A DNA stretch of 64,000 nt from Octopus vulgaris. Lineage: Eukaryota. Position 1 is the first letter of the stretch, and every line of letters begins with the position of its first letter. The notes under the pieces were generated by a model that did not search any database, was not told the DNA's origin, and was given only the letters and a program-made list of their open reading frames with translations. The stretch is taken from contig OX597815.1 of NCBI GenBank assembly GCA_951406725.2, forward strand, positions 76,074,001 to 76,138,000. Direction: 5' to 3'. Positions 1 to 64,000 of the stretch are shown in pieces. The translations under genes were made by a program, and so were the position numbers.

Positions 1-416
1 TACCAAATCTTCTCACAAGGCTTTGGTTGGCCTGGGGCTATTGGAAACATTTACCCAAGTTGCCATGCTCTAGGACTGAACCCGAAACTGTCATTAGGAA
101 GCAAACTTAACCACACCTGTGCCATCATTAATTTAACATTTGTTTTCCATGCTAGCATAGGTTGGGTGGATTTGAAATTCCACAACTTTTCATGTCTTGA
201 CTTCCTAATGGGACAAGACTGCTCTGTACTTAGTCTGTTTATATATTTGAAAATGTTTCTTAACTTGTATTGCAAAGCCACTATACCTGAGACATATGGC
301 TGATTGGTCCAACCTACAATAAACCTTATATACTGTATTACACTCAAATAAAAGTTGAAGTTGACCTTGCTAGGAATTGTAATCAGAAGGTAGAAAGTTA
401 ATAATAATTACCTTAA

Positions 417-594
417 CCCTTTAGCATTCAAACTGGCCGTATCTGGCTCAAATACTCTAACTGGCCAGATCAGGCCTCTCTCACTGCCTTACAATGTCAT
501 TCTAACAGTAAACAATCACATCATTGAAATCTCATTACTATGATATAATGCATGATTAATTCAAAATAAACAGAATAATCTGAATGCTAAAGGG
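417..594. mobile_element. Short non-autonomous TTAA-type (piggyBac-like) MITE
   Basis: TTAA|CCCTTTAGCATTCA ... TGAATGCTAAAGGG|TTAG terminal inverted repeats; second copy at 1925-2144. Confidence 0.7.
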
Positions 595-729
595 TTAGTT
601 AAGGCAGTGTTTCTCAAGCTGTGTGTGAGTGGGACATGGCAATATTTTGGTAGGTGTGAGACACCTCAGAATGGAGCATAAGTAACAAGTGAATAAAACT
701 TTAAATATTTAAATTCAATTTTTTGAATA

Positions 730-1265
730 AGCTTCTCAACCATGTAGTCTCTGGTTTGGTCCTACTGAACAGTACTTTGAGCAAGTGGTTTCTACTATAA
801 CCTGGAGTCCTGTGAGCAGATTTGGTAAACATAATCTGAAAGAAGCCTGTGTGTGTGTGTTTGCATATTTAGTGCTGATTGTTGGAAAAGAAGAGTATTT
901 GATATTACAGTAAAGATTAATATTTTATTTGGTTCAAATCAATTTTTTGCTACTCTGAGCTTCACCTGTGGGTGCACCTTGTGCTCTCATAAGCAAAACT
1001 CAGAATAGCAAGAGACTTATTCAACCAAAATAAAATATCCTTGTCTTAACATTATGTAATGGTTGTAAACAAAAATCACTGTTATACAAGCAATGTTGTT
1101 CATTTCCAGCCTTCTGTGAAAAGCATGTCTGGTCATGGGAAATATTAGTTTGCTTGAATACAGGTGAGTATTGGTAGCAGGAAAGGCATTTGACTATAGA
1201 AAATCTGTCTCAATAAATCCCATCCAACTCAAGTGAACATGGCAAAGTGAATGTTATATGATGAT
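730..1265 (+). mobile_element. Old SINE: family-A head with RTE-type 3' tail, interrupted by a fold-back insert
   Basis: Degenerate family-A head, then gtagcaggaaaggcatttgactatagaaaatctg...gttatatgatgat tail. Confidence 0.6.
921..1037. mobile_element. Small fold-back (hairpin) MITE
   Basis: The two halves are imperfect reverse complements over the whole length (tattttatttggtt/aaccaaaataaaata; ttgctactctgag/ctcagaatagcaa; gcac/gtgc around a 3-nt loop). Confidence 0.65.
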
Positions 1266-1387
1266 ATATATGGTATACACATTGTTCATGAAGAAATCAC
1301 CTTTTTCAAAAGTTGATTAAAAAAAAAAAAGTAGTTAAAGCATTCATAGCATTCTTCTATTTTTTTTCCACACCACATCCACTTATT

Positions 1388-1768
1388 TTTACTCTTTTTA
1401 CTTGTTTTAGTCATTTGACTGCGGTCATGCTGGAGCACCACCTTTAGTCAAGCAAATCGACCCCAGAACTTATTCTTTGTAAGCCTAGTGCTTATTCTAT
1501 CGGTCTCTTTTGCTGAACCGCTAAATTACAGGGACGTAAACACACCAGCATCGGTTGTCAAGTGATGTTGGGGGGACAGACACACACACACATATATATA
1601 TATATGACGGGCTTCTTTCAGTTTCCGTCTACCAAATCCACTCACAAGGCTTTAGTCAGCCCGAGGCTATAGTAGAAGACACTTGCCCAAGGTGCCATGC
1701 AGTGGGACTGAACCCGGAACCATGTGGTTGGTAAGCAAGCTACTTACCACACAGCCACTCCTGCGCCT
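1388..1768 (-). mobile_element. tRNA-derived SINE family A, young full-length copy
   Basis: Reverse strand begins AGGCGCAGGAGTGGCTGTGTGGTAAG (A box) ... GGTTCAGTCCC (B box), CORE-like ACCTTGGGCAAGT, internal (TA)n(TG)n, AAGTAAAA tail. Near-identical to 2561-2976 and 27530-27952. Confidence 0.9.
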
Positions 1769-1924
1769 ATGATAATAATATTGATAATAATTGAATAATA
1801 AATATCTCCATGATTCACAAATATTCATAAAACCATTGTCTGGTTTCAGATTCTGATATATTCTGGAGATGAAAGGTTAATCTCATAGATAAGACACTGG
1901 TGTATTGCAGGTAACATTCATTAA

Positions 1925-2144
1925 CCCTTTAGTATTCAGATTACTTTGTCAAATGTAATGCTTATTTAGTCACATTGTTTTAAAGTTAGTATTCATTATC
2001 TTGTAGCTTCAAGATATTTATGATATGATTGTTTATTTTTAGAATGTCATTGTGTGGTGCATGTGAAAAGCCAGCTCTATCTGGTCTGAACATAATACAA
2101 GTAGAATATTTAGGCTGGATATGGCCGGTTTGGATACTAAAGAG
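1925..2144. mobile_element. Second copy of the TTAA-type MITE, opposite orientation
   Basis: TTAA|CCCTTTTAGTATTCAG ... GGATACTAAAGAG|TTAG; interior is the reverse complement of 417-594. Confidence 0.65.
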
Positions 2145-2249
2145 TTAGAGACAGTTTCCTAATCACCACAGCTCAGTGAATTGAGGCACGTAGAATGTGT
2201 TGTGCTCATTGGTTCAGTGAAAAACTTTAGTGGATATGAACTTAGGGAT

Positions 2250-3130
2250 TGGCACAGATGTAGCCATGTGTTTATGGTCACTTCCCAACCACATGGTCTT
2301 GGGTTCACTTTGTGGCACCTTGGACAAGTGTCTTCTGCTATAGCCTTGGCTTGACCAAAGCTTGTGAGTAGATTTGGTTGATACAAATTGAAAGAAGCTC
2401 ATCTTGTGTATATATTTTGTGTGTTAGTGTGTGTTTCTCTCCATGTCTTGACATCATGCAATGCTTATAAATGAGCATCATTGTTGTACAAGAGGTGTCA
2501 CTTAATATCCAATCTTCTGAAAAAATGTTCAGAGATGAGGGTGGGGGAGACAATATTAATTTACTCTTTACTCTTTTACTTGTTTCAGTCATTCGACTGC
2601 GGCCATGCTGGAGCACTGCCTTTAGTCGAGCAAATCGACCCCGGGACTTATTCTTTGTAAGCCCAGTACTTATTCTATCGGTCTCTTTTGCCGAACTGTT
2701 AAGTGACGGGGACGTAAACACACCAGCATCGGTTGTGAAGCAATGCTAGGGGGACAATCACAGACACACAAACACACACACATATATATATATATACACA
2801 CACACATATATACGACAGGCTTCTTTCAGTTTCCGTCTACCAAATCCACTCACAAGGCATTGGTCGGCCCGGGGCTATAGCAGAAGACATTTGCCCAAGA
2901 TGCCACGCAGTGGGACTGAACCCAGAATCATGTGGTTGGTTTGCAAGCTACTTACCACACAGCCACTCCTGCGCCTATACTTACCATACAGCTACTCCTT
3001 GCTTGGAAATGGGTGAGGGTTGGTGGTAGAAGAGCATCTAGCCATAGAAAATCTGCCTTAACAAGTTCTGTCTGCTCCATACAAGCATAGAACAGTGCCT
3101 GTTAAAATGATGCAGATAACAATGATGACC
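2250..3130 (+). mobile_element. Old A-head/RTE-tail SINE interrupted by a younger family-A SINE
   Basis: Head at 2250-2400, body to about 2556, resuming at about 2997 with ccttgcttggaaatgggtgagggttgg...gttaaaatgatg. Confidence 0.65.
2561..2976 (-). mobile_element. SINE family A, young full-length copy
   Basis: CpG-rich near-consensus copy with (AAAGAGT)n tail. Confidence 0.9.
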
Positions 3131-6100
3131 CAGAAGCTGGTAACCTAAAGCCTTATTCACTCAGCCATTTTACTCTTAACCATCATATGTTAAACCAAAG
3201 TAATTTTCTTTTCTTTTTAATTTTTTTTTTAATAGAGTCCTGATTTAATTAAGATGGATAAATTATTAGTGGGGTAACATATTATCATAAATAGTGGTAG
3301 AGATTTGGTTCAACAGTTGCTAACAATTGGGTTTTGCTGCATTGGTTAATCTCAATTGAATAGATTGGATAAAGTAACAATGTGGTTACTTTATTTGTGT
3401 TATTGATTCTCCCACTAGTTATCTTTTGTATTCTGATAGATTTAAGTGCAGACATGATACATTTATGGAAACCTGAAGTCATTGTTATTGTTGAAAAATG
3501 ATTGCAATTTCCATAAAAGAAACTTTTTTCTTTGCTTCTTTTATCATTGTTTGGTCAAATATTTTTTCATTTTTTTTTCATTATAATTAAAAATGTTAGA
3601 AAATATTCATGTAGTTAGAACTGTCATTGATTATGATTTTTCGGTTGCTGTAAATGAGACTAATTAATATGAAAATGCCTTTAAAAATATAATCGGCTCG
3701 TCTATACTTGTTGGATCATATAAATGGAGTGGGAGATGTATAAAGTCTAGAATCAAAGAGTTTTAATCAGCCCTGCATTAATTACTTATTCTAATTAGAT
3801 AGGAGTGGGTGTCTTTTGTTGTTACTGTAATCATCTTTAGTATTCCCAATATCCTTGATAGCAGTAGTTCAAAAATCTGCTATTTCATATTAGCATTGTG
3901 AGATAGGTTCGAAATTAAACACCATCTCATGTTTTTTTTATCTCCTCCTGTCATCTTCATTATGAGGCCCACTGTTCTTGGGCCTTAATTATTTCTCTAA
4001 TATTCCTTGGTCTGCTTGTACTATAAATATATTCCATAGAGCTTAGCACAGTCCTCTGGCTTGCCAGCTTGTGAAACTGTCCAATTCATGCTAGCATGGA
4101 AAACATATTAAATGATGATGACGATTCAGCAGTTTAGATTATCATATATCTTGCATACGTTTGGCCTATACTTTATGATGCCTTGTCAATGCCACCAATC
4201 ATTTTAGCATTTGCTTTTCTATGCTTGCATGAGTTAGATGAAATATATCATGGCAGATTTTATATGGCTGTATGCCTTTCCTGTTGGCTAATGCTCACTT
4301 GTTTCCAATAGTAATATTTTCTCATGGCCAAAGATATTTTCATGGAAGATTGGAAATGAATAATACTGCTTATGTAACTGTGACACCCATTTACAATTGT
4401 TGCATGATGTCAAAGACATGGAGACACACACATACATATACATTCTCAAACTACTTGTGTTCAATCTTTTTCAAGAGTTAACATTGCAGATCCAACTCAT
4501 TGAACTGACAAATTTTTTACTATCGTATAACATTTAATTCACTGCTCATGTTCCCACCAGAGACATAATATTTTTACACCATCTTGCCTTCATACAATGA
4601 AAAAACCTTTTGTTATCAATGGAAGTTGAAAATCCTCTAAATTTATATCTTCGTCACAGGCTGTCCATTATTGCTATTATTTGTTCCATGTCCACTACTA
4701 GACAGTAGAACATATCTACTTCAGAGAACCATCTACTCCTGCTACTAGCTACTTGAGTGACCTTAAAGTTTTCTAATACCTACTGCCAACCACAAAAGGG
4801 CATGAGTGGTTTTTATTCTCTGCAGTTTGCAATGCAATTCTCGTTGCAAGGTTTGAGCTTATGACATTTGTGTGTGTGCTCTAGAACTTTCACATCCTTC
4901 AGTCTGCAATTTGATATTAATCTTTTTTTTGTCCTACTTTTCTAAATTATTTTTTCAATTCTTATTTGATCATCACTTTTCATCCAGAGCTTAAATCGTG
5001 TTTTGTTACGCATCAACTGATATAATATGGTTGTTGATATCAATAATTGATTTATTGATATATTCTTTTGTTTAATATTCACTTCATGTGAAACTAATCC
5101 ATCTAGGACATAAAATTCAAAAATAATAGATTTAAGTGACCCAGATATTAGTACAAAACTAAAAAGAATTAAAATATGGGAAATATAAAACATTAACATT
5201 GATTGTTGTTGAATAGCCTCAGTTAACTCTAAGCTGGCTTATATCATGGATCTGGCTGATTATATTTGAACTGTGAAATTCAGTAAATCAGACTACAGTA
5301 TCATATGAACTTGGGACAGTTTTGGTGGCTCTATTCTGATATTTGTGTGGGCTGTATCATGGCAGTTTAGTTGAGTTCTGATATGCTTGTTTTATGAATT
5401 CAGTTTTGTCAGTGTACACTTTTGTAGATTTTTTGCAAAATCTAGTTTGTGAATATCTATTGTAAAGATCTACTTGTGACAAAACTACTTTTTATGGAGA
5501 CATCACTGTTTCGTTGTAAATTCTTTAAAAAGTTTGCTAAGAACTATGATTTGTTTACCTAATTTTGGTGATTGCAAAGTGAATTATATTGGCTCTCTGT
5601 TGCTTTGATTTCTTTAGGTTGGACTAATTTAGCAACAATTTTTGGTATGTATCATGTTTGAATGACTCTAATGAATGAAGGTGAATTTGTCAAATGCTGT
5701 AGTAGTAAGCTCAATATTATCTTGTCTCCAGATGGCTGAAATGTCATTTGACCTTTCTTTCACTTAGTCATTTAATATAGGAAGTACAAAATACTTTTTA
5801 TATTAACTTTTTTTTTCTTTCTTTTTAATCAGAAAAATTAGAACTGTATCCATGACTTTTTCAGTCCCTTCCTGAGAAGTCAGGTCAATACAGATGATGT
5901 TCAGCTTGAACATCTGTAGCTTAATAACTGTAAAACAGTGAGGAAAATTGGCAAGGAAGGAATACTGATCAGTCAGATGACCTTGTTTTAATCTAGTGTA
6001 AGATATTTGTGTTTGTGTGTGTGTAGCATCAGAAGCACTGGCCTAGATGTTTGTAAAGTAGTCTGTGTGTTTTGCATGTGCTTTGTAGAAGGTCAGCTAC

Positions 6101-7222
6101 TGATTAGAGCCAAAGAATTTATTGACCCAAAAGATGAAGCCAATTTTTTGCTATTCAATTTTAGCTGTGTTACAAATATGTGGTCACCATAAAAGACCAT
6201 CTGAGAGTATGAGGCTCGGCAATCGTTTATAGAAATAATGTAAATCTGTTGTGAAAGTTGATGCTCAGAATGTACTTCAAGGTCTTTCTCTAAAACCACA
6301 GAAGTTAGTGGTTCCATTTTCTTCAGCAAAACAAGTTGGATGGACTTGGTAGAATATTGTAGACCACTTGAATCAAGAATTTTATTCAAAGGGGCTCAGA
6401 CTTCACACTCTACTGTATTCTTAGGCTTCCTGTTTCTGCGTTCCTATCATCTTGCTAACTTGCTCTTCCTACAATGTGTTTCCTCTTCATTCTGGACCAA
6501 TAACCTTGTGTTCTTATCACTTATTGTTGTGCTGTTTCCCAGACTGGCTCTCTCACAAGACACTACACTCTAGCATTCTATAACTCAGTTGCAACTTTGC
6601 ATCATTTACAATTTCTACTGCTCTCCATTTCTGTGCTGTCTTGACTTCAATATCATCCTCAAAAATTTTTGCATCACAGCTGCTGATGTGGAGCTTCAAT
6701 CTGTTGTTCTGTTCATGCTAGTTAATGCTGCTCAAGCTCCAAGGCAGTCCCAGCTACTTCCGCAGAAACCTGTTTACTCTCTTCTCAAAACCCTAAACTA
6801 TGTATATCAGGATCTCATAGATCTCCTGTGGGTGGATGCCAGTTTGGTATATCTAAGCATTGAGCTTGCCAGGTTGGCCTGACTTGTTCACTTCAGCTAG
6901 TTAGGCTTCCAACTCTTGGTTGGTTCTTGGATGGATGTTGTATCTTTTCAGTTGCAATCAAACATCTCTTTCCCAGGCACTTTATTGGTGCCTCAGTAAT
7001 GGATGGTTTCTGTGTGCTGCTAAATGTGAAGCAGAACTTGCTGCTAAATTTTTTTTTTTTTTTTTGCTTGTAACACAAAGGATATTGGCTTTACCAGCTT
7101 GAAGCTTATGTGAGCTCAGTTGATTAGTTCCTTATGGTTCTTTGGGATTTAACTGTTTCTAGGACAGATGTTGTTGTCAATATATGTCTACATTTCATCT
7201 GATCACCCTGTATGTATATATA

Positions 7223-8060
7223 TAGGGTGTGGTGAATATATTGTCCTCTAAATTAAACAAAAATGAAAATAACACAGACATCTCATTTTAACATAAAAAT
7301 ATCTTGAAATACTAAAGAGTAAATTTATTCAATAAAATTGCCATTGGTTTCAACCATGGCCTCCTGATGTCTTGGAATCTCTGGACAGTCTCCTTGTTTA
7401 AGTTGGTGAATGCTGCCATAATCCTTGCCTTCAGTTCATCTTTGGTGTTACAAGGAGTTTTGTTAGTCTCTTGCTCAACTGTGCCCCACACATAATAATG
7501 AAGGGGGTTGCAGTCTGAGGGTTAGGTGGCCAGATGTTAGGAGTAATGTAGTCGCAGAAATTGTCTGACAGCCATGACTGGATTCTCTTGCTTGTGTGGT
7601 ATGGTGCAGAATCCTGTTGCGAGATATAGGGTCTTCCAGCGGTCACCCTCTTGACCCAGGGCAGCACTACCTCCTCCAGGAAATTGATGTAGGCCTCCGT
7701 GTTGTGTCTGAGGCCATGTGGGAAGATGAATGGAGGCATGTCGTTGCCATCACTAGTGATCACTCCAAACGCCATGATGTTGACTGGATGTTTAATTTTT
7801 ATCACTCTCAATACATGCACTGTCCTCAGATTGACACCCAAACATTCTGAAATGTTCATATTGGAGCCTCTGGTGTGAATGCCAAGCAGTACAGCATATC
7901 AATTCCAATTTTCTGGCAGAGTGAATTGCGTTATGGTGCTGTTTTTTTTTTTTACAGACGGTGCCCAACTATACTGTGTAGTTGACAAAATCAAAAACAA
8001 ACAACACACATGTGTAAAATTAAAAATATAAAATGGCAGCAATTTAGCCATCACTCTCTG
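7223..8060 (-). mobile_element. Internally deleted Tc1/mariner-superfamily element, DD37D (maT-like)
   Basis: ORF 7431-7859 contains QQDSAPYHTSKRIQSWL..WPPN. Correcting one frameshift gives DCNPL(H)YYVWG, placing the third catalytic position 37 residues after the second D. Degenerate TIRs end in TA-rich sites. Confidence 0.75.
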
Positions 8061-8062
8061 TA

Positions 8063-8127
<65 letters not shown>
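8061..8127. repeat. (TG)n(TA)n microsatellite
   Basis: Direct reading. Confidence 0.95.
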
Positions 8128-8130
<3 letters not shown>

Positions 8131-9949
8131 AGATTCTCTCATTGTGAATGACAAATGAGGGTTCAGTAAAATAAAGCAATAATCATGTTCTATGGACATG
8201 GATGTGTCTCCTGAAGCTTATTGGTGCCTGGTAAACTTTTCAGCAAATGGAACAAGTTGAAGACTCAGTTTACTTGAGTGCTTGTGGATTGTTTACTATG
8301 TGTTTTCTTGAATGGATGGCAAGGCCTGCTTTGCTTCATGCCACAAAACCACAATGACAAGTAAGGTTTTCATTTAGAAGAGCAGCGTTTTGCCAGTGTG
8401 CCTTCATGCTTGCACAAAGTTGGTCCCAATGTTGGAGTTGACTGCTCAAATCTTTGAACTAAGGAGAAGCAGAACTGGTGCCAGGTCTTGTGTTCTGATG
8501 CTTTGCTTTCCCAGGAAGAAAAGGGAATGTTGCATCACTTCAGATTGTCTTTTAGTTTGTCTCTGAAGTGCAAGAGTGGCCCTCCAACTGACCTCCCTGT
8601 TGGAAATTGGCCAAAGAGAAGTTGTTTTGGAATTCTAATATCACTCATACACGGGAGATGACCTGACCAAATGTATGTATGCATGCATGCATGTCCCACA
8701 ACCACTGCTTGGCAACTGGTGTTAGTGTGTTTACGACTCTGTAACTTAACATTTCAGCAAGAGAGACTGATAGACCAGTCTTTAAAAAGATAAGTACTGG
8801 GGTCAATTCATTTGACTAAAAGATTCTTCAAAGCAGTGCCCCAGTATGACTGCAATCTCATGACTGAAACAAGTAAAAGATAAAAGTAATAAGTATTACA
8901 TATGACAGAGTAATCTGAAAGCTAAAGAGTTAAGAGTTAATTTGCAGTAAATTACTCATAGTTCATCACATTTCATAGTAAAGCAACCCGTTTAACTGAT
9001 CTCAAAGTAAAAAAAAAACTAAAACCTGAGAATCAAATGTAAATTTATTCAGATTTCAAAAGATTAATAAATTTTTTTAAAATACAGTATTATTGTAATT
9101 GATGTTCAATGAACATGTAGGATCAATGCATGAAGTTGTGCAACCAAACAGAAAAAAATAAACAACTTGAAAAATAGCATGAAAACATTGTAGATAGTGA
9201 ACTATAGGCAGTTATGAAATTGGAATTTCTCAAAAGACAGAAAATTCAATTTTCCCCCCCTCCTTTTCATAAGAAGAAAAATAATAATTTAAGGTTTCAG
9301 GATTGTTTTATGAATAACTTATTTGAGATTAATGCAAAATATTAGTGTGCATCAATGAAACAGATTAGAAGAGTTTCAACAATTCTCAGGATACTCTTAG
9401 CTCACATGTAATTGCAACCATCCTTGTTCCTCAAGAACAGATAATTATACTTCCCATTCTTTAAGTACAGGATATTATTAACCAAGGTAATGCAATTTTC
9501 CATTTGTTAATTCCATGTTCAGCAAGGTGTGTAACTACAGATGACCAATCAATATCACAATTATATGAAAAAAAGTTTTTTTTTTTCAATTTTTACTATA
9601 TAAAAATAAAAAAAAAACGAAAACACTAAAATCTTATTAAAATTTAGATTTCGGTTCTTCTAGTTAAATGCGAAACTACTGCCAAGACTCAAAACAAATT
9701 TTAAAATGAATGCAGAAAAAGAACACTATTAACATTACTATCAATCTTATCTATCCACACAACTAAAACAGCAATTTTTTTTCAAACTGTAACCCCAGTT
9801 CCCTACCAAATACTGGTGAAAATTTTTGTTCCCTTCTTTATTAATAAGACAAAATAAAGGTTTGCAACCATGTAATTCTTTGTTTGCCCATGGTATTAAA
9901 CACATTAAAAAAAGTTTAAAACTAACTAATACTATTAATCAAAATGCAA

Positions 9950-10135
9950 GGCCGGCAAAGTCATTAGCATAACAGACAAAATACTTAATGGCATTTCTTC
10001 TGACTCTTTACACTCTAAGTTCAAATAGGCCAACTTTGCCTATCATCTCTTTGTGGTCAATAAAATAACATAGCAGTCAAGTACTGGGGCCAGTTACACT
10101 AACTTGTCTCCTCCCCATAAAACTGCGGGCCTTGA
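9950..10135 (+). mobile_element. SINE family B, degenerate
   Basis: Shares ggcaaagtcattagca...gttcaaat...actttgcctatcatc..gtcaataaaat with 26024-26247. Confidence 0.65.
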
Positions 10136-10756
10136 ATCCTAGCAATGGACTATTGTCAGGAGGAATGTTGTGATGGAAATCAAGTAACCAGCCTTACTGA
10201 GTCAGAGTTGAAAAATTTAAACGAAAAAACAAAAAAATCGTATTAAACATGGCAATTTGTCCTTCCACCCATGAGAGACTCTGCACTAGAACACATTGTA
10301 CATGCTTATAGGTGTGGGATATGTGTGCATTCATATATATATAGTATAACATGAGTAAACCAAGATGGTTGTAATGCTGTTTGAAGAGTGCTCACTGGAT
10401 TGAATTAGTGATGCAGTATCCTTTGATCCCCACTCTATGCATAGACAAAAGGATGTATATCCATACATATGTATAATAAATAGTTGGAAGTAGTGTGTAC
10501 TTTATTACCACAATCAATGCAGACATACATAAACATATACACACAAATACACACACATGCACATGCAGTGACATGAAATGTAGAACAGAGGTACAAAAAC
10601 AAAGAGCGACAGAAAGAAATTAAATATGATCTGTTGGATGAGCTATGTTAATTTGTTTGAAAAGCTGAGTATGTGTAAGGAGAGAAAGTTGTTAAACATT
10701 TGAAGGCATTAGTTAATATGTTGGAGGAGAAAACAGCTGGACTGTTATAGATATAC

Positions 10757-11108
10757 AGGTGCAGGCATGGTTGTATGGTTAATAAGCTCAGTTTGCAACC
10801 ATGCGGTTTCAGGTTTAGTCCCATTGCACAGTACCATGAGCAAGTGTCTCCTATTATAGCCCTTGGCTAACCAATGTCTTGTGAGTAAATTTCGTAAATG
10901 GAAACTGTGTGGAACTCAGTCATGTGTATGTTTGTCCTCACTACCACCCTACTGTTGGTTTATTTACATCCCCATAAGTTAGCTGTTTGGCAAAAGAGAC
11001 AAATAGAATAAAAACCAGACTGGGGTCAATTTGTTTGACTAAACCCGTCAAGGCAGTGCCCCAGCATAGCCACAGTACAAAGACAGAAACATGTAAAAGA
11101 TAAAGAGT
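10757..11108 (+). mobile_element. SINE family A, older copy
   Basis: Colinear degenerate match from aggtgcaggcatggttg to aaacatgtaaaagataaaagag. Confidence 0.8.
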
Positions 11109-11597
11109 GTAATACAAATGAAGTGCAGTTGGGTGAAGAAGCGCTAGAAGCAAGACATGGTCGGGCCTACATATATAGGGCCTCTGAAACAATACTGCAT
11201 CAGAATATGTTCATAATTACTATGCTACAAATCTAACTTAATCCAGCATGAAAACAATCTAATGTACACTCTCTCACTTCTGTTCAAGCAAACACTGCAA
11301 AAACATGGTGTATCTAAGTGTACTAGATTTATGAGCTTTTATATATAAAAAATGGAGGTAGAAATAGCACAGAAGTAAATCTAAGACATTTCACCCTCAG
11401 ACAGAAGATAAACTGTTTTTACTTCAAATTTTTATAAATTTTTACTGATATCAGAAGAGATGATTCATCATCAAAACCAGTAATATTTTCTTTATATAAT
11501 TTTAAAAATCATTTTATTAAATTAATTCTATGCTATTTCTACTTCCATCTTTTATATATAAAAATTTGATTTGTATAGATCTCTAATCTTTTTTCAA

Positions 11598-11636
<39 letters not shown>

Positions 11637-12104
11637 ATAAATACAAAAACTAATTACTGTGTCACATTTAGACCTCCCTCTCACTATTCAGTGACACTCC
11701 TACTATTCCACATGATTGGGTGAGAGTAATAGTAGGCATAGAGATGGTGAGGGCAGTGGTGAAGACAGAGAAAAGAGAGGGAAAGAGGGACAGGGAGAGT
11801 TAATGGTGTTTTATGAAAAGTAGTAAGTATAATGGTGGCAGTGGGAGTAATAATAAAAGAGACAGAAAGAGTGTGTATGTGAGAGAAAGAGGGAGATGAT
11901 GTACAACTTTGTTTAACCATGTCTCTTTGACAGAAATTCCTGCCACCAACATACTGAACACTATCATTTTTGTTTTATTTTTTGCTTTCTTTAATATATA
12001 CACACATATATAAAATGCACTTTAATTGAGATAAAGTTTCCCCAAAATTAAACACAACTTATATAATAAATGTGAATATCAGTGTTTCACATTTTTTCAA
12101 CTTT

Positions 12105-12307
12105 AATAAATCTTTCCTGCTGGAAGCACAAGGCTTCAAATTTGGAGGCAAGGCATTAAGTCGATTACATCGGCCCAGTTTTATCAAGCCTGAAAGGATG
12201 AAAGGTAAAGTCGACCTCGGCAGAATTCAAACTCAAAACCTAATGGCAGATGGTATACTGTGAAGCATTTCACCTGGCATGCTAGCGATTCTGTCAGCTT
12301 GCCGCCG
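12105..12307 (-). mobile_element. SINE family B flanked by a 44-bp direct repeat
   Basis: Reverse strand GGCGGCAAGCTGACAGAATCGCTAGC ... GAGGTCGACTTTACCTTTCATCCTTTC; flanks 12061-12104 and 12320-12363 are near-identical. Confidence 0.8.
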
Positions 12308-13077
12308 TAATGTAATATAATATAATAAATGTGAATGTCAGTGTGTCACACTGTTTCAACTTTACTCCTAGAGGCCATAGCCCAACATATACCATTTTGG
12401 AATCAGGCTGACTCTGTGAGTAAATTAAAAATATTCTGGGCCGAATCTGGACCCACAATCCTGAAATTTTGGATTCTCAAGTTTTCATTACTGTGATTGT
12501 TTTTGGCAGTTTTTTTTACGTGACTTTTTGGGACGTAGTTTTTTGTATGATAACAATTTATATAATTGAAAGGCTTTCTCTGTGAGTAAATTAAAAACAT
12601 TCTGGGCTGAATCTGGACCTGCAATCCTGAAATTTAAGATCCCTGTGGTTTCATTACTGCAATTGTTTTCATTGATTTCTTTCTTTTTTTTTTTTATGAC
12701 AAATATGATCATCATTGGGATATGACTCTGGAGGAAGAAATTGCAACAAATTCTCCAAAACAAGTCAGCGATCTGTTTGCAGATCTTCCCATTCAGGGTC
12801 AGTTGCTTAAAAGCTATATACTAATTTAAAAGCCACCCAATGGTTGAACAATGATGATGATGATTGTTTCCCACCTTAGTATGGTTTGTCTAAGTCAGAT
12901 CTATCAAAGGCTTTCCTACTTAATCCAGCTACAACCTTTTGCTCTGGAGAACTTAATAAAAACACTTCAATTGCCCTTATCACTAACAAAACGCTTGACT
13001 GTCTGGCACAAGAGCCTCTTAGCTATGTTGCTTGACTGAGTGCTATTCAACATATTTGGAAACTCAGTTTCCGATTA

Positions 13078-13160
13078 CTGTAAAAACCCATATAATTTAC
13101 GCACTTTTTGTCACAAAAACAAAAAATTTCAGGGGTGTGTAAATTACATGAGTAGATCGT
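13078..13160. mobile_element. Probable terminal repeat of a Tc2/pogo-like DNA transposon
   Basis: TA|CTGTAAAAACCCATATAATTTACGCAC with an internal inverted copy GTGTGTAAATTACATG. The partner end was not found. Confidence 0.35.
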
Positions 13161-14259
13161 TTCCAGAATTCTTTTAGAAATTTTTTTTGTTGAAAAATGA
13201 CATACGAGAAGTTGACTCATTTAATGTCAGAATAGATTTTTACAGAAAAAATATAATGAAGTTGACTTTTATTTATTCTGGATAGTATAATGCTTACGTT
13301 TTCTGTATAAATTTACTAAAACCATTAAATAGGTAACCACTTTTTGAAGTTTGACGTTCATACTGATAATCATGGTCCAGGCCATATTTTATACATTGCT
13401 TGGAGTTTCTACCTATTGCAATGGAGCCCAACAATCTCCTTAAATATATCGGTTTTTCTCTGCTTAGAGAATTTAGCTTGCATTTGCACCAGGAAGCTAT
13501 TTGCTCGCTTTCTTCACGTTACAACACAATGAAATTCCTCACTGCCGATATCACCACTATCAGCTTTTACTGCATGTAATGTTGACAATGACTTCATAAT
13601 TCATCTTTGCACATGTAAACTCACTAAGTGAATATGACTTAGCGTTCCTACAGAAACCTTCATTTACCTTATACGATGTTTAATGTCATTTCACATTTAT
13701 ATTGACTTATGCAGCAATCTTATGTTCTCTTCATAGAACACTTGTAATGTATTACCAATTCTTTTGGTATAGTAGATTTTTGCTATTCTTGGATATGTCT
13801 TCTCACAGACATGTATATTCTAACAAGTTGCTTCTTAAAATTCGCACCTTTCTTGTTCAATAAACACTGAGTTAAAATTACAAAGCTGTTTATTTCCTCC
13901 TTTGGATTTTTAATGTTTATTTTAGTGGGTTACCAAACTATCAGGTTGGTCTCCTGGCTAAAATGACAAATTTCTAAGTTTGCTTGAAATGTGAAAGGGA
14001 TTAAAATTTCGATACTCCGTATCAAAGGTTCGGACAAGAATAGGCAGAAAATTAGAGCTTGAGACAAGACACTTTCAACTTGTGTTTACATAATCAGTTT
14101 GATCAGTCACTTTCTTCCATTGGTTGAGTAAAGTGTCATCTAAGCTGATGTTTATTGCTAATTAAATGTATTTTGCAACACTTGTGCATATTTATCAGCT
14201 TTGTTTTTGTTGATAAGAATTATCAACAACTTTCCTGTGATTGTGATTTGAGAAGGCAT

Positions 14260-15322
14260 ACAGAAATTGATAACATATTCCCATCCACTTGGCAAATTGT
14301 TGATCCCTTGAGCATAAAGTTCTCCAGGTTTTGAAGCTAAGAAACACTCAATATCATTTTAAACCACTTCACAATTGATAAACTGTTTTCTCTCTAAATA
14401 ATGTTGCATTGATCTGAAAAGATGATAGTCAGATGAAGCAATGTCACAAGAATAGGACAAGCCAAAACTTTCATAATTAGTGCCATCATCTTTTTCTGAG
14501 TGACTTGGATCATATGTGATCTTGCATTATCATGTAAGAGCAACACACTTTTATGACTGACCAATGATGAACACTTTTTCTGCAAATTTTAGTGCAATGT
14601 TTCCAGTTGACAACAATATATCATTACACTGACCATTTTGTTTTTTGGGTTTGGAAATGGATTCTCTTTTTCCACTGTTTGCTAACCATTGTTGTTTTTG
14701 TAAGATATGATTGTAGGGAACCTGCATTTCATCACAAGTGATGATTCTATACAGGAAAGGTTTGGTAACAAGTCTACTCCTCAAGGACAAACAGGGGGAA
14801 ATTCTCTGATTAAACTGTGAAGTGGTCAGATGAGGGACCCACTGACCAAGTTTAGGCACTTTTCCTAGTTCATGAAATGTGACTTAAACTGGCCGTTTTG
14901 CTAATTCTTGTGCAGTTTGCCTTGGGTTTTCTTCAACTACAGGTTTCAGAACATAGTTTTCCAGATCAAGAGGAATATGCAAGAAAAAAAAAGTTTCCTG
15001 AGTGAAACTGGTCAAAACATCATTGGCATGTCTGGACACGTAAAGCTTCACTTCCATAAACAGAATGGATATTCTTTGCCACTTCCATTGTTGAAGGGCC
15101 CTTTTGAATTCATGCAGCAAACAGTGTCTGATAAAGGTCTGATTTAAACTAATTGAAAAGGATAACAGTAATATGAATTTAGCTACTATGGTATAAAGTA
15201 AACTGCAAAGAAAATTAAAAAAAAACATTAGACTGTAAAGATTAATGCTTATTTCACTTGGAAAAGTACCTTCAAAGTGATCATATCAAAGATGTAACAG
15301 AATTTTCTTTCCAACCAAATAT
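14260..15322 (-). mobile_element. Degraded mariner transposon
   Basis: Fragments IRHCLLHEFKR, VEENPRQTAQELA, LGQWVPHL, RIITCDE, LLLHDNARSH and FLASKPGELYAQGINNLPSGW occur in order; many frameshifts. Confidence 0.85.
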
Positions 15323-16989
15323 ATAACTTGGCCAAATTTGCATGTTTCTCTTTTTAGCCCTGATCAATTGCTGACCTTTCACAAAGCTCAAGTGAGAACT
15401 ATATTTGAGTAATACTTACTTGTTTGGGATGGCACTCAGTTACACTAAGAAACAACCTGATTAGCAAAGATTCACTCAATTGGCTACAATATTGACTTGA
15501 AGACATACTTCTGCTACAACAGTAATACATTTTGCCCTTTTGAATGAGACAGCTCATTATTGCTTCCACCCAAAATCACTCATTGTTTTTATATCTCCTC
15601 TTTTCTGTATCTCATCCCAAATTTCACATGAACACTTCCCCCAATCCTTTTTTTTCATCAGAAAAATTTCATCTAGTTCATGAAATTCATTCTAAGCCCA
15701 CTTATAGAAGTCGAAGATGAACATCAAGTTTATTGTTGATTTCACTAGTCTGTCGAGAGCCAAAGATCATAAAAGGTGTTCATCCTACTCCTACTGAAAA
15801 CATACTCGTTATTAATCATGCTTGCATATTATATTTTTCTTTATCTAAAGAAGTTAAGCAGCTTCTTTCTCATTGTTTCTTGGCTTCATCATATTCTTTA
15901 ATTCTGACTCTGAAGTCAGTGAAATATATCCTCTCTCTCTCTCTCGACAAAAAAAGTCAAATTAATAAAACTCATTACTTTTTATTGAAATATTAATAAC
16001 GGATGGAAAAAAAAAAGATTCCTTCTGTGAAATGCATTTCAAGAAGATTCTGCATTCTGTTTAACAGAGAACTGAGAGATTGAGTGAATGGAGAGAGAGA
16101 AGGTGGATGAAAATTTGTTCAACATACAGCTGGCATTAAGTTAACCAAGTATAAGAGACTTTCTTTCAAATTTCTTTTTGACCGACCTTTATTTTTGCTT
16201 ATTAACTAATTTTGCTATGACCCATTTCATCTGCTACTGATTCAGTATTGAATACACAGTTACTATTTTAGTGGAAATTATATAGTTTCAATATCTGGTA
16301 AATCAAAACTGCTACTAATATAAGAATTTATTTAAAACTATGACAAGCTAGATGCTACTTATGCAAGTGCTGTGGTTTGCTAATAAATAATATTTTGGCG
16401 TTGTACATGTTTGGTAAGTAACTTGATCTGAGATGGTGTGCTGAAACTGAAACAATTACATACTGGAAGAGTCATGATAGCCATTTAAAACGCCGCCCAA
16501 AACGGTTATATCCATTTTTTACTTTATACTTTATCCTATAATGTGCCAAAAACTCATAATAGAGAAAAAGATGTTGAAACTATATATGCTATAATACAGT
16601 TGCACAATAAAACAAAAGTGAATAATATGCAAGTATTAAATGGCTATTATAATTTTATTGCCATGATATTGTTGAAAATATTATGCACAAAATAGCCAAA
16701 TTGCCCAATAGTTGTTCTAATACTTTTAACTGTTTCAACAGTTTTTATAGTAAGATAAAATAAAGAATTTAGTACCCAAAATTCATCATGTATTAAATAT
16801 TTTTTTACAGAAATGGAGTGTTGTTGTGAAACACCTTCAGTATAAAAGCTCTGTTTCAAAGAATATATCATTCACTATGATCAGAATTGTCTACTATGCT
16901 GGATGATAAAAAAAATGACTTCCAACAGAAGCAAAAGTCACTAGATTTGTAGAGGTAGCTAAGCAGGAATTTGTTCATGCTTTTCCCAA

Positions 16990-17480
16990 GCATTGTTGCT
17001 AGAGACCTAACAGACTACCTACTGATGAACTCCAACATTGATACAGCCATTCAAGAAGGAAGGATCCAAAATGTACTAGTGTACCTAGAGTATATAGATG
17101 TGGTTAAGTAATTGATCAGAGAAGCTCAAAAGAACATGGGTGACTTGGTAGTGTTGTGGCTGGCCCTTGAAAATGCTTATGGGTCCTTACTCCACAAGCT
17201 AATTACAGAAGTATTGAACAGGCAATGTTCCCCAGACAGGTTCAGAGAACCTATCTGGAATACAACTATTTTAATCCGAGTTTCAGTTAGTCCTACAACA
17301 TCATGGTGCACGCTCAAGAAGAGTATTATCACTGAATGTATCATTTAGTGATCTTTATCACACTCACCATCAATATACTGGTAAATTTGGATAAGCACAG
17401 TGCAAAGGGCTTCTCCCCAAGTCCAGTGTTAGGCACACACACTCATCCCACTTCCCGTTAAGGCCTTATAGATGGTCATG
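16990..17480 (+). mobile_element. Reverse transcriptase fragment of a Hero/NeSL-like non-LTR retrotransposon
   Basis: IREAQKNMGDLVVLWLALENAYGSLLHKLI resembles WLDLxNAYGSIPH; LKKSIITECII resembles GIxxGCxIS. Confidence 0.7.
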
Positions 17481-18129
17481 TTGCTTTTACCTGCCCAGCT
17501 AGGCTGAATACAGGTAAGTTGATTACACACGGGTGCTTTTACATGTTTACAAGATACTGATTCCTAGACGTTGATTTCCAGTCTCAGAACTAGATATGTG
17601 TTCCAGTGTAGTCTCTGTAACTTGGAAGATTCGTAGCTCCTATTAGAAAAAGAATTCATCTCTTTCATTGAAAGGTTTTGTATGTCCTCCAATTTCTTTC
17701 TTTTATTTTTGTCTCCTCACAATTCACTATTGAAATTATCAGTGCAGTATCAACTACATGTTAACTCCACTCTTATTCAGATTTTATAAACCCTTATATC
17801 ACTGAGCTAGTTTATATAGATGACACTGAAATATTTTAATTATTTTCTTCAAGTCTCTTTCCCTAATTAAATCATTAATAAATAAACAAATTGTTAATAA
17901 ATATCAGTGAATTCTAATTCTTGCAGTACTAGCTGCCATTATGTTTGCAAATCAAACGAAGAAAAATCCAGAGAAATTCACTTGACTAAAATATAAAAAA
18001 TAAACATGTAGTGCAAATAGGAAATTTTGGACAGGAAGTTCTTTCTAAGTTCACACAGGAGAGTGCATAGTCTCAATTTATGACCCCAAGCAACAATACT
18101 TGTTTGAATTGTGGTTTCATAAAGTTCAG

Positions 18130-19665
18130 GAGTTGGCAACAGGCTCCAATCTGATTTAGCAAGGTTTCTACAGCTGGATGCCCTTCTTAATGCCAACCAC
18201 TCTGAGAGTGTAGTGGGTGCTTTTTATGTGCCACCAGCACAGAAGTCAGTCGGAAGGCACTGGCATTGACCACATTCGGATGGTGCTTTTTACGTGCCAC
18301 TGGCATGAGAGCCAGTCAAGTGGCACTGACATTGACTCACACTTGAATGATGCTTATTATGTGCCACCAGCATGAGTGCCAGTCAGGTAGCACTGGCATT
18401 GGCTACAACTATGATTTCCATTTTGATTATGATTGACTCAATTGGTCTTCTCAAGCACAGCGTATCACCCACTGATTCAAGGGTACTTTTAAATAGGCTG
18501 CTTATGCAACACTGGTATCGGCTACAGCTGTGATCTCACTTACTGGGTCATTGGCCACAGTTTGATTTCACTTAACTCAACAGGTCTTCTCAAGCACAGT
18601 GTATCACCTGACGAGTCAAGGGTACTTTTAAATGGGCTGGCTATGTGACACTGGTGTCAGTCACAGTTGTGATCTCACTTTACTTGCCAGGTCTTCTCTA
18701 AAGGTCTTGGTCTGTTGTCATTGCCTCTGTGAGGTTTAACATTCGAAGGTCATGCTTCACCACCTCATCTCATGTCTTCCTGAGTTTCCCTCTTCTACAG
18801 GTTCCTTCCATTGTTAGGGTGTGACACTTCTTCCAACATTTCTCTCAGGGCGCTTATACTCTGTCATGTGCACACTGACATTATACATCCAGCGGATCAT
18901 ACCAGCTTCTTTTCTTTCAAGCCTATGTATGTCCTCAACAGTCATGGCCCATGTTTCACTGCTGTGTTACATGGCATGTTCGCACACATGCATCATACAG
19001 TCTACCTTTCACTGAGTGAGAGGCCCTTTGTTACCAGCAGAGGTAGGAGCTTTCTGAACTTTGCCCAGGCTATTCTTATTCTAATGGCAACACTTTCAGA
19101 GCAACCACCCCCACTACAGACTTGTTCACCTAGGTAGCAGAAGCTATCAACCTCTTCTAGTTTCTTCCTCTGGCATGTGATGGAATCTGTTTTCTGTACA
19201 TCATCGGTGTTTATTGTCCCTGTACATCTGCTATACACAAAAACTATCTTCCTGGTTAACCCTCCTTTGATATTGCTGCACCTCTTATGTGTCCATAGTT
19301 TATACTGGGTACATCTTATGGAGTTTCTTCCTACACCTTTTCTACAGTTCAAGCGAGGCCATCTACATGAAGTGGTTTGTGATTTGTTTGCCTTCCTACT
19401 TACTACGACTTTGGCTTTTGCTAGATTGACTCTAAGGCCTTTTGATTCTAGATCTTGCTTCCACACTTGAAACTTCATCTCTAGTTCTGGTTGTGACTCA
19501 GCTATTAGAGCAAGGTCATCAGCATAGAGGAGCTCCCAGGGGCAACCTGGAAGACTATGATGAATAAGAGGGGGCCAAGGACTGATCCTTAGTGAACCCC
19601 TACTTCTACCCGGAATTCTTCACTATACTTGTTGCCAACCCTCACCTTACTGACAGCATCCCTGT
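18130..19665 (-). mobile_element. 5'-truncated RTE-clade LINE (RT C-terminal half and 3' UTR)
   Basis: Reverse strand GCPWELLYADDLALIAES near 19500-19548, GLRVNLAKAK, DSFCYLG, RIRIAWAKFRKLLPLL; three 66-67-bp repeats at 18216-18410. Confidence 0.9.
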
Positions 19666-20289
19666 TTGTGTATGTATGTGTGTTTCTATCATCAATACTA
19701 AACAACCACCAAAAGTAGTAGTATGAAGTAGGTAAGCAAATCTATTTCAAAGAAAAACAGAATGTGGTATACTATTGTATTTTAAAAGTTGAATGGAATG
19801 TCTTTCATCTTAGGTCTGTGAGGATTGACTTGAGATTAAATACCCACAAGAATACAGTAAGCAAGAACAATATGACCACCACACCATGAACAATACCTGC
19901 CCACCATCACTAACATCTAAATCAATGCAACTCACATTATCTCCCCTATCAACCCACCTACTTTTGAATTCAACTGGCTACAAAAGGTATCAGCATATAT
20001 ACCAACATGTGTGTGTATGAGTGTTTGTATATATACTTTTGTGTGTATTTATGTCTTAAGTCATAAGTGCAAGAGGTGAATTTCCTATAAAATCTGGTGA
20101 CCATTCAGCTAACTATCATCAATAGTCCTTTCTCTTCCTCTGTCCTTCAACTTTCCATCTCATTTTCATTATGGCATCAATAAGGCTATTTTCTGCTCTC
20201 AGATTTTTCCTGAGCCAATTTTTTTTTACTAAATATTTGTTGTGGATAATTTATTGCCACTGCTGTTGGATTTTCTTTCAATTTAAGAT

Positions 20290-21760
20290 GTTTGGAAAGA
20301 AGCTACAGTTGTGCAAAGAGGAACTGTAAAGGTATTACACTGGATATTAAACTTGATGTTTTAAAAAGACTTGATGCAGAAGTAAAACTAAGTTATATTG
20401 CCAAAACATTAAATCTACAGTGGGAAAAATTTGTGACAACAAAGCGAAAATTATATCAAGTGTCCCAAGAAGCTACCCTTTTAATTGTTCAGACTTTATT
20501 TTTCTATAGATCTAATGTAAAACTTAAAATGGAAAGACTCTTGAGTGTATGGATCAACGATCAGAATCATTGTAATGTGCCAATAAACATGATGGTTATT
20601 CAAACAGGAGCTAAATGTTTGTGATGATTTGCAGAAGAATGAGTGTGAAGGGAGGAGGGGTGGAACTTCTAATGACCACATCTTTTTGGCTAGTAAAGGT
20701 TGGTTTGAAAGGTTTAAGAAGTGCATGAATTTGCACAATGTAAAAACATTCATACAGAAGCTACTTCTAATTATCCTGGGCAGTTGAAGAAAATGATTGC
20801 TGAAGGTAGCTACACATAGGTATATAATGTTGATGAGACTGCACTTTTCTGGAAGCACATACCTGCTAGAATTTTTATTTCTTGAGAAGAAAAAATCAAT
20901 ACCAAGATTTAAAGCTTTCAAAAATTGTCTGACACTTCTTTTGGAAGGAAGTACGTGAAAAGGTTTATGGCCAGACTATCGGTGACATAATAAGTTTTCC
21001 TCAAGCAGAAAGTCTACATGAAATTTGGAAAGATATTGTGACACTTGTAAAGGATGTAGGATTTCAAGAAGTCATGGTGTGACTGAGTTACTAATATCCC
21101 AGGGAGAAAGTTTAGCTAACAAGGAGCTGATGCTGTTAAGAAAAGAACAAACAGAATATAGATAAGACAATGGAAATTCCACCTACACCACTTAAATTAT
21201 TACTAAATGGTTGGCACTTATAGACAGTCTGCAAATGTTTACCAATAATGATCCTAATTGTGAATGTAATATAAAAATTACAGGAGTTTACAATGAGCTC
21301 AGTTCCTATACTGAGCTGTACAAAGAGATGATGTCATAAACAACAAACAACTTTGGATAAGTTCTTCACCCATCAAACTGATGTTGGTGATAATGAACTA
21401 TAAGATGGTAAATATTGTCCCTCATCCTCCTAGTAATGCTCATTCCACCACCATCCCCCACACAGTAAACATCATTTGTGGTAAGAATGTACTCTTATGA
21501 TATTATGATTCTTATTAATTCCCTAGCTTATTCCTCTTGAAATGTTTGTGTTTTTATGTATCTGTGTCGTACAGTATTTGTTTAGAAATAATTATTTTCA
21601 TGTATAAAGGTAATTATGTTGCTGGTTCTCTGTTGTTTTCTTGTGCTTTAAATTATTTTTTAAATGCTTACAGGAACACATTGATAATTTAAAAATTAAC
21701 AGGAAAATTTATTTTAATTTATGGAATTTTGCATTATTTCTATAAAGTAAGTGATTCCTG
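20290..21760 (+). mobile_element. Degraded Tigger/pogo transposon (CENP-B-like HTH and DDE)
   Basis: ITLDIKLDVLKRLD, MERLLSVWINDQ, LASKGWFERFKK (about 20686-20721), YNVDETALFWK (about 20823-20856); possible right end at cctg|TA near 21760. Confidence 0.8.
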
Positions 21761-24539
21761 TATATGCAACCACCTTCCACACAGTTTGTGTTAACTAAAT
21801 TCACTCACAAGGCATTGGTTGACCCAGGGTTATAGTAGAAAAAAACTTGCCCAGAGTGCTGGGATTGAACCCAAAACCTCATGGTTGCAAAGTGAAGTTC
21901 TTAACCACACAACCATATATTTATATGTCTAGGTCCTTTTATCAATCTTTGTGAATCTTTTGTGTCATCAGGATTTTTTATGCTTTCAAACCTTGCCTTC
22001 TGTATATTTATATTTCTGGGTTTAAGTATGGAAATCTTTCTAGTTATATATATATATATATTATTCACTCTTTTATTTTGTAGGTCCTTGAAATTCCTGA
22101 ATAGATTTGCTTTATTACTCTACCAGTGAGAACTGGCGTGTCTCATACTATTAAATTTTTTTGTACTATGTGCTTGTACTACTTATATTTTTTATGCTCA
22201 TGATTATTGTGTTTAGTAGAGAGGAAATTATAGATGCCTCAAACCATGTCATGAAAGTAGCTTAAAGAGATTTAGCAAAGTTAGTTCAGGACTGGATTAG
22301 CTTAGAAAGGCTGCAGCTTGAATTTGTGCCACATTGCAGAAACCATATTTTTAGTAAGAGTTGTGAGAATTTATTAGCTGTGAACAAATGACTCTGCTTC
22401 TAATTTTTCATAATTTAGTTAGAGGGAAAAGCAGCACCCCTCACCTTTGTAGACCCCTGTCAGACTAATAAGATTGATGTGGTTGATCATTTTGGGAAGA
22501 AAGGATTGGGTGAGGGAGTTAGTGCAGGATCAGGAGGGTGAGACACAACAGAGGTGAAAAGAAGAAAAATAGGTAGGCTTAGGTGGTGTGACTTACTAGG
22601 AGAATCAAGATAACACAGGCCACGATAATAAATAGCTGGAGAAAAGACAGGGATAAGAAGCAGCACATTCATAAGGTAGTGGTTGTAGAATGTTAGTCTG
22701 TGAATCTTTTCCAATCAGCTGGATGGCCTTTAAAAACATATAACCTTGGAAAAAAATGTATGGAAGCAAAATGATATTGCAGTATTAAAAGTAAACATAT
22801 AAATCACATTAGGTTGTATAGGAAAGAATACTGGAAGTTACTGCTATCAACTCGGAGGCTTTTAACCATCACTGGAACACTACCGTCAGAAAACTAAGGG
22901 TACCTTTGTTAATTGCACATCCTCTAAGCTGTCTCACTTCTTAAATTGCAGCAGAGCTTTGTTTTTTATCCCTTGCCAAGAGTGTATATATCTCTTAACT
23001 ACCATTCTTCAATGATTAGTGTTCTGTGAGCAGTACTTTCAACTTTTACACTGCAAACAATCTACAAAACTCTCATTTTCAACAATAATGGAAACAATTG
23101 TAAGCAATCTTCTGCATTTTGAATCCTTTATTCTCATCTCAGTGACCAGTTGTACTTGCTGTATAAAATGTACTGAAAAAGTTAATGGGTCAGGTAGAGT
23201 TAAAGGCCCCCCTCCAAGATGACACAAAACCATGTATTTGCAATGTGAATTTATGGTGCATTAGTTATTTATTTAGTTATTGTCTCATGTGGAGGATTGA
23301 TTTTTATTGGAGCTGTTTTCTTTTATAACCAGGAAGGTTACTCAAATATGGGGGAAAAAAAAAACCTCCCACTCCACTGTGAAATACAAATGGATACATT
23401 TTTGCCAGTTAATGAACTCAATTGAAATGCATAGTATGTACCTTCTCAGGAGCACAGTAAGGCTTTAGTAAGATTTGAACTTGTTTCACAATATTGTCAA
23501 TCTTCCAGTACAATACATTTGCTTTTTTTCTACTAGGAAGGTTATCTAGCTATTGGAAATCTGCCTCAATAAACTTTGTCTGACCCATGCAAGCATGGAA
23601 AATGGATATTAAAACAATGATGATGATAATGTTACTTGTTTTTTTTATTTTTATATTTAGGGTTCTTTTACTCTTGTTTCTTCGAGTCAAATTGATAGAA
23701 TAATTTCTTAACTTCATAGAATACATCATTAAAAAATATATTATGAAAATAGAAATTGTATTGTGCTTTTCTTGTGGCGTCTATATGCTAAAAAAAACTT
23801 CCATTTGACATTTCTCTCTAACATATATGAAGTGTCATTTTCCAGATGATCGGTTTCCATTTTCAAATCTCTAACTAGCATAGAAAATGGGTATTGAATA
23901 ATGATATGACCATTTTAGATTCACTGTTGTTACAATGTTATTTTAGCCAATCAAATCTGAAGCCATTTTAGTCACTTTGGTACACTCTTGGAGTGGTTGA
24001 CATCAAGAAGAACATCCAGCTGTAGAAACCATGTCAAATCAAATTGGAACCTGATGCAGCTCTCTGGCTTACCAGTTCCAGTTAAATTGTCTAACTCATA
24101 CCAGCATGGAATGTGGATGTTAAATGATGATGATGTAGAATTTGCTTGACACCAAACAAGTCTATTACTTAGGATTTTTATTCTGGCAACAACCATGTGT
24201 AAACTGTTACTTTGCTATTGGATTTCATTCTCTTTCTACTAGCTGTATGTTAGCTTTGGTCTAGCCTTGACAATAATTTCTATCAGTTTAAGTACACATA
24301 TGCTTATTTGATATTTTATTAAACCAGTATCTATTTATCTGTTCATGCATATTTCATTCTATAGCTCAAATTATTCTATTGACATGGAAACATGAACATA
24401 GCTATCTATATACATTTCTCCAACATAAATTTTCTAATTGACATATCAATGTATATTTTCTGTAAACATGTTTATATAAGCTTTACCTTTATTGTTGGAA
24501 ATTAAGATTCAGAAATATTCCTTGTCTGAATTCTGTCTT

Positions 24540-24700
24540 GTTTTGAGTATTGTGTAATTATTAATGTATTATCTTACAAACAATATCTGTCTGTCAAGAT
24601 TTACATTTCTATTGGTATTTTGCCCTATTTTGAGTGTTGTATAATAATTTTTTTACTAACAATATCTGTCTGTCAAAATTTACATCTGTTGGTATTTAAG
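24540..24700. repeat. Local tandem duplication of about 80-85 bp
   Basis: aacaatatctgtctgtcaa(g/a)atttacat..ttggtattt occurs twice. Confidence 0.75.
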
Positions 24701-26023
24701 AAATATGAAAAATTATGCACAGCCAATTTTTATGGTTATATCTATGAATAAATCTTAATTTCCTAAAAGTATAGCACAATAGTAAATTTTGACTCTAGGC
24801 TGTGTTCAATGTGGTACAGCCCCTACTTGAAACTCAAACCCCACACTGAACTGATACAGAGCCAGTTTGCACAGAAGCCTTATTATATTCAGAGCTGTCT
24901 TTTCCATGTACTTATGGAAAGACATGCTTAACTCCTCTGATACCAATCTGTTTGACATGACACCTTATTCTGCAATACAATCTCCCTGTTTTAAAATAAT
25001 CTGAATTAAAATTTATCATCAACATTTCATGGTAAATATATTTTATTTCAACAAAATTATGGTAATGAAAGTGTTAATCCTAATGATTAAGATAAATATC
25101 CTTATAGTTGATTGCTTGCAAATTTCATCTACTGGTTATTTTTGCAGCAAAATCTATTGAGGTGAATACATTTTCTTTTACTAGTATGTGAACAGTTGAT
25201 AATTGAAGATTTTACCATACTCAATCATAAACAAATTATATTTATTTTCTTTTTATTGAATGCAAAAAATAAAATGGGTGTGTTTAACTTAAAGTGATCT
25301 GATTTTTATCTTTGCTTCATCATAATTTGTATCCGTCAAGCTAATGACAAGGGGGATCTCTAAATGATAATTGACAGAGCAAATCACCAAGAAATTGTGT
25401 AGCTTATATATACAAGATTTTTTTTTTCCATCTTTTTCTAGAATTTCATATTTTGAGGATTTTAACGATTTCTGATTCAGTAAATCCTTATAGCATAATA
25501 TGTAGCATACACGATATATTTGTGAGCAATAAAAAAACAGCTGCCAGAGTATTAACCATCATATAGAGGAAAAGCATTATTTGGTTTTTGGTGATAAAAA
25601 AAGGATTGGCAGACTAGTGTATACACACACACATTTATACATACATACTCATGTACACAGATGTATGTGCAGTAGTAGTAATTACTATTAGTGTATTTGA
25701 TATATTTTATATAGTTTTGACATTTTTAGATTTAACCAAGTAAAAGTTTGATGTCAGAGGCTAGAGTGCACTGCTGTTCACACATGGTAGTTTAATGGCA
25801 TACAAATATAAATTTTATGGATGAGAGGCAGAGAGTACATATATTTTTTGCATGTATTTCTATTTCCAATCAATGCTGATTTATTTAGGGTCCATCTCTG
25901 CTGTTTAAGGGTTGATGTAGTAAAGTACAAGTCAATATGGGGTGGGGTTTGAAGGTATTGAGTAACTGCTCTGCTCGAAATTGCTGACCTTGTTCCTAAA
26001 ACTAGAAGCAATTGTTATTAATG

Positions 26024-26247
26024 TGGTAAGCTGGCAGAAACATTAGCATGCTGACAAAATGCTTAGCAGCATTTCATCCAGTTTTATGTTCTGAGTTCAA
26101 ATGCTGCTGAGGTAAACTTTGCCTTTCACCCTTTTGGGGTTGATAAAATAAAGTAGCAGTTGTATACTGGAGTTGATAGTATCAGCTAGCCCCTACCCCC
26201 AAATTTTAGGCCTTGTGTGCCTATACTAGAAAGGATTATTATTATTA
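26024..26247 (+). mobile_element. tRNA-derived SINE family B (central domain resembling Meta/MESC-type SINEs)
   Basis: A-box-like agctggcagaaacatt, B-box gagttcaaatgc, central ACTTTGCCTTTCACCCTTTTGGGGTTGATAAAAT and (ATT)n tail. Related copies at about 30940-31130, 47624-47810 and 58130-58315. Confidence 0.8.
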
Positions 26248-27529
26248 TATAATTATTAATGTTACAGTGAATGAGTTAAATTAACTTTAATGTTTAGTGT
26301 CTTTGTGTGATAAAATCTCGCCGGAGTTAGACTTTTATTCTTCTAAGATTGTTTGAATTAATGCCAGAAGGAAGCTGGAAGTAATTATATTGCCTATTGT
26401 CTTTGTGGCAATATAATTATCTGTAATATATTGTGGCTCATTCAGTCAACTATAACAGTTCTCTAAAAGTTTTGGACTTATCCCTCATCAGACAAAATTA
26501 TTAATTACACAGAAACCTCAATCATACACTCACTAGTTGTCATTGTTGTTATCTACATAATATATATGTTTGTTGTTTTCCATCATGCTAATCTTATGTT
26601 CTTTTCCATCATTCCAAATCTTATGTTAACTTGTCCGTATGGCATAGCATCTTCAAATATAACAGTATTGTCTTTCCTTATCTTTTACCATGCACACGCT
26701 TCTTTTTCTCATCAACTCATTACATTTTTACTTTTGAGTTGTATGCTAATTAAAAATTATATCTATCTACACAAGTACACATGCACATGTATGTATGTAC
26801 ATGTGTGCATGATGTATGTGTGTGTGTGTGTGTGTATGTCTCTCTCTCTCACGCACAAACACACACACACACACACACATCCATCCTATAGCCTTATCCT
26901 GTACTGATGGTTTAAGCTGTTGATATTCAACATCCTCTTTAATCCATCACTTCTATTTTTCAAATTGTTTGGTTAAAAGTTTCTAAGAGTATATATACTT
27001 TAAAATATCTATCCTATTCAAATACTGATACAGTTAAATATGCTTGCTTTGTTACACTAATTTTATATTCCACTGGATATTGAAAAGGTGAACCTAAAGT
27101 GAATGTTTGGTATGCTAAGCATTTCAAACATGTAAACTCAGAAATTGTTTTTATATTTTCAATGACCATGTCCTTATTTTGTATTATTTATTTAACTTGT
27201 TTATGAAAAGCTAACATTTTTCATTGTTTTATTTCTAATTTATGCACCACAAGGGAATAAAGGGTTCCTAAGTCATTGCGTATGGAGGAAGAATACAAGT
27301 GTATGGTGCAGTGTATTGTAGGTGACATAAAAATATTGGCAGGAAAAAATCCTATATTAACACACTAAGGTTAGAATGGAGTTAAGGGAACAATGTAGGT
27401 TGAAGACTATTTGGTAGTGTTGGAAGCATTCTTAAGCAATTGTCATTAATGTTGGAAACAATATGCATAGATCATTGGATATTCAAAATGAAGTTACATT
27501 TACAATAAGAATAGTTTCTCTACAAGCAT

Positions 27530-27690
27530 AGGGGCAGGAGTGGCTGTGTGGTAAGTAGCTTGTTTACCAACCACATGGTTCCGGGTTCAGTCCCACTGCG
27601 TGGCACCTTGGGCAAGTGTCTTCTACTATAGCCTCGGGCTGACCAAAGCCTTGTGAGTAGATGGAAACTGAAAGAAGCCTGTCGTATATA

Positions 27691-27742
<52 letters not shown>

Positions 27743-27952
27743 TGTCTGTGTTTGTCCCCCTAGCATTGCTTGACAACCGATGGTGGTGTGTTTACGTTCC
27801 CGTTACTTAGCGGTTCGGCAAAAAGAGACAGATAGAATAAGTACTGGGCTTACAAAAAGAATAAGTCTCGGGGTTGAGTTGCTCGATTAAAGGCGGTGCT
27901 CCAGCATGGCTGCAGGCAAATGACTGAAACAAGTAAAAGAGAGAGAGAGAGA
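27530..27952 (+). mobile_element. SINE family A, young copy
   Basis: GGGGCAGGAGTGGCTGTGTGGTAAG ... GGCACCTTGGGCAAGTG ... (TA)n ... GACTGAAACAAGTAAAAGAGAG. Confidence 0.9.
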
Positions 27953-28399
27953 GTAAGCAATAACCATGCCTTTGATTTACCTCAGTAGCAATGCTACTTC
28001 TTTGGTGTATCTTGTATTTAATTTACATGCTTTTCAATATTGGAATATATTCTCAGAAAACTATATAGATAGACTAGTGTAATCAAATTTCTTTTTTTTT
28101 TCTGGAACACCCACCTAAAATACTATGAAACTTTTGCTTCTCAGCTTTTATCTTTATGTAATAAAGGTAGTGGCTTACCACTACCTTTGTTACATAACTC
28201 ACCCTTAGGAGATGGTCTTGATCCCTTTGATAACTACTGATATATACAAGTGGATTGGATGTTGATTTATAGAAGGTAGCATCTCTTGTTAGGTGGTTAA
28301 GTTACAAATAACTAGTGTCTCACTGAATATAATTTATAACTTTGGAATCAAGTTGTGACAGTGATGTTACAGTCTATTTTCTGAGTAACAAACCTATTC

Positions 28400-28780
28400 A
28401 AACCAAAGTTTTCACCATAGAGATGGTTGCAGGTGGGTTTGTGGGCAAATCTGCTTATGATTTCATGAAACTGTTCTCAATTGCTGGAAGAGAACTAGAG
28501 CTCTTAAGGCAAGAATCAATTGAGAAAACTTCCAACTGGATTTAGTCAAGGAGGAACAGAAGTAAATTTCAAAATAGTCAACTGATGTCTCAGACTGAGC
28601 TGGTTACAATACACACCCAAAGTACCTTGACTCTGGGACACCCTAAACTATCCAATAGCATAGAATGTGACAGCAGAGGAGTATCTAGGAGTCATGACCT
28701 AGATGCATCCTGGTCCTCAGAGAGTGTAAGGAGTTAAGGGCTGAAACACTTGCATGAAGGAAGTTTCTGTCCTGTTTTCC
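28400..28780 (+). mobile_element. 3' end of a Hero/NeSL-like element (restriction-like endonuclease tail and UTR)
   Basis: IEMVAGGFVGKSAYDF...EKTSNWI resembles VEVGCRGFVG...AExxSxWIW. Confidence 0.6.
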
Positions 28781-31729
28781 TTAGAGGTTCATACTAGTTA
28801 TAGGCAGGGTAAAATACTTTTTTTTTCAGGATTTCAAAAATTCTAAAGACCAGTTCATAATTCCAGTGTCTGGTCTTGTGATTGACTGTTGAGATGTCCC
28901 TGTTCAAGCTGCAATGGCCAATTTATTCAAATTTTCATAAATAAATTTCTGCATGTGCATTATAATAGTGAATGTTGTTCCAAAAGCATTGTGTTATGAA
29001 CATGTATCAATTGACTGGAGTAATATGGAATTGTTTATATAGTGTATTACTGTAACATGAGAATTGAGCACCGTTTCTTGAACTACCAAAATGGGTTTTA
29101 TACAAAGTTCTATCTACTGTCCCCAATTGCAATAAGGGAATTGTAAAAAAAAAAAAAAAAAAAAATGAAAATGTCGGTTTAAAATTTTATGATATTTTAA
29201 AGAAAGGGCTTTGCAGGTGTTGAGTTTTTCAAGCAGTTCTTATTGTATTATGTATCCTACAGAAATCATGCTAGTTTGACTTTCAAAGTCTTGATGCATA
29301 GTTGTGAATTAATGTTTGTATAATCTTCACTAGTAGGTCATCAGTTGATCTCTTAGAATAAAATCAATACTGATATTATTGATAAGAGAGTTGCTTTCCT
29401 TATAGGACAGCAATTTTAATATTTCTTTCTTTTTTTAAATATAATTTTATAGATGTTATTTTTATTTTCATTTTTTCCTATAAACTGCTGTGAGAGTAGT
29501 TACTTGTGGAGTTGTTGATCTGTGGAAATTTCTTATGCATTCACATGACAGGGAAAATTACTGAATGTTAGTTATAAGGATACACTTTTGATGCCCTTAT
29601 TAAGAAATTTTTTGGAATATTAATATACAGAATCTTGGTATGATAGGATTGAAATACTTATGAGTTTGCTTTCTTTTTTTTTTTTTTTTGTAATTTGATA
29701 TAGTTTATTGTAGTACAGGGTAGTTTCATAATGGGATGCATAATTGAATAATTCAATAGTTTTCATATTTTAAGTACATATTACTTTTTATTTCAATACT
29801 GAAGCTTTTCAAATGTTATTGTATCTTTATTTATTTACTTTTTGCAAAGTTTTGCTTGGCACTGTGTAGATGCAAGCACATTTGCAAACTGTTTTTACTG
29901 CAGTCTATATAATAATACTCCAAAACTCGTGTGTGCTTAATGGTCTATTTTGTAATCATCAAAATGGTAAATCACAGAACAGTATATCCAACATAGTAGT
30001 AGCATTATTATATTACAATAGATGCTGAGGTTCAATTTTAACTCTAGTAATCAATGATGATTGTATTCTATAAAAACTGGTAACTTTTGGGAGAGGTTAG
30101 GGATGGTTATGTAGCCCAAGATCAGCCCTGCACAAGCAAACCTATAGCACATCAGTACTTGGTCAAAGTACTAGGTATGATCCATAGATTTATTGCTACA
30201 GATATGCCAAAGCTCTATCAAGTTGAAAACCAGGCTGGACTGCATGATGATCCCAAACCTCCCAATATGTCTGAGATATTAAGGTTGCTGTTTAGCTCCA
30301 ACTGAACTCATTGAGCAGACCTGTGATCACAGCTTTCCCAGCTATGGCCATACCATGTCTCCCCACCTTTTTTTTTCACAGTGCTTGCAGGATTACACTA
30401 TCATATGTATCCTCTTTTTTAACATGAAGATTACTTGGTTGCTGTTTCTAGTAGGCTTCCTGAGTGCTTTGGTATATGAAAGACATACATAAGAGGTAGG
30501 TGTAAGTCATCTGCTTAGCTATTTTGGATATGTCAGAGTGAATCACAATTTTGCCAAGGATAAATTAACATAGAATTGGATGGTTTGGTTGCAGAATCTG
30601 TTGTGGGATAGAAAAATGTGGCATGGGTTGCTTTGAATAGAACGATGTGATTGTAGCAGAAATAGGGTGGCGATGTAATGGCTTTGTTTACTGATGAAAA
30701 TGAAGTTAAGTGTTTAGAGAGATGACGTATCAATAAAAGACATAGTGAAGCGAAGCTATGTTAATGTAGAAGCGTGAAAGCCAGAAGAAGGATATGCTCT
30801 GAAGTCACTGAGGATGGTGTCTTCAGAGAGATGAGGTAGAGATTTCCACTGTATGACAAGATACAGTTGAACAACTGCTAATTTAGTTTCAATTTCTATA
30901 AATCTATTGGTGTCTATTGAATTGCATTATTGCCACAAAGTGAGCTGACAGAATTGGTAGCACACTGGACAAAATGCACTTAGTGGAATTTCTTCCAAGT
31001 CTTTACATTCCGAGTTCAAATCTCATCAAGATCAACTTTATTAATCCTGAAAAGATGAAAGACAATGTACCAGTCAAGTATTGAACCATTGTAGTCAACT
31101 TGTCCCCACTCCCAAAAAGAATTATTGGCTCAAATTAGCATTTCTAACTTATGTGAATGTGTGTAACTATACATGTATGGAACACACACAGTGTGAGTTT
31201 ATTTGAATTTTCTATGTGAAAATTTGCTTAAGAAGTTGGAATTTTTTTTTAATTTTAAGGAAAAGTGAGCAGAAATATTTATACGTCAATGTGAAATAAG
31301 TAATTTTAAATGTAAGGAATGAAGATTAGGTTAATATCTTAATTAAAAAATAAGCTCAGCTTTGATTTCCAATGATTTGGGGAGGAGCAGTTATTTATTT
31401 TCTTCTTTAATATGAAAAAGTCAAGTTGGTTAGTTTCTGTAAAGGTTATTATTTCGTGTCCATTTATCTTCAGTACGTTGTATTTTTATAACATGAGAGT
31501 TGCATTAGCTGAGGGTATTGGACTAGCAGTCAAAATATTGATGGCTTGTACATAATCAATCATAAGGACACAAAAGTTCCTATATGTGGTTGCCTGGCCT
31601 TCTAAAAAAGAGCAGTCAGATCTCTCTCAAAAACCAGAATTATTCACAACTGACCTGATGATATCACAACTCTTGGATTTTTGTGAGAGGATATCTAATA
31701 TACTGCTCATTTTAAAACCACCACTTCAA

Positions 31730-31930
31730 GCTAGTGAGAGTTTCTTTGCCGCTATGCAGTCATTTGACCTACTAGAAATAGCTGCCAAATCTCTTTGAAA
31801 TCACACCTCACTGTGGTGTTGGTGGGGAGGGAAGAACACATTAAATAGTTTTAAATATCCCTACAAATATAGGATGTTCAGGGCTGGAATACCTTTGAGT
31901 GTAGGTTTCCTCAATGGGGCCAACAAGACC
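31730..31930 (+). repeat. Unclassified interspersed repeat family D
   Basis: gacctactagaaatagctgccaaatctc motif shared with about 47850-48055 (+), about 30270-30460 (-) and about 63645-63680. Confidence 0.55.
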
Positions 31931-33679
31931 ATCACCTTCTGGCTCTTGATACCTCTAGCAGAGTTTACTTTTTTGTAGGAACTTAGACCAGACTAATACA
32001 GTATCTTCATGTAATACTTCTTTTATGTAGATTCTTTTGTGGATACTAGTGGAGAGGGTCTTATTGTGAAGACTTGCAGCTTGATAATGAATAACAACTG
32101 AGAATACTACCTTATCAACAGGCATATAATCTTGAACTCATTTCTAGCTTCTTATTAGTGGCCCTCTCTACCTTCTTACTTGTGTCTCTCTCTAGCAATT
32201 TGAGGATTTTTTTGAGGCTCGAGATCAACCTGAGGTTATTAATTTCTATTTGTTTACAGAACATCAATGAAGTTGGTGGCAAATGGTGAATATTGTGTTC
32301 ATTCGCACTCATTAAACATTTAACTTGATTTACAACTATGATTAAGTCTGCAGAAGTGAACAAGAAGCACTTTTGTTGATGATTCATCCTCCTTTTTGCT
32401 AATTAGGGTCTGTTGAGTCTTAGAACTCATAAGGTTGAGGCTTAACTCAGTTTCCACAGTGTAGATGTAACAGAGATTATAAGAATCACCCACTGAACAT
32501 GATGCCAGTCTATCATAGTTAACTTCCCAGCTATTGCTTGAACTCCTTTACAGCTGAGTAGACTGGAGCAATATGAAATGATGTGTTTTGCAGTGTCCAG
32601 TCCAGGAATCAACTGCAGTCCCATTTTCTTTTTAATGCAACACCCTAAATACTAGGCCACATGCTTTCATCCTCTTCCCTATTACCCATGGAGTTTTAGC
32701 CCAGCTGTTGCTCTATTCACATTTAGTAACAAGCAAACTGCACATTATTAGATAACACATCTCTCGCCCTCTATCATTAAACCATCATTGCTGTCCAAGC
32801 TATGCTCTACATACCAGCTTCTTTCTGAAAGGTGATATTTTGTGTTTATGTAGAATTCATTATTCCCTCCACCTTACTTCTTTCACTCATGTATTAACAA
32901 CAAAGGCTTCCAGTTATTCTGGCTGAAAAGTCTCTCTTCATCTTTCCTCTCAGTTCATAAGACTGTATGCATTATTATTATTATTGCATAAGCAGAAGTG
33001 TCTGCCATAAATACGTGTCTTAAATGTTCAAATTATAGCACGAGTGTTAGAAAATAATCCACAGAACTCTGGTGTTCTGTAAACGTGAACTAAGATGTGG
33101 TAAATTGCTGATGACCTGGTTTCCATTGCAGAACTGAAAAGAACTGGTGGGAATGTTCAGCATGAGGAAAAGTAAAGTCAAAAAGTCATAAATATCGACA
33201 CTTGCAGTGACTAACACTCCTCTTAGCAGCTGAAAACACAGAAAACTAGCAGCATCTAGAGACTAACTTATGCAGGAAGGCTGTAGCTAGGATATCAATT
33301 TTGTATAAAGGAAACAAAAGCTACCATGGGTAGTTTTGTAGTACCAAATGCATTGAAATATTTAGAAGCAAGAGCAGCTATGAAATAAAGACCATGGATT
33401 TTTCACTGGGGGTAGTATTTATCTTCAAATATGTAGATAATACCATTAGTGTTGAATCAAATCTTGTGGAAATATTGTGGCTGCAGTAGAAACATGCTGG
33501 AAAACATTTAATGGTTTCTTATCTCTGTTGGCAACAAATGGTACTTCTTTTCATGTGTAAGTTATAAATTTATTGAATAAAACTAGTAAAAAATCTTGTG
33601 AAAAGAAATTAACAAAGGAAGAATACTTATCGACTTAATGTTTACTCCTCATTCCTGTGTAAATGGCTGCTCCCTCCTG

Positions 33680-33968
33680 GAGCGTTATCGTTACCAACGT
33701 TGCTTCACTGGTACCTGTGTCGATGGCACGTGTAAAAAGATTTGAGCGAGGTTATTGCCAGTACCGCCTGATTGGCCCCCGTGCAGGTGGCACGTACAAA
33801 GCACCCACTACACGCTCAGAGTGGTTGGCGTTAGGAAGGGCATCCAGCTGTAGAAACTCTGCCAGATCAAGACTGGAGCCTGGTGCAGCCATCTGGTTGC
33901 CAGCCCTCAGTCAAAACTGTCCAACCCATGCTAGCATGGGGAAAATGGACGTTAAATGACGATGATGA
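33680..33968 (+). mobile_element. RTE-type 3' UTR/tail fragment
   Basis: GGCACGT repeats, then GGCGTTAGGAAGGGCATCCAGCTGTAGAAAC ... GGACGTTAAATGACGATGATG. Confidence 0.85.
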
Positions 33969-33969
33969 T

Positions 33970-34181
33970 CTATATGTATATTTATAGATATGTATATATA
34001 TATATATATATATACTTATGTGTATATATGCTTGTATACTTATGTGTATATATGCTTGTATACTTATGTGTATATATTTGTATGTACATGTATATATACT
34101 TATATGTATATATACATGTATATATATGTGTGTATGTATATGTGTGTGTATGTGTGTATACATTTGTATATTTATGTGTGT

Positions 34182-34226
<45 letters not shown>

Positions 34227-34261
34227 CGTGTTTGTATATATATGTATACACGTGTTTGTAC

Positions 34262-34311
<50 letters not shown>

Positions 34312-34325
34312 CCCTCTCTCTCTGT
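33970..34325. repeat. Complex (TA)/(TG) microsatellite with 24-bp higher-order units
   Basis: tatacttatgtgtatatatgcttg is repeated; source of six spurious ORFs. Confidence 0.95.
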
Positions 34326-34334
34326 CTCTTGGAG

Positions 34335-34513
34335 AGGCACAAGCACTTAAAAAGCACCCACTACACTCACAGAGTGGTTGGCATTAGGAAGGGCATCCAG
34401 CTTTAGAAACACTGCCAGATCAGACTGGAGCCTGGTGCAGCCTCCTGGCTTCCCAGACCCCTGTCCAATCGTCCAAGCCGTGCTAGCATGGAAAACGGGC
34501 ATTAAATGATGAT
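34335..34513 (+). mobile_element. RTE-type tail copy followed by microsatellite (34515-34632)
   Basis: AAAAAGCACCCACTACACTC...GGCATTAGGAAGGGCATCCAG...ATTAAATGATGAT. Further short tails at about 4020-4125, 23975-24135, 40370-40552, 58800-58995 (+) and 61965-62100 (-). Confidence 0.85.
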
Positions 34514-34553
34514 AATATATATATATATATATGTGTGTATATATATGTATGTA

Positions 34554-34600
<47 letters not shown>

Positions 34601-34814
34601 ATATATATGTGTGTGTATGTATGTATGTATATAAAATACACTGCTTTATTTTGAGTTTGCCAGTGTTAACAATACTCACAAATAAAATACAGACTGGAGA
34701 AATGGTGCTCCAAATGAGGTATATTCCACTTAATAATTTCATGGGAGGCAATACAAGCAGAAACCTTGAGGAACACATGCCAGGATAATGTTATTTATAA
34801 ATGTGGCTTTGAAA

Positions 34815-34860
<46 letters not shown>

Positions 34861-34864
34861 ATAG

Positions 34865-35105
34865 TTTGATAAACTTCAAGCAGAGGTGCCAAAGCCACCT
34901 GAGTTCTTTTAACGATTCTAAATAAAGGACATTTACGCATTGGCATCATATGTTAATGACCTTAAAGAAAAGAATAATTTATTCAGGTATTGTGGTTTAT
35001 CTTTGATATGGAATTGGATCCAGTAGATGTGATTTGTGCATCAGGGAAGCATATATTATATTGAAAAGCTATAATCATGCTATGTTGAATAAATTTACTG
35101 ATGCA
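34865..35105 (+). mobile_element. Degraded GIY-YIG endonuclease C-terminus of a Penelope-like element
   Basis: Manual translation across frameshifts gives NFKQRCQSHLSSFN..LASYVNDLKEKN..YGIGSSRCDLCIREAYYI..MLNK, matching the FKxRxxxHxxSF/LSxYxxxLK/CxLCxxE/LNK pattern. Confidence 0.65.
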
Positions 35106-35312
35106 ATACCAGCTTGTACACATAGGATCGACTCTACGTTCTTGAAGAAATTTAAAAATAATAATAATAATTAAAATATAAAATAATAAATAAATAATTA
35201 AAAAATCACAATAAGTATAGTATAAGGTTACATTAATGTAATAGATATGATTTGAACTTAGCTAATTTCATAAAAACATGGGAATAAAAGGTCTCGGTCT
35301 CTGGTCATTTCC

Positions 35313-35865
35313 ACCGAGGAAATGACCAGAGACCGAGACCTTTGGAAGTATGCTGTGCATGAGAAGACTTGGCAGGACAAGTGAGGCCATAACCCGTGGC
35401 CTCTACCTGGGACGTAGTCAGTCCACCTGTGCATACCTTCCTTCTTGAGACACATAACTCTACTTGTGAAGACCTGTTGAGGCAAGTGAAAATCAAAATC
35501 AAAATCGATCAACATCAATGGAATTTGTAGCTGTGATACCAGTGCCGGTGGCTTGTAAGAGAACCATCCGAACATGGCCATAGCCAGCGCCGCATCGACT
35601 GGCCTCCGTGCTGGTGGCACGTAAAAAGTACCATCCAAGCATGGCCGTTTGCCAGCCTCATCTGGCACATGTGTCGGTGGCACGTAAAAAGCACCCACTA
35701 CACTCATGGAGTGGTTGGCGTTAGGAAGGGCATCCAGCTGTAGAAACACTGCCAGATCTGACTGGCCTGGTGCAGCCTTCGGGCTTCCCAGACCCCAGTT
35801 GAACTGTCCAACCCATGCTAGCATGGAAAGCGGACGTTAAACAATTATGATGATGATGATGATGA
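35313..35865 (+). mobile_element. Young RTE LINE 3' fragment with a fold-back at its 5' junction
   Basis: ORF end TEEMTRDRDLWKYAVHEKTWQDK*, CpG-rich 3' UTR with GGCACGTAAAAA repeats, (GAT)n tail. Confidence 0.85.
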
Positions 35866-35907
35866 ATGGGTTAGTCTGGGTTGAACTTAACACATGCTTT
35901 TACCATA

Positions 35908-37198
35908 TGAGAGGCGTTCAATAAGTAATGCCCCTGACCCACTTCCCATAGCAGTAGAGCAACGAAACTTGGCACAGTTATTAGTCTTTTTCTACATAGG
36001 AACCACCCAGAGTTACGCATTTCTCACATCGTTTGATGCAGCTCTGAAGACCGTTTTGTAGAAGACCCCAGCTTGGTCCTCCAACCACGACGTGACTTCA
36101 GAAATCAAGGCTGCATCATCTGGGAAACGCTTTCCTTTCAAAAACAACTTCATGGCTGGGAAGAGGTGAAAATCAGAGGGTGCAAGGTCAGGAGAGTAGG
36201 GGGGATGGGGGATGAGTTCATAGCTGCACGCCTGTGCTTCTGATCTGGCGACACGCGAGTTGTGAACCGGATCGTTGTCCTGCAAGAGGAGGATGCCTTT
36301 GCTGATCTTGCCCCGCCTCTTGATTTTGATAGCTTCTCTTAATTTCCTCAAAAGTGAAGCATAATAGGCTCCTGTAATTGTGGCACCCTTTGCCAGGAAA
36401 TCTGTCATCACTACTCCGTCCTGGTCTCAGAAGACTGTGAGCATGACCTTGCCAGCAGAAGGCTGCACCCTTGCCTTCTTTGGAGGAGGTGAGTCACGGT
36501 GTGTCCACTGCATTGACTGGGCTTTGGTCTCTGGATCATAGTGATGGACCCAGGTTTCATCCTGTGTAATCAGTCTTTTGAAAAATTTTGACTCATCTTC
36601 TTGGCACATCTCCAAATTCATCCTCGAGCAATCGACACGTTCTTGCTTCTGGAAAGACGTGAGCAACCTGGGAATCCATCTGGTAGACACCTTTTGCATA
36701 TGCAAATGGTCATGAATGATAGTTTCCACAGACCCAGTACTAATCTTGACCTCATGGGCTATTTGGCGAATAGTTATGCGTCGATCTTCCAAAATGGCAG
36801 CCTCAACATGACGGACAGATGCCTCATCAATGGCAGAAGGGGGCGACCAGATCTGGGAGCTGTTTCCACAGAGTTCCGACCATGTTTGAATTCATGATGC
36901 CAGCGTTTTACAAGGTCATATGATGGGGCATCATCACCATAAGTTACTTTCATTTCATCAAAAGTCTCCCATGGTGTGCGTTCTTTCAAATACAAAAACC
37001 GGATCACTGCTCGACACTCAACAGGCTCCATTTCACACTTGACTCAGTTCAAACACTTGTAAATCAGAAACCACAATTAGTCCAGAGCTGTAATTGGCCA
37101 CTTAATCTATAAAGATATAAATAATTGTACATGCAAAATTTCAGCTAGATCGAATAACTGCAAGTGGGTCAGAAGCATTACTTATTGAACGCCCCTCA
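35908..37198 (-). mobile_element. Near-complete mariner transposon (DD34D, irritans-like); transposase pseudogenised
   Basis: 1291 bp, TA on both sides, 37-bp TIRs TGAG(A/G)GGCGTTCAATAAGTAATGC..CTGACCCACTT with 3 mismatches. ATG at 37031; motifs RSGRP, WIPRLL, ITQDETW, LQDN, HPPYSPDLAPSDFHLF. Frameshift near 36840, TGA at 36427 and a probable frameshift near 36050. Confidence 0.95.
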
Positions 37199-37316
37199 TA
37201 GTCTTTTGATTATAAATATCTATAAAGGTTGGTAAGCGCAATGTCTCAAATTCTTTCAGATGAGCTGATATGTCATTGTATAATTGTATTTTTGTGTTTC
37301 ATATATTGTGTGAAAA

Positions 37317-37394
37317 CATCCTGATGAAGGGAGTGTCAGTTTTAAAAATATGAAATATATCATATTGGCACGTCTCTGAAACGGCCCGTAGATG
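37317..37394 (+). ncRNA. Type I minimal hammerhead ribozyme motif
   Basis: CATC-CTGATGA-AGGGA.GTGTCAGT...ATTGGCAC.G.TCTCT-GAAA-CGG.C.CCG-TA-GATG: stem I CATC/GATG, long stem II, palindromic stem III, GUA cleavage triplet ending at 37390. Confidence 0.75.
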
Positions 37395-37526
37395 GAATTT
37401 TAAAATTTTTGTTTATTTTCGTGGTATTTTTTAGTACGTCCTTTTAATACTTTATCATCTCAAGTTTGAAAATTGGTTGAAAACTGTGGAAATGCATGCA
37501 TTTTACATACACACACAGACATCCTT

Positions 37527-37559
<33 letters not shown>

Positions 37560-38207
37560 TATATAGATAGATAGTGGGTAAAATGGCTCTCTAGATCATT
37601 CCTTGTGTGTTCAACTACTCTGTACCATAGGACTGTTTGGTGAGGATTGAATTGGGGCCACACAACAACAGCCAGTCATGGTCTTCCTCTAAGCCAATCT
37701 AATTACTCTATCCCTTTGTCATTGATCTTGATAAGGGAGCTGGAGTCTTTTATTATTAAAAAAATTTTTTTTTAATTTCCATTTTCAGTTGAAGTTTCTG
37801 TGATTTCCAGTTAGTAACTGTTGAAGTAGATGACTCGCATCCAAAGCTTAGTGTATAATCATTTCACAGAAAGACCAAAATGTATTCAAATATGTTTGTG
37901 TATTGAAGTTAATTACTAGATTTTACAGTCCAGTTGTCTAGCTTTCAGGAATTAACCCCAATATTTATCATTTGTTTTACTGTCTGGAATTGTTGAGGAC
38001 AGTTGTAAAAGTTAATTTGTTTTACTAGCTTTTCTCTTGTTAGTATTGTGTAAGTTTAACTGAAGAATAATTTGATCCTAAACAGAATATGTCATCTCTT
38101 GAGTTTTCATAACTGTTTCTACAAATATGTATTTTCTATGAAATATGTACATCTATCTTGATGTTTGTCATTTTAATGTATAAAATTGAAAGTGTATATT
38201 TTTTTTT

Positions 38208-38600
38208 ATCTTTACTCTTTCCACTCATTGGATTACAGCTATGCTTGGGTATTACCTGGAAGAGTTTAGAAACAAACTGTCAATATTTAAGTCTGGCACT
38301 TATTCTATTTGTCCTTTTTGCTAAACTGCTAAGTTGTAAGGACGTAAACAAACCCACACTGGTGATGATGGTGGGGCAAACACAAAGACACACATGTATG
38401 TATAAATAAACATATATGCATATATACATGCGCATATAGAATACATATATGTGCTTCCATAGAATTTCCATCTACCAAATTCACTCACAAGGCACTGGTC
38501 AGCTTAGGGTTACAGTAGAAGACACTTGCCCAAGGTACTGCATAGTGGGACTGAACCTGAAACCATGTGGTTGCAAAGCAGCTTCTTAACTACATAGCCA
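38208..38600 (-). mobile_element. SINE family A, older copy
   Basis: gacacttgcccaaggtac...gtgggactgaacc..aaccatgtggttg. Partial copies also at 1-125, 21770-21915 (-), 8700-8885 and 39465-39720 (+). Confidence 0.8.
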
Positions 38601-39809
38601 TGCATGTAAAAATTGTGATTTTTTATTCACTGGAGGAAGGACAACGGCCATGAGATTTTAGCTGGGCCTCTAAACTGGTGGGGAAAGGTGGTTGGGAGTA
38701 TGTGTGTGGTGGAGCAAGATCTCCATAATCTAAGATCTAAGAAAGCAATTTTGATTACTTGCAACAGAGTAGACTGTGTTAAATGCACCCCATGGCCAGG
38801 TGATGGTGTTTTAAGCTGAGCCATAGATAAAGCCTGCCACCCAAAATTATTTTCTTATATCACTAACTTCATTGCTTTTAGCAATGCATTATGTTGCCTT
38901 TTTTCTATGGATCTTGGTAAAACATAACAAAAACCAAAATGATTTAGATAATGTTTGTAACATATGGGGATATTTTGATAACTTTTACATTAATATAGTC
39001 ATGATGTGATGTCAATTTGGTTTAGTTACAAAATAATAAAGTTTATAGTACAACAGTTAACTGTTCTAACAATAGAATTGTTTGTTTACCCTCTTAACTC
39101 AAAGAAAATAATTTTAGCACATTGAGAACATATAGTAAATAACTGAATAAATAAATACTTGGCATAACTTCAGTTTGGTTCAGATTTCTTTCTATACAAC
39201 TTTGAGTAATAACTACTGAATAAATGTCATTTTAAGGCTACAAAAGTAATTAACTTGAAATTATAATGTATTTGTTTATATAAATGTATATGTAACATGA
39301 ATTAAAAATTTTACATATAAATTGAAAAAGTGTGTACAAAGAGTAATATTGAAATATAAAGAACAATATTAAAAAAAATTACTATTGTTCCTCTTTCTAT
39401 TTATGTAGGATGCATATTTTCTCTTGTACATGTTTTGCTTATTTTGCATATTAAAAAAAAAGATGCTGGATGTGGTTAAGAAGCTTGCTTTGCAACCATA
39501 TGGTTCCTGCTTCAGTCCCATTGTGCAGTACCTTGGGCAAGTATCTTCTACTGTAGCCCCCAGCGAGCCAAGGCCTTGTGAATGAATTTGGTAACTGCAA
39601 ACCTATTATATGTGTATGTATGTCAAGATCCTGCCCTGCTGCTTGCCAAGCAGTATTGGTTTGTTTGTGCCATTGTAATTTAGTGGTTTGGCCAAAGCAA
39701 CTTATAGAATAAGTACCAGACTTAACCTGTTACCATAAAAAAAACAAAAAAGAGAATTTGCACAAAGACATAATTATAGTTATGTCTTTGTGTTAAGATG
39801 TAAATTTAT

Positions 39810-39985
39810 GTGGCCTAGTGGTTAGGGTATTGGATCATATGGTCATGAGTTTGATTCTTGGACTGGGCAGTGTATTGTCTCCCTGAGCAAGGCACTTTAT
39901 TTCATGTTGCTTTAGTCTTAGAGATAGTCAGTGATGTACAGTGTATCACTTATGAATATGTCCATTCCAGGGCAGAATCATGTGT
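39810..39985 (+). mobile_element. Third tRNA-derived SINE type (V-SINE/CORE-like), degenerate
   Basis: GTGGCCTAGTGGTTAGG A box, gagtttgattc B box, ccctgagcaaggcacttta motif. Confidence 0.55.
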
Positions 39986-42537
39986 GATGTCTTGGGTAGA
40001 TGAACAAGGATTAAACAGAGTGAGGTAGTACCTTGAGCTGTGTAATGTAATACCTGTGTGTTTGGAACTGTGGAATAAGTCTGTTGTTGAGCCCTCATTT
40101 CTCTGGAAGAGTTTTGTGTTGGGTCTCTTTGAAGATACCCTCTATAAATGTTTTGGTTCTGTGATGCTTCATTGTTTTTGAGGATTTCAGGTTTAATGTG
40201 TTACATTATGATCTGAGCTTTTTGGTACCAAAGTATTGTTGCCATTGGCATCTTGGCACCATAGCCATCACTTGCATGCAAGTATAACTTGGTAGCATGA
40301 ACTATACTTTTGCTAATTGTTTTAGATGTTTGTGTAGTCATAAGCAGACGTTGACATATCTCATTGGTGTTTGTGTCACATAAAAAGTACCTGATATACT
40401 TTACAAAGTGGTTGGCATTAGGAAGAGCATCCTGCCATAGAAACCATACTAAAGCTGACCCTGGAGTTTAGCACAGTCCTGTAGGTTGCTAGTTTTCTTG
40501 TTGAATCAGCCAACCCATGCCAGTATGGAAACAGGGGTTAAATATTGATGATGTTCTAAGCATCCATGCACTAAGAGTATAATTTTCCCCTACTTTCATA
40601 CATGCATTTATGTTCATTTCATGAGGAAAAAAAACAAGACAAACCCCAAACAAGAAAACTGATATGCTTGTAATCAAGTTGTCTGTCTATCTTCCTCTTC
40701 TCTTTCACCCCCTCCTTGTGTGTGTGTGTAAAATTAAAAACAATAAGGATAAGCTTATTGTATTTCAGTATCATTCTTTCTGAAGTAAACCTTTATCTAG
40801 AGGTATAGATGCTGACTGTTTCAAACTTTTTCAAAGTTATTTGTTCATCCACTCAAGAATTAGACAGTTAATGCTTCATAATGGAAGCATTAAGTGCTTC
40901 CATTATGAAAAGGAGATGTCACAAGAAGATCATTACAGCAGATATTATGAACACAGCTTTACCATAAGTTATAGGTCATCTTGTAGGAAAATTAACTCCA
41001 TTGGTGAAGTCAAATGTATAAGCTCACCATTTTGTATTTTCATATTGAGGTAAAGGTTACAATTTTATGTAAAACAGAGTATTTTGTTTATTTGAATCAA
41101 GCTGAAAAATTGGCTTCAAATGTACTCTTTGGTTTTCCTTTTCAGTTTAAATTCCTAATAAATATAGTTTTGCTATCATTTCTACAAGAATGATTCTTAT
41201 AACAGCTTGCCAAAATAGAAATAACCGAAAGCTTTCAAGATCTAAAACCAACTAAATGCAAATAAAATGTGCACCTCTGAAAAATTTTAATTTACTGTAG
41301 TTTCCAGTAAATTTATTGCTATATTTATTCATGCAAATGTTTAAATTTGCAGAACCTTTCAACCAATAAATAAGTGAACATTTTCTCCCCCCACCTTTTT
41401 TTTTTTAATCGAAATTGTCTCATAGCTATGAGAAACGTTTCCAATTTTTATCATATTGATGAAGTAGCAAGCATACACATGTATGCTTACACAACCATAT
41501 GTAAGCAAGCATACACCACTTACTTGTATTTGCATTGTATTTCTTACTCTATTCTTGTCCATCTCTGCATCTCCTTCACTATTTCTTTGTGAAATCAGAG
41601 CCCCTTCCATTCATTTTCTTATATCATTCTTAAAAAGAAACAATATATAGCACTTTTATCCTGCACACCTACAATCTAAGTTGCTTATTTTGCTCTAGGC
41701 TGAAGCTGATTATTTATATACAATTGCTTCTTTCAAGCTTGAAAGAAATAACTTTCATTTATTTTGTAATCAAATGGTTTCTTTGTAATAATTATCCTCA
41801 CAGAAGCAGATTTTCTTTTCCCTCTTATTCTATTTTCAAATGCTTATGATGATGATAATGACCACATTACTATTATTATTATTATAATTTAGCTTATTAT
41901 TCCTTCCCTCTCTATTCTCTTTTCTTAAATTACTTCTATTGGATATCAGATGCAGTATTTTCATTCAACTTCTTTTCTCCCACCTCCTTTATTTTACTTC
42001 TATCCTATCTGTATTATAATTGACAAGTTTCTGTAAATTTATTGTGTGTATTTGCCTCTTCAGTATAAACCTCCCCCCACATGCAGTTTATTTACTCTTT
42101 TTTTCTGTCTTGCAGAGAAAACAGAGTTTGTCGTTATTGTCAACTGCATTTTTTATGTCCCTTGCTTTCTACTGAATGTGTCTTTTGTCCGCAGTAATCC
42201 CTACACATGCCAGATGCGTCAGTGGATAACTCCTGTTTACTGTTCTTACAGCATATCACTTTGTTACTTTTCCATTGTTAATTTAATCTAGTTTTGTCTT
42301 TTGCTTGTTTCACAAATATTTTTGGTTACTGTAATGGTTTTTATGAAAATTAAGTCCTAATTGGCGATTGCTCAGGTTTGATTACTGAAACTGTATTCTT
42401 GAAATTCATCTTCTTTACTGCTGTAATTACTCAAGTCAAGCAGTTTTACTGCTATTTAGCCTACTTTTTCATAGACATTTTCCCCCTTTGTTACAAAGAC
42501 TTTGATTACTAAGAAGAAACTAAAAGGTTCTAAAACA

Positions 42538-42607
42538 ATGCTTGGGAATAGCTTTTTACACAAAACTCTTGCTTCCCGCTGTCGAATAAGAAGAAACAGT
42601 CAGCAAG
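42538..42607 (+). CDS. Candidate alternative first coding exon (MLGNSFLHKTLASRCRIRRNSQQ)
   Basis: ATG in aaacaATG context, 23 open codons, then CAAG/GTAATA donor in phase 1. Lies in a roughly 3-kb island without recognisable repeats. No homology recognised. Confidence 0.3.
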
Positions 42608-43110
42608 GTAATAGCATATTTACTACTGTTATAGGTTTGTTCATATTTTACATACTTTTATAGCTTTTTTCACTCTGATAGATGGATAACGCATCATCTA
42701 CCTGAAATATATTTTACTTTATAAGTAGTATTCTCTTTATTACTGTACACCAGAAAAAGAATTCACCTTTTCGCAGTTTATTCTAAATTTAAAATATATA
42801 TGTTTTCTTTTCTTTTTCCTTGTTTTTAGATAAAGGATGTACTTTAAAGGATAAGTAACTCGATATCTGTTGTATGTTTTATGGTGAAAATATAATTGTT
42901 AATGCTCAAACATTTAAAAACAATTTCTAATTTTAAACTCTGGCTTCGTTGTTTCATAAATAGTTTTAGATGTTCCACATATTGATTGCAACAAACAAGG
43001 CAGATCAAACTTGTTTATAGTCATATGTAAATTTATGCCTAAAGATATTACATGTGAAAAATAGATACAATAATTTCTCGTTTGTAAAATAGATATTCTG
43101 TCTTATATAC

Positions 43111-43141
<31 letters not shown>

Positions 43142-45019
43142 TTATATTTATTTCCCCCTCACCTTTAAATATCTTTAGCACTTTTTTTTTGGTGAGGTGA
43201 GAGGGAGGCAAGAAGTAATAACATTTGATTTTTGGTATTATAATTCTAATAGCATAATTTGTTAGGATTCTAGCTTGTGCATTAACATTAATTTGTTTTC
43301 ATTTTAACTGCATATTCTTACCATTATTTTCTTATTTTTTAAAATCCTTTTCTCACTCTTTCATTTCTAATCACTATTATACTATGTTTTATTTTTATTC
43401 TAAATAAACATGTTGGGTTATCTCAAGGTGTGATGTAGGGTTCATAATTTAAAAAAAATATAGTCTAATCACAATTAAGCTTAACTTATTTAATTGAAAA
43501 TATTCAAGTTTAATACAATACATTATTGAAATATTTTCACTAGATTCTTGCACTGCTATAACCTTGAAATAAGAATTCCTCAAAGAGTTTTCTTTAAGAA
43601 ATCTTAAGTTCCATTTAAGCTTCATCTGATTATTTCTTGACTGCATTTTGTCATTAAAATGATATGATTAAAAAAAAATCTTAGTTATATAAGAGTATTA
43701 GCTTGCTATCTGTTCTTTCTTTGATCCTGTAGAAACAAAAAGATCTTTGGATTTAATCTCTTATTTTGAGTATTGTTTTTTTTTCTTTCTTTGAAAAATC
43801 TTAGTAGTAGTCATAGATGTTCCTTATGTTTTAAAATTTTCTCTTCTGTTTACATATAAACAAAATTCTGTTACTTTTTATCTAAAATCTTGAAATTATT
43901 TTCCAAGGGGAAAAAAAAATCTCTAAAATTTTTTTTAAAGAATAGTGATCAAATTTGAAAAGTTTTCAAAAAAAAAAAAAAAATCGGTATTCATATTTTT
44001 GTTTTTAAAGTATTGTCATACTAATGAATAATTTATAACAAACATAGGTATATTATCAGAATATCATTTAAATTTGATTTGATTAAAGTTAACTAGACTG
44101 AGATTAAAGTTATTTTACAAAATAAATATGGAAATATCTGTTTGGCTTGTTTTTATTTTTTGATCTTGATCATATTGATTTTCTAGTATGCCTTAATAAA
44201 ATATTTGAAGTTTAGTTCCTTATCTATGATTTGTCTCTTGCACACATTATTTTTCATAGTAATTTAACTATTCTCAAAGTGGTTTTCATGAAGTTGAATT
44301 TCTTTGTGTTTTGCTTTCTATATATTAGTAACAAAGGATATATTTTGTCATTATGGTCAAACTGGAATTATCATTGCCTTGAATTATATATATGATTATT
44401 GATAAAGGTGCATAAGTGTGATGATAATATTAGCTTTAATGATTTCTATTGGATTATTTTAGAATTATTATTAATTTAGCAGTTATTATTCCAAGATCAT
44501 ATGAAGTTCTTGTGCTTTTGATTTTGTGCAGAATACGTGCGTGCATGCAGTCACACACCTTTTTGGTATATTTTTGTCAGCCTTTGCTTTTGATGCTTTT
44601 TTTTTTTACGTTTCATATTGTAACTTGAAAGTTGGCAGTTTCATACACTGTTTGATAAAAGATTTATTTGCAACTTTTGACTGGAACTAAAATTCAAACT
44701 GATAGAAAAACAGTTTTAGATTTGTTATTCATATTGTTATAATTAGAAATGAATTGGAGATAAATATATTCTGAGAGGTAACTTGCAACTTTGTAGATAT
44801 TTTTCATAACAATTTCATCATCATTAAAAATAGATATCCTTTTAATGTTGACTTTTGGTTGAAGAGTTCTTCAATACTGTGCATTGTGACTACTGTCATT
44901 CCTGTCCTTTCATCTGTGAAGCTCAACATTCAGATCTGACCTCACTAATATCTCCTGTGTCTTCATCGATCTTATGTCGTAGACATTTTCTACTCTCAGC
45001 CACATCAACAGTGGTATGA

Positions 45020-45392
45020 ATCATCATCATCATCATCACATTCACTTTTCCGTGCTTACACGGGTTGGTTTGTGTTTATTGAGGCAGATTTTCTACAGCT
45101 GGACTTTTCCTGATGCTAACCCATACTTGTTTCCCAGCAAGATAATATTTTCCCCATGGTCAGACTTTTCTTTGTAGAATACTGGCAATGAATGACCTTC
45201 ATTTACAACAATCACATGATATCAAGACAAGGAAATGCACACACACACCTGATAGTCTTCTTTCAGTTTCTGTTTACCAAATCCACCCAAGGCTTTGGTT
45301 AGTCTAGCACACACTTACCCAAGGCACAATGCAGTGGGATGAACATGAAACCATGTGGTTAAGAAGCAAACTTCTTTAGTATGCAGCCATGT
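45020..45392 (-). mobile_element. A-head/RTE-tail SINE
   Basis: (CAT)n end, ttctacagctgga tail, then family-A head (ttctttcagtttc..ttacccaaggc..accatgtggtt). Confidence 0.7.
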
Positions 45393-47019
45393 TTATCCCT
45401 AAATCTGCCATATTATTTCTTTTTGGCTATTGGTTATTCCCTATCCTGGGAATTTAATATCAGCTTCTTCATTTTAGTCAATCTTGCTTTTCTTATTCTG
45501 ATTTAATTTTCTTAGATTGTGTGAATTGTGATTTTCAAACACTGAAAGTCTTCCATATTTTGTAACTTGTGTTTTACAACTGTTACTTTTTCAGATTATT
45601 TCTTTCATCATTTTTAAGGATTGAATTTCTATAAATATTTTAAATGTTATTAGCTTGTTCAATTGTATTCCCCTGTACTGAAACTGGTTTTGTATTTTAA
45701 TTAGAACTTAGCAATATATAGAAAGCGCTATGAAGTCTATCTTAAATAGTTGATGAGAAATGAGAACTGGTGAAGGCCAAGGTTATAGTCCCCCCTTCTG
45801 ATTAATAAAAACAAAAACACTGCACCCATTCATGAAATGCATATTACTGTAATGAAGCTAAGATACACTCTGATGCCCACACAGAATGCACTGACTCACA
45901 CTACTTTTCAAAATGCTGTTTGTATTCACTGGATTTTGCAGATGGACGCCAGTCACTGGATAAGCAGACACTGTTTTGCCTTACTGGTTGCAGTTGATGT
46001 AAAATGCCTATAATTTTCATTTAGCATGGAAAGTTAAGCAAACAAACAAACAAAAAAAGAACCATGTTGATGAATAATTATATAATGAATGGGTAGAGCC
46101 AAGATAATTTGTATGTTGAAGCTTATCAAGTTTAGATAAACATTTACCTTGGTGTAGTTTTAAGTTACATTGAAAATATAAATATTGCCATTTTAAATGC
46201 ATGTGAAACTCATGATATGGTACATGTGTTAATAATATTCTTTATTTTATATCAATTAAACTGGGATGCGTTAATGTATGAAGACTTAAAGGTGACTTCC
46301 TGAATTTTTATTAACTTTATTTTTCAGTTTATTTGTAAGGGTAGATAAATTATGTTAATATATTGTGTTAATATGATGTATGGTAAAAGTGAACCTCAAT
46401 AACTTAAATTGATGAATAATCTGAAGCTAATATGTTAAATACTTTTAAGCAGCATAGAATGCAAAAATCCAGTGCTATGAATGTGAGTTGGAAGTTGTCC
46501 AACCCATTTCTGCATGGAACATGAACAAAATGATGACAATGATGTTGGTGGGCACACAATATATATTCAATGAAACAAGCAATAGAAACAGAAAAATGTA
46601 GGTACTTAATAAATGATATCCACAAAATGAAGTTAATTGTTTATACAGATGGCTTGCTAGTAAGTAGAACATAATTTCTGTCATAGGAACAATATAGTTA
46701 GTGTTTAGTAGTGGTTGTAGTGAAAATATTAAGATCTGTTATTTTGTTTGGTAACAAGATGGTTGCTCTTGAAACAGGCAGACTTTATGCAGTGTGAGAG
46801 AACACTTAAATGTAGATTTGTGGAGGCTGGAAAGGAATGGTTGGACAGATATGCAATGTAAATGAGTAATCCCAGCAGGTGTTATCTGCTGGATAGAAAG
46901 TGCTATCAACTGAAGGTAGAGGGTTCTTTGAATTAAAAACATGTTCAATCCCAGGTAAAGCACTAAGATAATTCACAAAAGATCAACTGAAGCAAAACAT
47001 ATCATGAAACAAAGAGAGC

Positions 47020-47230
47020 GGAATGAGAGTAGTGTGTCGGTGTGGATCAAATGAAGGGTTAGGGTCAAAATTCAGATACAACAGAGTTCAACACAAGACA
47101 ACTGAAGAAAGCTGGGGTGTACAACAGCTGAAACACAATGAAAGCAAGAATAGAGATGAAGATATTAGTTTGACAAATATAAACAGTATACATAATAGAA
47201 ATTCCTCATTTCAGAAATATAGAATTGTAT
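47020..47230 (+). mobile_element. Old Penelope-like terminal repeat with degenerate hammerhead core
   Basis: CTGAAGA-A-AGCTG..CAGCT-GAAA at 47102-47133; the 3' end aattcctcatttcagaaatatagaattgt matches 48855-48883. Confidence 0.55.
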
Positions 47231-48090
47231 GTGATAATGGGTATGATCAAATTTGAGAATGTTGGACCTCACACATGAGATCACAGGATGAGGACTAGTA
47301 ATATTGGATAGGAAAAAAATTAGAAAAATTATATAGAAACAAGGACAATATGAAGAAATCTGTAGATCAAAGTCATTTTTCTTCTTAGTGTAGAAACGGG
47401 AAAATGTTTCCCTGAATATTCATATGTTTTGGAATTATTGATAAGTACATTTGAACTTCTTTAATTTTTATCTGCATAAGAAATCAGTTTTGATCATTTT
47501 ATAAACCTGTCTTGAATCTTAAATGATTGGATTAATACCAAATCTCTCACTATAAGAGTTACAAGTTACTTTTGTTTTTATTCCTACTAACCACGGACCA
47601 TTGGTATGTTTTCAAACTGTTATCTGGCAGAATCATTAGTGTCAGACTGTATGCCTTGCAGCGTTTCTTCTGGCTCTTTGTTCTGAGTTCAAATCAACTT
47701 TACCTTTTTATCATTTCAAGATCAATAAAATGAAGTAGCAGTTTAGTAATGGAGTTAATATAATTAACTAAATTCCCTCAACTTGCTGGTCATGTGCCTA
47801 ATTAAAAAACAATGGTTTGCTACTATTACTTGCAATTTTTATATACCAAATGGAGAAGCCTCTATGCAGTTGCTTACTCTGACTGAGTTATTAGGAATAG
47901 CAGCCAAATCTCCTTCAAAACCCTCTATACTGTCTTAAATAAAGGATACACTGTACTGCTTGGTCTCCTAATATTAAAAAAAAGATGATCTGGTAACTGT
48001 TGGCATACATTTTGATCATAGGTTTGCTCATTAGGGATGACGTAGGATTAAACTACAGTTTAAACCTTAATCATACTTAACTGAAGGCCT

Positions 48091-48883
48091 GCACATTATT
48101 TACATTTGACAGACATTTGTCCTCATCTTGTCTGTTAACACAATGTTTCGGCTGGTATACCCTTCAGCCTTCATCAGGTGTCTTGGTGAAATTTCGAGCC
48201 TAGGTTCTCATTCCTAAGGTATTTTACAATGTTGTTATTATATTATTATTCAGCACACTGCTTGGAATCCTTCTCGGAATCATGGGATTAGTAGCCTGTG
48301 CTCTTAACCACTATGCCCAGGGGCAATTATGGAGTCAGTTTTAGGGCTTATAAATCTAATATTTTCCTATCATTCCTTAATACCAGTTCCCATATGCTAC
48401 TCATATCTGCACTCGTTCCACCCACTTCAAAGAATTGATCATGTATGGAAAAATGGAGACCACCTCATCCTGTGGGATGAAGTTAAAATAATAGACAGAG
48501 AACACCACTGGAAAATAAGAAAACTAAAAGAAGCAGCACATATGCTAGGACACAACAACCTCTTAATCAAACCGAATACAGATATTAGTAGCATATGGGA
48601 ACCGGTATTAAAGAACGATAGGAAAATATTAGATATATAAGCCCTAAAATTCACTCCATAATTGCCCATGGGCATATGGCATAGTGGTTAAAAGCATGGG
48701 CTACTAACCCCAAGATTCCAGTTGGATTCCAAGCAGTGACCTGAATAAAATACCCAGGTTCAAAATTTTCCCAAGACACCTGATGAAGGCTGGAGGGTAT
48801 ATCAGCTGAAATGTTGATGAGGACAAATATCTGTCAAATGGAAATAATGTACATAATTCCTCATCTCTCAAATATAGAACTGT
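48091..48883 (+). mobile_element. Penelope-like element remnant: GIY-YIG C-terminus between inverted pseudo-LTRs
   Basis: DHVWKNGDHLILWDEVKIIDREHHWKIRKLKEAAHM resembles the PLE GIY-YIG end (stop at 48640). Arms 48091-48417 and 48571-48852 are reverse complements. Confidence 0.85.
48137..48182 (-). ncRNA. Minimal hammerhead ribozyme motif in the inverted pLTR
   Basis: Reverse strand GACAC-CTGATGA-A-GGCTG..CAGCC-GAAA-CATT-GTGTT. The plus-strand copy at 48775-48816 lacks the 3' strand of stem I. Confidence 0.65.
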
Positions 48884-49739
48884 GAAGTCTTGCATTTAGG
48901 TTTCTGCAACACAGCATAATGAACACTATTTCCTTTATTTGTATATAGGTGTTGTAAATTGTACTGTCTTCTTAGTAATTATGTTAAGAGAAACATAATC
49001 AACATTGGGATTTTAGTGAGAAAATTACTGGTTATTAAATGTGAAGAGCTTCACTTATTTGTGCTAATTTATTGTAGCTTTGTGGAAAGCAATTATGAAA
49101 GTTTATTATTAACAAAATTGTTAATATAGTTGCAATTATTATTTAATGTAATTACATATGTGAACTAATTAATAATTTCAAATTGAAAGCTTAAGATGCA
49201 GTTGGTTTTATAATTATTCTGATGAATTAATTAGTTTTATTACTAATCTCAAACAACAGAGAATTAGTTCACTGTCGAAATAATTGGATTTGTCATTGAT
49301 GAAAAATATGTTATTGATAACAATACACACCTGCACCTAACACATATGACTGTGCATAATCATCATACTGCCTTTGAGAAATAATTCATCTTAATACTTG
49401 TTTCCTCATGTAGTATGAGAAACAATGGTTTATGAAAGAAATAGCAAAATCATTTTGTAATGATATGCTATGTTTTAGTTTAATTTTTAGCCTGCTTCTT
49501 TTTTTTAAAATTTTTTGTTTTAAGTTCATCAAATTTATTTATTCATTTATTACCGTGAAAATGACTTTATTTTAATAATTTACTAATTTGTTACTTATTT
49601 TCGTGCACTTTGTAAATAAATTCTAAAATTTGTTCAAAAGTGATTTTATACATATTAACATAGCATAAACTATAAAGTAATATATAGATAATACAGAAAA
49701 ATTGCATGTACTTACACTTTATTCAATATATGAAGCAAA

Positions 49740-51652
49740 GTTATCAATGAGAAACATGTGCTTGATGTCTTTTGGAAACGTTTTCAATATTGGGGTGTAT
49801 TTGAGAAAGACAAACCCTCATTTCTTCTTCAATGCAACAGAGCCTCTTTTATTATTAACATTGTAGATATTCCAAGAAACAGTCATATTTTTCTTCTTTA
49901 AAAAATGCATGCAATTCCTTCTGAGTTCATATTTGCGATGTAGCACCTTACCTTTTGAAAGCCATCTGACATTTGTGTGTAAAAGTAAATGCATGTGTTG
50001 GGAATCCATATCAACACAAATTTGTTCAAATAAGCGACACTTCAATGGCCTACTTTTAATATAATTAACCATTTCATCAACTTGGTTTCATACTTGCTTT
50101 AACTTAACAGGTATTGTTTTTGAAACTAGTACCTCCCTATGTAGGAAGCAATGAGTATGTATAACATTAGGATTTTGCTGTTGTACAAGAGATACAAAAC
50201 CTTTAATAGAGCCTATCATAGATGGTGCCCCATTGGTACATATTCCAACCCATGAATTCCAGGATAAATTCCATTTCTCAAGGTAGGCAGATAAAATATC
50301 TAAAATATCTTGACCTCTTGTAGTGAGTGGCATTTCTTCACAACAAAAGAACTGATTTATGGCTTGGTTATCATCAATAAAGCAAATAAATGTAATTGTA
50401 TTTTGTTGCTAATGTCAGTTGATTTGTCAACCTGTAGAGCAAATTCTGAGTTTTGAAATTTGTTCTGTACATTTTCTTCTATATCAGCAGATAAATTCAT
50501 AATTCTCCTCTGGATTATATTATTTGAGAGCGGAATCTTGCTTATTTCTTATATGGTTTTAACTATCTTTTTACAAGCTGGTAAGATAATTGACTCAGCT
50601 AAAGTATGCAGTTTAGTTTGTAGTGCAATCATTTTGGTCATCTCAATAGATGCAACTTGAGCCTTTTCAGAAGCATTCATCCTGTTTTCAAAATAGTTTC
50701 TTTGTTTAGATTGCTGTTCTAGCAGTCTTTGGAAATAATTTAGATCTTTACATTGAAAATGTGAGTGTTTAGTTGTAAAATGTCTTTTCAGCTTGCTAGA
50801 CAACATTCCTTTGTTAGGCAACTTTTCACCACAAACAACACACAACGGAAGAGGTTGATCCTTGTTGCCAGTACAATGAAGCTCAAATTTTAAATAGCTA
50901 TTGCAATATTTATGATTGGGTTGAGCTTTTGCATTATTATCACTATGCTCAGTTGTTTTTGATGAACGTTCACTTTCAGATTTGTAATTGTCACAGTTAT
51001 GTTTCCTCTTAATAAACTTATCCAATTTATAGGTATTTTAGTCTGTTAATATGAATTGTATTGCACAAAGAGCACAGATTACTAATAGTCAAACTGAGAC
51101 AAGTGACCAGTGAGCTGTGAAAAGGGGCAGCGTGTCACATATCGTATTCTTTTGAGAAGTCCTTTAAAATTGAAAAGTTGAAAATTCTGGCCCCTATATG
51201 AATGAAAACGATTGAAATACAGTCGCAGTGTGTGAGGACGTATTAAAAGATTTAGTTCAATAGTTTATTTTTCACACTTATTGAAATGAAAACTGCAGAG
51301 GCTATGGCCGAAATAAATTGAAATGTGCACTGAATATGTCCATAAGACCTCAATTTTGAGGATAGATTGATGCTAATTAAGTCCATATCCTTATGAAATT
51401 TCAGATTCAAAACTGAATAACACTATCATACTATAATTAGCCTAAATGAATTGAATGACACAACGTCCTCTCATTCTTAGTTTAGAACTTAGTATTTAGT
51501 TTTTTGCCACTTAGACATTTGTATATGAGCTTTCTAGTGAATTTTGGTTTGTATATTTCATATTTTGAAATGCAATCTTACTTTTCCAAGGCACTCCTAA
51601 TTATATCTTGTGGTGCACCAGTGCATCGTACTGTACGGTTTGGGAACCACTG
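49740..51652 (-). mobile_element. Internally deleted hAT (Buster/Charlie, ZBED5-like) transposon
   Basis: BED-type finger PLCVVCGEKL..KLKRHFTTKH, ICTNGAPSMIG, THCFLHRE, VRWLSKG, C-terminal MRVCLSQI..QAHVSH. 5' TIR CAGTGGTTCCCAAAC adjoins GACTAGAC (nnnTAnnn Buster-type target). The other TIR was not found. Confidence 0.88.
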
Positions 51653-53031
51653 GACTAGACTCTACTGTTGATACACAAGAGCCACACACATAGTGGTGTT
51701 GGGAAAACTGGATCTGTCTTGGATGGTAGATTTAATCCAACTGGTTAATATTTAGTTATTATTGATCCACTTTTACTCATAAGACCTAGTAAGAGATTAC
51801 CTGTGGTGAAATTTAGAATTGAACCTGGAACCATGTAATTTCATAATGAATTTCTTAGTTGCATGACCATCTTTGTCTATTAAGTGAATGCAGCAAATAT
51901 AGACTGAGAGCAATAGGCTGAAAGGATACATTATAAGAGATAGACCATAAGGAGGTCATTGTTGACAAGCAAAGTAAGATGAATGGCATTCTTCTGATCG
52001 TGGTCTAGGGTGTCTACAATTAAGGAATGGATATAAAAGAAGTATTCTATAATGAAGTGTGTCAAGATATTGTAACTCGTACATAGTTGATCAAGACTGA
52101 CATATTTGTAAGCTAAGACTCTGAGAGATAAACTTAGTTTTCTCTTTAGCAAAGTGAAAGTCTAGAATCTGAGATCTCAAGATTTTGAAACTTGTAGCAG
52201 TTAATGTCTTTTCCATAAGAATTAAGAGTTGTTGATTAATTTTTTGGAATATATAATATGTGCTACATATTTGTTGACAAGTTTTAGGAAACTGAAAATA
52301 AGTTGTTTAGATGAAATCAACCTTGATTGATCAGGCTTATAGTATGTGGTTAGTCATTGAAATTATTTGGTACACATTTGCAGACCAAATAGTTTCAGCT
52401 ATTCCATATCTCTGTCTGGTCAAGTTTGGTACTCAACTACTAGATATTTCTGTGACTTGCCTGTATTGTCTGTCAGACATTTTAATTTTGATCATGTTTT
52501 CTTGTGGCATATTATCACTATGACTAGGTTGTTCAGTATATTCATATATTTTTCAGTGAAAAGTTTGAGGGAGATTTAGCTCTTATTTCCATTAAGTCAA
52601 ATGCCTACATAGAGGTTTCCTCATTAGCTTCTTTAAAATATATAGTTGTTTCTTGAAGCATGTATAACTAATATTAAAACATTAACAGTATAACTAGCAT
52701 AAAAATGCTGGAGTAGCATTATGGCTTTCCTCTTGTAGTATTTCTCACTGTCTTTATTACCAGCTTTCTCTCTTCAGCTATATTATTCAGTCCTTCCTTC
52801 TAATCATTCCTTATCTTCCATTACCTCCACCCTTAGTTTATAGTTTTTGAACACACAGAAACAATTTTTATTTATTATGAAGTGTGTGTGTGTAATATAT
52901 ATATTCCTCATCATCATTATTTTTATATACATTGAAGGATATAAATATTTGTATTCATATGTATAATAATAATAATGTATGAACCATTTTTATATACATA
53001 AATATATTCATCAGTAGGTTCATATTCTTCC

Positions 53032-53525
53032 ATTCATCATCATCATCGTTTAATGACAGTTTTCCATACTGGCATGGGTTGGACGGTTTGACTGAGGTCT
53101 GGAGAGCCAGCGGCTGCATCAGGCTCCAATCTGATATGGCAATATTTCTACAGCTGGATCTCTTTCCTAATGCCAACAACTCCGAGAGTGTAGTGGGTGC
53201 TTTTTATGTGCCACTGGCACAGGAGCCTGTCAGGTGGGCCTGGCAACGATCATGTTCAGATGGTGCTTTTTATGTACCACCAGCACAGGAGCCATTGAGG
53301 GAGTACTGGCATTGGTCATGATTGGTTGTTGCTTTTTATGTGCCACCGGCATGGGAGCCAGTCAGGCGGACCTGACATCAACCACGTTTGGATGGTGCTA
53401 TTTATGTGTCACCAGCACGGGAGCCAGTCAGGGGGTACTGGCATTGGCCATGTTCAGTTGGTGCTTTTTATGTGTCACCAGCATGGGAGCCAGTCAGGTG
53501 GACCTGGCATTGACCACATTCCACT
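53032..53525 (-). mobile_element. RTE tail with five 66-bp tandem units
   Basis: Unit starts at 53196, 53262, 53328, 53394 and 53460 (GGTGCTTTTTATGTGCCAC...). Confidence 0.9.
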
Positions 53526-54399
53526 GAAGGATGGAAATATATTTTTGCATATAAAAATTATTTATTTTGGAATATTTTTATATATAAATATTCACATCTT
53601 TCAGTTGAAACATAAAACCTAGTATTTGGTAAGCACATCCACTATGCATCAAGGAAATAGTCTTGTATCTCATTTCTATACCAAGGAAGGCCAGGGTTTT
53701 ATTTTTGCTACTGCTGCTACCACTCTCCCATAATCTAACAATGAAGTATCTTTCTAGTGCTTTATTATCCTGAAATGTTTCTATTACAATCTCAAAGATG
53801 TCAGTACTTATATTGTATGCTTTTGGTGTAAGGGCAATATTTTTCAGATTTTTCTAGCCACTCTGCACTCTTGTTAAACTTATTACTTCTCAATCTAGAT
53901 TTTCTCAAGCATGGACTGTATCTCCTTGAAAAGGAGCCTCTGTCAATTTCCCCCTCATATCCCTGTTAACTGCTGATTGGATTTTGACAATTTCTTTTTT
54001 TTTTTTTGATGGTTGAACTGCAGATAATGTTATAAATAAAGCCTTTTTGCAGCCTTTTGTAAATGATTTCAGCTTTCTTTGGAAAAGTTGTACATACAAG
54101 AGCCTAAAATTTTATCTGAAATCCATGTTTGACATCTAAATTGGCCTATCTTGAAGACTTGAGTAGATGTTTTGATATTCTGGCACCTATTTGAAGACCC
54201 CAATTTCAGTAAATAAAGGGAGAAATTGAACTGCCAAATATACTTGGATTTCACACTGATGAAGCATGTTAAGTCGTTCAATAGTTTAACCCCAAAGCAT
54301 ACACGTCTTTGCAATAAGTGTATATAATCTATTTTTTGTAATGTAACATAAACATATCTAATTAGGAAGACAAAAAAAGATAAACTCTGATCACTGCAT

Positions 54400-56257
54400 C
54401 AATCTTTGTGAGAGAAATTCAAGTGGATTTCTTTAGTAATCTTAGTAGAAAAATGTTGCAATGGGATGGTTGTATAGTAATTTTTACAAAAAGAATACTG
54501 AAATGATACCATTAAACTACAAATAGAGAGTTGAAATGGAAGGCTTGATGTAATTTTTGCAGAACAGCACTTATGAAATAAAACTGGGTTTATATTTTGT
54601 TTGTGCTGGTACAGACGATGATGGTCACTTACTTAATATTGGTAAAATGCCTCAATTCTTTATAATTCTAATGCAAAAATTGAGTTGGTTTCTCATTAAT
54701 AAAACACTCATGTACAGTATGTAAGAGAATGATCTGATGATGATTTGATCTTAAGCAATCATGGATGTAATTTTAACTGAGAATGTATTTTATAATTTGG
54801 TCAAAAATATTACCATGATGTCTATGAACTCATTAGAAGTGTCATTCTAGAGCATTGTGAAGTCCTTATACTGCATATTCAATTAAATTTAAAGAATGGA
54901 AGAAGCTGATCAGAGGAAGTTCAAATTTTTTGGCACCCAGTTAGCCAATATCCTGAGAACTCTTAATACCAAAGATCACATCATTGTTAAATATTACCAA
55001 AGTATCTGTACTGACCTTTATTCCTTTGAATTGGATCAACATTACACTGATCATGCACAAATTACTAGGTTACATGTGGTAACTCACTGAGGTTTATGAG
55101 AGTAATGGACTTGGTCAGCTTGATCAATCTGGTTTGGAGGTCTGTAACAAAATGCTCAGAAAATTCAAGACATATTTAGGGAGAAAGACAGGCGAGACAC
55201 AAAGTTTGAATGACACATTCACCTGGTTTTGGTTGAATTATGATGAAGTTAATCAACAATGGAGACACTCTACCATGGTATGAAAATTGCAGAGGGAGAG
55301 GACTTTCCAAAGAAGTAGATGCCTTGTTGAGTTATATTAAATCAAAATCTGGAGACTTAATACAAGTTATAAAGTTTTGAATTAGTTTTCTACATCAGAG
55401 TTCTTGTCAAGTAAATTTTTCCAGATTTTTTTTTTGTAAAATGTGGATAATCTATGACAAATTTTGTCTAAAAGATCTTTCTTATCAACCTTACTTCCTT
55501 CTTTTGTGAGTTATGTTACTACTGTCTCTTACTTTACCATACCACCATGTTACTTTAAATTTTTTTTAAACTTTCAAAAGGATATTATTGATATAATTGG
55601 TATATATATATAAAAAAAAAAATAACCATAATTTGATGAAAATTATAAGATGGGTAAAAAGTGGAGAAAAGCATATACAATATCAATCTTGTTTTCTTTT
55701 TAAAAAAAGGACAAAGGGTAACATCTTGGAATCTGGTATTAAATTAAACATGTCTTGAATTTTTAAAATCAAATAACTTTTGGATATTAACATGTACTCT
55801 TTTTTTCCTACAAAATTACATTTGTGGGAAACCACATAAAATTTGAATAAATTTTGCTGAATTTTAGGGATAAATTCCTTAGCATCCACAAAAAAAATCT
55901 TCAACAGCATTCCTAGAATTGCAAGAAAATAGCTTCTGTTTGAATAAAATTCATACTTTAGCCTCTTTTCTTCCCTTAGATGACCCCCCCCCCTCCACAA
56001 AAAAAAAATTCCAAGATAAAATTTTCAAGCCATTTTTCATTTTGGTGATTTTTGATCGGTAACATTTTGACATGGTTCACATACTGTTTACTTGTGCATG
56101 ACTCAGCTTCAAAATGCTATGAAATTTCTAAAAATTGAATTTTATTTTACCCTTTTTTGTATTAGCTGAGATATTTATTGCAGTTTTGAGAAATTACATC
56201 AAAACACTTTTGAAAAACCTTCAAATGCTTGAAATGTCCAGCCCTGGGTCCACCGTG
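54400..56257 (+). mobile_element. Degraded Transib/RAG1-like transposase remnant with right terminus
   Basis: ITRLHVVTH then NGLGQLDQSGLEVCNKMLRKFKTYLGRKT..SLNDTFTWFWLNYD at about 55060-55245; terminus reads CACGGTG on the reverse strand at 56257. Left boundary uncertain. Confidence 0.6.
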
Positions 56258-56902
56258 TAGTTGGATATTGAGTTTAAAAACCTCTTTGTTTGGAAACAAT
56301 AATGTCAAAGGCTGCACATTGGATTTGAACCTGTACCTTCTGTAAAAATGTCAGATGTTCTACCATTATACAAAAGCAACCCTTCAAGTTTTTTTCCATC
56401 CATTTTAGAAGCTGTCTTCTTACGAGCAAAAATTGTTTGTTGTTTACATTTTATAAATTTAGAAACTTCTAGAGATATGAAGTATATAATTTTAATTGTG
56501 GAACTTGAAGCAGATAAATCTATGTATATAATAGTCTGTAGGATATTGGGTTAAAAAGCCGCTTGGATGAAAGAAGTCAAAAGCTGCCCATGGGATTTGA
56601 ACCCACATTTGCAAACCTAAAACATTTTAACTATTTTATTAAAGTGACCTTTCAAATTTTCTCCATCTATTCTAGAAGCTTTGTTTTTATCAATGGGAAT
56701 TTTTTGTGTGTCTGTGTGTGTGAATATTCTTTTTAAATGTAATATACACTTTTGTATTGTTTCTTTTAGAATTTACTAAATTTCTAAATCATTTAACCTT
56801 GCAATAGATATTTTTCTTTTCCCAGTGATTCCACTTCTCCTTTCTTTTCCTCTTCTCTTTATCATTGCTAATGTTGTCTATTTGTCTTTTTCTGTTTTTC
56901 AG

Positions 56903-57026
56903 ATTTCTGAGCTTTGTGGAGCTAAAAGATTAGGTCACTTTGGTCGAAGTCAGTTTTATATTGCTTTGAAACTGATTGCTGCTGTTCAGTGTGGTCTTCC
57001 AGCCAAATTAGATAGCCTCAACCTGG
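56903..57026 (+). CDS. REPS1: Internal coding exon of a RalBP1-associated Eps-domain protein (REPS1/REPS2 family), N-terminal EH-like domain
   Basis: Polypyrimidine tract and AG at 56901-56902; GTAAT donor at 57027. The 124 nt encode [41 protein letters not shown] plus 1 nt, closely resembling vertebrate REPS1 (recalled as [24 protein letters not shown]). Phase 0 in, phase 1 out. Confidence 0.9.
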
Positions 57027-57257
57027 GTAATTTCTTTTGGATATCATTTACACATTCTCTTGCTTTATATCTACAGCTTAATTCTCTTATTTTCTTTTAG
57101 GAATTTAGTCTTATCAGTCTATTTAAGGAAAAACAGATGTATTGAACCTAGCCACCCTTTCTTAGACATTGCAATGAATAGTTAAAATAAAAGCTAAAAA
57201 TATTTTCTGATTTGATTGTTAGTGCTGTACTAAAGCAGCATTTCCAGTATTGTAATA

Positions 57258-58077
57258 TTGAGTTAAAAGTTTTGCAATATTTTGATAACTCATTTGCTTT
57301 ATTTGTCAAGTTAAAAAGAAAGCAACCTGACATTTAAAGTAGAGGCCATCATGTTGCACTGTCTGAAGTTACCTTTCTGCTAGTTCTTTGATCCCACGAT
57401 GATATCAGTTCTTGTCCTTCACTGAAACTTCCACCTCCACTTGGTTGATGAAGTGAATCATGGATTGGGACAAGTAATAATCTGAGGGATATATTTTACT
57501 ACAATCCTAACGTGCATAAGCAGTGGTTAAGCAAGAGCCAACTTCTGGAACCTGTTGCCAAACATAGGCATTTCGAACACAAGGTGATTCTCTGCAACTG
57601 GGGGAATTACGTGGAGATGGTTCACTACCAATTCATTCTGGATGGTTGAGGCATTGGTGCCAACATGTACTTCAAACACTGGAGTGGATGTTTGCCATTG
57701 TGTGGTATCAGTTAACAGAGAGCGAGCACTTCTGTAGCAAGACAATGCAGGCATCATACTGCTCAAAGGGCCTGGTATAAACTCAGGAACTTGAGGGAAA
57801 CAAACTGATAACACACCCTGCATATAGTCTGAATCTAGCTCTCTTCCTGCACTTGCAATGCTTCATCAGCCAAGGAGGTGGAAGCTTCAATGAAGGAGTT
57901 CTTCACCTCGAAGGACAAGAACTAGTCTCAGCTTGGGATCAAAGAACTGGCAGAAAGATGACTACAGATGGTGCAACATGATGGCCTCTACTTTGAGTGC
58001 TTGGCTGCTTTTCTTGTAACTTGAGGAATAAAGCAAATAAGTTGCCAAAATATTGCAAAACTGATGACTTAACACAA
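57258..58077 (+). mobile_element. Mariner-derived fold-back element with two 3' ends
   Basis: Arms 57258-57440 and about 57870-58077 are reverse complements. The interior carries QDNA, HPAYSLNLA and EVEASMKEFFTSKDK..GIKELAER..VQHDGLYFE. TA flanks. Confidence 0.8.
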
Positions 58078-60329
58078 TATTTCAGAAGTTTCTATTTATC
58101 TTTTTGTTTTCCTCTTTGTGATGCTGTGCTTTGCGGTATTTCATTTCTTTACAGCTGAGTTCAAATTCTGGTGAGGTCGACTTTGCCTTTCATCATTTTG
58201 GAGGTTGATAAATTAAGTGCCAGTTGCATACTGGGATCGATGTAATTGACTAGCCCCCCCCCCCCCCCCAAAAAAAAAAATTTCGGGCCTTGTGCCTAGA
58301 TTAGAAAAGAATATTGCTGCTAGCCTAAGTTGCTGGATCACCAAGCAAACTATCACCAATTCAAGCTTTACTGCAGCCACTGTTGTGCTCTTAGGTAAGG
58401 CACAGAATTTTCTTTGCTGTAGATTGTCTTACTGACAAAACAGCTTCCTCACTTATGCAACTGTTTAATGGTTAGTGGTTGAAAGGGCCTTCAGCTGTAA
58501 AAACAGCTGCTTTTCACTCATCATAATCTTGTTTACTTGACTTCATGGTGTGTGATTGTCTCTTGAAGATGTCATCATTTGGAGACAAACCAAGTGGAGT
58601 TTATATCTAAAAATGTTTCACATTATGCAAGTTACAAATATATATCACTGTAAAAATATATCCTAGGTGATGAGAGGTTTAAAGTATGGAACTTGTTTTG
58701 AGTCACTTCTTTCTTACTTTAACTCCTCATCACTTAGCCTAAAGTTGCCTCCCTCTCTACTGTAGTGAATAAGGATCTTAGTCTTGTGAGCTGCATGCTG
58801 ACCTTACTAATGCTGATTCCATGAAAAAAGCTCCCAGCACATTCTGTAAAGTGGTTGGTTGTAAGAAGGGCATCCAGTTGTAGAAACCATGCCAAAGCAG
58901 ACATTGGAGCAAGAAGTCTTTGGGTCTGTTAATTCTGGTCAAATTCTTCAACCCATGCCAAGATGGAAAATGAATGTTAAAAGATGATGATGATTGACAA
59001 CCTACATGCAATAATTTTCTTGTGAGTACTTCTTTGTAAAGGATTAGGCAGTATTGGTATGGACAAGCTTTAACAGCTTTCGTGGCTTGAGATTGCCAGG
59101 TACTTTTTAACATTGTATTTTTTGTCTTTTTTTGTTAAAATAAATGTTTTAATTCATGTCTACCATGAATTAAAACATTTAATTTCTTCTACTTATTTTA
59201 GTTTTATTTCTACTGCTTATATTTGATTAATCTGTGAAATTAATGCTGAGGTATTGCTGTTGAAAGGAAGGTCACACCTATTAAAAGCATGGCCTGGATT
59301 GTCTTGTTAGTGTACATCTTGGAGTCTAAAAGCAAAGTCACCTGTTTGACTTTGACTGTTCATACTTGTCAGTATGTAAAGCTTCTTAAAAATAAGGAAG
59401 CTATCATCATTATACATTCTAGCTTAATGAATTGTCATCATTGTAATTTTTTATTACATTAATTAATGGATGATTAATAACAACAGAGGAAATGCTTGTA
59501 ATTTAAATGATTAATTTTCATCTTCATTTCGTTTATTGTTTTCCCCCACTTACCCTGGTACTGAAGTTAAGTTTTTGCTAGCAATTTCGTGGTATTGATG
59601 AGTGTAGCCTAGAAGCAGTGAAGTGGCTGTCTTTTCTGCTTTTCACCAATTGGACCCCTGCTTTTTCAACTCTGCTTCAGTATTCTACTTCCACCTATTT
59701 TAGGGTGTCTTCCCTTTTGGCTCCTTTGTAGGTTCCAGGTCAGGGTGCAATGTAAAATGTAGAATGTTGGTTTCCTTTTGGATTTTGCTGCTTTGTGTCC
59801 TATGTTTCCTTTAGGGAAGGCTTTCTTCTCTTAGGTCTTGTTGGTTTTGAATTGTTGTTAATGCTTCTGTAACTTTGCTTTTTTTTTCTAGGTAGGGTGT
59901 TGACCTTAGACAAAACCATTTCTACTTTTAGGAAGAGGTGATCCTTATTCCCCTGGTTGCTACTCTTTGCTTTGTCCAACATGGGAGAGGTTACTGGGAG
60001 CTTACATTCTGCTGGCATATCTCTCAGGGTCATTGAGTACACAGACCATCACACTACTACAAGGACTGGACTTTGTGAATTTGTGAAAATGATCTCCTAG
60101 TGACAGTATGCTGAATAATTATTACTATCATTCATCAAATTTACAACATCTGTTCACCCATTTGTTCTAGCACACCATATTTCTATTTATTTTGATCTGG
60201 TATCAGTTTTCTTGGTTTGGTTCTGTCACTATTTGCTCTTATTTAGCTTGTTACATTTTCTCTCTTATACACAAAACCCATAATGGCCACTTTCTGCTCA
60301 ACCTTTCACACCAATCAAGCTTACATTTT

Positions 60330-61345
60330 CATCATCATCATCATTTAATGTCCATTTTCCATGCTGGCATGGGTTGGACAGTTTAACTGAGGACTGGCAA
60401 GCCAGGAGGCTGCACCAGGTTCTAATCTGATCTGGCAAAGTTTCTACAGCTGGATGCTCCTTCCTAACGGTCAACCACTCTGAGAGTGTAGTGGGTGTTT
60501 TTATGTGTCACTACACTCTCAGAGTGGTTGGCATTAGGAAGGGCATCCAGCTGTAGAAACTCTGCCAGATCAGATTGGAGCCTGGTGCAGCCATCTGGTT
60601 TGCCAGTCTTCAGTCAAATCGTCCAACCCATGCCAGCATGGAAAGTGGACATTAAATAATGGTGATGATGATGATGATGATGATGATGAGCACAGGTACC
60701 AGTCAGGTGGCACTGGCATTGACCATGCTTGAATGGTGCTTTCTACATGTCACTGGCACAGGTGCCAATCAGGCAGCACTGGCATTGGCCATGCTTGAAT
60801 GGTGCTTTTTATGTGCCACCTGCACGAGTGCCAGTCAGGCAGCACTGGCATTGACCATAACTACAATTTGACTTGACTCAACAGGTCTTCTCAAGTACAG
60901 CATATTGCCCGATGATTGAAGGGTACTTTTAAATGGGCCAGTTATGCAACACTGCCATCAGCCACAGCTACAATCTCACTTGGCTTGCCAGGTTCTCTGA
61001 AGCACAGCATATCTTCAAATGTTGTGGTCGCTTGTCATTACCTCTTTGAGGCCCATCGTTCGAAAGCTGTGCTTCACCACCTCATCCCATGTCTTCCTGG
61101 GTCTACCTCTTCCACAAATTTTCTCCACAGTTAAGGTGTGACACTTCTTCACACAGCTGTCCTCATCCATATGCAGCACAACCATACCAGTGCAGTCGTC
61201 TCTCTTGCTCACCACATCTGATGCTTCTTATGTCCAACTTTTCTCTCAGGACACTTACACTCTGTCGTGTATGCACACTGACATTACACATCAAATGGAG
61301 CATACTAGCTTCATCTCTTTCAAGCCCATGCATGTCCTCTGCAGT
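60330..61345 (-). mobile_element. RTE LINE 3' fragment containing an opposite-orientation tail copy (60509-60688)
   Basis: GRGRPRKTWDEVV motif in ORF 61015-61215; 66-bp units at 60690-60860; (CAT)n end. Confidence 0.85.
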
Positions 61346-62289
61346 GGAATATAATCAGTTTATTCCTTTTCAATCTCTACAGATCTACTCAATACCTAAG
61401 TCTCATTCTCATACAATATCCCATTTCTTTGATTGTCAGTTGATGTGTTTTACTTTTGCCAACTGCAGTTGTTGCAGATGAACACATACACACATACCTA
61501 CACAACCTGCTTTAATTTAGGGGATCTGATTTTGAAAGATTACTTTATTAGAACCTTCCATAATTAACTAAGATAACATTCTTAATTTTATCAATGAAAC
61601 TTCTTTTTGGTTGAAGTTATACTATTAAATCTAATGTTGATCTGTTATGTATGAACAGTGATTTTTTTTTTCTAGGTTTTCTTTTGTTTTTGATTTATAA
61701 AATTCTTGATGTTAACCATATACCCATAATAAAGACACACATTGGCTCTTATTCACCTCTTTATTTTTTACTTGCCAATTGGTTAACTATTTAACCAGTT
61801 AATTAATCAATTGTTTGATTAATCGTTCAGTCAATCAACTAATCAGTTAGATTTGTCCAAGTCCAACCACCACCATCTGTGACCTTATCAATAGCATGCC
61901 TAACTTCATCATTAAGAAATGCTAATTAATTTCTAAAATACTTAACTGTACATCTTTTAGTTTGCATCATCATTTAGCATCCATTTTCCATGTGTTAGGC
62001 AGTTTGACTGGAACTAGTAAACTGGAGAGCTGGACTCTGTTTTGGCTTGGTTTCTACAGCTGGATGCCCTTCCTAATACCAGCATTGGTGCCTTTTATGT
62101 GTCAGAAAAAGAATAACTGTTTATTATCTATTTTTGATGGATTGTATTTTAATGATACATACATATAATACAGTTGCCTGTATTTGCATGCACATGAATA
62201 AGTAAATACTGAAAGCTTTTTATTTATGTCATTTCTAACATCTTTTTTTTATTTGTTAATCAATTTTAAATTAAATTCTTTTTCCATAG

Positions 62290-62334
62290 CAATGGAGGTT
62301 TCTTTACCAAAATTTCATCGGGCAAATGGACATG
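62290..62334 (+). CDS. REPS1: Next REPS1-like exon, 45-nt symmetric microexon
   Basis: ttctttttccatAG acceptor and consensus GTAAGT donor at 62335. Phase 1 matches the upstream exon and gives (A)MEVSLPKFHRANGH; LPKF resembles the LPLPRF segment after the REPS1 EH domain. Too short for the ORF track. Confidence 0.75.
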
Positions 62335-62548
62335 GTAAGTTTGTTTCTTATATTTTCACAAGTTGACTTGCTTTTTGTTACTTTTATTTTTTTTTATAAG
62401 GCTTAGTCAGAGGAAAAAGGACTGTACCCTTGACCTTTGTAGGGCCCCCAAGACTGGTGGGGTGGGAGGAGGAGGAATAAACTGTGACTCCAGGGTTGCT
62501 GATGTAGGAAGCAGCACATCAGTGTTGAATTATTTTCAGGTTGAACTC

Positions 62549-62583
<35 letters not shown>

Positions 62584-62584
62584 T

Positions 62585-62906
62585 CTTTTATTTGTTTGTC
62601 ATTTGACTGTGGCTATGCTAGAGCACCACCTTTAGTCGAACAAATCAACCCCAGGACTTCTTCTTTGTAAGCCTAGTACTTTGCTGAACCGCTAAATTAT
62701 GGGAATGTAGACATGCCATCATTGGTTGTCAAGTGATGCTGGGAGACACACACACACACGACGGGCTGCTTTCAGTTTCCATTTACCAAATCCATTCACA
62801 AGGCTTTTGGTCGGTCTGAGGCTTTAGTAGGAGACACTTGCCCAAGGTGCCACACTGTGGGACTGAACCTGGAACCATGTGGCTACTTACCACACAGCCA
62901 CTCCTG
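62585..62906 (-). mobile_element. SINE family A with small deletions
   Basis: Colinear with 1388-1768. Confidence 0.85.
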
Positions 62907-64000
62907 TATAAAACCGCACTTTTTGCTTTACCATTTTCATGTCAAAATACATTTTTCTGTGGACAATTATCTATCATTTGAAAGTTCTGGGTGTGAATTT
63001 TCTTATATGTTTGATCAAAATCCAACACTTACATATCATGCCAGGTCCTTTTGGTCACCCTTGTATTTTGCACCCATTCATGTATGTCCTGTTTCAATGC
63101 ACTGGAGCACTGTAACTCAGTTTGTGTTGAAAATAATACAACCATGAAAAGGATTTTTTTTTTTGGCTTATTTTGATATAAAAATCAATAGGAGTATTTT
63201 TCTCCATGTAAACACAATTTATGGAATGATGATGTGGAAGTAATACAGATCTTGTTTAACCTAAGAGTGGTCCTTTGCTGGGATTTAAGGAATAACAAAA
63301 AAAAATTTTGTAATTTAAATTTTTAACCCACCCCTGCACCAGATAAGTCCGTGTGTGTGTGAAAGAAAAAACAAAATTTACTAACAGAAAAGTGTCTTAC
63401 TAAATTATCTTTTTTAAATCACTGTTGATAAATCTCAGCAATAACTTCAGGCTCTCCAATATTTTAAAATTATTAATAGAAACAAAGGTGGGTGGGTGGG
63501 TTTGAAAAAATCATGAGTTTTCAATTTTTTTCTTTATTATCATACTTTTCTGTTAATAAATGTTTTTTTACAATGCACACACACACAAACTCAGTGCTGA
63601 GTGGGGAGAAATGAGGAAGGGACCATGTGGTTGTGGGATGTGCTTGAAACAGCTAAATCTCCCTTGAACCACACAACACACCTTTTTGTCATAAAATAAT
63701 TTTCAAAAATAATTTTTCTTTTTATTGGAAAGGCTTCTCCCATCATTTTGAAGTGCCAAAAAAATTGGTCAAAATTGGTCCAGATTTTTCCAAATTTTTT
63801 TTTCCACAAAAAACTTCCCCCTACCATTTCCAAAGGCACAGTGAGAGAAAAAATTGGAAAAATTTCAATGAAAATGGAGAAAAACCAACTGATGTAGGCA
63901 ACCTGATCCAAAACTTTACCATTTAATGGTTTATAGCCATTTTAAATAGTTCATTAAAATTTCATTGAAATGGTATCATGTCCCAAAATCTCAGGATTTA

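Follow-up and report, generated by a model that had tools for sequence, protein, structure and literature searches.

What kind of repeat occupies positions 48090-48883 of the window (the whole 64,000-nt stretch of Octopus vulgaris DNA analysed here, from contig OX597815.1), and where did the RNA behind such copies begin and end? An initial annotation, made from the sequence, read the locus as a Penelope-like element (PLE) with inverted pLTRs that combine a tRNA-like Pol III head with a minimal hammerhead. Family positions below take the opening base of the tRNA-like head, window 48670, as 0.

The insertion (48090-48883) is a decayed, inverted copy of a Penelope/Poseidon-type element. Its arms, which the annotation had correctly recognised, are 85-92% complementary over four blocks, and the head and the hammerhead are present in both. 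The features of the locus are as follows.

46945-47230, plus strand: fragment of an older sister PLE family, B box to tail, a separate insertion
48090-48418, minus strand: left arm, a 5'-truncated copy in inverse orientation that spans family positions -100 to about +255 and lacks the tail
48137-48182, minus strand: left-arm hammerhead, core boxes intact, palindrome lost
48209-48211, minus strand: family start codon (position +130), retained only in the left arm
48250-48330, minus strand: left-arm head, with a 7-nt loss at the A box and an altered B box
48419-48435, no strand: filler between the arms, 17 nt
48436-48883, plus strand: right arm, a 5'-truncated but tailed copy that spans family positions -234 to +285
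48436-48640, plus strand: C-terminal codons of the RT-endonuclease ORF and stop
48664, plus strand: G at family position -6, putative RNA start, 13 nt 5' of the A box
48670-48741, plus strand: tRNA-derived head, 73 nt long at family level, with tRNA-Arg the nearest of the host tRNAs sampled
48677-48687, plus strand: A box, intact
48721-48730, plus strand: B box, damaged in the right-arm copy
48775-48815, plus strand: minimal type I hammerhead, dead in the right-arm copy (palindrome changed, stem I 3' strand deleted)
48850-48883, plus strand: PLE tail, about 35 nt; in tandem copies, the first codons of the conserved ORF body

Identity to the family majority is 90% for the left arm and 93.5% for the right arm, in which the endonuclease frame keeps its last 68 codons and ends at 48638-48640. 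An A box, an anticodon-like arm and a B box had been annotated in the head; the A box is indeed intact, but the right-arm B box is changed, and the same arm has lost the start codon and the 3' strand of hammerhead stem I. Likewise, the 35 nt or so reported between head and hammerhead hold for the window (35-39 nt, to the boxes at 48780-48786 and 48808-48811), but they result from a deletion, the family distance being about 90 nt. The locus is a dead copy of a common repeat. Elsewhere in the window, two frames at 50088-51037 (minus strand) resemble a hAT-type transposase with a zinc finger; those at 7431-7898 and 36427-36891 (both minus strand) look like Tc1/mariner transposase fragments, and one at 19002-19619 (minus strand) like a LINE reverse transcriptase fragment. 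An array of 66-nt units, 72-80% alike in register, occupies 53193-53522.

A DNA search of the 2.8-Gb genome returned 3893 candidate copies, which share a common 3' end and are truncated to varying extents upstream. Exact 27-mers gave 7846 matches for the 3' end, 4561 for the hammerhead, 3449 for the head and 701 for the segment just upstream of the head. As reversed controls of the head and hammerhead 27-mers gave 0, these two modules are not chance likenesses. Family sequences are majority sequences of fetched copies. The unit built in this way (30 ORF-side and 30 ORF-start copies) measures 2667 nt and carries one RT-endonuclease ORF of 835 aa, in the order head (0 to 72), AAT spacer, start codon (+130), hammerhead (about +159 to +205), tail (+250 to +285), RT, endonuclease and stop. 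An earlier reference was 3 nt shorter in the AAT spacer, so that its position +197, the base immediately 3' of the predicted cut, corresponds to +200 in the later numbering. The ORF thus starts between head and hammerhead, reads through the hammerhead and the tail, and stops at -30 of the next head; the promoter module sits in the 5' UTR of the autonomous element, a point absent from the annotation.

An RT domain was detected on one copy (RVT_1, E 1.4e-10, L242). Homologues are PLE proteins of 825-855 aa with PF00078, PF26215 and PF28514; one (P0025) carries PF01541, and another, 58% identical (P0009), also reads through the hammerhead in the same frame. A Pfam search of two endonuclease fragments gave no match; we take the C-terminal motif of the family endonuclease to be GIY-YIG. 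The assignment to PLEs with inverted pLTRs is further supported by partial tandems of the form pLTR-ORF-pLTR (53 tail-to-ORF junctions; pLTR, tail, ORF and pLTR in L241 and L243), by inverted truncated copies, with an inverted partner at the 5' junction in 58 of 92 head-anchored copies, and by the 30-40-nt tail. Removal of the hammerhead by splicing was also considered, and found no support; nor did a retained intron near the 5' end, an optional PLE feature, show up among the RNA-seq joints listed (15 of 88), none of which is GT..AG. The family occurs in contigs of five organisms (A-E) and is hence shared among related species. Other repeats recur within the AAT spacer (L255, L278, L296, L297, L303, L314, L330 and L346), which suggests microsatellite-targeted insertion.

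Compared with 12 host tRNAs of 7 amino-acid types, the only types among the 30 tRNA loci sampled, the head aligns end to end, and best with two tRNA-Arg (49/73, z about 8). The tRNA origin of the head rests on this colinear alignment, because profile searches gave nothing: the Rfam tRNA and hammerhead models had no match in the window or in 20 relatives, and ARAGORN reported no tRNA in the window and remained negative for the head down to a 75% threshold. Classification as a tRNA gene was rejected, as neither the covariance model nor ARAGORN finds a cloverleaf. In the family majority the A and B boxes are intact and the cloverleaf is lost. That the head is a family feature, as the annotation had it, was borne out by 28 of the 30 ORF-side copies anchored just upstream, which run through it; of the other two, one ends at -1 and one is internally deleted. 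Against three further SINE-like heads among the fetched sequences, only 46-52 of 82 positions match. Family positions -18 to -3 (window 48652-48667) are a decayed reverse complement of the first 17 nt of the head, as if the head had been captured as a fold-back insertion, and a short palindrome around -7 to +4 is kept in both this family and its sister. At another locus (L216), seven tRNA calls, mostly Cys, cluster within 3 kb.

The position at which copies begin was read from samples taken as the first places along the contigs that matched an exact pattern, in order of position: 92 distinct head matches (the first 92 of 3449 places), 30 of 4561 hammerhead, 30 of 701 upstream and 75 of 7846 3'-end matches, together with all 53 tail-to-ORF junctions. 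Among the head-anchored copies, 80 of 92 begin between -20 and +16, 11 extend further upstream and 1 lies at the anchor edge. Per 100 nt at risk, 5' ends number 3.5 between +20 and -10 (152 copies, three position-ordered samples), 0.07 between +60 and +20, and 0.17-0.27 upstream of -42. The figure for +153 to +60 (0.60) is inflated by microsatellite breaks, ends called at +75 to +104 often being breaks at expanded AAT repeats or later insertions; that for -10 to -42 (2.7) reflects mostly fold-back artefacts, and ends called at -10 to -18 are mostly fold-backs with a chance match to the upstream arm.

All fetched loci, which are not a random set, yielded 197 distinct head starts, 119 of them in short copies. 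In 21 of the 119, GCCC at -6 to -3 follows neither a fold-back nor native sequence, and in about 10 of those 21 (counted by eye) the copy's first base next to the unrelated sequence is G(-6) itself, 13 nt ahead of the A box; this spacing agrees with that of rodent tRNA-derived SINEs. The other short copies comprise 27 perfect fold-backs, 9 with native sequence and 62 that start later. Most upstream pLTRs joined to an ORF start end well short of the head. Four of the 53 reach +20, of which three stop (at -8, -2 and 0) and one passes; in L268 the upstream pLTR stops at +3. Two upstream pLTRs that pass the head extend to -62 and -182, so some templates start further up. In the junction set (L491-L543), 13 of 53 upstream pLTRs begin at +226 to +243 and 7 junctions retain next to no pLTR, which may reflect a second RNA start or an artefact of the repeats.

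The older sister family, traced from the fragment at 46945-47230 (L544-L580 and L588), encodes an endonuclease about 65-70% identical and carries a homologous head in 8 of 8 ORF-linked copies. The head hence predates the split of the two families and was kept. The sister family has its own version of the head and a different spacer, with the same hammerhead and the same start codon, which stays in frame across an in-frame insertion. Between the families the boxes are identical at 18 of 23 positions, versus 55 of 96 for neighbouring segments (one-sided P 0.05), which makes selective conservation of the boxes a borderline reading. By script, 11 of 16 sister copies that reach +20 start at -7 to +13, with two more by eye, and only 11 nt separate the same G from the A box. 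One locus (L596) may represent a third variant. A second, very young PLE family (L381-L410; copies 98-100% identical, frames up to 820 aa) is 29% identical to the family of the insertion at 48090-48883, has a T-rich 3' UTR with GAA/GAT microsatellites, and shows no head within the 180 nt of sequence at hand. In 80 metagenome PLE loci (35-50% identical), a single pair of A and B boxes was found (L418), inside the ORF region and with no hammerhead after it; none of the 10 loci with a hammerhead has both boxes between stop and hammerhead.

Two explanations of the 5' ends that do without Pol III have to be weighed. The head might be no more than the inert remnant of a tRNA or SINE that entered the 3' UTR long ago, with the RT stalling or snapping back at a hairpin (-18 to +16, -13.4 kcal/mol) that overlaps the pile-up. 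The frequency of inverted partners at the 5' junction and the shared sequence of short and long copies fit such a stall. However, the ends cluster on the far side of the loop (-7 to 0), where the RT would already have opened the stem; the 27 fold-backs copy the head perfectly rather than keep the native 5' arm; 25 of 34 non-inverted copies also start at -20 to +29; and in the sister family, whose upstream arm differs, the ends pile up in the same way. We consider this explanation improbable. Slightly less so, though still unlikely, is an RNA 5' end at the head that is made otherwise than by Pol III, either by a Pol II start or by an RNase P-like cut that trims long transcripts. Drosophila Penelope has a TATA-less internal promoter of Pol II type in its pLTR, according to the available portion of PMC2377424, and RNA made by Pol II would be capped and translatable. 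An RNase P-like cut would suit the 10 ends that fall exactly at position 0, but many ends include -6 to -1, which a cut at 0 cannot produce, and the cloverleaf has been lost while the boxes were kept in two families.

The other end of the copies bears on the transcript that the initial annotation had proposed, a short Pol III RNA with its 3' end at the ribozyme cut, which PLE machinery would mobilise in trans as an independent SINE/retrozyme. Copies do begin where a Pol III transcript would, but they do not end at the cut: 72 of 92 end at +243 to +286, 45-90 nt past it and about 120-155 nt into the ORF, a further 15 apparent ends lie at +83 to +118, at or near the AAT spacer, and 0 of 92 fall within 10 nt of the cut. 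With no copy ending near the cut and most ending past it, the template is normally uncut. A minor class of copies begins at the cut: starts at +201, +202, +202 and +204 make up 4 of 8 ends between +153 and +221 in the 3'-anchored sample (P 0.003), and starts at +201, +201, +204 and +205 make up 4 of 12 in the junction sample (P 0.016), both against an even spread over that interval.

The hammerhead lies inside the ORF and has a stem II of 6 bp and a stem I of 5 bp. Its core boxes are intact in 84 of 127 copies, 45 of which also keep the palindrome; the family majority has the AACGTT palindrome that the annotation had predicted. Judged by its sequence, it would be a normal dimer-type minimal motif of type I, with an extra base before stem II, a G-C closing pair and a palindromic stem III; the same features are described in the accessible text of PMC4209133.

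Short copies with head and hammerhead are far commoner than ORF-linked ones, yet they do not form a separate lineage. They measure 260-290 nt (below 700 nt, as in SINEs), with a tRNA head and A and B boxes. Divergence from the majority is 7.6% for 77 long copies and 8.3% for 116 short ones, without fixed differences: five positions differ in frequency (P < 0.01), but none of them in its majority base. Target-site duplications are rare, a repeat of at least 8 nt being found in 2 of 17 non-inverted short copies (5 of 272 in the control). The short copies are not a separate SINE and do not derive from a transcript that ends at the cut. Classification as a non-autonomous, LINE-dependent tRNA-derived SINE was rejected on their identity in sequence and age with the pLTR of the autonomous PLE, and classification as a non-LTR retrozyme with tandem cut-to-cut units on the arrangement of copies, which are dispersed or inverted and end past the cut. 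The dominance of short copies that start at a tRNA head, and the proposal that animal retrozymes are non-autonomous PLE derivatives (in the part of bioRxiv 10.64898/2026.07.22.740005 at hand), speak for the independent SINE/retrozyme; against it stand the position of the ends, the equal divergence and the lack of tandem arrays. As the mobile form it is largely refuted, and we regard it as very improbable overall, although cleavage may still release an RNA of about 205 nt from the upstream side.

A Pol III transcript of the whole unit would have to avoid terminators, and from -7 to the second tail (2960 nt) the sense strand has 0 runs of four T, whereas such runs number 31 for A, 10 for C and 1 for G. 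Within the ORF, 0 TTTT compare with 3.6 expected from synonymous shuffles (P0 0.008), a result that refers to the majority sequence of copies about 7% diverged; in single copies TTTT is not shared between copies, except in 7 of 76 at one site. There is one TTCTTT in the ORF, a possible weak terminator. Controls show little comparable: the second PLE family has 6 (expected 6.05), four LINE families of the genome have 3, 13, 7 and 2 (expected 1.9, 9.75, 8.4 and 3.9, respectively), and 25 metagenome PLE ORFs have 148 (expected 134). Two of these 25 ORFs, versus 1.06 expected, are free of TTTT; both belong to one headless PLE family (L421 and L451), which has 6 in the 3' UTR. For the sister family the ORF sequence is too short for the comparison. 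TTTT ranks second of 256 four-mers in depletion and AAAA is as depleted (both P 0.007), so general homopolymer avoidance could account for part of the lack. We take the absence of TTTT as moderate support for Pol III; a 5' end made by other means would leave it unexplained. RNA-seq of organism B (three raw unstranded runs, about 6% of reads) gave reads on both strands, mostly less than 95% alike, 66-87% of which run on into unlike sequence, and neither their starts nor their ends pile up. Such a pattern suggests that many genomic copies are read through, and is uninformative on Pol III.

Taken together, these observations make it probable that Pol III sets the 5' end in the pLTR and that the element's own RT primes internally; we favour this reading because it is the simplest account of the -6 start, the kept boxes, the lack of TTTT and the ends past the cut. 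Against it speak the upstream pLTRs that pass the head or fall well short of it, the hairpin across the pile-up, the 11-nt spacing and borderline box conservation in the sister family and, as regards terminators, the equal depletion of AAAA, the TTCTTT in the ORF and the headless family free of TTTT. Pol III would start at G(-6) and, meeting no TTTT, could run through the ORF. The RT would prime internally, 120-155 nt into the ORF, by analogy with anole Poseidon. Priming in the pLTR beside the RNA start would yield the SINE-like copies of 260-290 nt, the majority, and priming in the downstream pLTR the 5'-truncated ORF-bearing copies like those of the window, often joined to a second inverted cDNA. 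The hammerhead would cut a minority of RNAs and leave templates that start at +200. Short copies may stem from the 5' portion of full-length RNAs, or from short RNAs that downstream and solo pLTRs give rise to; pLTRs that pass the head would require either strand transfer or an RNA of several units. Read-through by Pol II may supply the mRNA, translation of an uncapped RNA being the weak step. In other systems ribozyme cleavage can support cap-independent translation, according to the part of PMC13725137 at hand; here, with the cut 23 codons past the start codon, translation of a cut RNA would have to begin at a codon other than AUG. A bolder version, which we advance tentatively and with clearly less confidence, has Pol III make both the full-length template and the mRNA: a captured tRNA promoter would have replaced the Pol II promoter, all terminators would have been purged from the 2.7-kb unit, and SINE-like copies would be made in cis by internal priming.

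What appears new is a PLE with a tRNA-derived promoter module in its 5' UTR, the use of that module by Pol III being inferred from the copies. No PLE pLTR with a promoter derived from a tRNA or used by Pol III is described in the main texts of the literature searched; Repbase or Dfam may list the family as a SINE or a PLE. Pol III promoters have so far marked non-autonomous elements, a rule to which a tRNA promoter that drives a coding element would, if true, be an exception. Such an element would also show an mRNA that Pol III makes naturally and without a cap, and would offer a route to SINE birth in which the head is first captured by an autonomous element. From genome data alone, the pile-up of 5' ends locates where PLE transcription starts, and the ends at +200 suggest that a PLE hammerhead cuts in vivo, a point left open in the accessible parts of PMC4209133 and PMC11167929.

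The closest counterpart among PLEs is Poseidon of Anolis carolinensis (PAc). In the available text of PMC11167929, its ORF starts inside the pLTR, the hammerhead overlaps the ORF start, the tail lies between two internal RT start sites and uncut RNA is the main template, as here. By contrast, that text mentions no tRNA-derived head, and in the anole element reads at the cut site were looked for and not found, against eight genomic 5' ends at the cut here. Penelope of Drosophila virilis resembles our family in having the promoter within the pLTR and needing a tandem arrangement; it differs, as the same portion of PMC2377424 describes it, in a LINE-like TATA-less promoter and a 75-nt intron, where we find A and B boxes and saw no intron. 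Animal non-LTR retrozymes share the type I hammerhead and the relation to PLEs, but form tandem units, and the excerpts at hand of PMC7229834 and bioRxiv 10.64898/2026.07.22.740005 mention neither a tRNA head nor Pol III. A survey of octopus repeats counts 893 unclassified SINE and 30 Penelope families among the recently active ones, and the part of PMC13282606 at hand makes no mention of ribozymes.

Outside PLEs, tRNA-derived SINEs (PMC3531059, in part) are likewise short copies below 700 nt with a tRNA head and an RT-recognised 3' part; in our family, however, the RT comes from a PLE and not a LINE, the short copies form no separate lineage and target duplications are rare. The TRIMp3 elements Cassandra, Helenus and Ajax also carry a Pol III promoter derived from a small RNA in the terminal repeat, but are non-autonomous LTR elements, and the accessible text of PMC10886601 argues that their autonomous partners must use Pol II. 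Finally, the initial annotation treated its combination of modules as possibly undescribed; a Pol III promoter with a hammerhead is in fact known from the SINE-like Sm-alpha and Sj-alpha repeats of Schistosoma, where a Pol III promoter is followed by a hammerhead; we did not find it reported in an autonomous PLE. According to the part of PMC6765202 at hand, these are non-coding tandem repeats freed by cleavage, with the promoter at the 3' end of the monomer, whereas the module described here serves a coding element as its 5' UTR, and it is with the promoter that copies begin.
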